This document shows, piece after piece, positions 1 to 64,000 of a DNA stretch of 64,000 nucleotides. The stretch is from assembly GCA_965262915.1 (NCBI GenBank), contig OZ253564.1, forward strand, positions 4,576,001 through 4,640,000, given 5' to 3'. This stretch comes from Candidatus Spongiisociaceae bacterium. GTDB lineage: Bacteria; Actinomycetota; Acidimicrobiia; Spongiisociales; Spongiisociaceae. The notes below the pieces were generated by a model. That model had not been told where the DNA came from. It searched no databases and worked only from the letters and a program-made list of their open reading frames with translations. The translations under genes were made by a program, and so were the position numbers. Each line of letters opens with the position of its first letter. Within the stretch, counting starts at the first letter, position 1.

Positions 1-984
1 CGCCAGCGGGTTGAGCCAGATCGTCCGATGCACGGATCGGGAGAGTCGGGCCATCTCCTGGCTGAGAAGTCCGGGATCTCCGCGGTCCCACCCATCGCTG
101 ATGATCATTCCGATCGGCCCGCCGCGGGCTACACGCCGGCTCCAATGTCTGTTGTAGGTCTCCAGAGATTCTCCGATCCTGGTACCCCCCGACCAGTCGT
201 GAACCCGCCCGGCCACCAAGCGCAGCGCCATCGCCGGGTCGCGCCGCCGGAGTTCATGGGTGATACGCGTGAGGCGGGTGGAGAACACGAAGGTCTCGAC
301 CCGGCCCATCCGGGCAGGTGCGGAGTGGGCGAAGTGGAGGAGCATCTCCACGTACTTCTCCATCGAGCCACTCACGTCGGCGATGATCACCAGGGGCCGC
401 CGCCGCGGTTTACGGGACCGGAACTCCATCTCGATGAGCTCGCTGCGGGGCCCGACCGCGTTCCGCAGGGTTCGGCGCATGTCCGGCCGCCTACCTCTGG
501 AGTCAGCCAACCAGCGGCGGCTCAACGCCTCGGCGGGTTTCCAGATCATGGAAGCGATCATCCTCCGCACCTCGGCGATCTCGTCGGGAGTCAGCTCTCC
601 AAAATCACGGGAGCCGAGGCGCTCGCTGTAGGACGCGCCCAGATGCTCACTGCTCTCCCGGATCTCCTCCTCTTCCGACCCACCCTCGGGGGCGAGTACC
701 GGGAGGTAGGACTGGACCATCAGATCTGACTCGACATCGGCTGTGGGAGGCCTCCGCACACCTCTCCCGAAGAACAGGTCGAAAGCCTGCTCGAAAACAG
801 GCAACTGGTCGGGCCGGGTGACGACCAGGGACCGGAACCCTGACCTTATGTCTCCCACGTCGTCCAGACCGAGCAGGCGCGCCGCGGTGAGCAGATCCAT
901 TCCGGTGGGAGGAGTCACCTCAAGGCCTTTGGCCCGGAGGTAGCGGCCGAAGTGGATGACGTTCTGGGCGAATGCGCCGGTCAT
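1..984 (-). CDS. coxE: VWA-domain CoxE-like protein, runs off the left window edge
   Basis: Manual translation from ATG at 984 gives MTGAFAQNVIHFGRYLRAKGLEV..., with a DVSGSM MIDAS-like motif near 360-380; follows a CoxD-like AAA gene. Confidence 0.8.
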   Translation of the reverse strand, partial: MTGAFAQNVIHFGRYLRAKGLEVTPPTGMDLLTAARLLGLDDVGDIRSGFRSLVVTRPDQLPVFEQAFDLFFGRGVRRPPTADVESDLMVQSYLPVLAPEGGSEEEEIRESSEHLGASYSERLGSRDFGELTPDEIAEVRRMIASMIWKPAEALSRRWLADSRGRRPDMRRTLRNAVGPRSELIEMEFRSRKPRRRPLVIIADVSGSMEKYVEMLLHFAHSAPARMGRVETFVFSTRLTRITHELRRRDPAMALRLVAGRVHDWSGGTRIGESLETYNRHWSRRVARGGPIGMIISDGWDRGDPGLLSQEMARLSRSVHRTIWLNPLA

Positions 985-987
985 CAG

Positions 988-1148
988 GGATCGGTCCGTG
1001 AAATGGTGGTGTGGCATGCGCCGGCAGTGGCGCTAGTCGCAAGGCCCGCCGACGAAGGCGTACCCGCAGCGGTACATCGAGGAGGCGGAACCCAGCGAGG
1101 GGCGCAGCCGGCAAGCAGGGCACGGCGAATCATTTGACAGACCGACCC
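988..1148. mobile_element. MITE-like repeat, family A (long copy); supplies the coxD stop codon
   Basis: Strongly similar to 63035-63194 (GTGGCATGCGCCGGCAG...GCAAGGCCCGCCGACGA...GGCAAGCAGGGCACGGC); degenerate terminal inverted repeats. Confidence 0.8.
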
Positions 1149-2038
1149 CCGTCTCGACCGGCCGCTAGCAGGCGCACAACGCCACCCGACCTGACCCGCT
1201 CGATGTCCTCCTCGTATTTGAGGATCACTCCCAAGGTGTCTACGGCCGCCTCGGGCGACAGCACCTCGGCTCCCAACACCTGGAGGGCCGCCGCCCAGTC
1301 GAGGGTCTCAGCCACGCCAGGAGGCTTGAACAACTCGAGATCGCGGAGCCGCTCCATCGCCCCGGCCAGTTCCCCGGCCAACTCCTTGTCGATCCCGGGA
1401 ACCTTGCTCGTGACGATCGCCACCTCCCGCTCGAATGTGGGGTAGTCGATCCAGTGGTAGATGCAGCGGCGCTTGAGAGCGTCGTGGATCTCCCGGGTGC
1501 GGTTGGACGTGATCACCACCACGGGAGGTTCTTTGGCGGTCACGGTTCCCACCTCAGGGATGGTCACCTGGAAGTCCGACAACAACTCCAGAAGGTACGC
1601 CTCGAATTCCTCGTCGGCTCGGTCGAGTTCGTCTATCAGCAGCACGGGACGGCCGCCGGCGGCCGACATCTCGACCGCCTCCAGCAGGGGACGGGCGATC
1701 AGGTAGTCGCGGCTCATGATGTCCGAGACTGCGGCATCTCCCCCTTCGCCCCTCGCCTCGATGAGGCGGATGGCCAGCATCTGGCGGGCGTAGTCCCACT
1801 CGTAGATGGCGTGCCCCACATCCAGCCCCTCGTAGCACTGCAGGCGCAGCAGCGGCTGGTCGAGGACTGTCGACAGCACCTTGGCAACCTCGGTCTTGCC
1901 TACGCCTGCCTCGCCCTCGAGGAAGAGTGGACGGCCCAGTTGCAGCGCGAGATGGATCGTGACGGCCAGCGAGCGGTCAGCGATATATCGTTGACCGGCA
2001 AGGGCGTCGGCAACCTCTCGAACCGTGGCAGGAATCAT
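1130..2038 (-). CDS. coxD: MoxR-family AAA ATPase (CoxD-like)
   Basis: Walker A GEAGVGKT, LLIDELDRAD, ITSNRTRE, DALKRRC. Confidence 0.9.
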   Translation of the reverse strand: MIPATVREVADALAGQRYIADRSLAVTIHLALQLGRPLFLEGEAGVGKTEVAKVLSTVLDQPLLRLQCYEGLDVGHAIYEWDYARQMLAIRLIEARGEGGDAAVSDIMSRDYLIARPLLEAVEMSAAGGRPVLLIDELDRADEEFEAYLLELLSDFQVTIPEVGTVTAKEPPVVVITSNRTREIHDALKRRCIYHWIDYPTFEREVAIVTSKVPGIDKELAGELAGAMERLRDLELFKPPGVAETLDWAAALQVLGAEVLSPEAAVDTLGVILKYEEDIERVRSGGVVRLLAAGRDGGRSVK

Positions 2039-2151
2039 CCCGAGCAGGATACACGCACAGCCGCGTGAGCACGCATCCGCTCACATCCCAGGTCCGCCGG
2101 ACAGAGTCAAGACCCCCGCGTACGGACGGTAACGCCAACCGAACCATGACG

Positions 2152-2207
2152 GGTCCGTGCCGACCCGGGCAGGAGTTCCGACCCCCGCTCCGGGTTGGCC
2201 ACGGACC
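2152..2207 (-). terminator. Strong hairpin downstream of coxM
   Basis: Inverted repeat GGTCCGTG..GACCCGG / CCGGGTT..CACGGACC; no U-tract. Confidence 0.5.
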
Positions 2208-2220
2208 TGAGTTCTAGCGG

Positions 2221-3087
2221 TTACCCGGCTGCGGCCAGGGCTGCTTTGACTGCCCGGGCGGTGAACACCTGGGCAAGATGGGTCTTGTAGTCGACCGACC
2301 CGTACAGGTCCTCGAGCACGTCGATCCCGCAGGTGGCATGGGCGGCCGCCGCATCGATGGCCGCGTCGGAACCGTCGGAACCGACCAGGGCATCGGCCAC
2401 TTCGCCGGCCAGAACCGGGCGGTTGCCTACCCCGGTCACCGCCACGGTGGCCGCGCTGATCGAACCGTTGGAGCGGGTCACCGAAGCCGCCACCCCTGCC
2501 ACCGCGTAGTCGGTATGACCACCCCGGCGGCCCAGCTTGTCATAAGCCGAACCACTCCCCGCGCCGACCTTCGGGATCCTCATCTCGGTGAGGATCTCGT
2601 TGGGCTCCAGCGCGGACATCAGAGTGTCGACGAAGAAGTCGGCAGCCGCGATCTCACGGGTGCCGCCCGACGAAGCCGCCACCATCGTGGCGCCCAGAGC
2701 CAGCGCCGCCACCGGCTGGTCGGCCGCCACATCGGCATGGACCATCGACCCGCAACACGTGCCACGGTTGCGGACCTGCCGGTCGCCCGTCCAGGAAGCC
2801 GCCGTGGCCAACGCCGCGCCATGCGAGGCAACCAGATCACTGGAAGCCACATCGGCGTGGGTCACCAGGGCACCGATCGAGATGGAATCACCGTTGTCGG
2901 CGATATCGCCCAGCCCGCCGATCCCGCCGATGTCCACCACCAACCCGGGAGACAGCAGGCGCAGCTTCATCATCGGCAGCAGGCTCATCCCGCCGGCAAG
3001 AACCTTGGCGCCCGGATTGGCATCCAAAGCCGCCAGCGCCTCGTCCAGACCGGAGGCCGCTACGTATTCGAACTTTCGTGGATACAT
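2221..3087 (-). CDS. coxM: Molybdenum hydroxylase FAD-binding medium subunit (CoxM/CutM-like)
   Basis: LAGGMSLLPMMKLR and QVRNRGT motifs. Confidence 0.9.
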   Translation of the reverse strand: MYPRKFEYVAASGLDEALAALDANPGAKVLAGGMSLLPMMKLRLLSPGLVVDIGGIGGLGDIADNGDSISIGALVTHADVASSDLVASHGAALATAASWTGDRQVRNRGTCCGSMVHADVAADQPVAALALGATMVAASSGGTREIAAADFFVDTLMSALEPNEILTEMRIPKVGAGSGSAYDKLGRRGGHTDYAVAGVAASVTRSNGSISAATVAVTGVGNRPVLAGEVADALVGSDGSDAAIDAAAAHATCGIDVLEDLYGSVDYKTHLAQVFTARAVKAALAAAG

Positions 3088-3100
3088 GGGCTCCTCCTCC

Positions 3101-5479
3101 CTACGCCCTGGCGTCCTGGATGGCCTGCCAGACCCGCTGCGGCCGCAACGGCATGTCGATATGGGTCACACCCAACGACTCGAGCGCGTCCACCACCGCG
3201 TTGACCACCGTCTGGGCGGCGCCGATGGTGCCCGCTTCACCGATTCCCTTCACACCGAGGGGGTTGATGTCGGTGGGTGTCACCGTGCGGCCCAACTCGA
3301 AGGACGGCAGGTCGGTCGCGGTGGGCAGGATGTAGTCGACCAGCGACGCGGTCAGCAGGTTGCCGTCCTCGTCGTAGATCGCATCCTCGAACATGGCCTG
3401 GCCGACTCCCTGTGCGATGCCGCCGTGGACCTGGCCGTCCACGATCATGGGGTTGATCACATTGCCACAGTCGTCCATAGCGATGTACCGCAGGAGCTTG
3501 GTGTCCCCGGTGACCGGATCGACCTCCACCATGGCGATGTGCGTACCGAACGGCCAGGTGGCGTTTCCGGGGCTGAAGATAGCGTGTGCCTCCAAGCCTC
3601 CCTCCAGACCTTCCGGCAGGAGGTGGGGCTGGTAGGCCGTCTTGGCGATCTCCTCCCAGCTCACCGAGCTGTCGGGAGCGCCTACCACTTGGGCGCCGCC
3701 GTCGGCGAACTCGATGTCGTCCTCGGACGCTTCGAGCAGGTGGGCGGCGATCCGGGCGGCCTTGGCCTGTACCTTCTGAGTGGCCTCGTAGCAGGCGGAA
3801 CCGTCGACCGCTGCCGACCTGGACCCGAAGCTGCCGATGCTGGGAGGGGCCTCCTCGGTGTCGCCGTGGATCACCCGGATCCTGTCGACATCCATGCCGA
3901 GGCCGTCTCCGACTATCTGCGCCCAGGTCGTCTGGTGGCCCTGGCCGGAGGGTCCGGTGCCGATGGAAACGGTGACGGAGCCGTCCGGGTGTACCCGGAC
4001 CAGGCTCGAACCGTTGAAGGCCGACGGCATCTGGTACTCGGCCCACGAGAAGCCAAGATCGACCAGGCCCGAAGGCCCGAAGCCGCACACCTCTACGTAG
4101 GTGGCGAGCCCGACCCCTACATGGCGGCCCTCGGCGCGGGCCGCGTCCCGCTCTGCGAGAAGGTCGGACCATCCGGCCGACTCCAGAGCCGCGTCCAGGT
4201 TGGCCTCGTAGTCCCCGGTGTCCATGGCGAACCCCATGGGCGACACGGCCGCCGGGAACTGGGAGGCCGGGATGTAGTTCTTCCGGCGCACGTCGGCCGG
4301 GTCCATCCCGATCTTCCTCGCGTACATGTCGAGGATGCGCTCCAGGTAGTAGGCGGCCTCCGGACGCCCCGCTCCCCGGTAGGCGTCGGTGGTCATCATG
4401 TTGGTCACGACGCAGTCCATCTTCCAGTGGGTGGGGAAGGAGTACTGGCCGGACCCGACGAAGACCCCTAGGAAGGGGATCGCAACGGTGAAGTTCTGCG
4501 AGTAGGCGCCCATGTCCGCGATGCCTTCGAGCTCGAACCCGAGGATCTCGCCGTCCGTCGTTCCGGTGATCGTGGCGGTGGCGATCCAGCCCCGACCCTG
4601 GATGGTGGAGTTGGCCGCCTCCCTTCGGGTCTCGGTCCACTTCACCGGCCGCCCCAGTTGCTTGGAGGCGAAGGCCACGAGCACTTCGTCGTTGTAGACG
4701 TTGAGCTTGCAGCCGAAGCCGCCGCCGACCTCCATGGCCTTGACGGTCACCTGGTTGAGGGCCATTCCGAAGTACTTGCCGACAGCCCCGGCCAACGCCG
4801 ACGGGATCTGGGTGGACGAGTAGACGTCGAACCTCCCGTAACCGATCTGGTAGTCGGCCATTACCGAGCGGGGCTCAATGGGTACCGGGATCAGCCGCTG
4901 GTTGGTCATCTCCTGGGTGACGACCACCACATCGTCCCTGGACTTCTCCGCGTCGATGCCCGCCTTGACGGCCGCCAAGCCGTCCGCGTCGGCGCCGAAG
5001 GGGCCGGTCCAGGAGACCAGGGTGTTCGAACCCAGATCGTCGTGGACCAACATCTCGTCGCTGAGCGAATGCTTCAGGTCCACGACCGCAACCATCGCGT
5101 CGTAGTCGACATCGACCGCGTCGGCGGCGTCGCGAGCCAGGTACGGATCCTCCGCCACCACCATCGCCACCGCCTCGCCGACGTGCTTGACGGTCCCGTT
5201 GTTGAGCAGAGGCCGCAGGGCCCCGACCGGTGCCTGGGCGACCAGCGGACCGAGATGATCGACATCGGCCGCGGTGTAGACGGCCACCACACCCTCTGCG
5301 GCCTCCGCAGCGGACGTATCGATCGACAGGACCTTGGCATGCGCGAACGGGCTGCGGACGAAGGCCACATGGACCGTGCCGGCCAGCTTGACATCATCGG
5401 TGTACCGACCGCCGCCCTGGATCAGTGCAGGATCTTCACGGCGGCGCACGACACCGCCAAGCACACTCGTCGAACTCAT
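3101..5479 (-). CDS. coxL: Xanthine dehydrogenase family molybdopterin subunit, form II CoxL-like
   Basis: [40 protein letters not shown]; start MSSTS overlaps coxS stop. Confidence 0.9.
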
Positions 5480-5973
5480 GCGGTCTCCCATTCCGCCGGG
5501 GCGGGCTCCTCGCCGCGCAGCTTGGCGCCCGCGTACTCGATCGCCCGCACGATGTTGTGGTATCCGGTGCACCGGCAGAGGTTGCCCTCGATACCGCGCC
5601 GGATCTCTTCTTCTGATGGGTTGTCGTTCTCCTCGAGGAGGGTGACCGCCGACATGATCATCCCGGGCGTACAGAAGCCGCACTGGAGACCGTGGCGCTC
5701 CCAGAAGCCCTCCTGGACCGGGTGCAACTCGCCGTTCTGCGCCAGACCTTCCACGGTGGTGATTTCAGCGCCCTCGGCTTGGACGGCCAGCATGGTGCAT
5801 GAAAGCACCGCCCGGCCGTCGAGTTTGACGGTACAGGCCCCGCAGTAGGATGTCTCGCACCCCACGTGGGTCCCCGTCAACCGCAGATCCTCTCGCAAGA
5901 AGTGGACGAGCAAGGTGCGGGGTTCCACATCTCCCGAAACTCGCCGCCCGTTGACCGACATGGATACCTGCAT
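5476..5973 (-). CDS. coxS: 2Fe-2S small subunit (CoxS/CutS-like)
   Basis: [26 protein letters not shown]; ATG at 5973 follows AAGGAG. Confidence 0.92.
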
Positions 5974-6288
5974 ACAAGGTCTCCTTTCGACGCGGGTCGA
6001 TGCCCCGAAACTGATCAAAGTACCCGAACGCCTTATCGGGGAATCGGCGCTGGCTTTCCTTCCTGTCCGGACCGGACTCGAAGCCTCCGGCCTCGTCCCC
6101 GTCGATGCAATCCACTGTCTGCAACTCCGGATCGCCGAGGCGGTCATTCCGTCCGGCCGTTGCGCCGACGATAGCCGAACTCCCGCTTTCGACACAGTGT
6201 TGCGGCGATCAATTCGCCCGGCGCCCCATATTGAGTCTCCCCAATCGCCGTCGGTCGAATTGGAAGGATTCAGAGGGTTCGCCGACCG

Positions 6289-7158
6289 TCAACGCCGGGA
6301 CTGCATGACTTCTGCGGCTATCTGTTCGGCGATTCCGAACTGTTCGGGCCGGGGCTGGTCGAGGATGAACTCGTTCACCCCGACCTCCGCGTACATGCCC
6401 ACCACTTCGGAGAACGCATCGGGACTCGACCACGGATCGGGGAGACCCTGGGACTTCATATGGGATGCCCATCCGTAGAAGGAGCGGATTATCTCCTTGG
6501 GGTCCCGTCCGATGTCCATGCAGGCCTGGTCCAGCGTCCGGTTGCGCTCGGCCATCTCCTCCACCGACCCGGTGGAGTTCCAGCGATCCGCGAAGCGGGC
6601 GCAGATCCGCAGCATGCGGGGGAGGTGCGCGCCCAGGGTCAGCGGCGGGCGGGGTGACTGCACCGGCTTCGGGCGCAGCCGGGCATCCCGCAGCTGGTAG
6701 TACCGGCCGTCGTAGGTGGTGGAGCGGCCGCGGACGAGAGAGTCGATCACCTCGACGGCTTCCCTGAACCTGTCCACCCGGACGGGCGGATCGTCGAGGA
6801 GTATCCCGAACCGCTCGTGTTCCTCTTCGAACCAGCCGGCGCCCAGACCCAGTTCCAGACGCCCCCCGGAAATGTGGTCGATGGTGAGGGCCTGCTGGGC
6901 CACGAGGGCCGGATGCCGGAACGTGTTGCTGCTCACCAGCACTCCGACCCGGATCCGGCTGGTCACGGCCGACAGCGCGGCCAGCAGGGTCCAGCCCTCG
7001 AAGTACGGGCAGGAAGGATCGCTGGGCCGGATGAAGTGGTCACAATCCCAGATGCTGTCGAAACCCAACTCCTCGAAGTAGCGCCACCGGTCTGTCAGGG
7101 TGGCGTACGGCTGCGCCTGATCCGTGCATATCCCGAACCGGATACTCCCGTCCATCAC
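6289..7158 (-). CDS. LLM-class flavin/F420-dependent oxidoreductase
   Basis: GFDSIWDCDHF, DHISGGRLELGLGAGW. Confidence 0.88.
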   Translation of the reverse strand: MMDGSIRFGICTDQAQPYATLTDRWRYFEELGFDSIWDCDHFIRPSDPSCPYFEGWTLLAALSAVTSRIRVGVLVSSNTFRHPALVAQQALTIDHISGGRLELGLGAGWFEEEHERFGILLDDPPVRVDRFREAVEVIDSLVRGRSTTYDGRYYQLRDARLRPKPVQSPRPPLTLGAHLPRMLRICARFADRWNSTGSVEEMAERNRTLDQACMDIGRDPKEIIRSFYGWASHMKSQGLPDPWSSPDAFSEVVGMYAEVGVNEFILDQPRPEQFGIAEQIAAEVMQSRR

Positions 7159-7254
7159 CGCTGCTCCTCGCCGTTCACCACCGCGAGGATAAACGAGCCT
7201 TCCATGCGCGGCGGGACACCGATACCCCTTCGAGGGACAACCGGGACACGAGGA

Positions 7255-7743
7255 TCACTGCGTGGCCCACAGATGATCTCCCAGCGCCTGGATCAGATCG
7301 TCCTGTATTCCGGTCAGGTACACGAGGAGCACCATGGCCGGCGCGGGGGGGCTGCCCACGTCACGGGTCTCACCCCACCCCTCCTCCTCGATCCCGAGCC
7401 GGGCTGCGAGGGCGAGGCGCGCCTCGTTGATGACCGTCAACCACGACTCCCCCTCCGCTGTGGTCAGCTTCACGGGCCCGTCACGAGCCGCCTCGAGAGA
7501 CGAGGTCACCGCCGCCCGGTCCGTTTGGCGCTGCCGGTCCATCTCCGGCGCCATGAGCCTCCCGTACTCGGATTGTGCCTCGGCATCGTCCGGGTAAACA
7601 TCCACCGACAGCCTCCGCTCAGCCGGGTCGCCGCTCTCGCGCCCGACCGATTCGAGGATCGTCCGCATGAGCGACAACGCGTGGATGTCGTCATCGCGAA
7701 GTCGCATCTCTATCACCCCGGAGCGCGATCGAAAACGCCGCAT
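7255..7743 (-). CDS. DUF2017 family protein
   Basis: DPAERRL...YPDD and WLTVINEARLALAARLGI; coupled to clpS as is usual in Actinobacteria. Confidence 0.8.
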   Translation of the reverse strand: MRRFRSRSGVIEMRLRDDDIHALSLMRTILESVGRESGDPAERRLSVDVYPDDAEAQSEYGRLMAPEMDRQRQTDRAAVTSSLEAARDGPVKLTTAEGESWLTVINEARLALAARLGIEEEGWGETRDVGSPPAPAMVLLVYLTGIQDDLIQALGDHLWATQ

Positions 7744-8030
7744 CAGGCTCGCTCGATGGTCGCCCATAGGGCGTGGCGGTGCAGCGTGTAGCAGTCGATC
7801 TCCGCCTTCTCGCGGGGTGCGGTGCTGACCACCGACCGGCCTTCGTGGTGAACCTCGAGCATCAGCCGGGTGGCCTTCTCCTCCGAGTATCCGAAAACCT
7901 TCCGGAAGACCAGGACCACGTAGGACATGAGGTTGATGGGGTCGTTCCACACCACCACGTTCCAGCCGCGATCGAGATCCGTCTTCTCTCCGGTGTCCGG
8001 AAGGTCGATAGTCACGGGCGCAACGGCCAT
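7743..8030 (-). CDS. clpS: ATP-dependent Clp protease adaptor ClpS
   Basis: WNVVVWNDPINLMSYV...MLEVHHEGRSVV. Confidence 0.95.
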   Translation of the reverse strand: MAVAPVTIDLPDTGEKTDLDRGWNVVVWNDPINLMSYVVLVFRKVFGYSEEKATRLMLEVHHEGRSVVSTAPREKAEIDCYTLHRHALWATIERA

Positions 8031-8067
8031 CAAACTCCTCCGGTCGGCTGATCGGTACAGGCACTAG

Positions 8068-8165
8068 CAGGGTGCTCGAAGCCGGTGACAGCCGTTGACC
8101 CGCCGTCCGCTGACTTCGTATTCTGTCATCGACCATCGGGCCGGCCGGGGTCTGCAAGCACCCTC
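8068..8165. mobile_element. Degenerate MITE-like element, AGGGTG-end group
   Basis: CTAG-CAGGGTGCT ... AGCACCCTC inverted ends (short match). Confidence 0.35.
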
Positions 8166-8257
8166 CGCAACCCCTACCAGGATATCCCGTATCGAATCCG
8201 GGCGTTTCGTCGAACGAGACCCTTGAACAGGGTCGGCGGATCGGGCACCTTTAGGGC

Positions 8258-8491
8258 ATGAGCGATCAACACAACTTCAAACGACAGAGCCATACCCCGC
8301 CGATGCGACGTACCCTCAGGGACTCGCTGATCGAGGCCGAGCAACTCCGTCACCCGGTCCGGATGGTAACCGCAGGCGGTCGCAGCGTGAGCGGAGTCCT
8401 GACCGAGATCGGTATCGACTTCGCGGAGGTCCAGACCGAGGACTGCCCGGTCGACATCGCCCTGTTCTATATCGAGAGCGTCTCCTGGTAG
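8258..8491 (+). CDS. Small hypothetical protein, possible Sm-like beta fold
   Basis: 77 aa with V.MVT.GG..VSG.LTEIG.DF.EV...DIAL..IESV pattern. Confidence 0.6.
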   Translation: MSDQHNFKRQSHTPPMRRTLRDSLIEAEQLRHPVRMVTAGGRSVSGVLTEIGIDFAEVQTEDCPVDIALFYIESVSW

Positions 8492-8506
8492 CCGGTCGGC
8501 GGGCGG

Positions 8507-8686
8507 TCAGGGCAACACGGCCGCGCGGCAGGTACAGGGTTGCCGAAGCTCGGCCAACGTCGCCGCTCGGGGCTCGAAGATCTCCCTGACCCCTCAGAGC
8601 CGGGCCGGTGGAGCATGTCCGCGTAGAACCGGTACTTCCCAGGCTTCCTCGGCCGGCCGTGACTCCAGCCGGGTAAGATTCCCACC
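8507..8686 (-). pseudogene. pheA: Decayed duplicate of the pheA 3' end
   Basis: Diverged direct repeat of 11444-11623 (29-bp identical block and 32/33-bp block); encodes KYRFYADMLH but is frameshifted. Confidence 0.88.
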
Positions 8687-8866
8687 CCGTCGTTCCTCGG
8701 TTTCGGGATCGTACCGTCGGAGTTCGTCAGTTTCGCTCCCCACCTGACCACACTGTTGGTGCTGTCATTGGCGGATCAGAAGATCCGTCCGCCTCAGGGG
8801 ATCGGTGTCCCCTATCGTCGTAGCGAGGCCAACTGATGAGGTCCAAACCCGTCCGACGACAGGAGC

Positions 8867-9868
8867 ATGGTGAACGGGCAATACTGGGAAAGCCCGGTAC
8901 TCCGGTCGGCGGCAAGTGTGGTGGAGCGCTCCGAGCAAGTCCGCACGTCAAAAGATGCCGTAGATCGGATCGCCGGGTGGATGGCCTACGAGGAGTTCGC
9001 TTTCCCTCGCGGAGGAGCGGCGGGCGAGTTCGACGTGGGCTCGGATCCGAACGACATCATCGACGTGACGATGCTGGTGGCAGCCCTGAACTTTGCTTTC
9101 ACGGATTTTGACACCCGGCGAAAGTTCGAGGCCACGTACAAGGGACGGACCTGGTCTGACAGCCTCGGAATGTTCGCCTGCCTTCATCAGGCCCTTTCGA
9201 ACGGAGTCCCGCTGCTCGACGGTGCGTATCTCGCGTCGATCACGCGGGCTGATCTGGAGCACATCCTTCACGGCAACATCGAGATGCCCATGCTCGACGA
9301 ACGACAAGAGATCCTCAACGATGTAGGCGCCGTGCTGGTGGATCGGTACGGGGGTCGGTTCCATCGCTTCGTCCGGGATTGTGCTCCTGCGATGTATGCC
9401 GGGGGTGACGGGCTCCTCGAACGGCTCATCGTCGAGTTCCCCCGTTTCGACGACACCAGCGACTACCACGGCACCGAAGTACACATCCTCAAACTGGCCC
9501 AGCTCGGCCTTTGGACGCTGCATATGGCGCTGCACTCCACCGGCGAGTGGAGCCTCGCTGACCTGTCGATGATGACCGCCTTCGCCGACTACATCGTTCC
9601 GGTGGCCCTGGACGTAATGGGGATCATCGAATACGCGCCTGACCTGTCAACTCGCATCGCCAACGGGGTCATGATCGATCGGGACAGCGATGAGGAGATC
9701 GAAATCCGGGCCCACACCCTGTATGCGACCGCTCTGTTGACAGACGCTATCAACGCCCTCCGACCCTCGGACTTGCAGGTCGTCATCCCTCAGGTTGACC
9801 TTCGCCTCTGGTTGAGCTACCACGCAACCTTTCGACCACACCACCTCACCAGGACGGTCATGTACTGA
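8867..9868 (+). CDS. Queuosine salvage family protein (DUF2419/Qng1-like N-glycosylase)
   Basis: ALNFAF, P.LDER..IL, FP.FDD, LKLAQL, AFADY.VP, EEIEIRA, PHHLTRT..Y. Confidence 0.85.
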   Translation: MVNGQYWESPVLRSAASVVERSEQVRTSKDAVDRIAGWMAYEEFAFPRGGAAGEFDVGSDPNDIIDVTMLVAALNFAFTDFDTRRKFEATYKGRTWSDSLGMFACLHQALSNGVPLLDGAYLASITRADLEHILHGNIEMPMLDERQEILNDVGAVLVDRYGGRFHRFVRDCAPAMYAGGDGLLERLIVEFPRFDDTSDYHGTEVHILKLAQLGLWTLHMALHSTGEWSLADLSMMTAFADYIVPVALDVMGIIEYAPDLSTRIANGVMIDRDSDEEIEIRAHTLYATALLTDAINALRPSDLQVVIPQVDLRLWLSYHATFRPHHLTRTVMY

Positions 9869-9909
9869 ACTGGCTGCTTCGGCGAACCGGCCCGGTCGGC
9901 TATCGCAGC

Positions 9910-11061
9910 ATGCTGCGTATACCGGGGGCCCGACCGCTATTGTGGTTCGGTCTGATCGGTCGGTTCCCCAACTCCATGTACCCGGTGGGCCTGGTATTCG
10001 CGGGAGAAGCGATCTCCGGGTCATACGGAGTAGGGGGCTCGGCCTCCGCGGGCTTCAGCCTCGCTGCGGCGGTGGCGAGGCCCATCGGTGGACGGCTCGT
10101 GGACCGCTACGGCCAGCGGCTCATGGCCAGGGCCCTGCTGGCAGCTTTCGTGGGTGCTTCCATCGGCCTACTGGTGGCAATCGGGTTCGTCGCTGCGCCG
10201 TGGGTCATCGTGTCGCTGGCAGTCGCGGCGGGGCTGACCGTACCGAACGTAGGCGCCCTCACCCGGGTCCGCTGGACCCAGATGGCCAAGCGATCCGACC
10301 TCACGCGCTGGCAAGCATTGGAGTCCGTAAACGACGAGATCAACTTCATCGTCGGACCTTCGGTGGTAGCGATTATGGCCGCCTGGCTTACGGCTTCAAT
10401 GTCATTGTTGACCGCGATCGCTCTAGCGGTGATCGGCACGCTCGGGGTGACCTCACTCCCCGGAGAACCGCGCGCCACCGGAGTCCAGCGCGAGAAGGTA
10501 ACGAGCTGGATGAAAGCCACGCACGTTGGGATGCTGGGTTCCGTGGCAGGCCTCGGCATGGTTCTGGGCGGCCTCACCATTACGGTCGTTGCCTACACAG
10601 CCGAACTCGGCTACCCGGCCTGGGCGGCCGCGATCTTCCCCCTAAATGCCGGCGCCAGCCTCGTAGCCGCCCTAGTCGTAGGCGGTATGAAGCCCGGCGA
10701 CCTCGTCTCTCGACATCGGAAAGCAACCCTGTGGCTGCTGGCGGTGCTGATCCCGTACGCCTTGGGCGAAGGGATCGTATGGTTCACGGTCACCGCGATG
10801 ATCGCCGGTTTGGGAACGTCACCCAACTTGATCCAGGCCAACTCGTTGGTTGCCGCCACTACCTCGCTTGATCGGCGGACCGAGGCCTTCTCATGGATCG
10901 CCGCCGCGGTCGGCGTCGGCATCGCGGTCGGATCGGCGGTCACCGGGCTGCTCGTCGATGCCATCGGAGCCGAAGAGACCAGAAGCTGGGTCACCGTGTT
11001 CGGTGCTTGTCCTGCCGCCATCACGTTCATTATGAGCCTGACCCGATCGCGACGGGCCTGA
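9910..11061 (+). CDS. MFS transporter
   Basis: About 12 hydrophobic segments; GRLVDRYGQR motif A. Confidence 0.88.
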   Translation: MLRIPGARPLLWFGLIGRFPNSMYPVGLVFAGEAISGSYGVGGSASAGFSLAAAVARPIGGRLVDRYGQRLMARALLAAFVGASIGLLVAIGFVAAPWVIVSLAVAAGLTVPNVGALTRVRWTQMAKRSDLTRWQALESVNDEINFIVGPSVVAIMAAWLTASMSLLTAIALAVIGTLGVTSLPGEPRATGVQREKVTSWMKATHVGMLGSVAGLGMVLGGLTITVVAYTAELGYPAWAAAIFPLNAGASLVAALVVGGMKPGDLVSRHRKATLWLLAVLIPYALGEGIVWFTVTAMIAGLGTSPNLIQANSLVAATTSLDRRTEAFSWIAAAVGVGIAVGSAVTGLLVDAIGAEETRSWVTVFGACPAAITFIMSLTRSRRA

Positions 11062-11435
11062 TGACCATCACGGTCTTGCTGGATGTCGACACCGGAATCG
11101 ACGACTCCCACGCCCTCCTGGACGCAGTCGCACCCCCCGAGGTCGACCTTCTGGGCGTCAGTTGCGTAGCAGGCAACGTCTCCCTCGATGAGGTCACAGC
11201 CAACACGGCCGCCGTACTGGACCTGGGAGGACGCTCCGACGTGGAAGCAGCAGCGGGATGCGCACGGCCTATCGCTCGACCGCTCGTCACCACCCCGGAG
11301 ACACAGGACCCACCGGAAGCCGGCCATGCAGTTGTGGTGACCGCATCGCCAGATCGGGTCAGCAGGACGTCGGGGTCGACCTGATAGTCGAGACCGCCCG
11401 CTCGCAGCCGGGGGAGGTCACCCTGGTATTGACCT
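11061..11435 (+). pseudogene. Inosine-uridine preferring nucleoside hydrolase, frameshifted and truncated
   Basis: LLDVDTGIDD (DxDxxxDD) and VAGNV; continues in another frame as VDLIVETARSQPGEVTLV, then stops at the pheA 3' end. Confidence 0.85.
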
Positions 11436-11443
11436 ATTGGCGA

Positions 11444-12259
11444 TCAGGGCGAAGCCGCTGCTCGATAAGTGCCGAGGATTCGCATCTCCACCATAGTGGC
11501 GGGCCGCGGCTCGAGGACGGCCCTGACACCTTCGGGCCCCGGTTGGTGGAGCATGTCCGCATAGAACCGGTACTTCCACGCCTCCTCGGCCGGCCGTGAC
11601 TCCAGCCGGGTGAGGTTTGCACCTCGCAGGCCCAGTTCTGCCAGTGCAAGAGCCAGCGCTCCCGGGGAGTGGGCGGTTGCGAACACGAACGAGGTCTTGT
11701 TGGCGTCCGGCGTCACCTCGTAACCATTGGCCACGAGAACGACGAACCGGGTGGTGTTATGTTCCTGATCCATGAAGTCCCTTGCCAGGACTTCGACGCC
11801 ATTGCCCGCGGCCGCCTCCGGTGGCGCCAGGGCCGCCGCGGTCGGATCACCCAGGTCGGATATGAAACGAACCGCGCCCGCCGTGTCGTAGGTAGCGAGC
11901 GGTTCCCAGCCGGCCTGCTCGATCCGATCATCGGCCTGCGCCAGCGCCTGCGGATGGGAACGAACCGTCTTGATCCCCTCGAGCGTCGCGCCCGAGAGGC
12001 CGATGAGGGAATGTCGCACCTCCACGAGATGCTCGCCGATGATCGAGGCCCGGTTGCGAGTAAGCCGATCCAGAACCGGAAGGACGCTCCCCGTGGTGGA
12101 GTTCTCGATGGGTAGCACCAAGCGGTCCACCTCACCGTCTGCCAGAGCGTGGAAGGCGTGCGCGAAGCCGCTAAACCCGAGTCGCTGGGCCTGCGGGAAC
12201 AGTTCCCGGACCGCCTGATCGGAGTACGAACGTGCTTCGCCCTGGTATCCAACCTTCAT
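11444..12259 (-). CDS. pheA: Prephenate dehydratase
   Basis: YQG..SYS, PIENSTTGSV, SHPQALAQ, NTTRF, NLTRLESRP. Confidence 0.95.
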   Translation of the reverse strand: MKVGYQGEARSYSDQAVRELFPQAQRLGFSGFAHAFHALADGEVDRLVLPIENSTTGSVLPVLDRLTRNRASIIGEHLVEVRHSLIGLSGATLEGIKTVRSHPQALAQADDRIEQAGWEPLATYDTAGAVRFISDLGDPTAAALAPPEAAAGNGVEVLARDFMDQEHNTTRFVVLVANGYEVTPDANKTSFVFATAHSPGALALALAELGLRGANLTRLESRPAEEAWKYRFYADMLHQPGPEGVRAVLEPRPATMVEMRILGTYRAAASP

Positions 12260-12281
12260 CCGCCCGCAGGGTACCCGCCCT

Positions 12282-12384
12282 AGGAGGGTGGTCTAAAACG
12301 GAGGGGAGCAACGGCCCGTCTTCCTCTGAACAGGCATTATGTCATCGGTCGACGGGCCGTCAAGGGGTTTTACACCACCCTCCT
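12282..12384. mobile_element. MITE-like element with nested inverted repeats, AGGGTG-end group
   Basis: AGGAGGGTGGTCTAAAAC / GTTTTACACCACCCTCCT (17/18) plus internal perfect IR ACGGCCCGTC / GACGGGCCGT. Confidence 0.7.
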
Positions 12385-12465
12385 CGAGACCGTCGCAGTC
12401 GGGCACCCGGTCCGGATGCCCGACCGGAACAGCCGGCACTGCGGCTCGGATACCATTCCTCCGTG

Positions 12466-12930
12466 ATGCCACCCGACTCGCCCGCGGAGCTGACCGCGTA
12501 CCTGCACCGGTCCATCCCGTTGACGGCCGTCATGGGAATCACGACCGTCGAGACCTCCTGGGACGCGGCAGTGCTCGGCGCGCCGTACCGGAACAACGTC
12601 AACCACGAGGGGACATTCTTCGGGGGGAGCCTGTCGGCGCTGGGACTTCTCGCAGGGTTCGCGGTGTTGCGTCACCGGCTGCAGGCCATGGGTCGTCGGC
12701 ACCGGATAGTCATCCGCCGCAACACCTACTCCTACGAGCGCCCTGCCACCACCGATGTCACGGCTCGAGCCGAGATCGATCCGATACGCTGGCAGGAGCT
12801 ACTCGACAGTCTCGGTCGGCGCGGTAAGGGAAAAATCACCCTGGACGTGGTGGTATCCGACTCCTGCCAGCGCCGGGTAGGACATCTGACCGGCGTTTTC
12901 GCGCTGCTCCCGACGAACGGAGCAACCTGA
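12466..12930 (+). CDS. YiiD C-terminal (hotdog thioesterase) domain protein
   Basis: LHRSIPL..MG, AP...N.NH.GT.FGGSL. Confidence 0.8.
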   Translation: MPPDSPAELTAYLHRSIPLTAVMGITTVETSWDAAVLGAPYRNNVNHEGTFFGGSLSALGLLAGFAVLRHRLQAMGRRHRIVIRRNTYSYERPATTDVTARAEIDPIRWQELLDSLGRRGKGKITLDVVVSDSCQRRVGHLTGVFALLPTNGAT

Positions 12931-12951
12931 TCCGGTCAGCGGCCCCGAGAG

Positions 12952-15096
12952 CTACCTGTCGAACACCGAGTCGGCGAGGATCATCGAGATGTCCCTGACC
13001 GCCACAGAATCCTCTTCGCCTATCTCCCGGATACCGTCGTCGAGCATCACGAGGCAGAAGGGGCAGGCCACGGCCACCTCGGCGGCGCCGGTTGCGACGG
13101 CCTCCTCGGCCCGGTCGACGCTGACCTTCTTGCCGACGTGCTCCTCCATCCACATCTGGGACCCGCCCGCGCCGCAGCAGAAGGATCTGGTACCGGAGCG
13201 GCCCATCTCGACTACCTCGATACCACCGATCGAGGCCACCACGCTCCGGGGCGCCATGTAGACGCCGTTGTGGCGGCCGAGGTAGCAGGAGTCGTGGTAG
13301 GTGACCTTGCGGGCCTGGCCGGTCCTGGGCTTTAGCAGGCCCATCTCCACCAGTTCGGTGAGCAGCTGGCTGTGATGGATCACGTCGTAGTCCCCCCCGA
13401 ACTGCGGGTACTCGTTCTTCAGGGTGTTGAAGCAGTGGGGGCACTGGGTGATGACCTTCTTCACCCCCAATTCCCCGAGGGTGGCGATGTTATCGATGGC
13501 CAGCATCTGGAAGACGAACTCGTTCCCCGACCGGCGGGCCGGGTCACCCGTGCACAACTCGGCCGGCCCGAGGATGGCGAAGTCCACCCCGGCCTCGTGC
13601 ATCAGCCGGGCCGTGGCCACCGTCACCTTCTGGTTGCGGTCGTCGAACGACCCCGCACAACCCACCCAGTACAAGTACTCGGCTGTTTGAACGTCCTGCC
13701 CCAGGATCGGCACATCGAAGTCGAGCCGGGCCGTCCAGGCCGCCCGCCCGCCCTGTCCCATTCCGTACGGGTTGGAAGAGTTCTCCATCGACAGGTAGGC
13801 CTTGCCCAACTCGCTGGGGAAGTCCGCCTCCATGAGGGCCAGGTAGCGCCGCATATCGAGGATCTTGTCGAGTATCTCGATGTCGACCGGACAGATCTCG
13901 TCGCATGCCTTGCACGACGTGCAGGCCCACAGTTCCTCGGGCGTGATCCGCTCGAACACGCTCTCCGCGGAGACGGTGATCGCCTGGTCGACCGTGACGG
14001 GGCCGGTGACCACCGGATCGGCGGTGCGGGCGGCTACCTCACCGAGCTTCAGGACGATCTCGCGGGGATCCAGGGCCTTGCCGGTGACGTTGGCCGGACA
14101 GACCGACGTGCACCGACCGCAAACCGTGCATGTATCGGTGTCCAGGAGTTGCTTCCACGTGAACTCTCCCACCAACGCCGCGCCCACCGTCTCGATGTCG
14201 TCCACCTCCATGAGGTTGGGCATTTCCCTCATGGCTCCCGGGGGACGCTCGCGGGGACCGAGGAACATGTTCACCGGGGACGTGACCATGTGGCGCAACT
14301 TGGTGGTGGGCAGCACCACCAGGAAGGCCAGGAACGAGACGACGTGAAGGATCCACACGATCTGATGGATCCCGGCAGCGGAAGCCATGGGAACCAGCAG
14401 GGACAGGGGGTAGCCGACGAACGACCACACCTCGTAGGCAGGCCGGCCCTCCACCGCGATCCGGGCTGCTTCGGTCGCCAGGCCGCTAATACCGATCAGG
14501 GCCAGCGTCACGAGGATCCACAGGTCTTCGGGACGGGTCTTGGAACGCAGACGCCACGGCGCCTGCCCGTACCTGCGGAGGGCAGCCCACCCCAGGCCGC
14601 CCAGGAACACCAATGCCGCGCCGTCGAGCACGAACGAGTATCCGCGGTAAACGTTTCCTTGGAGGAACTTGAAGTCGGCGGGGAGGAGGTGGTCGATCTC
14701 CAGGGTCACCGTACCGAGGAACAGCACCAGGAATCCGTAGTAGACCATCGAGTGCATGAGGCCCGCCCACCGATCCCGCATGAGTGTCTGCATACTCATG
14801 CCGGCCCCCATGGCGGCCAGCCGCTCCCGCCATAGACCGGTTCTCCGGTCCGCCGCACCTCGCTGCCAGTTCTTGGCCCGCAGGGAGAACAAATAGAAGG
14901 TCAGGAAGAGAAAGCCGGCCACCGCCACGTAGAACATGGCCTCGAGCGCAGTTGGGATGTTGACGAACACCTCGCGGGAGACGGGGCTCTCGGCGTGACC
15001 CGGGAACTGGCCTGCAAACCAACTCGCCAACGTACCGGCGGCTGCCAACACACCCAGCCACACAAGGACCTCGGCGGCGTTGAACTTACGGCGCAT
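12952..15096 (-). CDS. Membrane-bound Fe-S oxidoreductase (FadF/HdrD-like, with CCG domains)
   Basis: N-terminal TM region, [39 protein letters not shown]. Confidence 0.88.
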
Positions 15097-15135
15097 CCGG
15101 CTCCCTCCCCAGTCGACCGCGTTCCGAGTGTAGAG

Positions 15136-15170
15136 CGGTGGCCAGTATCCGGTAGCCGGTGATCGCTGAC
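15136..15170. repeat. Degenerate heptamer tandem array (5 units)
   Basis: CGGTGGC CAGTATC CGGTAGC CGGTGAT CGCTGAC. Confidence 0.55.
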
Positions 15171-15171
15171 A

Positions 15172-15987
15172 CTAGCCCGAGGCTTCCGCTCCCAGTTCTC
15201 TCGAACGTTCGGTAGCCGCTGCTATCGCGTGGCCGACCAGAGACGTGAACCCGCCTCGCTCCATAACCGCAAGCGCCGCGGCGGTCGTACCACCCGGAGA
15301 GGTGACCTTGTGGCGCAGCTCCGCGGGCTCCTCCTCCGAGACCTCCATCAGGGTCCCGGATCCTTTGATGGTGCGAGCGGCCAACCGCAGGGCCACATCG
15401 GCCTCCAGACCCTGCCGGATCCCTTCCGCGACCATCGCTTCCGCCAGGAGGTAGGCGTAGGCGGGCCCGCTCCCCGAGACAGCGGTAACCGCATCGAGCA
15501 ACGGCTCTTCCACCTCTTCCACAGCTCCGACAGCGGAGAGCACAGTGCGGGCCAAGGCCATGTGACCGGTGGTCGCGTGGGTGCCGCGGGCACAGGCGGT
15601 GATTCCTTCCCCTACCAGCGCCGGCGTGTTGGGCATGGTCCGGATCACCGGCACATCACCGAGCGCCCGCTCGTAGACGAGGATCGGAACCCCGGCTACC
15701 AGCGCAACGAGCACCTGATCGCCGGCCAGAGCGGCTGCCAACTGAGCGAGGGCGGGGTGGATGTCCTGCGGCTTTACGGCAAGCACCACGACATCCTGAC
15801 CATCGATACCTTCGGAGCAACTGGCAACGGTCCGGCACCCTGTGGAGGCACGGAGTTCGGCGGCCCTGGGTTCGTACGCTTCTATGAGGGTCAGCTCAGC
15901 CGGCCCCCAACCCGCTTTCAGCAGCCCGGCCAGCACAGCGCCGCCCATCGCGCCTACTCCAACGATGGCTATCGAGGGTCTGTCCAT
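15172..15987 (-). CDS. proC: Pyrroline-5-carboxylate reductase
   Basis: GVGAMG, LAVKPQ, RTMPNTP, SGSGPAY, VTSPGGTT. Confidence 0.96.
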   Translation of the reverse strand: MDRPSIAIVGVGAMGGAVLAGLLKAGWGPAELTLIEAYEPRAAELRASTGCRTVASCSEGIDGQDVVVLAVKPQDIHPALAQLAAALAGDQVLVALVAGVPILVYERALGDVPVIRTMPNTPALVGEGITACARGTHATTGHMALARTVLSAVGAVEEVEEPLLDAVTAVSGSGPAYAYLLAEAMVAEGIRQGLEADVALRLAARTIKGSGTLMEVSEEEPAELRHKVTSPGGTTAAALAVMERGGFTSLVGHAIAAATERSRELGAEASG

Positions 15988-16049
15988 GAACGGTCAGTAT
16001 ATGGCGGGCCCGACATCCGGGTCACGGATCCGGTGCCAATGTCATCCGG

Positions 16050-16727
16050 TCAGGACCCGGACGACCTCCCCAAAACCTCCCGGATCATCGAGACCAGGGC
16101 ACCCACCGCATCGCGGTTGTATCCCTCGGGGATGATCACGTCGGCATACCGTTTGGAAGGCTCTACGAACTGGAGGTGCATCGGGCGCACGGTGGCGTGG
16201 TACTGGTCCACCACCGAGGCAAAGGACCTTCCTCGCTCCTCCATGTCCCGCTCCACGCGACGGAGGACCCGCAGATCGGGATCGGTGTCGACGAATACCC
16301 GCAGATCCATGATCTCGCGCAGTTCCGGCTCGGCGAGGATCAGGATCCCTTCGATCAACAAGACCGGGCGTGGTTGGACGGTTGAGGTCTCGGCTCGGCG
16401 CAGGTGCCGCGAGAAATCGTAAACAGGTTGATCGATGGCTTGCCCGGCTGCGAGGTCAGCTATGTGAGTGAGGAGCAACCCCGTCTCCAGCGAGTCGGGA
16501 TGGTCGTAGTTGACACGGGTTCGCTCCTCGTAGGAGAGTTCCGGCCGGTGCCGGTAGTAGGCGTCGTGGGGGATCAGAGCCACCCGATCCGGACCGATCT
16601 GGTCCACGATGGATGCAGAGATGGTCGTCTTGCCCGATCCCGATCCGCCTGCCATCCCGATCACGAAGGGTCTTCCCTCCGGCCATTCGAGGTCTGCGTC
16701 GGCAACCCGAGGGCCGGCCGGGCTCAC
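16050..16727 (-). CDS. udk: Uridine kinase
   Basis: AGGSGSGKTT, NYDHPD, FVEPSKRYADVIIP. Confidence 0.95.
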   Translation of the reverse strand: MSPAGPRVADADLEWPEGRPFVIGMAGGSGSGKTTISASIVDQIGPDRVALIPHDAYYRHRPELSYEERTRVNYDHPDSLETGLLLTHIADLAAGQAIDQPVYDFSRHLRRAETSTVQPRPVLLIEGILILAEPELREIMDLRVFVDTDPDLRVLRRVERDMEERGRSFASVVDQYHATVRPMHLQFVEPSKRYADVIIPEGYNRDAVGALVSMIREVLGRSSGS

Positions 16728-17293
16728 CTCTTGCCCTTACGGGCTTTCTGTTCGGCCTTCATGCGCGCCTTGTGCTGCCGCAACTCGTCGATCTGCTCGA
16801 ACTCGGCGATGTCGGCGATGGAGGGCCAGTCGGCCGCCACATCCTCCCAACCAGCGGGGGCCTCATCGAGGCGCTTGCCGACTATGCCCACGAAGATCCG
16901 GGACTTGGCAACACCGAAACCGGGGAGTTTCTTGAGTCTCCTAACAAGTTCCCGACCATCTTCGGCGGTACGCCAGACAGCCGCCGCATCACCGTCGTAC
17001 TCGTCGACGAGAGCCTGGCAGAGAGCCTGGGTACGCCGACCCATCGCGTTGGGAAACCGATGCAGGGCAGGCGGCCCCCGGAAGACGGCCTCAAGCTCGT
17101 CGCCGTCCATCGAGGCGATATGGGCTGCGTCGAGCCCGCGTCCCAGCCTTTCCTGGAGAAGGTAAGGCGAGTGGAACGCCATCTCCATCTTCACCTGCTG
17201 ATCGAGCAGCATCCCGATCATGAGGGCGAGTGGGCTGTCGGCCAGCAACCGATTGGCATCCTGGGAGTATGTCCAGGGAAGTACGTCCGGCAT
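16724..17293 (-). CDS. HhH-GPD-type base excision repair family protein
   Basis: GMLLDQQV.ME.AF..P, LHRFP, LPGFG..KS.IF. Confidence 0.85.
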   Translation of the reverse strand: MPDVLPWTYSQDANRLLADSPLALMIGMLLDQQVKMEMAFHSPYLLQERLGRGLDAAHIASMDGDELEAVFRGPPALHRFPNAMGRRTQALCQALVDEYDGDAAAVWRTAEDGRELVRRLKKLPGFGVAKSRIFVGIVGKRLDEAPAGWEDVAADWPSIADIAEFEQIDELRQHKARMKAEQKARKGKR

Positions 17294-17370
17294 CGATCCT
17301 CCTCTCTACCCCGAACGGTAGCCGTACGTCCCGTATGGAGTCACACCGTCACATCTGGTTGACTTGGGGT

Positions 17371-18291
17371 GTGTCAGTCATGCTGAACCCCACAGCGGAG
17401 AAGGACCGGTGGGTGGAGATCCTCGCCAGGGAACTCAAGGGTATGGAGATCCAGCTCTGGCCCGACATCCACGACCCCGACCCGGTCGAGTTTGCCGTCT
17501 TCTGGCATCACGACCCCGAAGATCTGCGGCGCTACCCCCGGCTGCGGGCCATCCTGTCGGTGAGCGCAGGAGTGGAACAGTTCCTCGGCGCAGGCTACCC
17601 CGACGTACCGATAGTGCGGCTCTCCGACGTGGCCATGGCAGACGAGATGGCAGCCTACGCAGTGCACTGGGTGGTCCACTTCCATCGCCGGATGGACGCC
17701 TACCTGCATCTGCAGGCGACCCGCGAGTGGAAACCTACCCGCACCGTCGAAGCGCATGGCTTCCCGGTCGGCATCCTCGGATTCGGCGCCATGGGCCGCC
17801 GGGTGGGTAGAGCGCTCGCCGGGCTCGGATACCCGATCAACGCCTGGACGCGTACCGGTGGCCAGGACGCCGGTGTCCACCACTACCGGGGGACCGACGG
17901 CCTCGACCGGATGCTGCGCTCCTCCGATGCCGTGATCAACGTTCTCCCCCTCACCCCCGCAACGGAAGGACTCATGGACGGAAAGCGGTTTGCGTGCTTC
18001 CGGAAGGGGTCGCTCTACATAGCGATGGGCCGAGGCCGTACCACGGTCGAAGCCGACCTGCTCGCGGCGCTAGACCACGGTCCGCTCGACGCCGCGGTCC
18101 TCGACGTTACCGGGTCGGAGCCTCTCCCCGGCGACTCCCCCTTGTGGGACCACCCCCGGGTGCGTATCACTCCCCATGCAAGCGGTTTCACCAGGTCCGT
18201 CACCGCCGCGCCACTGGTGGCTGCCAACATCCGGCGGATACAGCGGGGTGAGCAACCCTTCCCCCTCTACGATCCCCGCCGAGGTTACTGA
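17371..18291 (+). CDS. ghrA: Glyoxylate/hydroxypyruvate reductase A-like D-2-hydroxyacid dehydrogenase
   Basis: GILGFGAMG, LPLTPAT, GRG, EPLP..SPLW.HP..ITPH. Confidence 0.85.
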   Translation: MSVMLNPTAEKDRWVEILARELKGMEIQLWPDIHDPDPVEFAVFWHHDPEDLRRYPRLRAILSVSAGVEQFLGAGYPDVPIVRLSDVAMADEMAAYAVHWVVHFHRRMDAYLHLQATREWKPTRTVEAHGFPVGILGFGAMGRRVGRALAGLGYPINAWTRTGGQDAGVHHYRGTDGLDRMLRSSDAVINVLPLTPATEGLMDGKRFACFRKGSLYIAMGRGRTTVEADLLAALDHGPLDAAVLDVTGSEPLPGDSPLWDHPRVRITPHASGFTRSVTAAPLVAANIRRIQRGEQPFPLYDPRRGY

Positions 18292-18436
18292 GAGGGTACG
18301 CGGATAGGCGGACCGTAACCGCCCCTGTCAATAGACCTCCCCGGCTCCAGCTCGAAGAACCCCTGGCCATCGCTGTGTACTCGTCAACGGTCGTACTCGG
18401 TTTTCCCCCCAGGTGAGCTCCTATCCGCGCACCCTC
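18292..18436. mobile_element. 145-bp MITE inserted at the ghrA stop codon
   Basis: TIR GAGGGTACGCGGATAGG / CCTATCCGCGCACCCTC (16/17), flanked by TGA on both sides (3-bp duplication). Confidence 0.75.
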
Positions 18437-18532
18437 TGAGGACGACCCGACTCCGCCGAGGCCTCGCCGGGCCAGGGACGGGCCCCCGCCCCCGGATCGG
18501 AGGAATCGCACTTACTCGCTACTGTCGGGGCC

Positions 18533-19318
18533 ATGGATCTGGCCGATCGGGTGTGCGTGGTAACCGGAGGCGTCGGCGGCATCGGCGCTGCGCTGGCCCG
18601 CCGTTTCGTGGTGGAGGGCGCGGCCGTCGTGGTGGTCACCGACCTGGACGAGGAGCGCACCGCCGCAGTCGCCGCACAGAGCGGCTGTGTCGGGATACGG
18701 TGCGATGTCACCGACGAGGGATCCGTCCGATCCCTCGTGGAGCGGGTCGTCGCCGACCACGGGCGTATCGACTTGTTCGCGTCCAACGCCGGGGCGTCGG
18801 TGGACGGGGGCATCGACGTGGCGGACGGGGACTGGCAGAAGCTGTGGGACCTGCACGTCATGGCGCACGTCTACGCGGCCCGGGCGGTCATCGGACCGAT
18901 GACGGGGGCGGGGGGCGGTTACCTGCTCCAGACCGTCTCGGCCGCCGGGCTGCTGGCCTCCCTCACCAGCCTTCCGTACACGGTCACCAAGGCCGCTTCC
19001 CTGGCCTTGGCGGAGTGGATCGCCATCACCTACCGGCGGGCCAACATTCGCGTGTCGGCAGTTTGCCCGTTGGTGGTGGACACGCCTCTGGCCGCCCGCT
19101 TCCGCCTGGACACCGGACCCGGCCCGGCTATGAGTCCCGACGAGGTGGCCGGCGTCGTGGTGGAGGGTATCCGTAAGGAGCGGTTCCTCATCCTCCCCCA
19201 CCCGGAGGTGGCCGAGTACGTGGACCGCAAGGCCTCGGATCGGGACCGCTGGCTGGCGGGGATGTCCCGGCTGTTCGAGCGGGCCGGCACCGAATCGGGC
19301 CAGGACATCCGGCATTGA
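18533..19318 (+). CDS. Short-chain dehydrogenase/reductase
   Basis: TGGVGGIG, SNAG, YTVTK. Confidence 0.9.
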   Translation: MDLADRVCVVTGGVGGIGAALARRFVVEGAAVVVVTDLDEERTAAVAAQSGCVGIRCDVTDEGSVRSLVERVVADHGRIDLFASNAGASVDGGIDVADGDWQKLWDLHVMAHVYAARAVIGPMTGAGGGYLLQTVSAAGLLASLTSLPYTVTKAASLALAEWIAITYRRANIRVSAVCPLVVDTPLAARFRLDTGPGPAMSPDEVAGVVVEGIRKERFLILPHPEVAEYVDRKASDRDRWLAGMSRLFERAGTESGQDIRH

Positions 19319-20136
19319 GCCCCGCCGCTATCGACCTACGCGGCGTGACGGTCATGAAGGCCGGCAGCGAACTGATCTCCCGAGTCGACTGGCAGGTCGA
19401 TGCGGGCGAACGCTGGGTGCTCTTCGGCCCTAACGGAGCGGGCAAGACCACGCTGCTGCAGGTCGTCTCCACCTACCAGTTCCCCGTGAGGGGCACCGCC
19501 ACCATCCTCGGCGAGCGGATGGGGAGGACCGACGTGCGCAACCTCCGTCCCCGTATCGGGTACGTGGGCCCCGCGCCGGCCTCCCTGGTGCGACGCTACC
19601 TCCCGTGCAGGGACATAGTGGTGACCGGGCGCCATGCCGCCTTCGTCGACACGAGATGGCATCACTACACGGACACCGACTGGGAGTTCGCCGATCGCCA
19701 GATGGAATTGATGGGCGTGGCCGAGATGGCCGATCGCGAGTTCGCCACCCTGTCGGACGGGGAGAAGAAGCGGGTGCTGATCGCCCGGGCCCTGATGGCC
19801 CGGCCCGACCTGCTGCTACTCGACGAGCCGGGTACCGGCCTGGACCTCGGCGCCCGGGAACGCCTGATCGCTTCCCTCTCCGGTATGGCCGGGCTCGATG
19901 GAGGCCTCACCGTGATCCTGGTCACCCACCATGTCGAGGAGATACCGCCGGGATTCGACCGGATGTTGATACTGGCGGAAGGACGGGTGATCGCCGCCGG
20001 AGCCATCCGGGAAGCCATGACGAGCGAGGCCCTGAGCGCCATCTACGGAATGCCGCTCGTCGTGGATTCGATCAACGGACGCTTCCGGGCAACCGGCCTG
20101 CACGTACCGGGTCGGCAACCGCGTCCTGATTGGTAA
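19315..20136 (+). CDS. ABC transporter ATP-binding protein (ModF-like, no adjacent permease)
   Basis: GPNGAGKTT, LSDGE, LLLDEP. Confidence 0.88.
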   Translation: MSPAAIDLRGVTVMKAGSELISRVDWQVDAGERWVLFGPNGAGKTTLLQVVSTYQFPVRGTATILGERMGRTDVRNLRPRIGYVGPAPASLVRRYLPCRDIVVTGRHAAFVDTRWHHYTDTDWEFADRQMELMGVAEMADREFATLSDGEKKRVLIARALMARPDLLLLDEPGTGLDLGARERLIASLSGMAGLDGGLTVILVTHHVEEIPPGFDRMLILAEGRVIAAGAIREAMTSEALSAIYGMPLVVDSINGRFRATGLHVPGRQPRPDW

Positions 20137-20297
20137 CGGAGGGTTCACCCGGCCTTAATGCAGGGGCGGTACGGAGGCAAGGTCGAACCCGTATGGTGTC
20201 ACCAACGCTCCGGGACTTCGGCGAGCCAGGACACACCGGGTGTCCCGTGCGACGCTCGCCGGGGCTCGGGGCCACCCTTCGCCCGGCCCGGCCCGGA

Positions 20298-20534
20298 TCA
20301 GACCTTTATCCCCCGGCGGCGCATGTCGGCGATCACCGCCTCGATGCCCTTCCTGTCGATGGTCTTGATCCCCTTGGTGCTCACGGTCAGGGTCACGTAC
20401 CGGCGTTGCGACGGGATCCAGTAACGCTTCTTCTGGATGTTGGGAGTCCAGCGACGGTTGGAACGCTTGTGCGAGAACGAGACTTTCTTCCCGAACGACG
20501 GCTTCTTCCCCGTCACCATACAGATGTTGGACAT
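20298..20534 (-). CDS. rpmB: 50S ribosomal protein L28
   Basis: [24 protein letters not shown]. Confidence 0.96.
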
Positions 20535-20570
20535 AGGCAACCCCAGAGGTTGGCAAGGACTTTACGCGGA

Positions 20571-20636
20571 TGTATCACTCTACAGGATCCGGTGTATCAC
20601 TCTACAGGATCCGGTGTGTCACTCTACAGGATCCGG
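20571..20636. repeat. 3 x 22-bp tandem repeat upstream of rpmB
   Basis: TGTATCACTCTACAGGATCCGG twice, then TGTGTCACTCTACAGGATCCGG. Confidence 0.95.
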
Positions 20637-20934
20637 CACGGAGCACGAAAACCGCACCGGCAGCGCTCGATGCTCTGACCTTTCGCCTACCCGGATCCTG
20701 GCAAGGTGTGCCACCTTCCACCACCTTCGCCGGCTCGGCAACGAGACATCATCACCGCCCGGGCCGATCCGCACGGTGCGGATCGCGGGGTTTCGATAGC
20801 TCCCCGCTGCAGGACCGGCCGCCAGTCGAATCCTCCGCAGTCCCCGAGTGAAAACATATCCGATGGACAGCCCCGACTTCGGGCAGTCTGCTAGTTTCGT
20901 CGCAGCGTAGGACGACCTTAGGAGACCCGCAACG

Positions 20935-22323
20935 ATGCAACTCGCGCAACGTAGGCGCGCTATCTCCAGGACCGGAATCCTGGCGGTGGCTCTTCTCACC
21001 CTCGGATTGCTCCTCTTCCGACCTCTGGCCGCCAGAGCCGCCGACATGGTCGCAGGCGAAACGCAGTTCATTCTCAACACCTTCGCTTTCCTCATCTGGG
21101 GTGCGTTGGTCATGTGGATGGCCGCCGGATTCACGATGCTGGAGTCAGGCGCGGTTCGCACCAAGAACGCGTCGATGATCTGCCTCAAGAACATCGGTGT
21201 CTACTCCATCGCCGGACTCGCCTACTTCGTTGTCGGATACAACCTCATGTACATCGATGTCGGAAGCGTGATCGGTTCCTTCCAGTTCCTCTACGGAAGC
21301 TCGGCCAGTGAGATCGCCCTGCTCGGCGGGCAGGCGGGCGCAGCGCCCGAGGTGGTCGCTAACGGCTATTCGGTCATGTCGGACTGGTTCTTCCAGATGG
21401 TCTTTGTGGCGACTACCGCCTCGATCGTCTCCGGTGCCATAGCCGAACGCGTCAGGCTGTGGCCGTTCTTACTGTTCACCCTGATCCTGACCGCTTTCAT
21501 CTACCCCATCGTGGGAGCGTGGACGTGGGGCGGCGGCTGGCTCTACGAAATGGGATTCCAGGACTTCGCCGGTTCGACCATCGTGCACAGCACGGGCGGA
21601 TGGGCGGCCCTGGCGGGACTGACCGTGATCGGACCCAGGCTCGGCAAGTTCCGCAAGGACGGGACCGTCAAACCGACTCCCCCCTCCAACGTCCTGATCG
21701 TGACGCTGGGTGTCTTCATCCTCTGGCTGGGCTGGTTCGGGTTCAACGGCGGATCCCAACTCGCCTTGGGAAGCGCCCTCGACGCGGTGGCGATGAGCAA
21801 CATCCTCGTGAACACCAACCTCGCCGCAGCCGCCGGCGTGATAGCCGCCCTCGCCATGTCACGGTCGATCCTGGGACGCATGGATCTCTTTGCCGGCTTG
21901 AACGGCGCCATCGCCGGACTGGTCGCCATAACCGCAGGCCCCGACATCGTCGACCACTGGTGGGCGATCATCATCGGAACGATCGGCGGTATTCTCTGTA
22001 CAGCCGGGATCAAGCTGTTGGAGAAGCTCAAGATCGACGACGTAGTGGGTGCGGTCCCCGCCCACCTGATATGCGGCATCTGGGGGACCCTGGCAGCGAG
22101 CATCGCCGCGGGCGCCAACTTTGGCGTCCAACTACTCGGCGTGGTGTCGGTGGCGGCCTTCGTGTTCACCGTGTCGTACATCGTGTGGCGGCTGATCTCC
22201 ATGACCGTCGGCCTTCGGGTCTCGGCCAAGGCCGAGCGCATGGGCCAGGACTCGGCCGAACTCGGTATCGAGGCCTACCCCGAGTTCGTGCTTATGCCCG
22301 AACAGTTCGGCGAAGAGGACTGA
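20935..22323 (+). CDS. amt: Ammonium transporter
   Basis: FFQMVF, DFAGSTIVHSTGG, WFGFNGGS, DDVVGAVPAH (twin His). Confidence 0.96.
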   Translation: MQLAQRRRAISRTGILAVALLTLGLLLFRPLAARAADMVAGETQFILNTFAFLIWGALVMWMAAGFTMLESGAVRTKNASMICLKNIGVYSIAGLAYFVVGYNLMYIDVGSVIGSFQFLYGSSASEIALLGGQAGAAPEVVANGYSVMSDWFFQMVFVATTASIVSGAIAERVRLWPFLLFTLILTAFIYPIVGAWTWGGGWLYEMGFQDFAGSTIVHSTGGWAALAGLTVIGPRLGKFRKDGTVKPTPPSNVLIVTLGVFILWLGWFGFNGGSQLALGSALDAVAMSNILVNTNLAAAAGVIAALAMSRSILGRMDLFAGLNGAIAGLVAITAGPDIVDHWWAIIIGTIGGILCTAGIKLLEKLKIDDVVGAVPAHLICGIWGTLAASIAAGANFGVQLLGVVSVAAFVFTVSYIVWRLISMTVGLRVSAKAERMGQDSAELGIEAYPEFVLMPEQFGEED

Positions 22324-22347
22324 ACGCGGGAACTCGACGGACCACCG

Positions 22348-22736
22348 TTACATCAACTCGATAGGACACCTAGTGCCCGGTGCTCGAGCGAGTCTCGCAT
22401 CTGTTGTCAACAGACCGCAGCCGAGTGACTCGGCGAGGCCGATGTAGCACGCGTCGTAGGGCGTGACATTGTTGCGCAGCTCCCAAATGCGCCTCAGGGT
22501 CGGAGCAGTCGGATACACGATCAAAGGAAGCGCGAGAAGGTTCGCTACCGCGTCTTCGGCTTGCCGAGCGCTTGTAGCCCCCCTGCTCAGGTGCTTGCGG
22601 AGGACGGACAGAACCTCGACGCGTAGAGGTCGGGAGCAGCGAGCCTCTCTCCTCGCAACCGGCTCCGGTATCGGACACCGTCCCGCCCTCCGTCAGCGAC
22701 CACTGGAGCGATGACCGACGCGTCAACGACCAGCAC
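22348..22736 (-). pseudogene. vapC: VapC/PIN toxin with a 1-bp frameshift
   Basis: MLVVDASV...APDL, shift near 22620, then VEVLSVLR...WELRNNVTPYDACYIGLAE.LGC.LLTTDARL. Confidence 0.88.
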
Positions 22737-22953
22737 GTTCGGATCCGAGCAGCCCTACGGAGTCCTGACCGGACAGGCGTCCCTTGTCTTGGCGCTCGAT
22801 CCGATCGAGTACTTCATTGAGTGTTGGCGTGTCGGCGATCAAAGCGAACTGGGCAAGGAGAAACTGCTGGAGTGACTGGCCCGCCTGCTGGGCTCGGTCG
22901 ACCAGCTTTGCATGAACTGCCCCTGGAACATTACGTACTTGGACATGCGGCAT
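22723..22953 (-). CDS. FitA/VapB-like ribbon-helix-helix antitoxin
   Basis: MPHVQVRNVP..VH..L..RA...GQSLQQFL; overlaps vapC start. Confidence 0.85.
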   Translation of the reverse strand: MPHVQVRNVPGAVHAKLVDRAQQAGQSLQQFLLAQFALIADTPTLNEVLDRIERQDKGRLSGQDSVGLLGSERAGR

Positions 22954-23103
22954 ACATGCACCCGTGGAACGTATCGAATCAGGGAGGCACCGCGGAGTCC
23001 AAAGAGTCTGAGCCCCCCTCGGGCCTTGATATCGCGGCAGTGCTCTGTGGGCTGCGCCCTTTGCAAGAAGAAGAAGAACACGAAACGCCGCCGGAAGGAC
23101 CGT

Positions 23104-24081
23104 CTACGGAATCAGAACCACCTTGCCGGTTACCTTGCGGGCGGCGATCGTCGAGAGGGCTTCGACGGCCGATTCCAGGGGGAAGCGGGCGGAGATGCGG
23201 GGTTCAATGGTCCCATCGGCGGTCCAGTCCAGGAGCCGGGTGAAGTTGGCGCGGTTGCCCTCCGGGCTGCGGTCGGCGAAGTCGCCCCAGAACACTCCCA
23301 CGATCGAGCAGCCCTTGAGGAGGGGGAGGTTCATCGGGGCCTTGGGGATCCGTCCCGAGGTGAAACCGACCACCAGGATGCGGCCCTCCCAGTTGATGCA
23401 GCGCAGGCATTCGAGGAAGGTGTCGCCGCCCACCGGGTCGTAGATGACGTCGGCCCCCACCCCGCCGGTGAGCTCCTTGGTCCGCTCCTTGAGGGACTCG
23501 ACCGTGTAGTTGATGGTCTCGTCGGCGCCGAGGTCGGTCGCCACCTCGGCCTTGGCCTCCGAACTGACCGCGGCGATGACCCGTGCGCCAAGAGCCTTGC
23601 CTATCTGGATACCCGCCGAACCCACGCCTCCCGAAGCGCCGGTGATCAGGAGGTTCTCGCCCGGTGCCAGGCGGGCCCGGTCGACCAGGGCGTGGTAGCC
23701 GGTGCCGTAGGTCAGGGCGATGCACGCGCCCTGCTCCATCGTGACCTCATCCGGGAGGGCAAAGACCTTCCCGGCCGGGACCGCGAACTGCTCGGCCATG
23801 GCTCCACTGAGCAGGTTGAAACCGAGTACCCGGTCACCCACGGTCACATGGCCGACCTCCTCGCCCACCGCCAGCACCCGGCCGGCCGCCTCGGCGCCGG
23901 GAACGAAGGGCAACTGGGGCCGGTGCTGGTAGAGGCCCCCGATCATCAGGATGTCGGGAAAGTTCAGACCGACCGCTTCCACCCCGATCAACACTTCGCC
24001 CGGTCCCGGTACGGGAGGGTCTGTATCCTCGTAACGCAGTCCCTCGAACGGTCCGAACTCGTAGACCATGTGGGCCTTCAT
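23104..24081 (-). CDS. NADPH:quinone oxidoreductase (MDR family)
   Basis: LNFPD, PFVPGAE, GASGGVG, YDPVGG. Confidence 0.9.
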   Translation of the reverse strand: MKAHMVYEFGPFEGLRYEDTDPPVPGPGEVLIGVEAVGLNFPDILMIGGLYQHRPQLPFVPGAEAAGRVLAVGEEVGHVTVGDRVLGFNLLSGAMAEQFAVPAGKVFALPDEVTMEQGACIALTYGTGYHALVDRARLAPGENLLITGASGGVGSAGIQIGKALGARVIAAVSSEAKAEVATDLGADETINYTVESLKERTKELTGGVGADVIYDPVGGDTFLECLRCINWEGRILVVGFTSGRIPKAPMNLPLLKGCSIVGVFWGDFADRSPEGNRANFTRLLDWTADGTIEPRISARFPLESAVEALSTIAARKVTGKVVLIP

Positions 24082-24120
24082 GTCTTCTCCTCCGTCGTCG
24101 CCGGTACCTGCTTCCGCCGC

Positions 24121-25272
24121 TCAGTACAGGAACATCGGCTTCCCGGCCAGAGCCCGGATCCGGGGTCGGTAGTTCTCGGCATCGTAGAAGGCGTCCACGT
24201 CCACCCTTCGCGCCCCTTCGGCCAGCACGGAGAGGTGTCGGGTGGTGTATACGCCTCCCTGCAGAGCGACCATGTGCCCGCTGACCCCGGAGAGGACCAT
24301 CTCGGCCGCCATGGTTCCGAAGTTGAATCCGACCATCAGATCGAGGACATCCGGGGGCCCGCTTCGCATCAGGTAGGCCACCCGCTGGTTCATGATGCCG
24401 ATCCCGGTCATCCTCTTGATCAGGCTTCCGGTGATCTCGCCGATACCGCCCAGCTTGCGGTGGCCGTACGCATCGGCCTCACCCCCCTCGATGCGGTCGC
24501 CCCCGATGAGGGAAGCCCCTTCGGAGACCACGACGACCGCGTAACGGCTGGGATTGGCCCGGCGGTCGGCCGTCACCATCGCAACCAGGCGTTCGATGTC
24601 GAACGGGACCTCCGCGATGAGGGTACGGTCCGCCGACGCCAGGTATCCGGCCGCCAGGCTGGTCGCTCCCGAGTAGCGCCCGAACAGCTCCACCACGGCC
24701 ACTCGTTCGTGGCTGCCCACCGCGCTGCGGAGATTGTTGACGAACCCCACCGAGCGGGTGACCGCAGTCGAGAATCCGACGCAGTAGTCGGTTCCTGGAA
24801 CATCGTTGTCCATGGTCTTGGGTATGGCCACCACCGGTACGCCTTCGTCGTGCATCCGCAGGGCATAGGAAAGGGTGTCGTCACCGCCTATCGCCACGAG
24901 GGCATCGAGACCGAGATGCTCGATCACGCGCAGCGCGTGGGCGGTCAGGTCGTAGGGAGGCCCGGACTCCGGAGGGGCGAGGAAGGGAGGTACGGCCCGT
25001 TCTGCCACGCGTCCGGGATTGGTACGGCTGCTGTGGAGGATCGTCCCGCCGGTCCGGTCGATGGTCCGGACCGCCAGGCGGTCGAGATCCATGGTGTGAG
25101 CGGCCACCGTACCGTCGTCCTCGGGATCGATGTTGAGGACCGCACCCCATCCGCGACGCAGTCCCAGAACGGAATGCCCGGCCTCCCCCACTCGGTTCAC
25201 GAAAGCCTTGATGACCGGATTGAGCCCCGGAACGTCGCCTCCTCCGGTCAGGATCCCTATACGCACCTGCAT
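24121..25272 (-). CDS. pfkA: 6-phosphofructokinase, probably PPi-dependent
   Basis: TGGGDVPGLN, GGDDT, PKTMDND, ELFGR. Confidence 0.9.
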   Translation of the reverse strand: MQVRIGILTGGGDVPGLNPVIKAFVNRVGEAGHSVLGLRRGWGAVLNIDPEDDGTVAAHTMDLDRLAVRTIDRTGGTILHSSRTNPGRVAERAVPPFLAPPESGPPYDLTAHALRVIEHLGLDALVAIGGDDTLSYALRMHDEGVPVVAIPKTMDNDVPGTDYCVGFSTAVTRSVGFVNNLRSAVGSHERVAVVELFGRYSGATSLAAGYLASADRTLIAEVPFDIERLVAMVTADRRANPSRYAVVVVSEGASLIGGDRIEGGEADAYGHRKLGGIGEITGSLIKRMTGIGIMNQRVAYLMRSGPPDVLDLMVGFNFGTMAAEMVLSGVSGHMVALQGGVYTTRHLSVLAEGARRVDVDAFYDAENYRPRIRALAGKPMFLY

Positions 25273-25405
25273 GCCTCCATACATCGGTGTCCGGTCGGCG
25301 ATGGTCCCGGCAACAGCGGAACCCGCCGACCCGCCACATCTGATCGTCCTGATCGGAACGCTACCCGATGGGAACGCAGGTCCGGCACCTGGCTACGCTG
25401 TCCCG

Positions 25406-25813
25406 GTGAAGCTCCTCAACCTCGACCATGTGGCTATCGCCGTCCACGACCTCGACCGGGCCGTCGAGGACTACCGCCGCCGGTACCGGGTGTCGCCGAT
25501 GTACCGGGAGGTGGTCGAGGAACAGGGAGTCGAGGAGGCCATGCTCCCTGTCGGCGGGTCCTTCGTCCAACTGCTGGCCGCGCTCCACCCCGACACTCCG
25601 GTGGGCAGGTTCCTCCGCCGGCGGGGCGAGGGGCTCCATCACGTCGCCTACGCAGTTGTGGACATAGAGGCGGCCCTCGCCCACCTGGCGTCGGAGGGCG
25701 CCCGCCTCGTGGACGAGACGCCCCGATCCGGCGGGCGGGGCACCCGGATCGCCTTCGTACATCCGAAAGGTGGAAACCAAACTCTCGTCGAACTGGTCGA
25801 ATACTCGTCATGA
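25406..25813 (+). CDS. mce: Methylmalonyl-CoA epimerase
   Basis: DHVAIAV, GEGLHHVAY.V, IAFVHPK...LVELVE. Confidence 0.9.
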   Translation: MKLLNLDHVAIAVHDLDRAVEDYRRRYRVSPMYREVVEEQGVEEAMLPVGGSFVQLLAALHPDTPVGRFLRRRGEGLHHVAYAVVDIEAALAHLASEGARLVDETPRSGGRGTRIAFVHPKGGNQTLVELVEYSS

Positions 25814-26079
25814 ACAATGGGCAGACCGGCAATTCCGGAATTCGGTTTCACATAGCCGGCGGCGCCGGACCCTACCAGGCAGCGGCGGTCGCGGCCGTGG
25901 TCGAGCATACGCTCGCGGAGGAGAGGCGGGTCGCGTCCCCACCTCCGCGGCGTTTCTCCAACTGGATGATGGTGGCTCGCAGCGAACCGTTCGTCCCACC
26001 CCGGACCATCTCCAACGGGTCCCTCAACGGCGCCCTACCATGGAGCGTACCTCGGGTGAACCGGCCAGCCAGGTTGTAG
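25810..26079 (+). CDS. Small protein, possibly acyl-CoA carboxylase epsilon-like
   Basis: ATGA overlap with mce; AAAVAAVV...W...AR pattern. Confidence 0.45.
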   Translation: MNNGQTGNSGIRFHIAGGAGPYQAAAVAAVVEHTLAEERRVASPPPRRFSNWMMVARSEPFVPPRTISNGSLNGALPWSVPRVNRPARL

Positions 26080-27583
26080 CCAGGTAGACCACCGCCACCA
26101 CCCCCAAGCCGACCAGGGTCGCTACCACGCCCGTACCGAAACCGGGAATCCGCCCTCCCGTGACCGCATCAGCAGCCAGCCGGCCCAGGACGGCGGCGAC
26201 CACCGTGCCGGCCGAGATCCGCAGGACGGTCCGCAGCATCCCTTCGAGTCCCCGGGACGTGTGGAACCGTCTCCACAGCAGACCGAGAGTGAGCGCGTGT
26301 CCGGTGAGGGCGACCGAACTGGCCACGGCCACGCCCGGTACTCCGCCGATCCGGAACCCGAGGAAGAACAGAGGGATCGCGGGCACCGTCCAGGCCGTGC
26401 CGGCGATCACCGGAATCCACATCTGGCGGTGGGCGTAGAAGCAGCGGCCGAAGATCTGGTGGACACCCCAGGCCGGAATGCTCAGCGAATATCCCACCAA
26501 CGCCGCCGCGGTGAGCACCGTTCCCGCCTCGCTGAACCGGCCATGCTGGAAGGCAACCCGGATGGCGGGCTGGCTGACCGCGATCACCCCGGCGACCGCC
26601 GCTCCGCCGGCGAACATCACCATGCGGACCGTGCGACCCATCGATGTCAACATCTCGGTCCGGCGGCCTTCCGCCACTAGGCGGGCCAGGTAGGGATACG
26701 CCGCCACGCCCGCCGCCTGGGCGATCACCCCCACCGGGAGCATGTTGACACGGCGGGCCAGGTTGAGGCTGAAGATCGACCCGTCGGAGGCCGCGGCCGC
26801 CACCACCTTCCCGATCGACTCGTCGAGGACGACTATGGACTGGCCGATCATCAACGGAACTGCCAGACCCAGGTATTCGCGGAAGGCGGGGTGGCGGAAG
26901 TCGGGAAGCCCAGGGGTCACCCGCAAACCCGTGCGGCGAGCACCCCACCACTGGAGAGCCAGGTTGCCGACCAGGCCGCCCCCTACCGCGCCGAGGACGA
27001 ACCCGGAGGCCGACCCTCCTCCCGACCACGTACCCGCCAGCCCACCGGCGATGATGCCGGCGTTGTAGATGATCGGCGCCAGCGTGGGCACGACGAACCG
27101 TCCATGGGCGTACTGCACGGCCATGAACAACCCGCCGATCACGAAGAACACCTGGGCGGGCAGCACCAACCTGGTCAGCCGGGTCACCTCGGCCAGTTGG
27201 GCGGGATCGAGCCGGTCCCCCGAACCGAAGAGCCACTCGACTATCACCCCGGCGGCGGCGATCGCCACACCCGTCAGGACGACAACCAGCACCGCCACAG
27301 ACCGGAACACGGCGTTGAAGGCCGCTTGGGCACCGTCGTGGTCACCGGCTACGCGGTAGCGGCTCAGGATCGGGATGAAGGTGATGGCCAGGAAACCTCC
27401 GGCCAGCAGGTAGTTGAGGAAGTCGGGCACGATGAAGGCCGCCTCGTAGGCATCGGCCACGGGAGAGTCGCCCAGCCGGTTGGCCAGTACCACGTTGCGG
27501 GCGAAACCGAGTATCCGGGACAGGAGGATCCCGACCGCCACCACCGAGGCCGCCCGGGCGATACCGCCGGTAGCCGCCATCAT
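26024..27583 (-). CDS. murJ: Lipid II flippase MurJ
   Basis: LSRILGFAR, ADAY.AAF..P, FIP; about 14 TM segments. Confidence 0.92.
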   Translation of the reverse strand: MMAATGGIARAASVVAVGILLSRILGFARNVVLANRLGDSPVADAYEAAFIVPDFLNYLLAGGFLAITFIPILSRYRVAGDHDGAQAAFNAVFRSVAVLVVVLTGVAIAAAGVIVEWLFGSGDRLDPAQLAEVTRLTRLVLPAQVFFVIGGLFMAVQYAHGRFVVPTLAPIIYNAGIIAGGLAGTWSGGGSASGFVLGAVGGGLVGNLALQWWGARRTGLRVTPGLPDFRHPAFREYLGLAVPLMIGQSIVVLDESIGKVVAAAASDGSIFSLNLARRVNMLPVGVIAQAAGVAAYPYLARLVAEGRRTEMLTSMGRTVRMVMFAGGAAVAGVIAVSQPAIRVAFQHGRFSEAGTVLTAAALVGYSLSIPAWGVHQIFGRCFYAHRQMWIPVIAGTAWTVPAIPLFFLGFRIGGVPGVAVASSVALTGHALTLGLLWRRFHTSRGLEGMLRTVLRISAGTVVAAVLGRLAADAVTGGRIPGFGTGVVATLVGLGVVAVVYLATTWLAGSPEVRSMVGRR

Positions 27584-28422
27584 CGGATCCTGTCCCGCAG
27601 GTCCTCCAGCACCCGGTCGGGGACCACCAGATCACCCCGACCGACGCCCACCCGGAGACCCGGCTTGTAGTCCCCGTGGTAGTCCGAACCGCCCGACGGG
27701 AGGAGCCCGAAGGACCGTACCGACCTCTCCAGGTCCCGCCGGGTCACGGGATCGTACTCCCCGTAGAAGCACTCCACCCCGACCAGGCCCATGCCCGCCA
27801 GCCGGCGGTAGAGCGCGGCATACTCGGAGGCGGTGTCGAGGCCGAGCGTGTGCGGATGGGCCACGATCGGCACGCCTCCGGATCGGCGGGCCAGACCTAT
27901 GGCCTCCCGGGGGGGAAGCAACGGCCGGGTCATGTAAGCGGGGCCCCCGGCACCCAGATACTTCCGGAAGGCGGTGTTGATATCCGGTACGTACCCTTTC
28001 CTCATCATGACGGCCGCAAAGTGCGGTCGCCCGACGCTGCCACCCCCGGACTCCTCCAGCACCTCGCGATAGTCGATGCCATAGCCGAGTTCGCTGAGCC
28101 GCTCGGCCATGCCCCGGTTCCTGCGGTGCCGCCCGTCACGGAGTTCTTCCAATCGATCTTGGAGAGGTCCCCGACCCGGCTCGATGAACAGGACCACGAT
28201 GTGCAGACCGCCCCGCTCCCACTCGCAGGACAGTTCGACACCAGGGACCAGCTCGATCCCGTGTAGCTCGGCCTCTCCCCGAGCCTCCTCCACGCCCCCC
28301 AGCGTGTCGTGGTCGGTCAGGGCGACGGCCGAGAGCCCCGCTCGGGCGGCCAGCCTGATCACCTCCGACGGGCGTTCGCTTCCATCGGAGGCGTTGGAGT
28401 GGACATGGAGATCGACGGGCAT
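27580..28422 (-). CDS. PHP domain phosphoesterase (TrpH/YciV-like)
   Basis: DLHVHSNASDG, LTDHD, GRPH, GGSDYHG. Confidence 0.92.
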   Translation of the reverse strand: MPVDLHVHSNASDGSERPSEVIRLAARAGLSAVALTDHDTLGGVEEARGEAELHGIELVPGVELSCEWERGGLHIVVLFIEPGRGPLQDRLEELRDGRHRRNRGMAERLSELGYGIDYREVLEESGGGSVGRPHFAAVMMRKGYVPDINTAFRKYLGAGGPAYMTRPLLPPREAIGLARRSGGVPIVAHPHTLGLDTASEYAALYRRLAGMGLVGVECFYGEYDPVTRRDLERSVRSFGLLPSGGSDYHGDYKPGLRVGVGRGDLVVPDRVLEDLRDRIR

Positions 28423-28576
28423 CCGCTCGGGAGGCTAGGTGAGTACCCGGCAATCCACCAGCGGCCCGTCGCTCAACCATGGAATGCCTGGGTCAGCGAG
28501 CGACGGCCATAGCAATCGTCATTGCTCAGCCTTCTGCTAACCGGGAGAACCGAGGTTACGAGGGCAGGGAAACCGT

Positions 28577-28828
28577 TCAGCCGTCCGGCGACGGGTCGAC
28601 CGTCGTCGTGTCGGTCACGACCGGCTGCGGCGGTTCGGTTACCTGATCGCCGGCCCCGTTGTTGCTCGTGGCCAGGTTCCCGATCAGGAATATCACCACC
28701 ACCACGACCGCGATCACCAGCCCCGTGACTATGCGGCGACGCCACTTGGCGCGGCTAGCCTCACGCCGCTCGGCCTGGAGTCGGGCCTGGCGGTTCTGCT
28801 TCTGGCGGGCCCTCTTCTCGCTCCCCAT
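28577..28828 (-). CDS. Small membrane-anchored hypothetical protein
   Basis: Basic N-terminus, one TM helix, Pro/Thr-rich tail. Confidence 0.6.
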   Translation of the reverse strand: MGSEKRARQKQNRQARLQAERREASRAKWRRRIVTGLVIAVVVVVIFLIGNLATSNNGAGDQVTEPPQPVVTDTTTVDPSPDG

Positions 28829-28843
28829 ACCGGACCAGTCTAG

Positions 28844-29013
28844 AAGGGTGCCGAACAATCCACTGCGGGGATCGTCAGGCGATCCGGAATACCTGGTCAG
28901 CGGGCAGGAGGTCTGCAGCAAACGTCGTTGCCGGCGTTCTCCTGGGAGACGGCCACGTGGTGAGGCGCTGCCAACCATTGCAGCCGCTAGCCAATAGACT
29001 GTTCACAACCCTC
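28844..29013. mobile_element. Degenerate MITE-like element, AGGGTG-end group
   Basis: CTAG-AAGGGTGCCGAACAATC ... GACTGTTCACAACCCT-CCAG. Confidence 0.45.
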
Positions 29014-29047
29014 CAGACATCGAACCCCTCCCCAGGATCTGCTTCTC

Positions 29048-30286
29048 ATGCCTCTGGTCGTCCAAAAGTACGGCGGCACGTCGGTAGCTAACCCCGACCG
29101 CATCAGACACGTCTCCCGACGGGTGGCCCGGACGCGGCTCGCCGGCAACGAGGTGATCGTGGTGGTGTCCGCAATGGGCGACTCCACCGACGAACTGATA
29201 CGGCTCGCCCACCGCGTCAACTCGGATCCTCCCGCGCGGGAGATGGACATGCTGCTCACGGCAGGGGAACGGATCTCGATGGCCCTGCTAGCCATGGCTC
29301 TCGACAGCGAAGGGACCCCGGCGCTCAGCCTCACGGGTTCCCAGGCCGGTATCCTGACCGACGCGGTGCACGGGGAGGCGAAGATCACCGAGATCCGCGG
29401 CACCCGGGTCCGGAACGGTCTGGACACCGGCAAGGTGGTGATCGTGGCCGGCTTCCAAGGGGTGGATCCGGATTCCAAGGAGGTGACCACCCTGGGACGG
29501 GGCGGTTCCGACGCCACCGCAGTGGCCCTCGCCTCCGCCCACGGCGCCGACGCGTGCGAGATATACACCGATGTGAGGGGCGTCTACACAGCCGACCCCA
29601 GAGTGGTGCCCGAAGCGCGCAAACTGGACGAGGTGTCCTTCGACGAGATGCTCGAGCTGGCGGCAGGAGGCGCTGGGGTATTGATGGCCCGCTCCGTGGA
29701 GGTGGGCCGGAGGTTCAACGTACCGATCCACGTCCGTTCGTCGTTCGTGGAGGACGAGGGCACCTGGGTCAAGGAGAGGACCATGGAAGAGGCGATCATC
29801 AGCGGTATCGCACACGACACGTCGGAAGCCAAAGTGACCATCTGGGGCGTTCCCGACCGTCCGGGCGTGGCGGCCGCCCTCTTCGAAACCCTGGCCGCGG
29901 CGCGGGTCAACGTCGACATGATCGTGCAGAACGTCGGGGAGGACGCCAGCACAGACATCAGCTTCACCGTCCCGGAGTCCCACGCCGAGGCCGCCCGCAG
30001 GGCCACTCTTCCGCTCGTCGGCGAGCTGGGGGCCCATGGCCTTGGCGTGGATTCGGACATCGCCAAGGTATCGCTGGTGGGAGCCGGCATGAAGTCCAGT
30101 CCGGGCGTGGCGGCACGCGTGTTTCGCGCCCTCGCCGACGCCCGCATCAACATCGAGATGATCTCCACCTCTCCCATCCGTATCTCCTGCGTCGTCCGGC
30201 GGCAGAGCGTGGAGGAGGCGGTCCTGGCGCTCCACACCGAGTTCGACCCTCCGGTGATCACCGCGGAGGTGGGCGCAGATGCGTGA
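29048..30286 (+). CDS. ask: Aspartate kinase (alpha; nested beta start at 29783)
   Basis: VQKYGGTSV, TTLGRGGSD, two ACT domains. Confidence 0.97.
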   Translation: MPLVVQKYGGTSVANPDRIRHVSRRVARTRLAGNEVIVVVSAMGDSTDELIRLAHRVNSDPPAREMDMLLTAGERISMALLAMALDSEGTPALSLTGSQAGILTDAVHGEAKITEIRGTRVRNGLDTGKVVIVAGFQGVDPDSKEVTTLGRGGSDATAVALASAHGADACEIYTDVRGVYTADPRVVPEARKLDEVSFDEMLELAAGGAGVLMARSVEVGRRFNVPIHVRSSFVEDEGTWVKERTMEEAIISGIAHDTSEAKVTIWGVPDRPGVAAALFETLAAARVNVDMIVQNVGEDASTDISFTVPESHAEAARRATLPLVGELGAHGLGVDSDIAKVSLVGAGMKSSPGVAARVFRALADARINIEMISTSPIRISCVVRRQSVEEAVLALHTEFDPPVITAEVGADA

Positions 30287-31295
30287 CTCTCGTGTAGCAG
30301 TCGTCGGGGCTACCGGGGCGGTGGGCCGCACCATGGTGGCGATCCTCGAGGATCGGGACTTTCCGCTCTCGGAGCTGCGGCTGATGGCCTCGGCTCGTTC
30401 CGCAGGCACCAGGGTGACCACCCGCTGGGGCGAGATCGTGGTGGAGGATCTGGCCTCGGCCGACCCCGCCGGTCTCGACATCGCTCTCTTCTCGGCCGGC
30501 GCGGCGCGCAGCCGGCAGTACGCACCGGCCTTCGCCGCCGCCGGAGCGGTCGTGATCGACAATTCGTCGGCTTTCCGCCAGGTTCCCGGAGTGCCGCTGG
30601 TGGTGGCCCGGGTCAACGACCGCGCGGCGGGCTCACACCGCGGGATCATCGCCAACCCCAACTGCACCACCATGACCTTGATGATGGTTGCCGGCCCCCT
30701 CCACCGCCACGCCGGTCTGGCCCGGATGGTGGCCATGTCCTACCAGTCCGTGTCGGGCGCCGGCATGACGGGGATGGACGCCCTGATGCACCAGACCGCG
30801 TTGCTCGTGGACCAGCGTGAGGCCCTGGTATCGGGGACGTGGGAAGACCCGGGTAGCGAACCGTTCCAACGCCCGATCGGCTTCAACGTCCTTCCGATGG
30901 CCGGTTCGATGACCGAGGCCGGTCACACCGACGAGGAGTGGAAACTGGTGAACGAGACCCGCAAGATCCTCGAGCGGGAGGATATCTCGGTGGAGCCGAC
31001 CTGCGTGCGGGTGCCGGTGATGGTAGGGCACGGCATCTCGGCCACCATGTGGTTCGATACCCCTGTAGACGTGGACACCGCCACGCGGATCCTCGAGGAA
31101 GCTCCCGGGCTGGAGCTGTGGTCCGACGATCACGTCGCAACGCCGCTCGACTCGGCCGGTACCGACCCGGTCCTCGCGTCCCGCATCCGGGGAACCCTCG
31201 GAGAACCGGGCGGGATCAGCCTGTGGGTGGTGGGCGACAACCTCCGCAAGGGCGCGGCGCTCAACGCGGTCGAGATCGCCGAACTCCTCATCTGA
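30279..31295 (+). CDS. asd: Aspartate-semialdehyde dehydrogenase
   Basis: GATGAVG, ANPNCTT, YQSVSGAG, DNLRKGAALN. Confidence 0.97.
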   Translation: MRDSRVAVVGATGAVGRTMVAILEDRDFPLSELRLMASARSAGTRVTTRWGEIVVEDLASADPAGLDIALFSAGAARSRQYAPAFAAAGAVVIDNSSAFRQVPGVPLVVARVNDRAAGSHRGIIANPNCTTMTLMMVAGPLHRHAGLARMVAMSYQSVSGAGMTGMDALMHQTALLVDQREALVSGTWEDPGSEPFQRPIGFNVLPMAGSMTEAGHTDEEWKLVNETRKILEREDISVEPTCVRVPVMVGHGISATMWFDTPVDVDTATRILEEAPGLELWSDDHVATPLDSAGTDPVLASRIRGTLGEPGGISLWVVGDNLRKGAALNAVEIAELLI

Positions 31296-31343
31296 ACCCG
31301 CCGTCGGCTCCTTGTCGACGGTCCAGGGAACTAGACTGACCAC

Positions 31344-32123
31344 ATGAACAATCCGACCCCGCTCTGGGTTTCCGGCCCGGAATCCACTTCAGGGCCGGCT
31401 GCTTCCGAGCCCTCCTTCGAGACCGTCGAAGAGCTCCGGGCCTACAGGAAGCGGGTACTCGTAACCGCCTACCGGCTGTTCGGCGCCTTCGGATGGGGGT
31501 CCCTGGGTGACGGGCACATAACGGTTCGCGACCCCGAGCAGACCAACGCGATGTGGCTCATCCGCCACGGTGTCCCTTTCCACAGGACCACGACCGACGA
31601 TCTGGTCCTGGTAGGGCCTGACGGGAGGGTGGAAAGCACGCATGCCATCAACATGACCGCCTACTACATCCATGCCCCGATACATGAGGCCCGGCCCGAG
31701 GTCGTAGCCGTGGCCCATACCCACACCCCGTACGCCACGCCGTGGGCCGCCAACGTGGAGTACTTCCGGATGATCTGCCAGGAGGCCACGGCCTTCTTCG
31801 AGGACCACTCCATCTTCGACGGCGAGGAGGTCCAGGTCGCGGACTTCGACACCGGAAAGCGGATCGCCGCCGCCCTCGGGGAGACCAAGGCGGTCCTGCT
31901 TCGTAACCACGGTCCGCTGACGGTGGGATACTCCGTGGAGGAGGCAATCGGCTGGTTCCTGCTCCTCGAACGGGTGGCCGAGGTTCACGTGAAGGCCCAT
32001 CGCGCCAAGCCGATCAGCGACGAGGCAGCCCGGATCGCCACCACCGAGATAGGGCACGTCGGCATGGCGCTCAACGCCTTCGAGTACGCGGTGATGTCCA
32101 AGCTGGCCGACCCGCACGTCTGA
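31344..32123 (+). CDS. Class II aldolase/adducin family protein
   Basis: GHITVRDP, IHAPIHEARP, AHTH, LRNHG. Confidence 0.9.
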   Translation: MNNPTPLWVSGPESTSGPAASEPSFETVEELRAYRKRVLVTAYRLFGAFGWGSLGDGHITVRDPEQTNAMWLIRHGVPFHRTTTDDLVLVGPDGRVESTHAINMTAYYIHAPIHEARPEVVAVAHTHTPYATPWAANVEYFRMICQEATAFFEDHSIFDGEEVQVADFDTGKRIAAALGETKAVLLRNHGPLTVGYSVEEAIGWFLLLERVAEVHVKAHRAKPISDEAARIATTEIGHVGMALNAFEYAVMSKLADPHV

Positions 32124-32178
32124 GAAGGCCCTCGAAACAGGGGATAGCGCATACCTGCCGCCAACGGCGCGGCCACCG

Positions 32179-32352
32179 TTACTAAAGCGAACCACAGAGC
32201 GCTTCACTAGCTCAGGCGCCAAGTAAAGGCCGCTTTAGTTAGACCCCACGTAACTAAAGTCAAATGGGAGAAGCTTTACTAAGCAGGCCACGTATTCAAG
32301 TCCTCTTTAGGAGAGCACACCCCAAGTAAAGCAATCCCCACAAAGCTTTATT
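32179..32352. repeat. Phased array of ten alternating TAAAG/CTTTA boxes (72-bp period) upstream of fic
   Basis: Boxes start at 32183, 32202, 32224, 32233, 32255, 32274, 32296, 32305, 32327, 32346; spacers 14,17,4,17,14,17,4,17,14. Confidence 0.9.
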
Positions 32353-32390
32353 AAGCTCCATCGTGTACCCCTCCTGAGAAAGGTATCACC

Positions 32391-33557
32391 GTGCACCCAG
32401 ACGCCTTCCGCTCCACAGAGCGCGGCACGGTCCGGATGACGCTCCGTGGGTACCGGGCGTTCCATCCAAATCGCTTGCCCCGCCGGCTCGACCTGCCGCA
32501 GGAGGTCGTGAAGATGTTGGAAGAGGCGACCGGCGCCGTCCACCGCCTCGGCGGAATCGGACTGCTGCTTCCGAACCCACATCTGCTCATCGGCCCTCAT
32601 CTCCGGATCGAGGCCGTCCTGAGTTCACGGATCGAAGGAACGAAAACCGACATTCCTCAACTCCTACGGCTGGAGGCGGGACAAGCGCCAACCGAAGCGG
32701 ACGACTCGCGCGAGGTCGCCAACTACGTGGTGGCCATGGAGCATGGACTCGAGCGGGTACGCGAGGGGTTCCCGATATCGACGCGGCTGCTGTGCGAGAT
32801 GCACGAGCTTCTGCTAACCGGTGCCCGCGGCCAGTACCGCCGCCCAGGCGAACTCCGTACCACTCCCAACTGGATCGGCGGCACGACGCTCGAAAACGCC
32901 GTGTTCGTCCCTCCGCCGCCGGAGGAGATGGGGGAAGCTCTAACCGACTGGGAGTACTTCCTGCACGAACAAGACATGCCGCTCCTGGTGCAACTCGCCC
33001 TGGCTCATTACCAGTTCGAAGTGATCCACCCCTTCCTCGACGGCAACGGCCGGATCGGCAGGATGATGATCCCCCTGATGCTCGTGCTGCGGGGCGCCCT
33101 CACCCAACCTCTCCTCTACCTGTCCGCCTTCTTCGAGCAACACAGGGACGAGTACTACGACCTCCTTCTCCGTACCAGCCAGAACGGCGATCTGCTGCCC
33201 TGGATCCGGTTCTTCATGCACGGTGTCCGGCACCAAGCCCGCGAGGCCGAGGAGCGAACGATCAGACTTGTGAGACTTCAACACGCGCTCCGCGACGATC
33301 TCATCAACAAGAAACGCGCCCCCTCCGTCATCAGGCTCGCGGAACACCTCTTCACCTTTCCTCTCGTAACCGCTTCGTGGGCTGAGAAACTCTTGGGCGT
33401 AACCCGACCCACAGCCCACGCCGCCATCGAGGCCCTCGTCGAGCGGGGCGACCTCATCGAGGTCACCCACCGGAAACGCAACCGGATCTACGAAGCCCCT
33501 CGTATCTACGAGGCGGTGTACGGACCGATCGAGCAGGAGAACACGGCCGATCGATGA
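32391..33557 (+). CDS. Fic family protein with N-terminal inhibitory motif and C-terminal HTH
   Basis: HPFLDGNGRIGR active site; SSRIEG; AEKLLGVTRPTAHAAIEALVERG..EVT..RNRIY wHTH; GAAAGG RBS. Confidence 0.93.
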   Translation: MHPDAFRSTERGTVRMTLRGYRAFHPNRLPRRLDLPQEVVKMLEEATGAVHRLGGIGLLLPNPHLLIGPHLRIEAVLSSRIEGTKTDIPQLLRLEAGQAPTEADDSREVANYVVAMEHGLERVREGFPISTRLLCEMHELLLTGARGQYRRPGELRTTPNWIGGTTLENAVFVPPPPEEMGEALTDWEYFLHEQDMPLLVQLALAHYQFEVIHPFLDGNGRIGRMMIPLMLVLRGALTQPLLYLSAFFEQHRDEYYDLLLRTSQNGDLLPWIRFFMHGVRHQAREAEERTIRLVRLQHALRDDLINKKRAPSVIRLAEHLFTFPLVTASWAEKLLGVTRPTAHAAIEALVERGDLIEVTHRKRNRIYEAPRIYEAVYGPIEQENTADR

Positions 33558-33619
33558 CCCCCTCGGTCGCCCGAGTGCCGCTCTGCAGAGCGTCGCACGC
33601 TCCACAGTGCCTCAAACAC

Positions 33620-34393
33620 CTATGGCACGGTGAAGGTCAGCGAGTACTCGCCGTTGACTGTCACGCTGAAGGTCTCACCGGTGACCAGCGAGTTGCCGAG
33701 GGAGACGATGCCGTCGAGTTCCAGGTTCTTGTCCGAGCAGTCGATAGCCCAGGGAGCAGGCGGAGGAACCCACGCCGTCACTGCAACATCGACAACCAAG
33801 CCATCGACGGTAGCCTCCTCACGTCCCCGCTGGTAGCAACCGTCGATATCGGATACGAGGTAGACAACACGGACGAAGGCTTCGTCACCTTGCCAGATCA
33901 TGTGGACATCGGTGACGGAAACAGCCTCCTCGACCGGCGCCCGGTCCGCGGCGCTCCATTCACCGTCCACCATGTGCGGCGGCGGCTCGACCATCGCCAG
34001 CACGATGTTCACCTTGCCGGGATTCCCTCGGGTGATGACGTCATACGCGGTGTCGTTGATGAACGCCAAGCGACCGTCCGACTCGTCGATCCGTGCTGAG
34101 ATCGAGTAGGTGCTACCCGGATCGATGTCCCCTCGGTGGTACGGGACCTTGAACTTGATCGGAACCTGGCCCGGATCCGAGATGACCTGTTCGGCGATGA
34201 GTTGCGCCGGGGCGTCCATGTAGGAAGTGTCGCGAAGTTGCACCGTCAGGGTGGCGCCGGGGGTCAGGGAGATCCGCTCCCGGTAGGTGATCGTACCTTA
34301 GACCGATGCCTCACCATCGAAGACAGCGACGAAAGCCAGGATCAGGCCGATCCCGATGCCGGCCCGCAGGATTGTCTTGCCCTTGATCCTCAT
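33620..34393 (-). pseudogene. YbaY-family protein with a premature in-frame TAA
   Basis: MRIKGKTILRAG...EASV*GTITYRERISLTPGATLTVQLRDTSYMDAPA; TAA at 34298-34300. Confidence 0.8.
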
Positions 34394-34594
34394 CTCTGCG
34401 ACCTCCTTGGAGTCCGACAAGCGAGCCAGCCTCGGATTGGACGCCTACACCCCTACGACGCTTTCGACCGCGCTCTGGTTCCCCGGGAGCCGAATTGGCT
34501 GGGATGGATAAGGCAAAGAGTCCACTCATCAGTGTGCACCCGAAGGCCACCGAAGGAGTTCCCTGAGACCGCTGAGGGTTTTCGAAGGTTTCCT

Positions 34595-34671
<77 letters not shown>

Positions 34672-34683
34672 TGCCGGTCGAGT

Positions 34684-35970
34684 CTACCCGACTGCGGCGA
34701 GGGTGTTGTCCGGGCCCGGCGTCCTGCGTACCCTGATCTTGGATATCCGGCGACGGTCCATCACCAGCACGGTGAACACCAGATCCCGGTAGTCCACCCT
34801 GTCCCCCACCTCCGGAATATGGCCCGACAGGTACAGGAACAATCCGGCCACCGTCGAGTAGGGACCATCATCGACCGCCGCGCCGGTAGCTACCTCGAAC
34901 TCGTCGATCGGGGTTCGCCCGTCGGCCAGCCAGGTGTCACTGCCCACCGGCAGGGTCATCGGAACCCGCGGGTCGTACTCGTCCTGGAGTTCCCCCACCA
35001 GTTCCTCGACCAGATCCTTGATGGTTACGAGGCCGTCCACACCGCCGTGCTCGTCCATCACCACCGCTATGCCCGTTCGGCGGGCTCGAAGGTCATGGAG
35101 TACCCGCATTACCGGGGTGCTCTCCGGGGCATAATGCGGCGCCCGCAGGAGGGCCATTATCTCGTCCTCGGCCAGATCGCGGCTCTGGCTGAGGACATCC
35201 TTGGCGTAGAGGATCCCGCGGATGGAATCCAGGTCGCCCTCGTCGCTCACCACCGGGTACCGGGAGTGCGCCGTGCCGGCCACCGCCTCCCTGACCGCCG
35301 TGGAGGTCACCGGCACCGAGAGGGTGACGATGTCCACCCGGGGGGTCATCACATCGCGGACCGGCTGGTCGGCGGTCTCGAACAGGCGCTCGATGATCTC
35401 TCGCTCCACCGACGCGATCTCGCCCCTCCGCTCGCCGAGTATGGCCAGGGCCCGGACATCGGCCAGCGTTATGCTCCGGTCACCGGATGGCGGGAGCCCG
35501 AACAGCCGGATTATCCCCCTCCCGAGGCCGATGAAGACCCGCGATATGGGTCGCAGCGCCACCGCCAGCATCCAGACAGGAACGGCCGCGATGAGCCCGT
35601 ACCTCTCCGGGTAGCGCGCCGCCAGCGTCTTGGGGGTCACCTCTCCGATCACCAGCACCAGGATCGTCACGACCACCGTCGAGAGGATCGTTCCCCAGCC
35701 CTCACCCACCAGGCTGATGGCGACGGCGGCGGCCACCGAGGTGGCCAGGATGTTGACGAAGTTGTTAGCGACCAGAATGGTTCCGATCGACCCTTCGAGG
35801 TCGCGTACCAGAGCCTCGAGGCGGCGCCCCCGCCTCCCCGTCTCCGCCAGTTGATGGATGCGCTCCCTCGGGACCGCGGTCAGTGCGGTCTCGCTGCCCG
35901 AGAGGAAACCGGATGACAGCAGGCAGATACCGAACACCACCAGCAGGACCAGGCGAAGGGAGGCGATCAT
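34684..35970 (-). CDS. HlyC/CorC (CNNM-CBS) family protein
   Basis: SGSETAL, GEVTPK, VMTPR, HSRYPV, DEHGG..GLVT.KD..EE.VGE. Confidence 0.92.
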   Translation of the reverse strand: MIASLRLVLLVVFGICLLSSGFLSGSETALTAVPRERIHQLAETGRRGRRLEALVRDLEGSIGTILVANNFVNILATSVAAAVAISLVGEGWGTILSTVVVTILVLVIGEVTPKTLAARYPERYGLIAAVPVWMLAVALRPISRVFIGLGRGIIRLFGLPPSGDRSITLADVRALAILGERRGEIASVEREIIERLFETADQPVRDVMTPRVDIVTLSVPVTSTAVREAVAGTAHSRYPVVSDEGDLDSIRGILYAKDVLSQSRDLAEDEIMALLRAPHYAPESTPVMRVLHDLRARRTGIAVVMDEHGGVDGLVTIKDLVEELVGELQDEYDPRVPMTLPVGSDTWLADGRTPIDEFEVATGAAVDDGPYSTVAGLFLYLSGHIPEVGDRVDYRDLVFTVLVMDRRRISKIRVRRTPGPDNTLAAVG

Positions 35971-35995
35971 CAGGACACCGAAGCACCCGGCTCGG

Positions 35996-36358
35996 TCAGC
36001 GGTCCGCTCCTACCGGGAGGACGGCGGCCAGTACCGACCGCAACTCCTGGGCGCTGAAGGGCTTGAGCAGCCAGGCATCGGCCCCGGCTCTCCTGGCGAT
36101 GAACGCGTCGACTCGCCGGTCCAGAAGCAGGACTATCGCGCCCAGGTCGGGAGAGACGCCCTTCAGATTGCGAATGATCGCCATACCGCCCATCGAACCG
36201 ACTTGCATATCGACGATCGCCGCAGCCCCGCCCTCTTCCGCCGCCACGGTCTCGACCTGGTACGGGTCGCCCACCTCCACGATATCGGCCCACCCGCTGA
36301 GAGCGGCCCGCACCTGGTTCCGCACCCAGGGAGCATCGGATACCACTAGCACCTTCAC
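35996..36358 (-). CDS. Stand-alone response regulator receiver domain protein
   Basis: IVDMQ...GGMA, GADAWLLKPF. Confidence 0.75.
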   Translation of the reverse strand: MKVLVVSDAPWVRNQVRAALSGWADIVEVGDPYQVETVAAEEGGAAAIVDMQVGSMGGMAIIRNLKGVSPDLGAIVLLLDRRVDAFIARRAGADAWLLKPFSAQELRSVLAAVLPVGADR

Positions 36359-36460
36359 GACCTCAACTGTAGCCACTCCGGCGCCCATACCCCTCCCCGG
36401 AGAGTCTCTCCGGGCGTCGCCGCCCATGTCGGAACTTCCCGCCTCTAAAATCCCGCGCTC

Positions 36461-37714
36461 ATGAGTCGGCGCGCCCTGTTCCTCCTGATCCTCATTCTCC
36501 TGCTGCTTGCCGCGGGAGGTGGTTCGCCGATGGCCGCCGGCCAGGACGAGTACATCGAGATAATCGAGATCAACGGGAACCTCGACAGGACAGCGATCAA
36601 CTTCGTCTTGGACCGGATCGAGGCCGCCGCGACCGCGGGCGCCTCAGCTGCGATCATCCAGCTCGACTCGCGCGCCTCCCTGTCGGAGACGGTCAACCAC
36701 CTGGTGACCCGCGTTGCCGACCCGCCCCTGCCGCTCGTCGTCTGGGTGGGACCTCACCCGGCGGTGGCCTTCGGGGGCGCCGCCCACCTGCTCGCCGCCG
36801 CGCCGATCAGGGCAGCCGCTCCCGGGGTCGAGATAGGCCATGCCCTTCCTGCCGTTGCGGGTCGCCCTCACGGGCGCGCGCCAACCGATCTGCCCGACGG
36901 GTTCTCCCGCGGCGCGGTCACGGTGCGCGAGCCCATCGAGGGTCTGGTGGACGTCGTCGCCCCCTCGATCAGCAACCTGCTGGTCGAGTTGGAGGGACGG
37001 TCGGTGTCGGTGCGGGGAAGCGAGACGATCCTGCACACCACCCGGGAGACGGAGACCGGTGTAGCGGCCGTGCCCACCCTGTTCTCCGAACCCGGCGCCG
37101 GGGTGAGGCTGCTGCGCATCGCCACCGGGGTGGAAGCGGCCTTCTTCTTCCTGATGATCGGACTCGCGCTGGCGGTCTTCGAGTTCTATGCCCTCGGCCC
37201 CGGACTCGGCGCCGGGGTGGCGGCGATCTCCCTGCTGATCGGGGGTTACGGTCTCGCCGTCCTGCCTCTGCGATGGTGGGCCGTGGCGGCTGCGCTGCTG
37301 GGGGTCTGGCTCCTGACGGCGGATTTCCAGCGAGGCCGGAGCGGGCCCTTGACGGTCGCCGGCGCGGTCTCGATGATGATCGGCGGCCTGTTCTTCACCG
37401 ATGCCGCTCCCCAGATCCGCCCGTCGTGGTGGATCGTCCTGGTGATAGTGATCTCCATCACCGCCTTCTACGTGGTGGGCATGCGAACGGTGGCCCGGGC
37501 CCGTTTCTCGACCCCGACCGTGGGTCGGGACCACCTGGTGGGTCAGGCGGGAGTGGCGGTCAGCAGCTTCGGCCCCGATGGCGTGATCGAAGTCGGCGGC
37601 GCCCGCTGGAAGGCAACGGCCCACCGCGAGTCGGGCCTGGATCCCGGAGATCCGGTGGTGGTCCGAGCCGTCGACGGCTCGGTACTGGAAGTGGAACCTG
37701 CAACGGAGCCCTGA
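36461..37714 (+). CDS. NfeD family membrane protein
   Basis: N-terminal ClpP-like region, TM domain, C-terminal OB fold (G.IEVGGARW.A). Confidence 0.85.
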   Translation: MSRRALFLLILILLLLAAGGGSPMAAGQDEYIEIIEINGNLDRTAINFVLDRIEAAATAGASAAIIQLDSRASLSETVNHLVTRVADPPLPLVVWVGPHPAVAFGGAAHLLAAAPIRAAAPGVEIGHALPAVAGRPHGRAPTDLPDGFSRGAVTVREPIEGLVDVVAPSISNLLVELEGRSVSVRGSETILHTTRETETGVAAVPTLFSEPGAGVRLLRIATGVEAAFFFLMIGLALAVFEFYALGPGLGAGVAAISLLIGGYGLAVLPLRWWAVAAALLGVWLLTADFQRGRSGPLTVAGAVSMMIGGLFFTDAAPQIRPSWWIVLVIVISITAFYVVGMRTVARARFSTPTVGRDHLVGQAGVAVSSFGPDGVIEVGGARWKATAHRESGLDPGDPVVVRAVDGSVLEVEPATEP

Positions 37715-37723
37715 TCAGGCCAG

Positions 37724-37787
37724 TGGTCTGCCTGCAAAGTGATCCAGCGTGCCCTGCTTGCCAACCGCCATTTTCACAAACAGACCA
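37724..37787. mobile_element. MITE-like repeat, family A (short inverted copy)
   Basis: TGGTCTGCCTGCAAA...GTGCCCTGCTTGCC...TTTCACAAACAGACCA flanked by CCAG on both sides. Confidence 0.8.
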
Positions 37788-37831
37788 CCAGATCGACCAA
37801 GACATGCGGAGTCCCAACGGGGGACACCTCG

Positions 37832-40132
37832 TCACACCATACGAGGGACGGTCCTCCAACCGCCGAGGAATCGCTGCTTATGATCGAGCTGCTCGATCAG
37901 GTCGCGAGCCCGGTAAAGGAAGGCCGCCATCTGCCCCCGGGTCACCAGGTCGTCAGGGCAGTACAGCCGGGGGCCGCAGCCCATCGTGATCCCGGCGTGC
38001 GCCAAACGGTTGATGTCATCCTCGAACACCGACCCAGCGTCGTCGTCGAAGAGGTCGACCGAGGCCGCAGCCAACCGGAGGGCTCGGCTCAGGAACGCCG
38101 CCATCTGCGACCGCGTGATCGGCTCCGCGGGACAGTAGCGTCGGGAACCGCAGCCCATCGTGATCCCGGCGTGCGCCAAACGGTTGATGTCATCCTCGAA
38201 CACCGACCCAGCGTCGTCGTCGAAATGGTCGGACGCATCATCGGTTCCGGGAGGGTTCAGGGCGCGCATCAGGAACGCCGCCATCTGAACACGGTTCACA
38301 GCGTCGTCCGGGCAGAAGCTGTACCACCTGTCGCATCCGCGGGTGATTCCTCGATTCCCGAGCCACACGATCTCCTCGACGAAGGCGTGGCCTGCTATGT
38401 CGAAGAGAGCGGTGAAAGCAGCATATCCGTAGTGCTTAACACCTTCCGAGTCCGTTGCGGTGACCTGCACCCGGTAGTGGCCCCAGGTGCCCGGGCGGTA
38501 GGTGAGTCGCTGACCCGACGCCTCGCCCGTCGGCGGACCCGACACTTCCCATTCGTAAGTGACCGGTGCGGGGCCGTCGACGGTTCCCGCGGTAAGAACG
38601 ATCGCCTCGCGAGGAGCGGCGAAGGTCGGGCCCGCCACGTCGAGACTTCCGAGATACACGGTCAGACCCTCTCTCGGATCGAGCAGGTTCCGGGGCCACG
38701 GCCTACTCAACCGGTTCTCCCACAGGTGCAAGGTCTGAAGCCTCGGAAGGTCACCGACTTCGGGGGGAACGGCTCCGGTGAGATCATTCCCGGAGAGCGA
38801 GAGGGACCTGAGATTGGCAAGCCCGCCCAACTCGGGTGGGATCGAACCCGTCAGGCGGTTCTGGGCGAGGCTGAGCACCGTAAGGTTGCTGAGCCCACCC
38901 AACTCGGGAGGGACCGGCCCGGTCAACTGGTTGTGGCTCAGGCCGAGAACCTCTATCTCGGCGAGCCGGCCCAACTCGGCGGGAATCGATCCGGACAGTG
39001 CGTTGCGATCCAACCGCAGGGCGGACAGCTTCGAGAGTTGGCCCAACTCGGGTGGGATCGATCCAGACAGCTTGTTGTTCCAGAGCCACACACGGGCGAG
39101 CTTCTCAAGCCTACCTAACTCCTTGGGGATCGGTCCGCCGATCTCGTTGTCGTACATGTACAGATTCCGGAGATCAGCGAGCTCACCCACTTGAGATGGG
39201 ATCGGGCCCAGCAGGCGGTTTCTCGAGAGATCCAACACCTGGAGCCTGGCAAGTCCCCCGAGTTGGGCCGGGATCGGTCCGCTCACGCGGGAACCGGATA
39301 TGTCGAGTCTTTCCAGGTTGGTCAGCTGCCCCAACTCTTCGGGTAGCGACCCCGAGAGCCGATTGCTCTGCAGGTAGAGCCACTTGAGGTTGGCGAGTCT
39401 GCCAAGCTCCCGCGGGATCGGGCCGGTGATCTCATTGAGTCCGAGATCGAGGATTCGGAGTTTGGCCAGATTCCCCAACTCGGGAGGGATAGGTCCGATC
39501 AGCTCATTGTGTCCGAGGTCGAGCTTCACCAGTTTGGCGAGCCGACCCAACTCGGATGGGATCTGCCCGCTCAGCTTGTTTGAGAAGAGCAAGAGATGTC
39601 GAAGGTTCTCCAGATTCCCCAACTCGGCCGGGAGGGGTCCGCTCAGCGAGTTGCTCTCCAGGTTCAGCCAGGTGAGGTTGGTGAGCTGCCCCAGCTCGGC
39701 GGGTATTCTCCAGACTAGGAGGTTGGCGCCGAGATCGAGCCGGCGGAGGTGAGTCAGACGACCTAGCGCCGGACTGATCTTGCCGTAGAGCCCCTCGATC
39801 CTGTTGCGGTCACCGAGTCCCACCACCCGTCCGGCTTCCTCATCCACCGTGACGCCGTGCCAGTACGCAAGCGGCGTGTGGGGCCCCCATGCACCCTCGC
39901 CGTGCTCCGGGTCGAGGTTCCCCTTCCCGCGCAGATTCGTGTAGAACTCCCACAGCGCCTCGCAGTCGGCCCGCAGTGCATCCTGTCCCGCGGGCACGAC
40001 CGTAGCCGAGTCACACGGAGAGCCCGACTCGGACCGCGCAGGCCCACCCGGTAGCACGAGTCCTGCCAGGGCAACCGCCAGCACGAGCCACCGACGTGAC
40101 TCCGACCACGCTCTGCCAACCACCATCGCCAT
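37832..40132 (-). CDS. Secreted plant-type LRR protein with PKD-like domain and C-terminal SLH repeats
   Basis: Signal peptide, 15 LxxLxLxxNxLSGxIPxELG repeats, three SLH-like repeats (TRxQMAAFL). Confidence 0.9.
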   Translation of the reverse strand: MAMVVGRAWSESRRWLVLAVALAGLVLPGGPARSESGSPCDSATVVPAGQDALRADCEALWEFYTNLRGKGNLDPEHGEGAWGPHTPLAYWHGVTVDEEAGRVVGLGDRNRIEGLYGKISPALGRLTHLRRLDLGANLLVWRIPAELGQLTNLTWLNLESNSLSGPLPAELGNLENLRHLLLFSNKLSGQIPSELGRLAKLVKLDLGHNELIGPIPPELGNLAKLRILDLGLNEITGPIPRELGRLANLKWLYLQSNRLSGSLPEELGQLTNLERLDISGSRVSGPIPAQLGGLARLQVLDLSRNRLLGPIPSQVGELADLRNLYMYDNEIGGPIPKELGRLEKLARVWLWNNKLSGSIPPELGQLSKLSALRLDRNALSGSIPAELGRLAEIEVLGLSHNQLTGPVPPELGGLSNLTVLSLAQNRLTGSIPPELGGLANLRSLSLSGNDLTGAVPPEVGDLPRLQTLHLWENRLSRPWPRNLLDPREGLTVYLGSLDVAGPTFAAPREAIVLTAGTVDGPAPVTYEWEVSGPPTGEASGQRLTYRPGTWGHYRVQVTATDSEGVKHYGYAAFTALFDIAGHAFVEEIVWLGNRGITRGCDRWYSFCPDDAVNRVQMAAFLMRALNPPGTDDASDHFDDDAGSVFEDDINRLAHAGITMGCGSRRYCPAEPITRSQMAAFLSRALRLAAASVDLFDDDAGSVFEDDINRLAHAGITMGCGPRLYCPDDLVTRGQMAAFLYRARDLIEQLDHKQRFLGGWRTVPRMV

Positions 40133-40476
40133 CCCCGATCCTGGGAGTGGTGCCTTCCGAAGATACCGGTTCTTCGGCACTCGTGTAGGTCTGACGCACA
40201 GACCACGTGCAGGAATTCCCTGGTCCAGTACATTTTTTTGTCCGCCGCGGGCCGGCGGAATCAACCGGCGCCTCGACGACGTCCACGACCCCGCGAGGTG
40301 AGATCCGCTCTTCGGAAAGGGTCCGAACGAGTCGGCGGGGCCGTCACCGATCGGCGGTCCGCAGTCGGGTTCGCCAAAAAAACCTTGCGGGGGTGCCCGA
40401 ATACCTCTTCCGGCGGCCTCCGTCTACTGGTAGGTTGATCTGGGTACAACCAGGCGGAGTATGGAGGCGGTCCACC

Positions 40477-40722
40477 GTGGACTATGACGACTCGTGGCAT
40501 CTGCACGCTCGGTGCCGGAAGAATTACTCGCACCTTTTCTTCCCTCCCAGCACCTTCGAACGGAAGGACGACCGCGAGAGGAGGGAAATCCGGGCTCGGG
40601 CTGTCTGCGGGGCGTGTTCGGTGCGGAACGAATGCCTCGAATACGCGCTCCGCATCAGGGAACCATTCGGCATCTGGGGTGGCCACACGGAGTCGGAGCG
40701 GCGGGAACTCCTGGCGGTCTGA
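40477..40722 (+). CDS. WhiB family Fe-S transcriptional regulator
   Basis: ARC...FFP...AVC.ACSVR.ECLEYAL...GIWGG.TE.ER; GTG after GGAGG. Confidence 0.93.
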   Translation: MDYDDSWHLHARCRKNYSHLFFPPSTFERKDDRERREIRARAVCGACSVRNECLEYALRIREPFGIWGGHTESERRELLAV

Positions 40723-40748
40723 TCGGATCAGACCTGCGGGGGGTTGGC

Positions 40749-42560
40749 TCAGCCGGTCCGGGAGCCGACGGGGACCGGACCCACCGGCGAGCGCTCGTCA
40801 CCCATGCGCACGGTCGCCCCGCAGCGATCCATCCACTCCAGTAGAGGCACCGCGTACTTCCGGGTGAGCCCGATCGTGTCCCGGAAGGTCGCCACCGTGA
40901 AGCGGCCCGGTAGCTCGGCCAGGCGTTCCATCAGTGCCTCCAGTTGCTCCGGCAGGTAGACCAGGTCATCCGAGACCCGGATCAGGCGGTCCTCCCGAAG
41001 CAAGGCATGGAGCAACTCGGGCTCTATGGCCAGTTCCTTCACCCTGGGCACCATCGGCCCGTCGGTCTCGAGCGCATCCCGGATGCGGCGCCATTCCCGC
41101 TCGTCCGCGTCGCTCAGCTTCACGACGAAGCCCTCCAACATCACCGTCGACCCGCGCTGCTCCAGGTCATGGGCGGTACGGAGCACCGCGGCCAGGGTCT
41201 CGAGGCCGACCTCGAGGCGGCTGGCGAGGCTCGCCTTGGGAATCCCGGGCCGGAGGGGGTTATCGGCATGGAACCCGGCGGTTAGCAGGCGTGCCCGGTC
41301 GGCCAGGCCGGCTACGTGGCCCTGTGCCATGAGCGTGCCGCCGATCGACACCGCCCGGGGCGGGGTCCCTCCTCCGGAGTGGGCGCTGAGGACCGCCGCC
41401 TCTTCTACCCCCCGCCACTCGAGCAGGCCGGCGGCTCGCTGCGAGACGCCCCGATCGAGCGCCCGGTGAAGTCGGGCGGCCGCCCGCCTCGCATCCCGGC
41501 CTTTGCGCGGTGCGATCGGTTCGATGATCCTCCCCCCGGCCACGATAAGGCGCCTGCCAACATCGCGCAGCACGAACCGGTCACCCATCTGCACCGGGAT
41601 CGTTCTAGCCGGTCGGAGCACCGCCACCGCCTCGTCTCCTAGCGATCCGGCGGTCACGAGGCGCACCGGCCAGGCCCCGCTACCCATGTGCAGTTGGTAG
41701 GCGCCCCTCTTGGAGAGGGGACGTTCGACGTAACGGGCCAACCGGACCGTCGCCAGGAAACGGCCGCTCGGAACCCACTCGCCCGGTCTTCCGAGCATCG
41801 ATCCTCTCGCCACCTTGCTCCGGTCCAGCCCGGCGATCCCGGCAGCCGCCCTGGTCCCGGCCGGGATGGTTCTCCGTTCCGCTTCGTGAGCCTGGAGAGA
41901 GCGCACCCTTCCTTCGAGGGCTCCGGGAAACACCTCGACCCGGTCGCCCACCGAGAGGGGGCCCCCCACCAGGGTTCCGGTCACGACCGTACCGGCCCCC
42001 GACACCGGGAAGACCCGATCGACCCAGAGCCGGCTGCGACCTGACACATCGACCGGCGCACCGGCGAGTACCCTCGCCAGTACGGCTCGGAGATCGGCGA
42101 GCCCTTCTCCCGTAACCGCCGACACCGGGACTATGGGGCAATCCTCCAGGGCTGTGCCGGCCAACCGTTCCTCTGTCTCGAGCGTGGCCAGCTCGATCAG
42201 GTCGGCGTCGGCCCGATCTATCTTGGTGATCGCCACCAGACCGTGACGGATCCGGAGCAGATCGAGCACGGCCAGATGTTCCTCCGACTGCGGCATCCAC
42301 CCTTCGTCGGCCGCCACGACCAGGAGCGCCACGTCGAACCCTCCGGTACCCGCCAGCATGTTCTTGATGAACCGTTCGTGGCCCGGCACGTCCACGAACG
42401 AGACCTCCTGGCCGTCGAGCGTGGTCCATGCAAAACCGAGGTCGATGGTGAGACCACGCTCCTTCTCCTCCCGCCAGCGGTCCGGGTCGCGACCGGTGAG
42501 AGCCTGGACCAGGGTGGACTTGCCGTGGTCTACGTGACCACCGGTACCTACGACCGGCAT
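40749..42560 (-). CDS. selB: Selenocysteine-specific elongation factor
   Basis: GHVDHGKS, EKERGLTIDLGF, DVPGHERF, C-terminal RKYAVPLLE winged helix. Confidence 0.95.
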   Translation of the reverse strand: MPVVGTGGHVDHGKSTLVQALTGRDPDRWREEKERGLTIDLGFAWTTLDGQEVSFVDVPGHERFIKNMLAGTGGFDVALLVVAADEGWMPQSEEHLAVLDLLRIRHGLVAITKIDRADADLIELATLETEERLAGTALEDCPIVPVSAVTGEGLADLRAVLARVLAGAPVDVSGRSRLWVDRVFPVSGAGTVVTGTLVGGPLSVGDRVEVFPGALEGRVRSLQAHEAERRTIPAGTRAAAGIAGLDRSKVARGSMLGRPGEWVPSGRFLATVRLARYVERPLSKRGAYQLHMGSGAWPVRLVTAGSLGDEAVAVLRPARTIPVQMGDRFVLRDVGRRLIVAGGRIIEPIAPRKGRDARRAAARLHRALDRGVSQRAAGLLEWRGVEEAAVLSAHSGGGTPPRAVSIGGTLMAQGHVAGLADRARLLTAGFHADNPLRPGIPKASLASRLEVGLETLAAVLRTAHDLEQRGSTVMLEGFVVKLSDADEREWRRIRDALETDGPMVPRVKELAIEPELLHALLREDRLIRVSDDLVYLPEQLEALMERLAELPGRFTVATFRDTIGLTRKYAVPLLEWMDRCGATVRMGDERSPVGPVPVGSRTG

Positions 42561-43903
42561 GCAGCCCGCAGTGACTCGGCCAGTTGACGGTCGTCGTCCT
42601 CATGCACAGCCCTCACGTCGACGAGCAGGTCACCGGCTGATCGGCGGGTGACGACCGCCGGATCGGTCCTGAGCAGTACCGGCCACAGATCTTCGCCCCT
42701 CCCCTCGAGGACCAGCACCGGCGACGGTACGGTCATGCCGGGCACCGATCCTGCTCCGATCATCGCCTCGGAGGTCTGCACCGCCGGGGGGAGCCCCGCA
42801 TCACCTGCAATCCCCTCCAGCCGGCGAGCGAGGTCCTCGACGGGCCGGGTGACCATGCGCCAGAAGGGGATCTCCCCACCCCTCCCCTCCGCATACAACT
42901 CGGCGGTCCGGCCGAGCGCCGCGATGGTCGAACCGTCGACCCGCACCGCCCTCGCCACCGGACTGGCCGCCAGGCGGGCCACCAGATCTGCACGGCCCAC
43001 GATCACCCCCGCCTGACATCCTCCCATCAGCTTGTCGCCGGAGAAGGTGACCAGATCCGCTCCCCGGGCCAGCACCTGCCGCACACCCGGCTCATCGCCT
43101 ATCCATGCCGGCGGCGGACCGTCCAGCCACGGAACCCCGGTATCGAGAAGGCCGCTCCCCACGTCGAATACCACCGGCAGGCCCCGACGGCTCCCCAGCT
43201 CCACCAGCTCTTCGAGATCCGCTTCCTCCGAGAACCCCACCACCCGGTAGTTCGAGGGGTGGACCTTGAGTAACATCCGGGAATCGGACCCGAGCGCTCG
43301 CTCGTAGTCGGCGACACGCGTGCGGTTGGTGGTTCCGACCTCGACCAGACGGGCTCCGGAAGCGGCCATGAGGTCCGGCAGGCGGTACGACCCCCCGATT
43401 TCGATCAGCTCGCCCCGGGACACGGGCACCGATCCGCCCGTCGCGAGAGTGTGGAGGACCAGGAACAGGGCCGCGGCGTTGTTGTTCACCACCAAGGCGG
43501 CCTCGGCGCCGGTCAGCCGGCTCAGGAGGCGGGACAGGTAGGCGCCTCTCGATCCCCGCCGTCCCACCGTGAGGTCGAACTCGAGGTTGCCGTAGCGCAG
43601 CGCCGCGCGGCGGGCTTCCGAGGCAGCCTCGGGATGGAGCAGCGCCCTACCGAGGTTGGTGTGGAGCACCACCCCGGTGGCGTTGATCACCCGCCTGATC
43701 CTTCCCCGCAACAGGCGCTCGGCTTCCCGGTACGCCATGGCTGCCGGGTCCAGGTACTTGCCCTCCAAGGCCGCCGACCGGGCGGTCTCGATGCTCCCGC
43801 GCGCCAACTCCACGGCCAGCACCGCCGGGAGCCCTGCGGCCACCCCGGACATGAGCTGTCCCGCCAGGGCATCGACGGAAGGCAGACGGCGCAGGTAGTT
43901 CAT
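42548..43903 (-). CDS. selA: L-seryl-tRNA(Sec) selenium transferase
   Basis: INATGVVLHTNLGRA, VNNNAAA, EVGTTNRT, FSGDKL. Confidence 0.96.
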   Translation of the reverse strand: MNYLRRLPSVDALAGQLMSGVAAGLPAVLAVELARGSIETARSAALEGKYLDPAAMAYREAERLLRGRIRRVINATGVVLHTNLGRALLHPEAASEARRAALRYGNLEFDLTVGRRGSRGAYLSRLLSRLTGAEAALVVNNNAAALFLVLHTLATGGSVPVSRGELIEIGGSYRLPDLMAASGARLVEVGTTNRTRVADYERALGSDSRMLLKVHPSNYRVVGFSEEADLEELVELGSRRGLPVVFDVGSGLLDTGVPWLDGPPPAWIGDEPGVRQVLARGADLVTFSGDKLMGGCQAGVIVGRADLVARLAASPVARAVRVDGSTIAALGRTAELYAEGRGGEIPFWRMVTRPVEDLARRLEGIAGDAGLPPAVQTSEAMIGAGSVPGMTVPSPVLVLEGRGEDLWPVLLRTDPAVVTRRSAGDLLVDVRAVHEDDDRQLAESLRAACRS

Positions 43904-43936
43904 CGAATAATGATACCGGCTGGATAAGCTGGCCCT

Positions 43937-44311
43937 ATGGGTGCCTTATTGGGTGTTACGTTCCTCACGGTCCCGATCCTCGAGCTGCTGGTCTTCATCT
44001 ATTTCGAAGATCGGATCGGCCTCGCCGGGCTCCTGCTCGGGATAGTGATCACAGCCGTGCTGGGCGCGTTTCTCGTGAGGCACCAGGGACTCGCGGTGTG
44101 GCTTCGCATGAGGGAAGACCTGATGGCCGGGCTGATGCCGGGCCGCCAACTGGTGCATGGAGCCTTGGTGCTGGTCGGAGGCGCGCTGCTGCTCACCCCC
44201 GGATTCCTGACCGACGCGGTGGGATTCGCCCTGATGATCCCCCTGGTGAGGGAGGCCCTGCGCCGAGTAGGATCGCGGTTCTTCCGGCGCCGCATCATCA
44301 TCATCGAGTGA
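43937..44311 (+). CDS. fxsA: FxsA family membrane protein
   Basis: P..EL, GG.LLLTPGFLTD..G. Confidence 0.9.
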   Translation: MGALLGVTFLTVPILELLVFIYFEDRIGLAGLLLGIVITAVLGAFLVRHQGLAVWLRMREDLMAGLMPGRQLVHGALVLVGGALLLTPGFLTDAVGFALMIPLVREALRRVGSRFFRRRIIIIE

Positions 44312-44473
44312 AAACCGGTCGATGATCTCCCGGGGTGTCCCGAACAGGCTGCACAGACCGGAACGATCACCGCTCGCAGGAGCCGGGTCCGATGCGAGCA
44401 TCCTGGCCGGGCCCGGAACGGGGGGCTTGGTTTCGGCGGAACGGGTACGCCAGCCTCTCGCCAGGCGGGTTCC

Positions 44474-45286
44474 GTGACTACGATCAAGCGGCTGCTGGCG
44501 CCCAATCCGGGGCTGCTGACCGGCCCCGGAACCAATACCTACGTGATCGTCTCCGAGGAGGAGTGCGTGGTGATCGACCCGGGACCGATCGACCGGTCCC
44601 ACCGAGCGGCGATCAAGCATGCGCTCGGGGGACTCCAGCCCCGGGCAGTGGTCGTGACCCACACCCACTCCGACCACGCCCCCTTGGCCAACCCGCTCGC
44701 CGCCGAGCTCGGTGTTCGGTCCTACGGGTACGCGGCGGGTCCCGATTTCGATCCGGACCGCCGGTTACAGGACGGCGACCGGCTGCGCTTCGGCCGCGCC
44801 TCCCTCGACGTCTTGTACACCCCCGGACACTCCGATGACCACCTGTGCTTTCGTCTGGGCGAGAGCCTTTTCACAGGAGATCACATCATGGGGGGCTCCA
44901 CCGTGATGGTCCAGGACATGTCGAGCTACTTCCGATCCTTGGAGAAGGTGAGGGAGGCCCGACCGTCCAGGCTGTTGCCCGGGCACGGCGAAGTGATGGA
45001 CCGCCCAGAGCAGGTGATCGCCGAGTACCTGGATCACCGGATGGCCCGGGAAGGCCAGATCCTCCAGGCTGTGCGTGACGGTGCGGGAACCGTCGGCGCC
45101 GTGGTCACGTCGGTGTACCACGAGGTCGATCCGCTCCTCCACCCGGCGGCGGCCGTCTCGGTGCTCGCCCACCTGCGCAAACTGGGCAACGAGGGGAGGG
45201 TGGATCTGGGAGCCGCCCGGCCCGGCCCTGCCGAACCGCCCCGGGTGTGGGACCTCGGCGTCACGTGGAAAGAGGCCGTCCGGTGA
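44474..45286 (+). CDS. MBL-fold metallo-hydrolase (LACTB2-like)
   Basis: APNPG..TGPGTNTY, THTHSDH, TPGHS.DH, PGHG. Confidence 0.9.
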   Translation: MTTIKRLLAPNPGLLTGPGTNTYVIVSEEECVVIDPGPIDRSHRAAIKHALGGLQPRAVVVTHTHSDHAPLANPLAAELGVRSYGYAAGPDFDPDRRLQDGDRLRFGRASLDVLYTPGHSDDHLCFRLGESLFTGDHIMGGSTVMVQDMSSYFRSLEKVREARPSRLLPGHGEVMDRPEQVIAEYLDHRMAREGQILQAVRDGAGTVGAVVTSVYHEVDPLLHPAAAVSVLAHLRKLGNEGRVDLGAARPGPAEPPRVWDLGVTWKEAVR

Positions 45287-46608
45287 GAGGGTGGCGGCTC
45301 GCCCTGGTATTGCTTGCCGTGATCGGATTCTGGATCCCGGCCGTGGGCCAGACCGGCGATGACGAGCTGCGCCGGGTCCGGGCCGAACTCGATCGTCTCC
45401 GGGAGGAGTCGCTGGAACTGGGAGCGGAATACCAGGCGGCGTGGGAAGCCGATGTGGAACTGAAGGCCCGCATCGCGGTACTCGAAACGTCAATCGCTGC
45501 CTACGGCGTCGATCTCCGCCGGCTGCGGGAGCAGATCCGCGAGCGGGCAGTCGAGCTCTACATGAACAGCGCGGCCGGGAGCGATCTGGCTTCCCTGTTC
45601 ATCTCCGCATCGCCCACCGACATCGATACCCGCTCGGAGTACCTGCACGACATCCGGCGGCGGGACCAGGCGATGTTCAACGGCTTGGAGATCCTCACCC
45701 GCCAGCTCGAAGCCGCCACCGAAGAGCTGCGCCGGGACAAGGAGGATCAGGAATCCACACTCGCCCGTCTCGATACAGTTGCCGCCAACCTCAACAGGCG
45801 ACTCGAGGAAGGCCAGGCGACCTTCCTGCTGCTCGAGCAGCGGCAGGAGGAGGAACGAGCCAGGCTCGAAGCCGAAGAGCGAGCCAGGGTCGAAGCGGAG
45901 GCACGGGCCAAGGCCGAAGCGGAGGCACGGGCCAGAGAGGAAGCAGAGGAAGAAGCGAGACTCGAAGCCGAGGAACAGGCGAGGGCGGAGGAGGAAGAAG
46001 CAGAGGAACAGGCCCGCGCAGAGGAGGAGGCGCAGGCGACTACCAGCGCCTCCCCCACCACCCAACCCGCGCCGACCACCCCTCCCACCACCGAGGAGGT
46101 CACCACCACCACCGAAGCGGTCGATGTGACCGACACCACGTTCGTCCCGACGACCCTCGTCTCGTCCGATGGCGGCGAGGGCGGTCCGGAGAGGATGACC
46201 TGCCCGGTGGCCGGCTTCAACACCTTCAGCGATACATGGGGAGCCGCCCGCTCGGGTGGGCGGCGGCACAGTGGGGTGGACGTGATGGCAGCCCGGGGAA
46301 CTCCGGTGGTAGCGGTGGAGGATGGTGTGATCAGACGGATGCGAAACGGCGGCCTGGGCGGTATAACGGTGTGGCTGGTGGGTGACAGCGGAGACGAGTA
46401 CTACTACGCCCACCTGGATGGATGGGCACCGGGGCTGTCCGCCGGCCAGGAGGTCACAATCGGCCAGGCGCTCGGCACGGTCGGCACCACCGGAAACTCA
46501 CCGGAGCACATCCCTCACCTGCACTGGGAATACCACCCCGGTGGGTACCGCCCCGGCGCCGGCACCGCCGTCAACCCCACACCCCTCGCCCGCCGGCTTT
46601 GCGGGTGA
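45283..46608 (+). CDS. Coiled-coil M23 family peptidoglycan endopeptidase
   Basis: Signal peptide, E/A/R-rich coiled coil, HSGVD, YYAHL, HLHWE. Confidence 0.9.
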   Translation: MRGWRLALVLLAVIGFWIPAVGQTGDDELRRVRAELDRLREESLELGAEYQAAWEADVELKARIAVLETSIAAYGVDLRRLREQIRERAVELYMNSAAGSDLASLFISASPTDIDTRSEYLHDIRRRDQAMFNGLEILTRQLEAATEELRRDKEDQESTLARLDTVAANLNRRLEEGQATFLLLEQRQEEERARLEAEERARVEAEARAKAEAEARAREEAEEEARLEAEEQARAEEEEAEEQARAEEEAQATTSASPTTQPAPTTPPTTEEVTTTTEAVDVTDTTFVPTTLVSSDGGEGGPERMTCPVAGFNTFSDTWGAARSGGRRHSGVDVMAARGTPVVAVEDGVIRRMRNGGLGGITVWLVGDSGDEYYYAHLDGWAPGLSAGQEVTIGQALGTVGTTGNSPEHIPHLHWEYHPGGYRPGAGTAVNPTPLARRLCG

Positions 46609-46682
46609 CGCGGCCGGCCGGGGTTACCCGTGGTCAGGGGCCGACCCAACCACCGATCGGGATTATCGACCGAGGCCACCGG

Positions 46683-47825
46683 TCAGCCCCCACCGATAGC
46701 CGCCAGCAGTTTCGCGATCCGGCCCGTACACGTCTCGGCGTCGGCCGGGGGTACGAGCTCGACCAGCCGGCGGGCGGCGTCCATGAACAGCCGGGCGGCG
46801 GGCCGTTCCGGCCGGGCGATCACCACCGGCTCCCCCACATCGGCCCCCGCGCCGAGTGCCGGATCCAGCGGGATACGTCCGATCAGCGGGATGCCGAGGG
46901 AGTCGGCCAGTTCCCGACCGCCGCCCCGGCCGAACAACTCGAAGCGCCGGCCCTCGGGGGTCTCGAAGTAGGACATGTTCTCGATCACCCCCACCACCGG
47001 CATCGCCGAGCGCCGGGCCATGTCGGCCACCCGGATGGCAACCTTCTGGGCATTCTTGGGGGGTGTGGTGACCACCACCATCTCCGCCTGGGGAAGCATG
47101 CGGGAGAGCGCCATCTGTATGTCGCCGGTTCCGGGCGGCATGTCGATCACCAGGTAATCGAGTTCCCGCCAATCCACCTGCTGCAGGAACTGCTCCAGCG
47201 CTTTGGACAGCATGAGGCCGCGCCACATGAGGGCGGTCTCCTCGGACTCGACGATCAGCCCGGTCGACACGACTTGGATCCCGTGTACGGCGACCGGCTG
47301 CATGAGCCTGGTGTCGGGGTCGGCCTCGATACGGGCGTTGGCACCCAGCATCCTCGGGATCGAGAACCCCCAAATGTCGGCGTCGAGAAGGCCCACCCGG
47401 TACCCGAGCCGGTGGATAGCCAACGCCAGGTTGACCGACACCGAACTCTTGCCCACGCCGCCTTTCCCGCTGCCCACCGCGATCGCCCTCGTGGTGGGCG
47501 CCACCCGGGTGGGCGAGGCGTTCTCCCTGGCACGCCGGCGGGCGACATTCATGAGTTCGGCCCGTTGCGCCTTGGTCATCGCCCTCGTCTCCACCGATAC
47601 CTGCTCCACCCCCGGTATGGCCTTGATCTTGCGTATCGTGTCGGTCTCTATCTGGGACCGCATCGGACACTCGGCGATGGTCAGGGCCAGTCCCACGGTG
47701 ACGAGCCCACCGTCGATCGTCACCTCGCGGACCATCCCGAGGTCGACCACATCGGACCCGAGTTCGGGATCGAATACGCCTCTAAGGGCCTCGATGATCC
47801 GGTCTTCGGCAAGTGGTTCGGGCAT
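46683..47825 (-). CDS. mrp: Mrp/ApbC Fe-S carrier ATPase with N-terminal DUF59
   Basis: V.DPEL..V.LGMV, SGKGGVGKSS, DMPPGTGD, ENMS. Confidence 0.93.
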   Translation of the reverse strand: MPEPLAEDRIIEALRGVFDPELGSDVVDLGMVREVTIDGGLVTVGLALTIAECPMRSQIETDTIRKIKAIPGVEQVSVETRAMTKAQRAELMNVARRRARENASPTRVAPTTRAIAVGSGKGGVGKSSVSVNLALAIHRLGYRVGLLDADIWGFSIPRMLGANARIEADPDTRLMQPVAVHGIQVVSTGLIVESEETALMWRGLMLSKALEQFLQQVDWRELDYLVIDMPPGTGDIQMALSRMLPQAEMVVVTTPPKNAQKVAIRVADMARRSAMPVVGVIENMSYFETPEGRRFELFGRGGGRELADSLGIPLIGRIPLDPALGAGADVGEPVVIARPERPAARLFMDAARRLVELVPPADAETCTGRIAKLLAAIGGG

Positions 47826-48005
47826 GGCTCCGGGATCCGGCCTGTGGAGTCCCACCTTATCGTCGGGCGGTGGCTGCGCGGAAACCGGAACTCGAGAGGC
47901 ACGTCCGATTCGTGATACGGGTCGGACACAGCGATCCGACCTCGGTATAGTGGGACGGTCGGATTCGCACATCGAGGGGCCCCAGGCCAAACGGAGATCG
48001 GTGAG

Positions 48006-48368
48006 ATGGAACAGTTCGTGAAGATCAGCACACGGAAGCCGGAGCCAGCGGTTACCTTGACGCAGGGCGCGGTATCGAAGGTCCGCCAACTGCTGATCGG
48101 GGAAGACGACTCGTCTCTGGCCCTGCGCATGGCGGTGCGGCCCGGAGGGTGCTCCGGCTTCTCCTACGAGATGTACTTCGACTCCGAGGTCGGTCCCGGC
48201 GACACCGTCGAGGATTTCGACGGTGTCGGGGTCGTGGTGGACGACCAGAGCGTCGAACTGCTCCGTGGGGCGGTCCTCGACTACCAGGACGGGTTGATGG
48301 AAGCGGGGTTCGCCATCAACAACCCCAACGTCAGCCGGTCCTGCGGATGCGGTAACAGCTTTAGTTAG
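48006..48368 (+). CDS. HesB/IscA Fe-S assembly accessory protein
   Basis: GGCSGFSY, NPN...SCGCGNSF. Confidence 0.95.
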   Translation: MEQFVKISTRKPEPAVTLTQGAVSKVRQLLIGEDDSSLALRMAVRPGGCSGFSYEMYFDSEVGPGDTVEDFDGVGVVVDDQSVELLRGAVLDYQDGLMEAGFAINNPNVSRSCGCGNSFS

Positions 48369-48477
48369 GTGCCAGGTGCCGGTGGCCGGTCGCCGGTGAC
48401 CAGGTCATACCACGCTGTCTACCTAGCGCCCTGCGTTAGTTAACACCACCCACGGACCACGGACGACCGGCAACCGG
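48369..48477. repeat. Pair of inverted heptamer arrays around a short spacer
   Basis: CGGTGGC CGGTCGC CGGTGAC ... CCACGGA CCACGGA CGACCGG CAACCGG. Confidence 0.65.
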
Positions 48478-48507
48478 GTAGCCTCGCCTGTGGAAACAGG
48501 AGGCAAG

Positions 48508-48918
48508 ATGGCAAAGCGAATCCTCGAAACCCCCAGCGCTCCCCCCGCACTCGGTCCGTACTCGGTGGCGGTCGAGACCGGAGGTCTCGTCTTCTTCTCG
48601 GGGCAGGTTGCTCTCATACCCGAGGGCGGACGGGAGGACGGGGACATCGGCGAACAGACCCGGCGGGTCATGGACAACATCGGCGCCATACTGGCCGATG
48701 TCGGGCTCGACTACGCGGACATCGTGAAGACCACCATCTTCATGGCCGACATTGCCGACTACCCCGAGATAAACCGTGTCTACGCCGGCTATTTCGTCGG
48801 CGATCCCCCGGCTCGCTCGGCCGTGCAGGCCGCGGCCCTTCCCGGAGGCTTCGCGGTCGAGATAGAGGTGGTGGCTGCCAGGACCGGCCTTCCGGGCGGG
48901 GGAATCGGGTTTTCGTGA
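48508..48918 (+). CDS. RidA/YjgF family deaminase
   Basis: APPALGPYS, SGQV, PARSAV...LP...VEIE. Confidence 0.93.
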   Translation: MAKRILETPSAPPALGPYSVAVETGGLVFFSGQVALIPEGGREDGDIGEQTRRVMDNIGAILADVGLDYADIVKTTIFMADIADYPEINRVYAGYFVGDPPARSAVQAAALPGGFAVEIEVVAARTGLPGGGIGFS

Positions 48919-49640
48919 GCACCGCTCCCGGCTCCGGCGCCGGACCGCCGCGTCCGGTGGCCCGCGAATCCGGCCGGGACGAGGCCCGGGGTCACATTCC
49001 CCTCAACTCCTACTACGAGAGCGGTACGCCCGCCGCGTGGAACGAGCGGTACTCGACGCGCGGGATGGTGTGGGGAACCGACGCCAACCAGTTCGTCGCC
49101 ACCTTCGCCGCCGACCTGAGCCCCCGCCGGGTCCTCGATCTGGGATGCGGCCAGGGCCGCAACTCGGTGTGGCTGGCACGGCGGGGACACACCGTCACCG
49201 GAGTCGACCAGTCCGATGTAGCCATCGCCCAGGCACGACGCTTGGCCGCCGACAACGGGGTTCGGGTGGAGTTCGCACTCGCGGACATAGTGGAGGACTG
49301 GACTCCGCCGCCCGCTGCCTTCGACCTAGTGATCCTGTCGTACCTGCAGCTGCCGGCGGAGACCCGCAAGGTCGCCCACGCCAAGGCGGCAACGGCTCTG
49401 GCCCCTGGTGGGACCATCTTCCTCATAGCCCACCATGCCGACAACCCGGAACACGGAGTAGGTGGACCACCCCATCCCGAGGTTCTGTTCGACGAAACCG
49501 ACCTCGCCGGCGACTTCGCGGGCCTCGCCATATCCGTCAACGAGAAGAAGTACCGCGAAGTGGAGGGACAGGATGGCGTGGTCCGGCTGGCGCACGACAT
49601 CCTGCTGGAGGCGGTCAAACCGTCGCTAGGAGGGTGCTGA
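48915..49640 (+). CDS. Class I SAM-dependent methyltransferase
   Basis: WNERY, VLDLGCGQGRN..WLA..G..VTGVD. Confidence 0.88.
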   Translation: MSTAPGSGAGPPRPVARESGRDEARGHIPLNSYYESGTPAAWNERYSTRGMVWGTDANQFVATFAADLSPRRVLDLGCGQGRNSVWLARRGHTVTGVDQSDVAIAQARRLAADNGVRVEFALADIVEDWTPPPAAFDLVILSYLQLPAETRKVAHAKAATALAPGGTIFLIAHHADNPEHGVGGPPHPEVLFDETDLAGDFAGLAISVNEKKYREVEGQDGVVRLAHDILLEAVKPSLGGC

Positions 49641-49694
49641 TTGGGCGATTATGATTACGATTACTACCGTCCGTCCAGATGATCGGCACCCCCT
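49628..49694. mobile_element. Degenerate MITE-like element, AGGGTG-end group; overlaps the methyltransferase stop
   Basis: CTAGGAGGGTGCTGAT ... ATCGGCACCCCCT. Confidence 0.4.
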
Positions 49695-49775
49695 GCCGAG
49701 TATCATTGTGTGGGCGGCATCGTGTCGGCACCGAAGGCACCGATCACAGACCTGACCAATCAGGAGGAGCAAGAA

Positions 49776-50813
49776 ATGGCATACCGAGCCATGTACATCT
49801 GGATAGACGGAACCGAACCGACCCCCTTGCTCCGGTCCAAGACCAATGTCATCGCGGACGGTGACGAGCCAGGAATCTGGGGCTTTGACGGTTCGAGCAC
49901 CGCCCAGGCGCCGGGACATGATTCCGATGTCGTACTCAACCCGGTCAAGATCGTACCGGACCCCATCCGGGGCGGTAACGACATACTGGTCCTCTGCGAA
50001 TGCTTGACCACCGACATGGAGCCCCATCCGACGAATACCAGGGCTGCCTGTGTGGCTGCCGCCGAGAAGTACGCCGACTTCGAATCCTGGTTCGGTTTGG
50101 AACAGGAATACACCTTCATCCAAATGGAGGATGCTACCTCGTGGCAGGTTTCCGGGCTCCCGCCGGGATTCCCGCCGGGAGGCTATCCGGCCCCTCAGGG
50201 TCCCTACTACTGCGGGGTGGGCGCCAACAGAGCCTTCGGAAGGGCCGTGGCGGACGCCCATAGCCAAGCCTGCATCGACGCCGGCTTGGACATAGAAGGC
50301 ACCAACGCCGAGGTCATGGCCGGGCAGTGGGAATACCAGATAGGACCGCTACCCCCGGTGGAAATGTCCGACCAGCTGGTCATCGCCCGCTGGATGATGG
50401 ATCGGATCGCCGAAGACCACGGTATCGAGGTGAGTCTGCATCCCAAGCCGGTATTGGGCGACTGGAACGGCGCCGGATGCCACACGAATTTCTCGACGAA
50501 ACAGATGCGCGAGGGTGAGGACGCCTACGACGCCATCATCGCCGCCTGCGAGGCGCTGGGCACCAATGTCGCCGAGCACATCGCCAACTACGGCGCTGGC
50601 ATCGAGATGCGCCTGACCGGAGCTCACGAGACCCAGCGTTACGACCAGTTCAACTACGCGGTTCGGGACCGCGGTGCCTCGATACGTATCCCGTGGCAGG
50701 TCGAACGAGACCGGAGGGGCTATATCGAAGACCGCCGGCCCAACTCGAACTGCGATCCCTACACGGTGACCCGCCTCATCGTCGAGACCGTATGCGGAGC
50801 GGCCTCCGCCTGA
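49776..50813 (+). CDS. glnII: Glutamine synthetase type II
   Basis: YIWIDG...LRSKT, WGFDGSST.QA.G..SD, QGPYYCGVG, DWNGAGCHTNFST; AGGAGG RBS. Confidence 0.95.
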   Translation: MAYRAMYIWIDGTEPTPLLRSKTNVIADGDEPGIWGFDGSSTAQAPGHDSDVVLNPVKIVPDPIRGGNDILVLCECLTTDMEPHPTNTRAACVAAAEKYADFESWFGLEQEYTFIQMEDATSWQVSGLPPGFPPGGYPAPQGPYYCGVGANRAFGRAVADAHSQACIDAGLDIEGTNAEVMAGQWEYQIGPLPPVEMSDQLVIARWMMDRIAEDHGIEVSLHPKPVLGDWNGAGCHTNFSTKQMREGEDAYDAIIAACEALGTNVAEHIANYGAGIEMRLTGAHETQRYDQFNYAVRDRGASIRIPWQVERDRRGYIEDRRPNSNCDPYTVTRLIVETVCGAASA

Positions 50814-50824
50814 CAGACCCTGAT

Positions 50825-50858
50825 CCCCGACCCGACGCTCGACCGGCTCGGGTCGGGG
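50825..50858 (+). terminator. Hairpin after glnII
   Basis: CCCCGACCCGA...TCGGGTCGGGG followed by TTCT. Confidence 0.6.
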
Positions 50859-51076
50859 TTCTATCTCGACCTGTCAGGCATGATCGGCGCGGTTTGGAGT
50901 GGCAACGTGCCCACGACTTCCGCTCGGTTCACTGCATGATGTTGCACCGAAACGTCCCCGCCCGCACCAGGCGGCGAGGGTCCGGTAGACCTGGTAGGAA
51001 CCCGGTTCCTGCAACCGGGCACCCGGACCATCTCAACGGTCGGTCTGTGTGCCTGGCCTCGCCGATTTCAGCGAAT

Positions 51077-51724
51077 TCAGCGGCCGAATCCCTGGAGGAT
51101 GATGTCGTTGATCTGATCGACCTTCTCGTTGAAGCTCGCGGCAGAGGCACGGAATTCGACCAACGCCGCCCGGCGTAGTTCACCGGTGTCGGGCGCTCTG
51201 AGTCCGGCCAGCACGTCCTCGGCCGCCGCGGCGACCGCAATTGCCGACTCAAGAGCGATGTCATGCGCTTCGGCCAGCCCGGGGATGATGTCGGGAGGAC
51301 GATGGATCTCCACTCCCTGGCTGAAGATGAGGGCCCGCTCGGAAATCGCCACCAACGCGACCTCCGTGTCCGAATAGGTAACGCCCGTCTCCTCCCGGTT
51401 GTCCCACTCCTCGTTGGTGGCGTTCATATCCGCCGCCACCTCGGCGAGGATCTTCTTGTCCTCGGCCAGATTGGTCAGGTACACCTCGATCTCGGGCGGT
51501 AGCAGGGTCGTGGTGGTGGTCTCCACCACTTCCTCCTCGTTCTCCTCGTCACCGTCCGGGCCGGTCGTGGGGGTAGCGCTCTCAGCAGTGGTGGTAGCCG
51601 GCGCCGTCTCTTCCACTTCCGGCAGGTCGAGACGGTTGACCCAGACCCACGTGAACACCACCATTCCCAGAACGACCAAGGGCAGAACCCAGCGCCCTGG
51701 CTTCGGATCGGGGTTTCGCATCAT
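51077..51724 (-). CDS. Hypothetical membrane-anchored protein
   Basis: N-terminal TM helix, Thr-rich linker, acidic helical domain. Confidence 0.7.
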   Translation of the reverse strand: MMRNPDPKPGRWVLPLVVLGMVVFTWVWVNRLDLPEVEETAPATTTAESATPTTGPDGDEENEEEVVETTTTTLLPPEIEVYLTNLAEDKKILAEVAADMNATNEEWDNREETGVTYSDTEVALVAISERALIFSQGVEIHRPPDIIPGLAEAHDIALESAIAVAAAAEDVLAGLRAPDTGELRRAALVEFRASAASFNEKVDQINDIILQGFGR

Positions 51725-52016
51725 ACGAGGACAACGTTAGTAGGCCGAGACCAGATATCCCGCTCTTCATCGGCATTCGACCGTCAACCGCTGCCCGGAG
51801 GCCGAGTCGCCGTGTCCTGCTCGTCATCGATGGCCTTCGGTGCGTCCTGCCCGTTCAGCGTAGGGCCACCGCGACGAGCCTGCGAGGAAGGTCCCGGCCG
51901 GGACAATGCCTCACCGTCGTACCACGGACAGAACACTAGACGGACCGCCCACCGTGCGCTATGTTGTCGAACGGCGTGATGTCCGGAGGAGACGGTGGAC
52001 ATGAAAGGGTTCCGCC

Positions 52017-52814
52017 GTGCCTAACGTTCCCCCATCTACCGAAGACCAGATCGGCGAGCACATACCCTGGGAACATCTGACGATCCCTCCCCAGCCTGAT
52101 CGCAAGCTCCTGATGTACGGCTTGGCCGCCGGGCTGATCGTGGCCGTCCTAGGGGTCGTGATCGTCCGGCAACTCAACCGCCCTTCACCCGCGGAGTTGC
52201 AGCCGGTAATCCCCGTCACAGCCCCCCAGGAAGCCGCCCCGACGCAACCGACTACGGCGGGAGTGGAGGACATCGTCCGGCAGCCCGCCGTCACGTTGGC
52301 GCTTGCCGAACCCGAAGCACCGGCGGAACTGTCCGAGGCCGATCTCATGGCGGTCGACACCGGCGGGCTACACCGGGAGATCGCCGGGACAGCCGAGTGG
52401 CTGGTGCTCGAGTTCTTCACCCTCGATCCCTCCGACCCGTGGCGGGACCGGGTGGAGGCCGCCTCGGGCCTCCGGCTGCCGTCCTCCCTGATACCCGAGA
52501 CTGCGGACGGCTCGGCGGTGTCCTACGTCGAATGGACCCGTACCCGGTCGGTGGACCAGACCGGCGAGGACACCTACCGGGCATCGGTTCTGATCCGTCG
52601 CCTGGTGGCATCGGACGGCGTGACCTACCGGCGCCTGCCTACGGAGTGGGTGAACGTGGATCTTCGCGTGGAATCGGACGGGAACGTGAGGGCGGTATCG
52701 CTCCCGCAGATAACCACCCCGGCGCCTGGCAACCTGATCCCACTGCAGGAATCCGACCTGACCTGGGCGACGGACGCAGCCGGAATCAACTGGCCGGTTA
52801 CGACCGGCCGGTGA
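52017..52814 (+). CDS. Hypothetical bitopic protein, possibly TcpC/VirB8-like
   Basis: Single TM helix, linker, beta-rich domain ending V.LRV..DG.V.AVSLP. Confidence 0.55.
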   Translation: MPNVPPSTEDQIGEHIPWEHLTIPPQPDRKLLMYGLAAGLIVAVLGVVIVRQLNRPSPAELQPVIPVTAPQEAAPTQPTTAGVEDIVRQPAVTLALAEPEAPAELSEADLMAVDTGGLHREIAGTAEWLVLEFFTLDPSDPWRDRVEAASGLRLPSSLIPETADGSAVSYVEWTRTRSVDQTGEDTYRASVLIRRLVASDGVTYRRLPTEWVNVDLRVESDGNVRAVSLPQITTPAPGNLIPLQESDLTWATDAAGINWPVTTGR

Positions 52815-52835
52815 CCGCCGGTATCGATGCGGCTA

Positions 52836-53096
52836 TCACCTGCCGGGGTAGTGACGCTCGAGAATCGACCCGGCAGTCATCGTGATATCCGACCAGTCGG
52901 CGTCCGGCCGCTTGGAGATCGTCACGAAGTCGGCGGTCATGAACACGCTCACGATCCCCTCGATCCCGAGCAGTTCGCCTGCTACCGGATCGTCGGCCGC
53001 GTTGGCGGCCACGTAACTCCTCGGGCCGCCTAGAGCGACCCCGACGCTGAACTTGAGGGCATTGGGGTTGGGGGTTGACTGGTGCGTGATGGGCAT
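52836..53096 (-). CDS. NifU N-terminal (Nfu_N) domain protein
   Basis: TPNPNALKF...LL.IEG..SVF...DFVTISK...ADW. Confidence 0.9.
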   Translation of the reverse strand: MPITHQSTPNPNALKFSVGVALGGPRSYVAANAADDPVAGELLGIEGIVSVFMTADFVTISKRPDADWSDITMTAGSILERHYPGR

Positions 53097-53108
53097 GAGA
53101 CCTCCTAG

Positions 53109-53182
53109 TGGTCTCTCAAAATAACTTGGCGTGCTCTGTTTGCCATCGTCGTATACCACGCAGCCATTTCACAGACAGACCA
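53109..53182. mobile_element. MITE-like repeat, family A (short inverted copy)
   Basis: CTAG-TGGTCTCTCAAAAT...GTGCTCTGTTTGCC...ATTTCACAGACAGACCA-CGAG. Confidence 0.75.
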
Positions 53183-53243
53183 CGAGCGCGTATGGTAACC
53201 GCCTGCCTGATCGGCCCTGTGCTGCGAGTAGCATTCCGGGATC

Positions 53244-54668
53244 ATGGCAACAACACTTGAAGCGGAACTGCGCGAGCAACTCGGTGACGACAACGTATTG
53301 TCGCATCCGCTCGATCTTTACGTATTCGGAAAGGACGCGGGCCTGACACGCGGCGAGCCGAGCCTCGTTGCCTTCCCCCAGGAAACGAAGGATGTCGCCA
53401 CCATGGTGCGCCTCGCCGGCCGGTACGATCTGCCGGTGATCCCTCGCGGATCGGGAACCGGTCTGGCCGGAGGGGCGGTGGCGACCGGACCGGCGCTGCT
53501 GCTGGTAACCACCCGAATGAACCGGATCGGGGAAGTCAACGTCGAAAACCGTACCGCGTGGGTGCAGCCCGGGGTGATCAACCTCGACCTCAGCATTCAC
53601 ACTTCTCCCCTCGGGCTCTATTTCGCACCCGATCCCTCCTCGCAGTCGGCCTGCACCATCGGCGGCAACGTGGGCAACAACTCCGGCGGCCTGCACTGCT
53701 TGGCGGAGGGCACCACCGTGAACCACGTTCTCGCCTTGGAGGTGGTGACACCCGACGGCGACGTGATACTGCTGGGCGGCGAGGCGCCCGATCCGATAGG
53801 CCTCGACCTCCGGGGAGTGATGGTGGGCTCGGAAGGAACGCTGGGGATCGTGACCAACATCCTCGTCAAGCTCACCCCCAACCCTCCCGCCGTTCGCACC
53901 ATCCTCCTGGCCTTCGCAGATCTGGAACAGGGAGCCGCCACGGTCTCGGGGATAATCGCCAACGGTCTCATCCCCGGTGCGCTCGAGATGATGGACCAGC
54001 CGATGACCCAGGCCGTGGAGCGTTTCGCCCATGCAGGTTTTCCCACCGACGCGGGAGCGCTGCTGATCGCCGAGGTGTCCGGCCACCCCTCGGCGGTGGA
54101 CGCCGAAGCCGAACTCATATGCAGGATCGCGCAGAGCCAGGAAGCGACGTTGATCCATGTGGCGGCCGAGGAGTCGGAGCGCAATCGCATCTGGCTGGGC
54201 CGCAAATCGGCCTTCGGGGCCGTCGCCCAGATGACCCCCGACTACTACCTGCACGACACGGTGGTTCCGCGGACCCGATTGGTGGAGACCGTCCGGCAGT
54301 TGTACGTGATATCGGAGCGCCACGACATACCCATCCTGAACGTGTTCCACGCCGGTGACGGGAACCTCCACCCCCTCATGGCCTTCGACGCCGGGCTGCC
54401 GGGGGTCCTCGATCGGGTGCATGCGGCGGGCAGCGACCTGATCAAGGTGTGCGTGGGGGTAGGAGGATCGCTCTCCGGTGAGCACGGGATCGGCTTGGAG
54501 AAACGCGACTTCATGCCCCTGGTGTTCAACGATGCGGACCTCGACGCCCAGGCCCGGGTCAGGGATGCCTTCGACCCTGACGGACGTCTCAACCCGGGCA
54601 AGATCCTTCCCGAAGGTTCGCGCTGCTTCGACTTCGGTCGGCCGCCACCGGTGGGTGCGTGGGTGTGA
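53244..54668 (+). CDS. glcD: Glycolate oxidase FAD subunit
   Basis: PRGSGTGLAGG, APDPSS..CTIGGN, HAGDGNLHP, GEHGIG. Confidence 0.9.
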   Translation: MATTLEAELREQLGDDNVLSHPLDLYVFGKDAGLTRGEPSLVAFPQETKDVATMVRLAGRYDLPVIPRGSGTGLAGGAVATGPALLLVTTRMNRIGEVNVENRTAWVQPGVINLDLSIHTSPLGLYFAPDPSSQSACTIGGNVGNNSGGLHCLAEGTTVNHVLALEVVTPDGDVILLGGEAPDPIGLDLRGVMVGSEGTLGIVTNILVKLTPNPPAVRTILLAFADLEQGAATVSGIIANGLIPGALEMMDQPMTQAVERFAHAGFPTDAGALLIAEVSGHPSAVDAEAELICRIAQSQEATLIHVAAEESERNRIWLGRKSAFGAVAQMTPDYYLHDTVVPRTRLVETVRQLYVISERHDIPILNVFHAGDGNLHPLMAFDAGLPGVLDRVHAAGSDLIKVCVGVGGSLSGEHGIGLEKRDFMPLVFNDADLDAQARVRDAFDPDGRLNPGKILPEGSRCFDFGRPPPVGAWV

Positions 54669-55750
54669 GCGGAACCGCGGTACCACCGGAAACCCTCCCC
54701 GCGGTTCCGACGGTAGCGCCGGACTCGATCGGGGAGGCAGCAACCCTCCTGGCGGACCTGCCGGCCGGCGGAACCCGGGTCCGTATCCGGGGAGGAGGTA
54801 CCCGCCTCGGGCTCGGCTACCCGTTCGAGCCCGACCTGATCCTCTCGACGGCCCACCTCGACCGGATCGTGGCCTGGGAGCCCGATGACCTGACCGTGGT
54901 GGTGGAAGCCGGCGTTACGGTCGAGGAGTTGGAGGAGACCCTGGCCGCAAAGGGCCAGACCGCCCTGCTGCACGAGCGCCCGGGCAAGGGAACGGTGGGT
55001 GGTGCCCTCGCCACGGCGACCTCGGGATGGCGCCGTTACCGGTTCGGTCCCTTGCGCGATCGGGTACTCGAGGCCACCCTGGTGTCGAGCGACGGGCGGG
55101 TGGTCACGGCGGGCGGGCGTCTCGTCAAGAACGTCACCGGTTACGACATCCCCCGCCTGGCAACCGGATCTCTCGGCGCGCTGGGACTCATCGCACGGGT
55201 CTGCCTCAAGCTGTGGCCCCATCCGGCGGCCTCGGCGACGGTGGTGGTGGACTCGGCCGAAGAGGCCATCGTCCGCGCCTACCGGCCGCTGGCGGTGCTG
55301 GAGACCCCCGAGCGAACCGCCGTGTACCTGGGAGGCACGCCCGAAGAGATCGAAGGGCAGGCCGCGTCGCTGGGGGGAACACCCATCGACGGGCTCGACT
55401 GGCCCGACCCACCCAACGGACAGGTCCGCTTCTCGGTGAGGGTACCGCCCTCGTTTCTCCGGTCCATCGTCCGGCACCTCGACCGGGGATGGCAGTACGT
55501 GGCCCAGTTCGGGGTGGGGGAGGTCACGGTCGGAGCGGAACGGGCGGGTACCGACGTACTCGAGGACCTCAGGGCCGAGGCGGAATCGGCCGGCGGCGCC
55601 CTGGTCGTCCTCGACGCCCCGGACGACCTGCGGCGGGACTTCGATCCGTGGGGTACGCCACCGGACTCCGTACCGATCCAGAGGCGGCTGGTCGCTCTGT
55701 TCGATCCGGGCCGCGTGATCAATCCCGGCATACTCCCCGGAGGAATCTGA
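54665..55750 (+). CDS. glcE: Glycolate oxidase FAD-binding subunit
   Basis: P.DLTVVVEAG, GG.LVKNVTGYD, GSLG.LG, FDP..NPG. Confidence 0.88.
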   Translation: MSGTAVPPETLPAVPTVAPDSIGEAATLLADLPAGGTRVRIRGGGTRLGLGYPFEPDLILSTAHLDRIVAWEPDDLTVVVEAGVTVEELEETLAAKGQTALLHERPGKGTVGGALATATSGWRRYRFGPLRDRVLEATLVSSDGRVVTAGGRLVKNVTGYDIPRLATGSLGALGLIARVCLKLWPHPAASATVVVDSAEEAIVRAYRPLAVLETPERTAVYLGGTPEEIEGQAASLGGTPIDGLDWPDPPNGQVRFSVRVPPSFLRSIVRHLDRGWQYVAQFGVGEVTVGAERAGTDVLEDLRAEAESAGGALVVLDAPDDLRRDFDPWGTPPDSVPIQRRLVALFDPGRVINPGILPGGI

Positions 55751-56998
55751 GTGGGCTGGGTAACGGAACACGCCCCCCATCCCGACGATCTCGCATCATG
55801 CGTGCAGTGCGGCCTGTGCCTGCCCAGCTGCCCCACCTTCCGCCTCACCGGCCTGGAGACCGCCTCCCCGCGGGGCCGGCTCACGGCCATGTCGGCGGTG
55901 GCGGCCGGCCGGCCCGTCGACCGTCGCTTCGCCGAGATCATGGGCGCCTGCCTGCAGTGCCGGGCCTGCGAGGTGGTATGCCCCGCTTTCGTTCCCTTCG
56001 GCAAGGCCATGGAGGGGGCGAGAGCCGAGGTAGCGGCGCAGCTACCCGGCTCGGGACGCCGCCTGAGGCGGCTGGTGACCGCCCGCCTGCTGAGGAACCG
56101 ACCGGCGCTCCGCCTGGCAACGAGCCTCGTGACCCTGGCCCAGATCCTCCGGATGAAGAACCTGGTGCCCCGGCAGATGCGGGGGGCCCTCACCGGACTC
56201 CGGCCTCTCTCCGGCCGGCCCCGCTCGGTGGTCGGTACGACCTGGCCGGCCGTCGGGGAGGCACGGGGCGTAGCCGCTCTGGTGGCCGGGTGCGTGATGG
56301 ACCAATGGTTCGGTGACGTGCACGCGGCAACCATCCACCTGCTCACCAGGTCAGGCTACGACGTGGTGGTTCCGCCGGCCCAGACCTGCTGCGGCGCGCT
56401 GGCCGCCCACGACGGCTGGGCGGACGACGCGCGGGACATGGCGGCAGTCAACGTGGCCGCACTGGACGGCGCCGACCTGGTCGTGGTGAATGCGGCGGGT
56501 TGCAGCGCCCATATGAAGGAGTACGGCCACTGGGCCGAGGACGGCGCCGGGCTGGCCGCCAAGGTGGTGGACATGACCGAGGTGCTGGCCGGCGCCATCG
56601 CCGACGGGCGCCTTCCCCGAATGGCGAGAGGTGGGCAGGCCGTAGCCGTGCAGGATCCGTGCCATCTCCGCCACGTCCAGCGGATAACCGACCAGCCGCG
56701 AGAGATCCTGGCGGCCGCCGGCCTCCGTACCGTCGAGATCGATCCGGCGGGCCAGTGCTGCGGGGCGGCCGGTATATACAGCCTCCTGGAGCCGGACCTG
56801 TCCGCACAGCTCGGGGAAGCCAAGGCGGAGCAGATCCGCGCCACGGGTTCGACGACGGTGTCCACCGCCAATCCCGGATGCGAGATCCAGCTACGCACCC
56901 ACCTGGCCAATCTGGGGGTCGTGGCACGGGTCGCCCACCCCGTGGAGCTCTACTGGGAAGCGCTCCGGAGCGCCGCCAGAGAACCCGCCGGGAGATGA
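55751..56998 (+). CDS. glcF: Glycolate oxidase Fe-S subunit
   Basis: CVQCGLCLPSCPT, SPRGR, CCGA, QDPCHL.H, ANPGC. Confidence 0.9.
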   Translation: MGWVTEHAPHPDDLASCVQCGLCLPSCPTFRLTGLETASPRGRLTAMSAVAAGRPVDRRFAEIMGACLQCRACEVVCPAFVPFGKAMEGARAEVAAQLPGSGRRLRRLVTARLLRNRPALRLATSLVTLAQILRMKNLVPRQMRGALTGLRPLSGRPRSVVGTTWPAVGEARGVAALVAGCVMDQWFGDVHAATIHLLTRSGYDVVVPPAQTCCGALAAHDGWADDARDMAAVNVAALDGADLVVVNAAGCSAHMKEYGHWAEDGAGLAAKVVDMTEVLAGAIADGRLPRMARGGQAVAVQDPCHLRHVQRITDQPREILAAAGLRTVEIDPAGQCCGAAGIYSLLEPDLSAQLGEAKAEQIRATGSTTVSTANPGCEIQLRTHLANLGVVARVAHPVELYWEALRSAAREPAGR

Positions 56999-57044
56999 AG
57001 GTCGACGGATCGTCCTCCACGACCATCACATTCGGGCAGGCGCC

Positions 57045-57707
57045 GTGACCGCATACCGACCGCCGGACCGGGAGCGTTGGCGACCGGAGTTGTTGCTCCC
57101 CGCCGTGCTGCGACCCGGAACCGAGCCGTGGCGCTGGGTAGCCATCTGCGTGAGGTCGGTTCGGGTGGTGGTGGGAGTCGGCCTGGCCGTGATCGGGACT
57201 GGACTGGTCGGCATGGGAATCGCCCTCTGCCTCCACGGGCTCGGCATTCTCCGGCTCGGCATCTCCCAACCGGATGTCGAAGCCCTCGCCGTGGGACTGG
57301 CCGTGGCGATGATCGGTGGAGCGATCCTGGGTCTGGCAGTCGAGGGCGGCCTTCGCTCTCCGAGCGTGTGCCCGGATGCAGCCCCCTGGGAGATCATGGT
57401 CACCTGGGTCCCCGCCCTCCTGATCGCCCTGTGGGTGGTCGAGAGGCTCGAAGGTCTGGCAACCCGTCTCCTGCCCCGCTTCTCGGACCTCTTCGATCTG
57501 GTACCCCTCTACGTGGACCAGGTGGGCAACCGGGGCTTGCTCGCCGGGCTGGCCGGCCTACCGCTGGTCTGGGTAGCTCTCCAGTTCGGAGCGCCCCGCT
57601 ACCGCTTCGTCGGCGAGAACTCCCCCGCGCTGCTCTACGCTGCCTGGATGGCCCTCGTGATCGTGGCCTACCGAAGCTCCGGAACGGGTATAGCCCTGCT
57701 CCTTTGA
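57045..57707 (+). CDS. Hypothetical integral membrane protein
   Basis: About 5 hydrophobic segments; start codon uncertain. Confidence 0.6.
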   Translation: MTAYRPPDRERWRPELLLPAVLRPGTEPWRWVAICVRSVRVVVGVGLAVIGTGLVGMGIALCLHGLGILRLGISQPDVEALAVGLAVAMIGGAILGLAVEGGLRSPSVCPDAAPWEIMVTWVPALLIALWVVERLEGLATRLLPRFSDLFDLVPLYVDQVGNRGLLAGLAGLPLVWVALQFGAPRYRFVGENSPALLYAAWMALVIVAYRSSGTGIALLL

Positions 57708-57820
57708 GATCGGATCTACCGATTCCAGGATCGAGACCGGTCAGTTCGAAGGGCGGCGCCGGGGACCGGCAACCAAGGTATCCCGATCATCAGGAGCATC
57801 ATCCGGTGTGATAGCATCAG

Positions 57821-58261
57821 ATGGTGCGACGCGTAACGGTCACCATTCCCGACGATCTCGAGGGTGATCTCGAACGGTTCCTCCAAGCCCAGGCTCTTCG
57901 CCCGTCGGTTGCGGCGCTCCTGCGAGCGGCACTCCGGCAGTACATCTCCGGAGCGAATACAAGTCCAAACCCACCCATCCTGCCGCGGATACTCGCGAAT
58001 CGGGAGAAGATCAGGGAGTTGGCGACAAACCGTCGCGTCGAGCGAATCCGGGTTTTCGGATCGGTAGCGCGAGGGGAGGACACCAACGACAGCGACATCG
58101 ACTTCCTGGTTTCGCCCAAGACCGACTGTGGCTTGTTCAACCTCGGGGGTCTCCAAGTTGAACTTGAAGAACTCCTGGGTGTCGATGTCGACGTAGTGTC
58201 CGATCGCTCCGTGCCCTCCGAAGTCCGTGACGAACTGGAGGCGGAGGCAATTCCACTGTGA
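57821..58261 (+). CDS. MntA-like minimal nucleotidyltransferase antitoxin with N-terminal RHH
   Basis: RRVTVTIPDDL (RHH); FGSVARGE...SDIDFLV; LEELLG..VDVV. Confidence 0.88.
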   Translation: MVRRVTVTIPDDLEGDLERFLQAQALRPSVAALLRAALRQYISGANTSPNPPILPRILANREKIRELATNRRVERIRVFGSVARGEDTNDSDIDFLVSPKTDCGLFNLGGLQVELEELLGVDVDVVSDRSVPSEVRDELEAEAIPL

Positions 58262-58611
58262 CCCGCTCTGACCGTCACCGCCTCTGCGATATGGCGGCTC
58301 ATATTCGAGATATCCACTCGCACACAGCCAACGGCTGGGACTCGTTCAGAACTGACCGCGCCGCTCAGCAGGCCGTGATGCATTGCTTGGTCGTGATCGG
58401 CGAGTGTGCTTCGCAAATGACACCAGGGGCTGCCGCGCACATCTCATCCCTCACTGTCACCGAGGCAAAAGGGTTACGAAACATCATCGTGCACGAGTAT
58501 TGGAGGATCGACTCAGGTGATGTGTGGACAACTGTAACCCGCGATCTTCCGCGTTTAGCCGATGATATCCGACGCGTTCTGGACGGTATGGACCGCTCGC
58601 TCGACCTCTGA
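58258..58611 (+). CDS. HepT/DUF86 HEPN RNase toxin
   Basis: IGE; RNIIVHEY (RX4HXY); overlaps the MNT stop. Confidence 0.9.
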   Translation: MTRSDRHRLCDMAAHIRDIHSHTANGWDSFRTDRAAQQAVMHCLVVIGECASQMTPGAAAHISSLTVTEAKGLRNIIVHEYWRIDSGDVWTTVTRDLPRLADDIRRVLDGMDRSLDL

Positions 58612-58664
58612 AGCTGACCCACGATGTGTTCCGTGGGCGAGGAGAAGCAGTTCCGGTAAACCCG

Positions 58665-60428
58665 CTACATACGGTCCGGAACTCCGATGCCTAACAGGTC
58701 CAAGAGCAGTTCAAGGGTGCGCCGCGTGGTACGAACCAGCCTCAACCATGAGGCCCTCCTGCCGGAATCGGGCTCGGTCAGGATATGGCATGTCTCGTAG
58801 AACCGGCTGAAATCGGAAGCCACCTCGTAGGCGTACTCCGCCAGGTGGTTGGGAGCGCGCAACTCGGCGGCCCGTCCGATGACTTCCGGTAGTTGCAGCA
58901 TCCGCAACATCAGGCGGCGTTCCACCTCGACACGTGGGGGTAAGGCGGGGCCGGGAGCGAACCCTCGGTCCGCCGCCTTGTCCAGGATCGAGCCCATGCG
59001 TACCGCGGCCATCTGCAGATAGGGACCGGTCTTACCCTCCAGGGAGGTGAACCGGCGGAGGTCGAACATGTAGTTGGACGTGCGGTTGTTGATCAGGTCA
59101 CCGAACTTGAGGGCTGAGATCCCCACCTGGCGGGCGATGGTCGACTTCTCGAACTCTGTATAGCCGGCTGCCAGGTCGGACTCCTCCAGCCGGGTGGCGG
59201 CCGCCTCGGTGACCATCCCGATCAGGTCCTGCAGCCTCAATACCCCTCCGGCGCGGGTCTTGAAGGGCGTCCCGTCGCGTGCGTTCATGGTCCCGAAGCG
59301 GATGTGCTCCATGACCGCTTCCCCGGCGGCCCCGGTCCGGCGGGCGGCCCGGAAAACCTGCTCGAAGTGGTAGGCCTGGCGAGCATCCACCACGTAGAGG
59401 ATGAGGTCGGCGTCCAACTCGGCGACCCGCATCCCGATGGTGGCCAGGTCCGTGGTCCCGTAGAGGAATGCGCCATGGGAGGTCTCGAGAATCAGGGGGC
59501 TGATCTCGGTCCTGTCACCCGGTTCGGCGACCTCGACCACCATCGCCCCCTCCGAGCGCACCGCCACTCCCCGATCCAGGGCATCGTCGACCATCGGCCG
59601 CAGCAGATGGCGGACCGTGCTCTCCCCGTACCAGAGATCGAACTCCACCCCCAGCTCGGCGAAGTCCCGCTCCTGGGACTCCCGTGACACACGGACGAAG
59701 TGCTCCCACAGTGCCTCGTATCCCGTCCGGCCCGACTGGAGGTCCCGCGTAGCCCGACGCGCCTCGCGGGCCACCTCCTCGTCTCTTCCGACCCGGGCCG
59801 CGATGGATGGATACCATTCCTGGAGGTCGGCCAGGGTGATCGGCGGTGTCTCCGAATATGGGCCTTCCATGCCCTCGTCGAAATGAGGAAGGCCCGCAAG
59901 ATGCTCCCGGGCTGCCACGATGAGCATCCCCATCTGCAGCCCCCAGTCCCCGAAGTGCGCATCCCCCAGCACCCGGTGCCCGGCGAAGCGGAACAGCCGC
60001 TTGAGGCTGTCCCCGATGATGGTTGCCCGCAGGTGCCCCACATGCATGGCCTTGGCAACATTGGGACCGGCATAGTCAACGATCACGTCGAGTGGCTCGG
60101 AGGCCATCTGGACCCCCAGTCTCGAGTCATCAGCCATCTCGGAGACGTACCGAGCAATCGCCTCGTCAGTAACCGTGAGGTTGATGAATCCGGGCCCGGC
60201 CAGCGAACTCTCGCCCAACCGGGAATCCCTAGCGACCTCCTTGACCACCGAAGCCGCGATCTCCCGCGGGCTACGGCGGGCCTGGCGGGCAGCCGCCAAC
60301 GCCCCGTTGCACTGGAACTGGCCCAGATCGGGACGGTTGGACACAACCACCGCTCCGTACGCGGGGTCGAGGCCGATGGATTCGAAGCCGCGCCCGACGA
60401 GGCAACTCAGGTCTGAGAGAACGCCCAT
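58665..60428 (-). CDS. argS: Arginine--tRNA ligase
   Basis: PNVAKAMHVGHLR, GDWGLQ.G, FKTR.G, DALR anticodon domain. Confidence 0.96.
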   Translation of the reverse strand: MGVLSDLSCLVGRGFESIGLDPAYGAVVVSNRPDLGQFQCNGALAAARQARRSPREIAASVVKEVARDSRLGESSLAGPGFINLTVTDEAIARYVSEMADDSRLGVQMASEPLDVIVDYAGPNVAKAMHVGHLRATIIGDSLKRLFRFAGHRVLGDAHFGDWGLQMGMLIVAAREHLAGLPHFDEGMEGPYSETPPITLADLQEWYPSIAARVGRDEEVAREARRATRDLQSGRTGYEALWEHFVRVSRESQERDFAELGVEFDLWYGESTVRHLLRPMVDDALDRGVAVRSEGAMVVEVAEPGDRTEISPLILETSHGAFLYGTTDLATIGMRVAELDADLILYVVDARQAYHFEQVFRAARRTGAAGEAVMEHIRFGTMNARDGTPFKTRAGGVLRLQDLIGMVTEAAATRLEESDLAAGYTEFEKSTIARQVGISALKFGDLINNRTSNYMFDLRRFTSLEGKTGPYLQMAAVRMGSILDKAADRGFAPGPALPPRVEVERRLMLRMLQLPEVIGRAAELRAPNHLAEYAYEVASDFSRFYETCHILTEPDSGRRASWLRLVRTTRRTLELLLDLLGIGVPDRM

Positions 60429-60443
60429 GTGAGTTGGAGAGGA

Positions 60444-60471
60444 TAGTGGCCAGTGGCCGGTGGCCAGTGGG
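60444..60471. repeat. Heptamer array (YRGTGGY x4)
   Basis: TAGTGGC CAGTGGC CGGTGGC CAGTGGG. Confidence 0.75.
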
Positions 60472-60562
60472 GTGACCGTGTAGCGTCGCATGTGCCTCAA
60501 GCCCCTTGCCGCTGCAGGTGGCCGGGGAGCATTAGGCTTCTGCCAATCCCACCCAAAGCGCA

Positions 60563-61618
60563 ATGTCGTTACGAGAATGCCTCGACAAGATACGCCGGTC
60601 GCCTGTTCCCGCAAACGAGCAGGAGACCATCACTACGATCCTGATGATCCTTAGGGATCTTGGTTGGGATCCATTCGGGGAAGAGGTACGACAAGAATAC
60701 GCAGTTGGCGGCGGAAGGGTCGATATCGCACTGATCGGGCCGCGCCGTGCAGTTGCGTTCATCGAAGCCAAGTCTGCGCGGGTAGATCTGAACGCTCATG
60801 TCGAGCAGGTTGTGAAGTATGCCTTTCACGAAGGCGTGGACATCTGTGTGCTCACCAACGGACTGGAATGGTGGCTATACCTTCCACGGGAACGAGATCC
60901 GTTTGAGCAGCGCCGGTTTTCCGTATTGAAGACCCACGAAGGCCCGATTCGGCGGCTAGTTAGCCACTTTGAGTCCTTCCTGAGCAAGGAAAGCTTGTTG
61001 AGCGGCCAAGCAGAGAAACGGGGGAAACAGACATTGCAAGCTAAGCGCGAGGCCGACTACCTTGCGGCTGAGCTCCCAGAACTCTGGAAGCAAATGCTTG
61101 CCGAGCCCGATGACGGATTAGTGGAACTGATCGGCAAACGTGCGTACGAGCAGCTGAATGCGCGTCCGACCAAGGAGCAGACATCTGCGCTACTCCGAAG
61201 TTCACCTTTGCTCAGTTCGGTGCCTGATACGGGGACCTCCCCGATAGCGAGGGAGAAGCCGTCCATCCCCACTCCAAGATCGAGCGGTACGCGGAAACCC
61301 ACTGGAGTCCGGATCCGGGGGTCACGGTACTATGTGAAACACTGGAGAGATGGGATAGACGTAGTCCGCAGGTTGGCTGAAGTGCTCTATCAGCAGCACG
61401 GGACGGACTTCGAAGAGTTTGTCCTAGCCCACCGGACCAGCGGCGGCAACCCAATCGCCTCTCGTAACCCCGACGACCTGCGCGGACCAACTCGTTTAGG
61501 TTCGACCGATGTCTTCGTGGAGACGGATTTGAATGCTGCGCAGATGCTGTCTAGGGCGTCCTTCCTACTTAGGAACTTCCGGCAGCAAGGTTCCGACCTC
61601 AAGATCCTGTACGACTGA
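60563..61618 (+). CDS. HsdR_N-like PD-(D/E)XK nuclease with a C-terminal putative DNA-binding domain
   Basis: NEQET...LGWD...EY...GRVDIAL...FIEAKS...QV..YA...LTNG.EW; appears lower in GC than its neighbours. Confidence 0.85.
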   Translation: MSLRECLDKIRRSPVPANEQETITTILMILRDLGWDPFGEEVRQEYAVGGGRVDIALIGPRRAVAFIEAKSARVDLNAHVEQVVKYAFHEGVDICVLTNGLEWWLYLPRERDPFEQRRFSVLKTHEGPIRRLVSHFESFLSKESLLSGQAEKRGKQTLQAKREADYLAAELPELWKQMLAEPDDGLVELIGKRAYEQLNARPTKEQTSALLRSSPLLSSVPDTGTSPIAREKPSIPTPRSSGTRKPTGVRIRGSRYYVKHWRDGIDVVRRLAEVLYQQHGTDFEEFVLAHRTSGGNPIASRNPDDLRGPTRLGSTDVFVETDLNAAQMLSRASFLLRNFRQQGSDLKILYD

Positions 61619-61644
61619 ACAGTGCAAACAATACGAACTGGTAC

Positions 61645-61690
61645 CCAACCACCAACCACCAACCACCAACCACCAACCACCAACCACCAA
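61645..61690. repeat. Heptamer tandem repeat (CCAACCA)x6 plus partial unit
   Basis: Six perfect copies at 61645-61686. Confidence 0.95.
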
Positions 61691-61734
61691 ATCACCGGTA
61701 GAGGCCCGAGTTCCTACTACCCTGAAACCCCGTC

Positions 61735-63015
61735 ATGACTAGTTTCCTGGTGCGGGGGCCTACGCGGCTGAGTGGCCACTTCGAGCCGGCGGGTAACAAG
61801 AACGCAACGCTGCCCATCGTGGCGGCCTGCCTCCTGACCGAGGAAGCGGTCACTCTTCACAACGTGCCGCAGATCGGGGACGTGGGGTCTCTGCTCGCGA
61901 TCCTGGAGGACATGGGGGCCCGAGTCGAACGCTTGGCCCCGAGAACGATCCGGATCACCTGTAACGGGATCACCACGTCGCACATATCGGTCGAGCGGGC
62001 CACCAAGATCCGGGCCTCGATCCTGCTGGCCGGACCTGCGGTGGCCCGGTTCGGGGAGGTGGTGATCCCGCCCCCCGGAGGAGACGTGATCGGGCGACGG
62101 CGGATCGATACCCACGTGCGGGGTCTCGAGGGCTTGGGCGCCGACTACCGGTTCGTCAACGGGCATCGCTTCCGGGCCGGGACGCTCAAAGGCTCGGTGG
62201 TGTTCCTCGACGAACCGTCGGTCACCGCCACCGAGAACCTGATCATGGCGGCCGTGCTGGCCGACGGCGCCACCACGATCGAGAACGCCGCCTGCGAGCC
62301 GCACGTCCAGGACCTGTGCGGGTTCCTCAACACCTTGGGGGCCCGCATCAGCGGAATCGGCAGCAACATCCTCCGGATCCGGGGAGTGGACCGCCTGAGT
62401 GGCGGCACCTACACCATCTGCCCGGATCACATCGAGGTGGGGAGCGTGATGGCGTTGGCCGCCGTCACCCGGTCGCCGATAACGATCGGAGGCGTCCGGC
62501 CCGACGTGTACAAACCCATCGACCTGGCGTGGCAGCGGCTGGGGATCGACTACGAGTTCCTCCCCGGAAGTCGGGCCAGGATGTCCCATGACCCTACCCT
62601 GACCGTCTCGGCCGACCTCGGGGGCGCCATCCCCAAGATCGAGGACGGGCCATGGCCGTCCTTCCCGGCCGACCTGACCTCCATCGCCTTGGTAGCCGCC
62701 ACCCAGGCAGATGGATCCATCATGATCCACGAGAAGATGTTCGAGTCGAGGATGTTCTTCGTCGACCGCCTCATCGCCATGGGCGCCCGCATCGTCCTGT
62801 GCGACCCCCACCGGGCGGTGGTGGTCGGTCCGACCGCCCTCCGACCGAGCCGGATGGCCAGCCCCGACATCCGGGCCGGAATGGCGTTGCTGATCGCCGC
62901 CCTGGTCGCCGAAGGCGAGAGCCGGATCGACCACGCGGAGCAGATCGAGCGCGGTTACGAAGCTATCGACCGCCGCCTGTCCGCTCTGGGTGCCCAGATA
63001 GAACGGCTCGACTGA
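61735..63015 (+). CDS. murA: UDP-N-acetylglucosamine 1-carboxyvinyltransferase
   Basis: GNKNA.LP, RASILL.GP, PGGDVIG.R, SVTATEN, SPDIRAG, IERGYE. Confidence 0.95.
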   Translation: MTSFLVRGPTRLSGHFEPAGNKNATLPIVAACLLTEEAVTLHNVPQIGDVGSLLAILEDMGARVERLAPRTIRITCNGITTSHISVERATKIRASILLAGPAVARFGEVVIPPPGGDVIGRRRIDTHVRGLEGLGADYRFVNGHRFRAGTLKGSVVFLDEPSVTATENLIMAAVLADGATTIENAACEPHVQDLCGFLNTLGARISGIGSNILRIRGVDRLSGGTYTICPDHIEVGSVMALAAVTRSPITIGGVRPDVYKPIDLAWQRLGIDYEFLPGSRARMSHDPTLTVSADLGGAIPKIEDGPWPSFPADLTSIALVAATQADGSIMIHEKMFESRMFFVDRLIAMGARIVLCDPHRAVVVGPTALRPSRMASPDIRAGMALLIAALVAEGESRIDHAEQIERGYEAIDRRLSALGAQIERLD

Positions 63016-63034
63016 GGCCCGTTCTCGCCACTAG

Positions 63035-63194
63035 TGGTCTGTCTGTGAAATAGCGGCGTGGCATGCGCCGGCAGCGGCGTTCCTCGCAAGGCCCGCCGAC
63101 GATGGCGTACCCGTAGCGTACGTCGAGGAGGCGGAACGCAGCGAGGTGCGTTGTTGGCAAGCAGGGCACGGCAAGTTGTTTTGCAGACAGACCA
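63035..63194. mobile_element. MITE-like repeat, family A (long copy)
   Basis: CTAG-TGGTCTGTCTGTGAAA ... TTTTGCAGACAGACCA-CCAG; interior matches 988-1148. Confidence 0.85.
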
Positions 63195-63203
63195 CCAGAT
63201 CTC

Positions 63204-63986
63204 CTACCTGGCGCCACGCGGATCCCAACTGAAGAACCGGGTGACGATCACGGTGCCGGCCACCAGCCAGGCGACCATGATCCCTATGTCCTCCCAGCCG
63301 AGAACCTGTCCGGTATGGAGCGGGTTGAAGGCATCACCGAACGGGCCGGCGAAATGCTTGAGCGGGAAGATATCTCCCAGGATCACCAGCCACCGCGGGG
63401 CCTCGTCGAGCGGGATGAAGATGCCGGAGATAAAGGCCATCGGGAGGAAGACACCGTTGGCGACAGCCGGGGCCGCATCGGCGTTCTTCATGACGGAGGA
63501 TACGGCGAGTCCGAGAGCGGAGAACGTGGCGATACCCACCACGAAAACCAGCAGCACCAGGCCGATGTCGTCCCATATCATGCGAAATCCGAAGAACGCC
63601 CAGCCGATGACGAACATCAGCACCACCGACAGGACAGCGATCCAGACGCCGGAGCAGATCTCTCCCGCCATGTAGATCCAGGGGGGCAGGGGGGTTCCAC
63701 GTACCCGCTTGAGAATGCCCTGGTCACGGGCGAAGGCGGTCCTGATCGCCAGGTTGGTGAAGGTGGAGGATACCGCCGCGAACACGGCCATCGACGGTGC
63801 GAAGAACTGCGAGAAGCTGTACCCGCCACCTATGTCCTCACTGCCGAAGATGACACTGAACAACACCAGGAAGATCACCGGGAGGGCCAGCGTGAAGAAA
63901 GCCGCGATCGGGGTCCTCCAGAACAGCCGGTTGGTGCTGCGAGTCTGCAACCAGACCTGTTGAAGGGCGGTCCTGGCGCCACTCAT
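63204..63986 (-). CDS. ABC-2 type transporter permease
   Basis: WRTP..FFT..LP, R.QGILKR.RGTP, SG.F.P...P.WL. Confidence 0.9.
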   Translation of the reverse strand: MSGARTALQQVWLQTRSTNRLFWRTPIAAFFTLALPVIFLVLFSVIFGSEDIGGGYSFSQFFAPSMAVFAAVSSTFTNLAIRTAFARDQGILKRVRGTPLPPWIYMAGEICSGVWIAVLSVVLMFVIGWAFFGFRMIWDDIGLVLLVFVVGIATFSALGLAVSSVMKNADAAPAVANGVFLPMAFISGIFIPLDEAPRWLVILGDIFPLKHFAGPFGDAFNPLHTGQVLGWEDIGIMVAWLVAGTVIVTRFFSWDPRGAR

Positions 63987-64000
63987 TCGACTCCCTCCTC

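Follow-up and report, generated by a model that had tools for sequence, protein, structure and literature searches.

A phased ten-box array upstream of a SoFic-family fic gene in Acidimicrobiia: a probable autoregulatory operator and its grammar among homologues

The window analysed here, a 64,000-nucleotide stretch of a Candidatus Spongiisociaceae genome, carries an array of ten short boxes (32183..32350, no strand assigned) upstream of a fic gene (32391..33557, + strand). With a likelihood of roughly 70%, this array is the operator region through which a stand-alone SoFic-type Fic protein represses its own promoter. Binding of the boxes by the 388-residue product, repression, cooperativity and the allotment of box pairs to dimers are what we infer from comparison of sequences among homologous loci.

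The array is made up of 5-bp core boxes, with TAAAG at 32183, 32224, 32255 and 32327 and a variant TCAAG at 32296, in strict alternation with CTTTA at 32233, 32274, 32305 and 32346 and a variant CTTCA at 32202. The spacers measure, in order, 14, 17, 4, 17, 14, 17, 4, 17 and 14 nt, and boxes of the same orientation are 41 and 31 bp apart in turn, all at the positions given in the original prediction. These boxes form five palindromes, none of them assigned to a strand: an N14 type from boxes 1 and 2 (32183..32206, TAAAG-N14-CTTCA, one mismatch), an N4 type from boxes 3 and 4 (32224..32237, TAAAG-GCCG-CTTTA), an N14 type from boxes 5 and 6 (32255..32278, TAAAG-N14-CTTTA), an N4 type from boxes 7 and 8 (32296..32309, TCAAG-TCCT-CTTTA, one mismatch) and, nearest to the promoter, an N14 type from boxes 9 and 10 (32327..32350, TAAAG-N14-CTTTA). 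The period is 72 bp, and the layout is mirror-symmetric about 32266/32267, a centre that falls within palindrome 3.

Allowing at most one mismatch, the composite pattern CTTTAnT-N13-AnTAAAG was matched four times in the window against 0.00 expected (100 shuffles), and the same four array sites were its only matches in the whole genome of 5,055,038 bases. The exact forms TAAAG-N14-CTTTA (two), TAAAG-N4-CTTTA (one) and CTTTA-N17-TAAAG (two) all lie inside the array and nowhere else in the genome, which holds 398 TAAAG and 491 CTTTA in total. Copies of the array spread over the genome away from fic, the observation that had been set against the original prediction, were thus not found, the only matches being the array itself.

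A family survey compared 79 homologous upstream regions (23.6 kb) with the rest of the loci concerned (403 kb) at no more than one mismatch. The phased palindromes expected upstream of homologues were indeed present, TAAAG-N14-CTTTA being matched 66 times in 55 of the 79 upstream regions and three times in the other 403 kb. CTTTA-N17-TAAAG gave 65 matches in 45 loci against three elsewhere, and TAAAG-N4-CTTTA gave 18 matches in 14 loci against four. Chains of at least three boxes could be extended from 41 of the 55 proximal seeds (5.7% with shuffled flanks) and chains of at least four boxes from 30 of the 55 (0.15%). The N4 and N14 palindromes always alternate, with 31 mixed quartets and not one N4-N4 or N14-N14 pair; the middle gap of the quartets was 17 in 31 cases and 18 in three, and the other gaps tested were absent. 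In 45 of the 55 loci the proximal palindrome ends 40–59 nt before the start codon, with a conserved TAnnnT next to it, and in the window the same element, palindrome 5, ends 40 nt before it. The ten boxes belong to this family-wide candidate operator grammar. Most homologues have two to five boxes only, and conservation of the boxes is seen mainly inside one class, Acidimicrobiia.

The TAAAG-N14-CTTTA seed was absent from 24 of the 79 upstream regions, some of which have variant boxes. An exact 5-mer search for the grammar in these 24 loci gave plausible results in L018, L020 and L051 only, the criterion being too strict. Mapping of 5- to 9-mer boxes in eight seedless loci showed L093, L094 and L090 to have the complete grammar and L089 and L085 the N14 element only; it gave nothing clear in L091, L092 and L084. 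Among 277 matching plasmid records four homologues were inspected, of which three were ambiguous (Thermus, Haloarcula and Agrobacterium) and one, from Rhodoferax, was only partly similar: its TTATTAA palindromes have gaps of N17 and N4, but the DNA there is of low complexity. None of the four is counted as support for the grammar.

Sequence divergence within the array is unevenly distributed. Between the first and second 72-bp units of the window the boxes are identical at 18 of 20 positions and the spacers at 18 of 52, in agreement with the earlier claim that the spacers differ. Aligned in register, boxes and spacers of the window are identical at 37/40 and 45/87 positions with L017, 28/30 and 26/66 with L031, and 29/30 and 32/66 with L025, so that over these three arrays boxes are kept at 93–97% and spacers at 39–52%. 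L020 contains three near-identical 72-bp units, which look like a recent duplication. The proposal that these are protein sites rather than a plain variable-number tandem repeat gains support from the retention of boxes and spacing in the window and its orthologues while spacers diverge, and the boxes appear to behave as selected, candidate protein-binding sites.

The box sequence was also predicted to co-vary with the recognition helix of the encoded protein, and this was observed at two ranges. Among the close orthologues only L019 and L020 have P340, where the recognition helix begins, replaced by Q, and they favour TCAAG/CTTGA over TAAAG/CTTTA boxes by 3:0 and 10:2, respectively, a shift that counts as one evolutionary event because the two loci are kin. 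Homologues of 44–47% identity from other phyla, which have different helices, keep the spacing and have different box sequences. L093, for example, has eight boxes of the 9-mer type TTATTGACG with gaps of 14, 8, 4, 9, 14, 9 and 4, and the gaps are 9, 14, 9 and 4 in L094 and 9, 14 and 9 in L090. At this long range, the covariation of boxes and helix is confounded with overall divergence. That the grammar is kept across phyla despite the change of boxes suggests that the way an oligomer is arranged on DNA has been conserved.

Exact TAAAG-N14-CTTTA occurs at 19 sites in 41 related genomes. Thirteen of them, in eight genomes, are found 24–98 nt upstream of orthologues that share 65% identity or more; the remaining six lie elsewhere and compare with 20 sites for a reversed-pattern control. 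No conserved partner gene was found among flanking ORFs of at least 90 aa (no family in more than seven of 80 loci), and no small downstream ORF was common to more than four of 69 loci. The gene-plus-operator module occurs in unrelated contexts, some adjoining tRNA genes. In the window the context is one of housekeeping genes (ask, asd, an aldolase gene and tRNA-Pro), with synteny kept in seven of 80 loci, and the fic locus is not a defence island. The fic stop codon is at 33557 and the convergent gene ends at 33620, leaving a gap of 62 nt. Taken as sequence associations, these results support the view that the boxes are tied to the Fic–winged-helix gene and not to a neighbouring gene or a genome-wide regulon. 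The source organism is uncultured.

The gene encodes a class II Fic protein of 388 aa with Fic_N, Fic and C-terminal winged-helix domains. Pfam recognised Fic_N (E 5.9e-22, residues 41–121) and Fic (E 4.2e-20, residues 128–231), both above the curated cut-offs, and the PADLOC SoFic model matched residues 20–375 with E 2.4e-111 in an alignment that takes in 353 of the 361 profile positions; this match gives the earlier suggestion of a defence role some basis. The NCBIfam equivalog ProtAdlyltaseSoFic scored 157.6 bits, below its cut-off of 550. By these profile scores the protein is a member of the SoFic family and not of the equivalog. The catalytic and inhibitory motifs claimed for it were both located. 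The catalytic motif HxFx(D/E)GNGRxxR is present as HPFLDGNGRIGR (residues 213–224, codons 33027..33062, + strand), in which H213, P214, F215, G218, N219, G220, G223 and R224 are unvarying across 62 sequences. The inhibitory-helix motif (S/T)xxxE(G/N) is matched by SSRIEG (residues 78–83, codons 32622..32639, + strand), with S78, S79, I81 and E82 unvarying in the same set; it lies on the N-terminal side of the Fic core within a single chain, as is characteristic of class II.

The structure model (pLDDT 91) places a winged helix-turn-helix at residues 311–377 (codons 33321..33521, + strand), with the order helix, strand, helix, helix and wing: helix 311–319, strand 325, helix 328–335, helix 339–351, strands 356 and 367, and helix 370–377. 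The recognition helix (residues 339–351, codons 33405–33443, + strand) starts with R339-P340-T341-A342. All Pfam helix-turn-helix matches on the C-terminus were sub-threshold (HTH_13 at E 0.0017, MarR_2 and HTH_39). Foldseek matched the model over its full length to 7cb8 (TM 0.82) and to SoFic (TM 0.75–0.82); solved SoFic and Mycobacterium marinum Fic structures together span TM 0.75–0.82, and about 27% of residues are identical between the protein and solved SoFic. Homodimer prediction scored 0.74 against 0.00 for the best control, with a partner pLDDT of 84 and at least 96% of contacts shared between runs, reaching a mark that 20 of the 30 solved homodimers and one of the 23 single chains also attained, although this pass may reflect mere likeness because SoFic dimers have already been solved. 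The predicted interface consists of residues 32–59, 195–199, 236 and 287–294 and does not include the winged helix.

Both promoter-region elements claimed 3' of the array are present where expected. TAAGCT (32352–32357, + strand), 1 nt 3' of box 10, is likely the -10 hexamer, and GAAAGG (32378..32383, + strand), 7 nt 5' of the GTG start, is the likely ribosome-binding site. Across 55 loci TAnnnT is found at the same offset, with frequencies of 0.73, 0.82 and 0.65 for its T, A and T. The -10 assignment is drawn from this family conservation, because a simple sigma-70 consensus scan of 31900–33900 returned no promoter-like site; the same scan gave two terminator-like sites, which is chance level. 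The candidate repeat operator lies at the gene's own inferred core promoter, a palindrome abutting the conserved TAnnnT, much as at the CccR promoter described below. Contigs from four RNA-library runs cover only the aldolase gene (31400–32077) and have no bearing, either way, on expression of the array or fic or on where transcription starts.

In the proposed mechanism each box would serve as the half-site core for the C-terminal winged helix of the Fic protein encoded downstream, the extended half-site consensus of the family being about TAAnTAAAGnaA. Dimerisation through the N-terminal helix, as predicted, would leave both winged helices free. Palindrome 5 (32327–32350) sits directly against the likely -10 hexamer, and its occupancy would block RNA polymerase, so that the presumably toxic enzyme would shut off its own production, a behaviour demonstrated experimentally for CccR. 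Palindromes 1–4 would provide eight further half-sites, at centre-to-centre steps of about 20–21, 20–21 and 10–11 bp. These half-sites lie roughly on one helix face, so several dimers could bind side by side and cooperatively, which may make repression tighter and more switch-like. On the sequence evidence a single dimer might hold either an N14 pair or an N17 pair. The array may have grown by tandem duplication of the 72-bp unit, followed by selection on the boxes and drift in the spacers.

It could be argued that the boxes are operators of a different, unlinked host regulator. They are conserved mainly in Acidimicrobiia, a class that could share such a factor, and AT-rich palindromes at promoters are generic. 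This seems unlikely, however, as the regulator would have a single target, given that the genome has no other site and that, away from fic, sites in related genomes are no more frequent than those of the control. The module turns up amid unrelated neighbours, in some cases next to a tRNA gene, which speaks against it, as do the change of boxes that follows the change of recognition helix and the recurrence of the spacing grammar with other boxes in other phyla, where it precedes a homologue every time. That only the promoter-proximal palindrome matters, with the upstream boxes as functionless leftovers of neutral tandem duplication, would fit the sufficiency of two to five boxes in most homologues and the ease with which 72-bp units duplicate in L020. 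It is nevertheless distinctly improbable: the duplicated units of the window have retained their boxes and exact spacing while their spacers decayed, the arrays of L017, L025 and L031 show the same disparity, and the strict N4/N14 alternation is also seen in non-duplicated operators.

A role of the boxes in RNA, whether as a series of leader or read-through hairpins or as a processed repeat-spacer RNA, has only a very slight chance of being correct; the latter had already been ranked as the less likely alternative, and neither Rfam nor folding lends it support. As RNA the region does fold more stably than shuffles, at -58.4 kcal/mol (z -2.52, with three of 200 shuffles as good), as expected of any array of palindromes. 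A permissive Rfam search of 31500–35000 returned tRNA-Pro and a sub-threshold sRNA match inside that tRNA only, with no match in the array. The TAnnnT conserved 3' of the last box also argues against this role, since it would place the array upstream of the transcript. Furthermore, hairpins from the N14, N17 and N4 pairings are mutually exclusive, the variant boxes CTTCA and TCAAG break pairing with no compensation or wobble, and a spacing counted in whole turns of the helix belongs to DNA. Nor is the array CRISPR-like, its boxes being 5–7 nt long, inverted and upstream of the likely -10 hexamer.

The original prediction did not recognise a described system here, but the favoured reading, autorepression by the Fic protein, has published relatives. 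Earlier work reports autorepression by CccR (PMC9755527), promoter binding by SoFic (bioRxiv 10.64898/2026.07.09.737422) and DNA-dependent switching of CbFic2 (PMC10628234), and with these precedents the general kind of system is already known. The variation seen here, a phased array that reaches ten boxes and repeats every 72 bp, is new. A literature search of sources outside subscription journals returned no report of a Fic protein with several operator sites or a phased array of them.

According to the sections cited, CccR of Yersinia pseudotuberculosis is a secreted T6SS effector and a dimer whose DNA-binding helices are about 70 Å apart, and it shuts down its own promoter by way of a single site, two 10-bp repeats 26 bp apart near -35/-10, as established by EMSA, DNase I footprinting, ITC and a lacZ fusion (PMC9755527). 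The protein of this study shares the build of Fic with a helix-turn-helix at the C-terminus, and its centre-to-centre steps of 20–21 bp correspond to about 68–71 Å of B-DNA; unlike CccR, it has an array instead of a single site and no sign of secretion. The two proteins are distant, at E 5.4e-14 in sequence and TM 0.53–0.61 in fold. The CccR structure is presumably PDB 7xux, judging from its length and release date.

In Shewanella oneidensis the first 100 bp of the SoFic promoter are bound by SoFic itself, which does so only as a dimer (bioRxiv 10.64898/2026.07.09.737422). A preprint gives EF-Tu as the target of SoFic. Such proteins are described, in the excerpts cited, as single-gene anti-phage systems (bioRxiv 10.1101/2022.05.11.491447; bioRxiv 10.64898/2026.07.09.737422; PMC12249575), and the excerpt on EcSofic tells of wild-type toxicity such that cloning required three lac operators and of a downstream 47-aa antitoxin, AS1 (PMC12249575). 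The window protein resembles SoFic as a Fic_N–Fic–winged-helix class II enzyme with a stand-alone gene and a predicted N-terminal-helix dimer, but it has a candidate operator array, and none is given for SoFic in the cited parts of these publications. In contrast to the Sofic-AS1 pair, no small antitoxin gene lies directly downstream of the window fic.

The Coxiella burnetii protein CbFic2 (PDB 8cil) is a class II Fic with a winged helix, as here, in which DNA binding leads to dimerisation and a switch from AMPylase to deAMPylase; its DNA binding is largely sequence-unspecific and its target a host histone, in the sections consulted (PMC10628234). It provides a precedent for coupling DNA occupancy to Fic activity, although its TM to the window protein is 0.61 and the consulted sections describe no operator array for it.

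Toxin-antitoxin and plasmid-partition regulators also have cooperative multi-repeat operators, among them the operator of AbiEi and the repeat arrays of omega and ParR. There, too, several short repeats lie in phase upstream of a gene that regulates itself, and one small DNA-binding domain occupies them cooperatively in many copies. The binders in those systems are separate antitoxins or adaptors of other folds, whereas the DNA-binding domain in the window is fused to a presumably toxic enzyme. To our knowledge, the alternating 14/17/4 spacing has no counterpart in AbiEi, omega or ParR operators.

SoFic is among the commoner single-gene anti-phage systems and its wild-type enzyme is highly toxic; the array may bear on how SoFic stays silent and is then released. 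A more speculative reading, to which a minor but real chance is given, is that Fic proteins join through two different protein–protein interfaces into a higher-order assembly (a dimer of dimers or a short DNA-templated filament), which would be mirrored in the strict 14/17/4 alternation and the period of 72 bp. Occupancy of the array by this assembly would both repress the promoter and hold the enzyme harmless, as a deAMPylase or autoinhibited. CbFic2 would be the model for DNA keeping a Fic enzyme in such a state. The array might then act as a DNA 'antitoxin' for a SoFic enzyme that otherwise has no partner. Its length would set the threshold for the appearance of free active enzyme, for example once occupancy has been displaced or diluted by an infecting phage or by damage to DNA. 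If occupancy gates catalysis, this would be a new form of toxin control without an antitoxin protein; if not, the system would be a cooperative autorepressor of an ordinary sort, though one documented in detail.

In the cited parts of the earlier publications, the data amount to one footprint (CccR) and one 100-bp binding fragment (SoFic). The present locus and its relatives give a precise candidate operator grammar, comprising a half-site consensus, the 14/17/4 spacing, a 72-bp unit and up to ten half-sites on a single DNA face. They also offer natural pairs of boxes and helices usable for specificity swaps and ready DNA for structural work on Fic–DNA complexes. A search for Fic paralogues in the genome itself gave 16 matches, several of which have AT-rich palindromes of their own upstream.

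The ten boxes predicted ahead of the fic gene were confirmed at 32183-32350, with TAAAG- and CTTTA-type boxes strictly alternating at spacers of 14, 17, 4, 17, 14, 17, 4, 17 and 14 nt. The array is far beyond chance: CTTTAnT-N13-AnTAAAG, with at most one mismatch, matches four times in the window against an expected 0.00, and beyond the array there is no further match across the 5.06-Mb own genome. That genome contains 398 TAAAG and 491 CTTTA sequences, and exact N14, N4 and N17 box pairs are found in the array and nowhere else in it. The intergenic region (32179-32390), located after the stop codon of a class II aldolase-family gene (31344-32123) and ahead of fic, has a G+C content of 0.49-0.56 compared with about 0.65 in its surroundings. 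A contig from run X1, probably an RNA library, leaves the genome sequence at 32077, within the 3' end of the aldolase gene, for an A-rich tail that does not resemble it; either an artefact or a polyadenylated fragment could explain this.

Directly downstream of the array, the fic gene (32391-33557, GTG start) encodes a 388-aa protein with Fic_N and Fic domains (Pfam). The key residues of its catalytic motif, HPFLDGNGRIGR, and of its inhibitory SSRIEG motif are invariant across 62 aligned homologues. The PADLOC SoFic model matched over almost its whole length (E 2.4e-111) and the NCBIfam SoFic equivalog scored 157.6 bits, short of its 550-bit cut-off, so the protein is a SoFic family member rather than the equivalog. 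The closest solved relatives by sequence are 7cb8 (E 3.7e-43), followed by 9vjc and SoFic (about 1e-33); Foldseek TM-scores were 0.82 to 7cb8, a Fic protein of M. marinum, 0.75-0.82 to SoFic, and 0.61 to both 7xux and Coxiella Fic2. The AlphaFold2 model (pLDDT 91) has a C-terminal helix-strand-helix-helix-wing domain, with residues 339-351 as the recognition helix. Prediction with two copies scored 0.74 compared with 0.00 for the best control, with at least 96% of contacts shared between runs and a partner pLDDT of 84; 20 of 30 solved homodimers attain the mark used, as does one of 23 single chains, and the result may show likeness only, since SoFic dimers are already solved. The predicted interface comprises residues 32-59, 195-199, 236 and 287-294, and therefore does not involve the winged helix. 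The convergent downstream gene (33620-34243, minus strand) encodes a 207-aa product with a YscW-type lipoprotein domain (Pfam E 1.7e-19) and no NCBIfam or PADLOC match; a tRNA-Pro(CGG) lies beyond it (34595-34671).

Eighty homologous loci were retrieved and 79 upstream regions, including that of the window, were analysed. With at most one mismatch, TAAAG-N14-CTTTA had 66 matches in the 23.6 kb of upstream regions (55 of 79 loci) compared with three in the other 403 kb, CTTTA-N17-TAAAG had 65 (45 loci) compared with three, and TAAAG-N4-CTTTA had 18 (14 loci) compared with four; no other gap was comparably prominent in these regions. Chains built by these rules from the N14 pair as seed, which is absent from 24 of the 79 regions, run from two to ten boxes, with ten in the window and L036 and eight in L017 and L073. 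Starting from the proximal seed, at least three boxes were chained in 41 of 55 loci (5.7% with shuffled flanks) and at least four in 30 of 55 (0.15%). N4 and N14 palindromes always alternate (31 mixed quartets, no N4-N4 and no N14-N14), and the middle gap between palindromes measures 17 (31 cases) or 18 (three), with none at the other gaps tested. The family consensus of the proximal palindrome approximates TAAgTAAAGcAA-N8-TTtgCTTTAgTTAgnnT, with TAnnnT just past its right arm; at a distance of 17 nt the palindrome is flanked by a CTTtC box upstream and by GAAAG-N4-CTTTC downstream. In 45 of 55 loci its end lies 40-59 nt ahead of the start codon. Consensus, chains and position together point to the window array as an enlarged version of a common operator module.

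It is proposed, with a probability of roughly 0.7, that the boxes would be bound by the winged helix of the Fic protein encoded downstream. As palindrome 5, the most promoter-proximal, adjoins the putative -10 (TAAGCT), its occupancy would shut off transcription, and palindromes 1-4 would provide extra cooperative sites. Extended half-sites are spaced centre to centre by about 20-21 bp (N14), 20-21 bp (N17) and 10-11 bp (N4), so the ten half-sites share roughly the same face of the helix. Conservation is highest for the N14 pair, and N17 is the sole invariant spacing; on sequence grounds a dimer may span either an N14 or an N17 pair. Strict alternation of N4 and N14 points to a super-unit of four boxes, which would imply a second protein-protein interface.

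Binding by another regulator is a weaker explanation. No flanking gene family was shared by more than seven of the 80 loci, these seven being the window and its syntenic loci, and no common small downstream ORF occurred in more than four of 69, leaving the Fic gene itself as the sole constant partner of the boxes. Exact TAAAG-N14-CTTTA occurs at 19 sites in 41 related genomes (20 for a reversed-pattern control). Thirteen of these sites precede an orthologue (at least 65% identity) by 24-98 nt and come from eight of the 13 genomes having one; the remaining six are elsewhere. Only two close orthologues, L019 and L020, carry a Q for P340 where the recognition helix begins, and both use TCAAG/CTTGA boxes; as these loci are kin, this counts as a single event. 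Homologues of 44-47% identity (assigned by record title to Zixiibacteriota, Deltaproteobacteria and Coraliomargaritaceae) have very different helices, and three keep the geometry with other boxes: L093 has TTATTGACG boxes with gaps of 14, 8, 4, 9, 14, 9 and 4 between 9-mers, equal to 14/17/4 between 5-mer cores, L094 has 9, 14, 9 and 4, and L090 has 9, 14 and 9. L089 and L085 have just one N14 pair, and no clear spacing grammar was found at L091, L092 and L084. Constant geometry with changing sequence would be expected of an oligomer that is conserved while its recognition helix diverges.

That the upstream boxes are neutral duplicates is likewise less probable than such an operator array. In register, boxes and spacers of the window are identical at 37/40 and 45/87 positions with L017, 28/30 and 26/66 with L031, and 29/30 and 32/66 with L025; units 1 and 2 of the window share 18/20 and 18/52. 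A same-genus genome has the identical aldolase-array-fic order, with boxes and spacing kept and spacers differing. L020 carries three near-identical tandem 72-bp units with TCAAG/CTTGA boxes within the 330 nt upstream of its fic homologue, apparently a recent expansion. These identities and units indicate probable growth by 72-bp tandem duplication, after which only boxes and spacing were kept. The array region also folds as RNA at z -2.52, as boxes forming RNA hairpins would, but such folding is expected from any palindrome array, and this account too is the weaker. Upstream of a stop-riddled, degraded fic homologue (L015; G018:C1, from about 1512 in the locus), TAAAG/TCAAG-type boxes and a direct repeat of about 72 bp are retained, as if the operator of a decaying copy had outlived its gene.

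Related Fic proteins are described in published reports. CccR, with a C-terminal HTH, forms a dimer with 70.2 A between its DNA-binding helices; it protects a pair of 10-bp repeats, separated by 26 bp, close to the -35/-10 of its own promoter, which it represses (PMC9755527). This separation resembles the 20-21 bp step of the array (about 68-71 A). SoFic dimerises via an N-terminal helix and AMPylates EF-Tu, and only the dimer binds the 100 bp immediately preceding the SoFic gene (bioRxiv 10.64898/2026.07.09.737422); in CbFic2, DNA-induced dimerisation switches the AMPylase to a deAMPylase (PMC10628234). The anti-phage SoFic is a stand-alone gene (bioRxiv 10.1101/2022.05.11.491447). Wild-type EcSofic is very toxic, with a 47-aa antitoxin, AS1, encoded downstream (PMC12249575), whereas the window's fic gene leaves no room downstream for an AS1-like gene. 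The core of the original prediction, an array of operators for the winged helix that the Fic protein itself carries, thus stands as the probable reading, but its claim of an undescribed system does not, since self-repressing SoFic/CccR-type enzymes are known as a kind. The novelty lies in how the boxes are arranged, with as many as ten in phased alternation under a spacing grammar that persists from one phylum to another; no phased multi-site operator for a Fic protein was found in the literature covered, which excluded subscription journals. The array offers a concrete handle on the assembly of toxic Fic enzymes on DNA.

The own genome (G000) has 16 matches to the Fic protein, at E 1.4e-77 to 1.4e-6 apart from the gene itself (C1:1536677-1537738 and C1:893897-894520 are examples). 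Just upstream, where the DNA is otherwise GC-rich, several of these paralogues have their own, differing AT-rich palindromes, and they may be mutually insulated self-regulated copies. Two orthologues of 71-73% identity (G019:C1:1959977-1961128 and G022:C1:549104-550255) each contain one in-frame TGA, which may stem from sequencing error, loss of function as a pseudogene, or recoding. A homologue of 45% identity on the Thermus thermophilus HB8 plasmid pVV8 (L096, 7321-8535) is flanked by a helicase-related gene on one side and a DUF1156 gene overlapping its end on the other, an arrangement suggestive of a defence-type context with several genes, in contrast to the window's gene, which stands alone. 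At several homologous loci (L024, L029, L034, L038, L042 and L052), fic and operator lie about 200 nt downstream of an apparent tRNA 3' end, suggesting that the module may also travel on tRNA-integrated islands.
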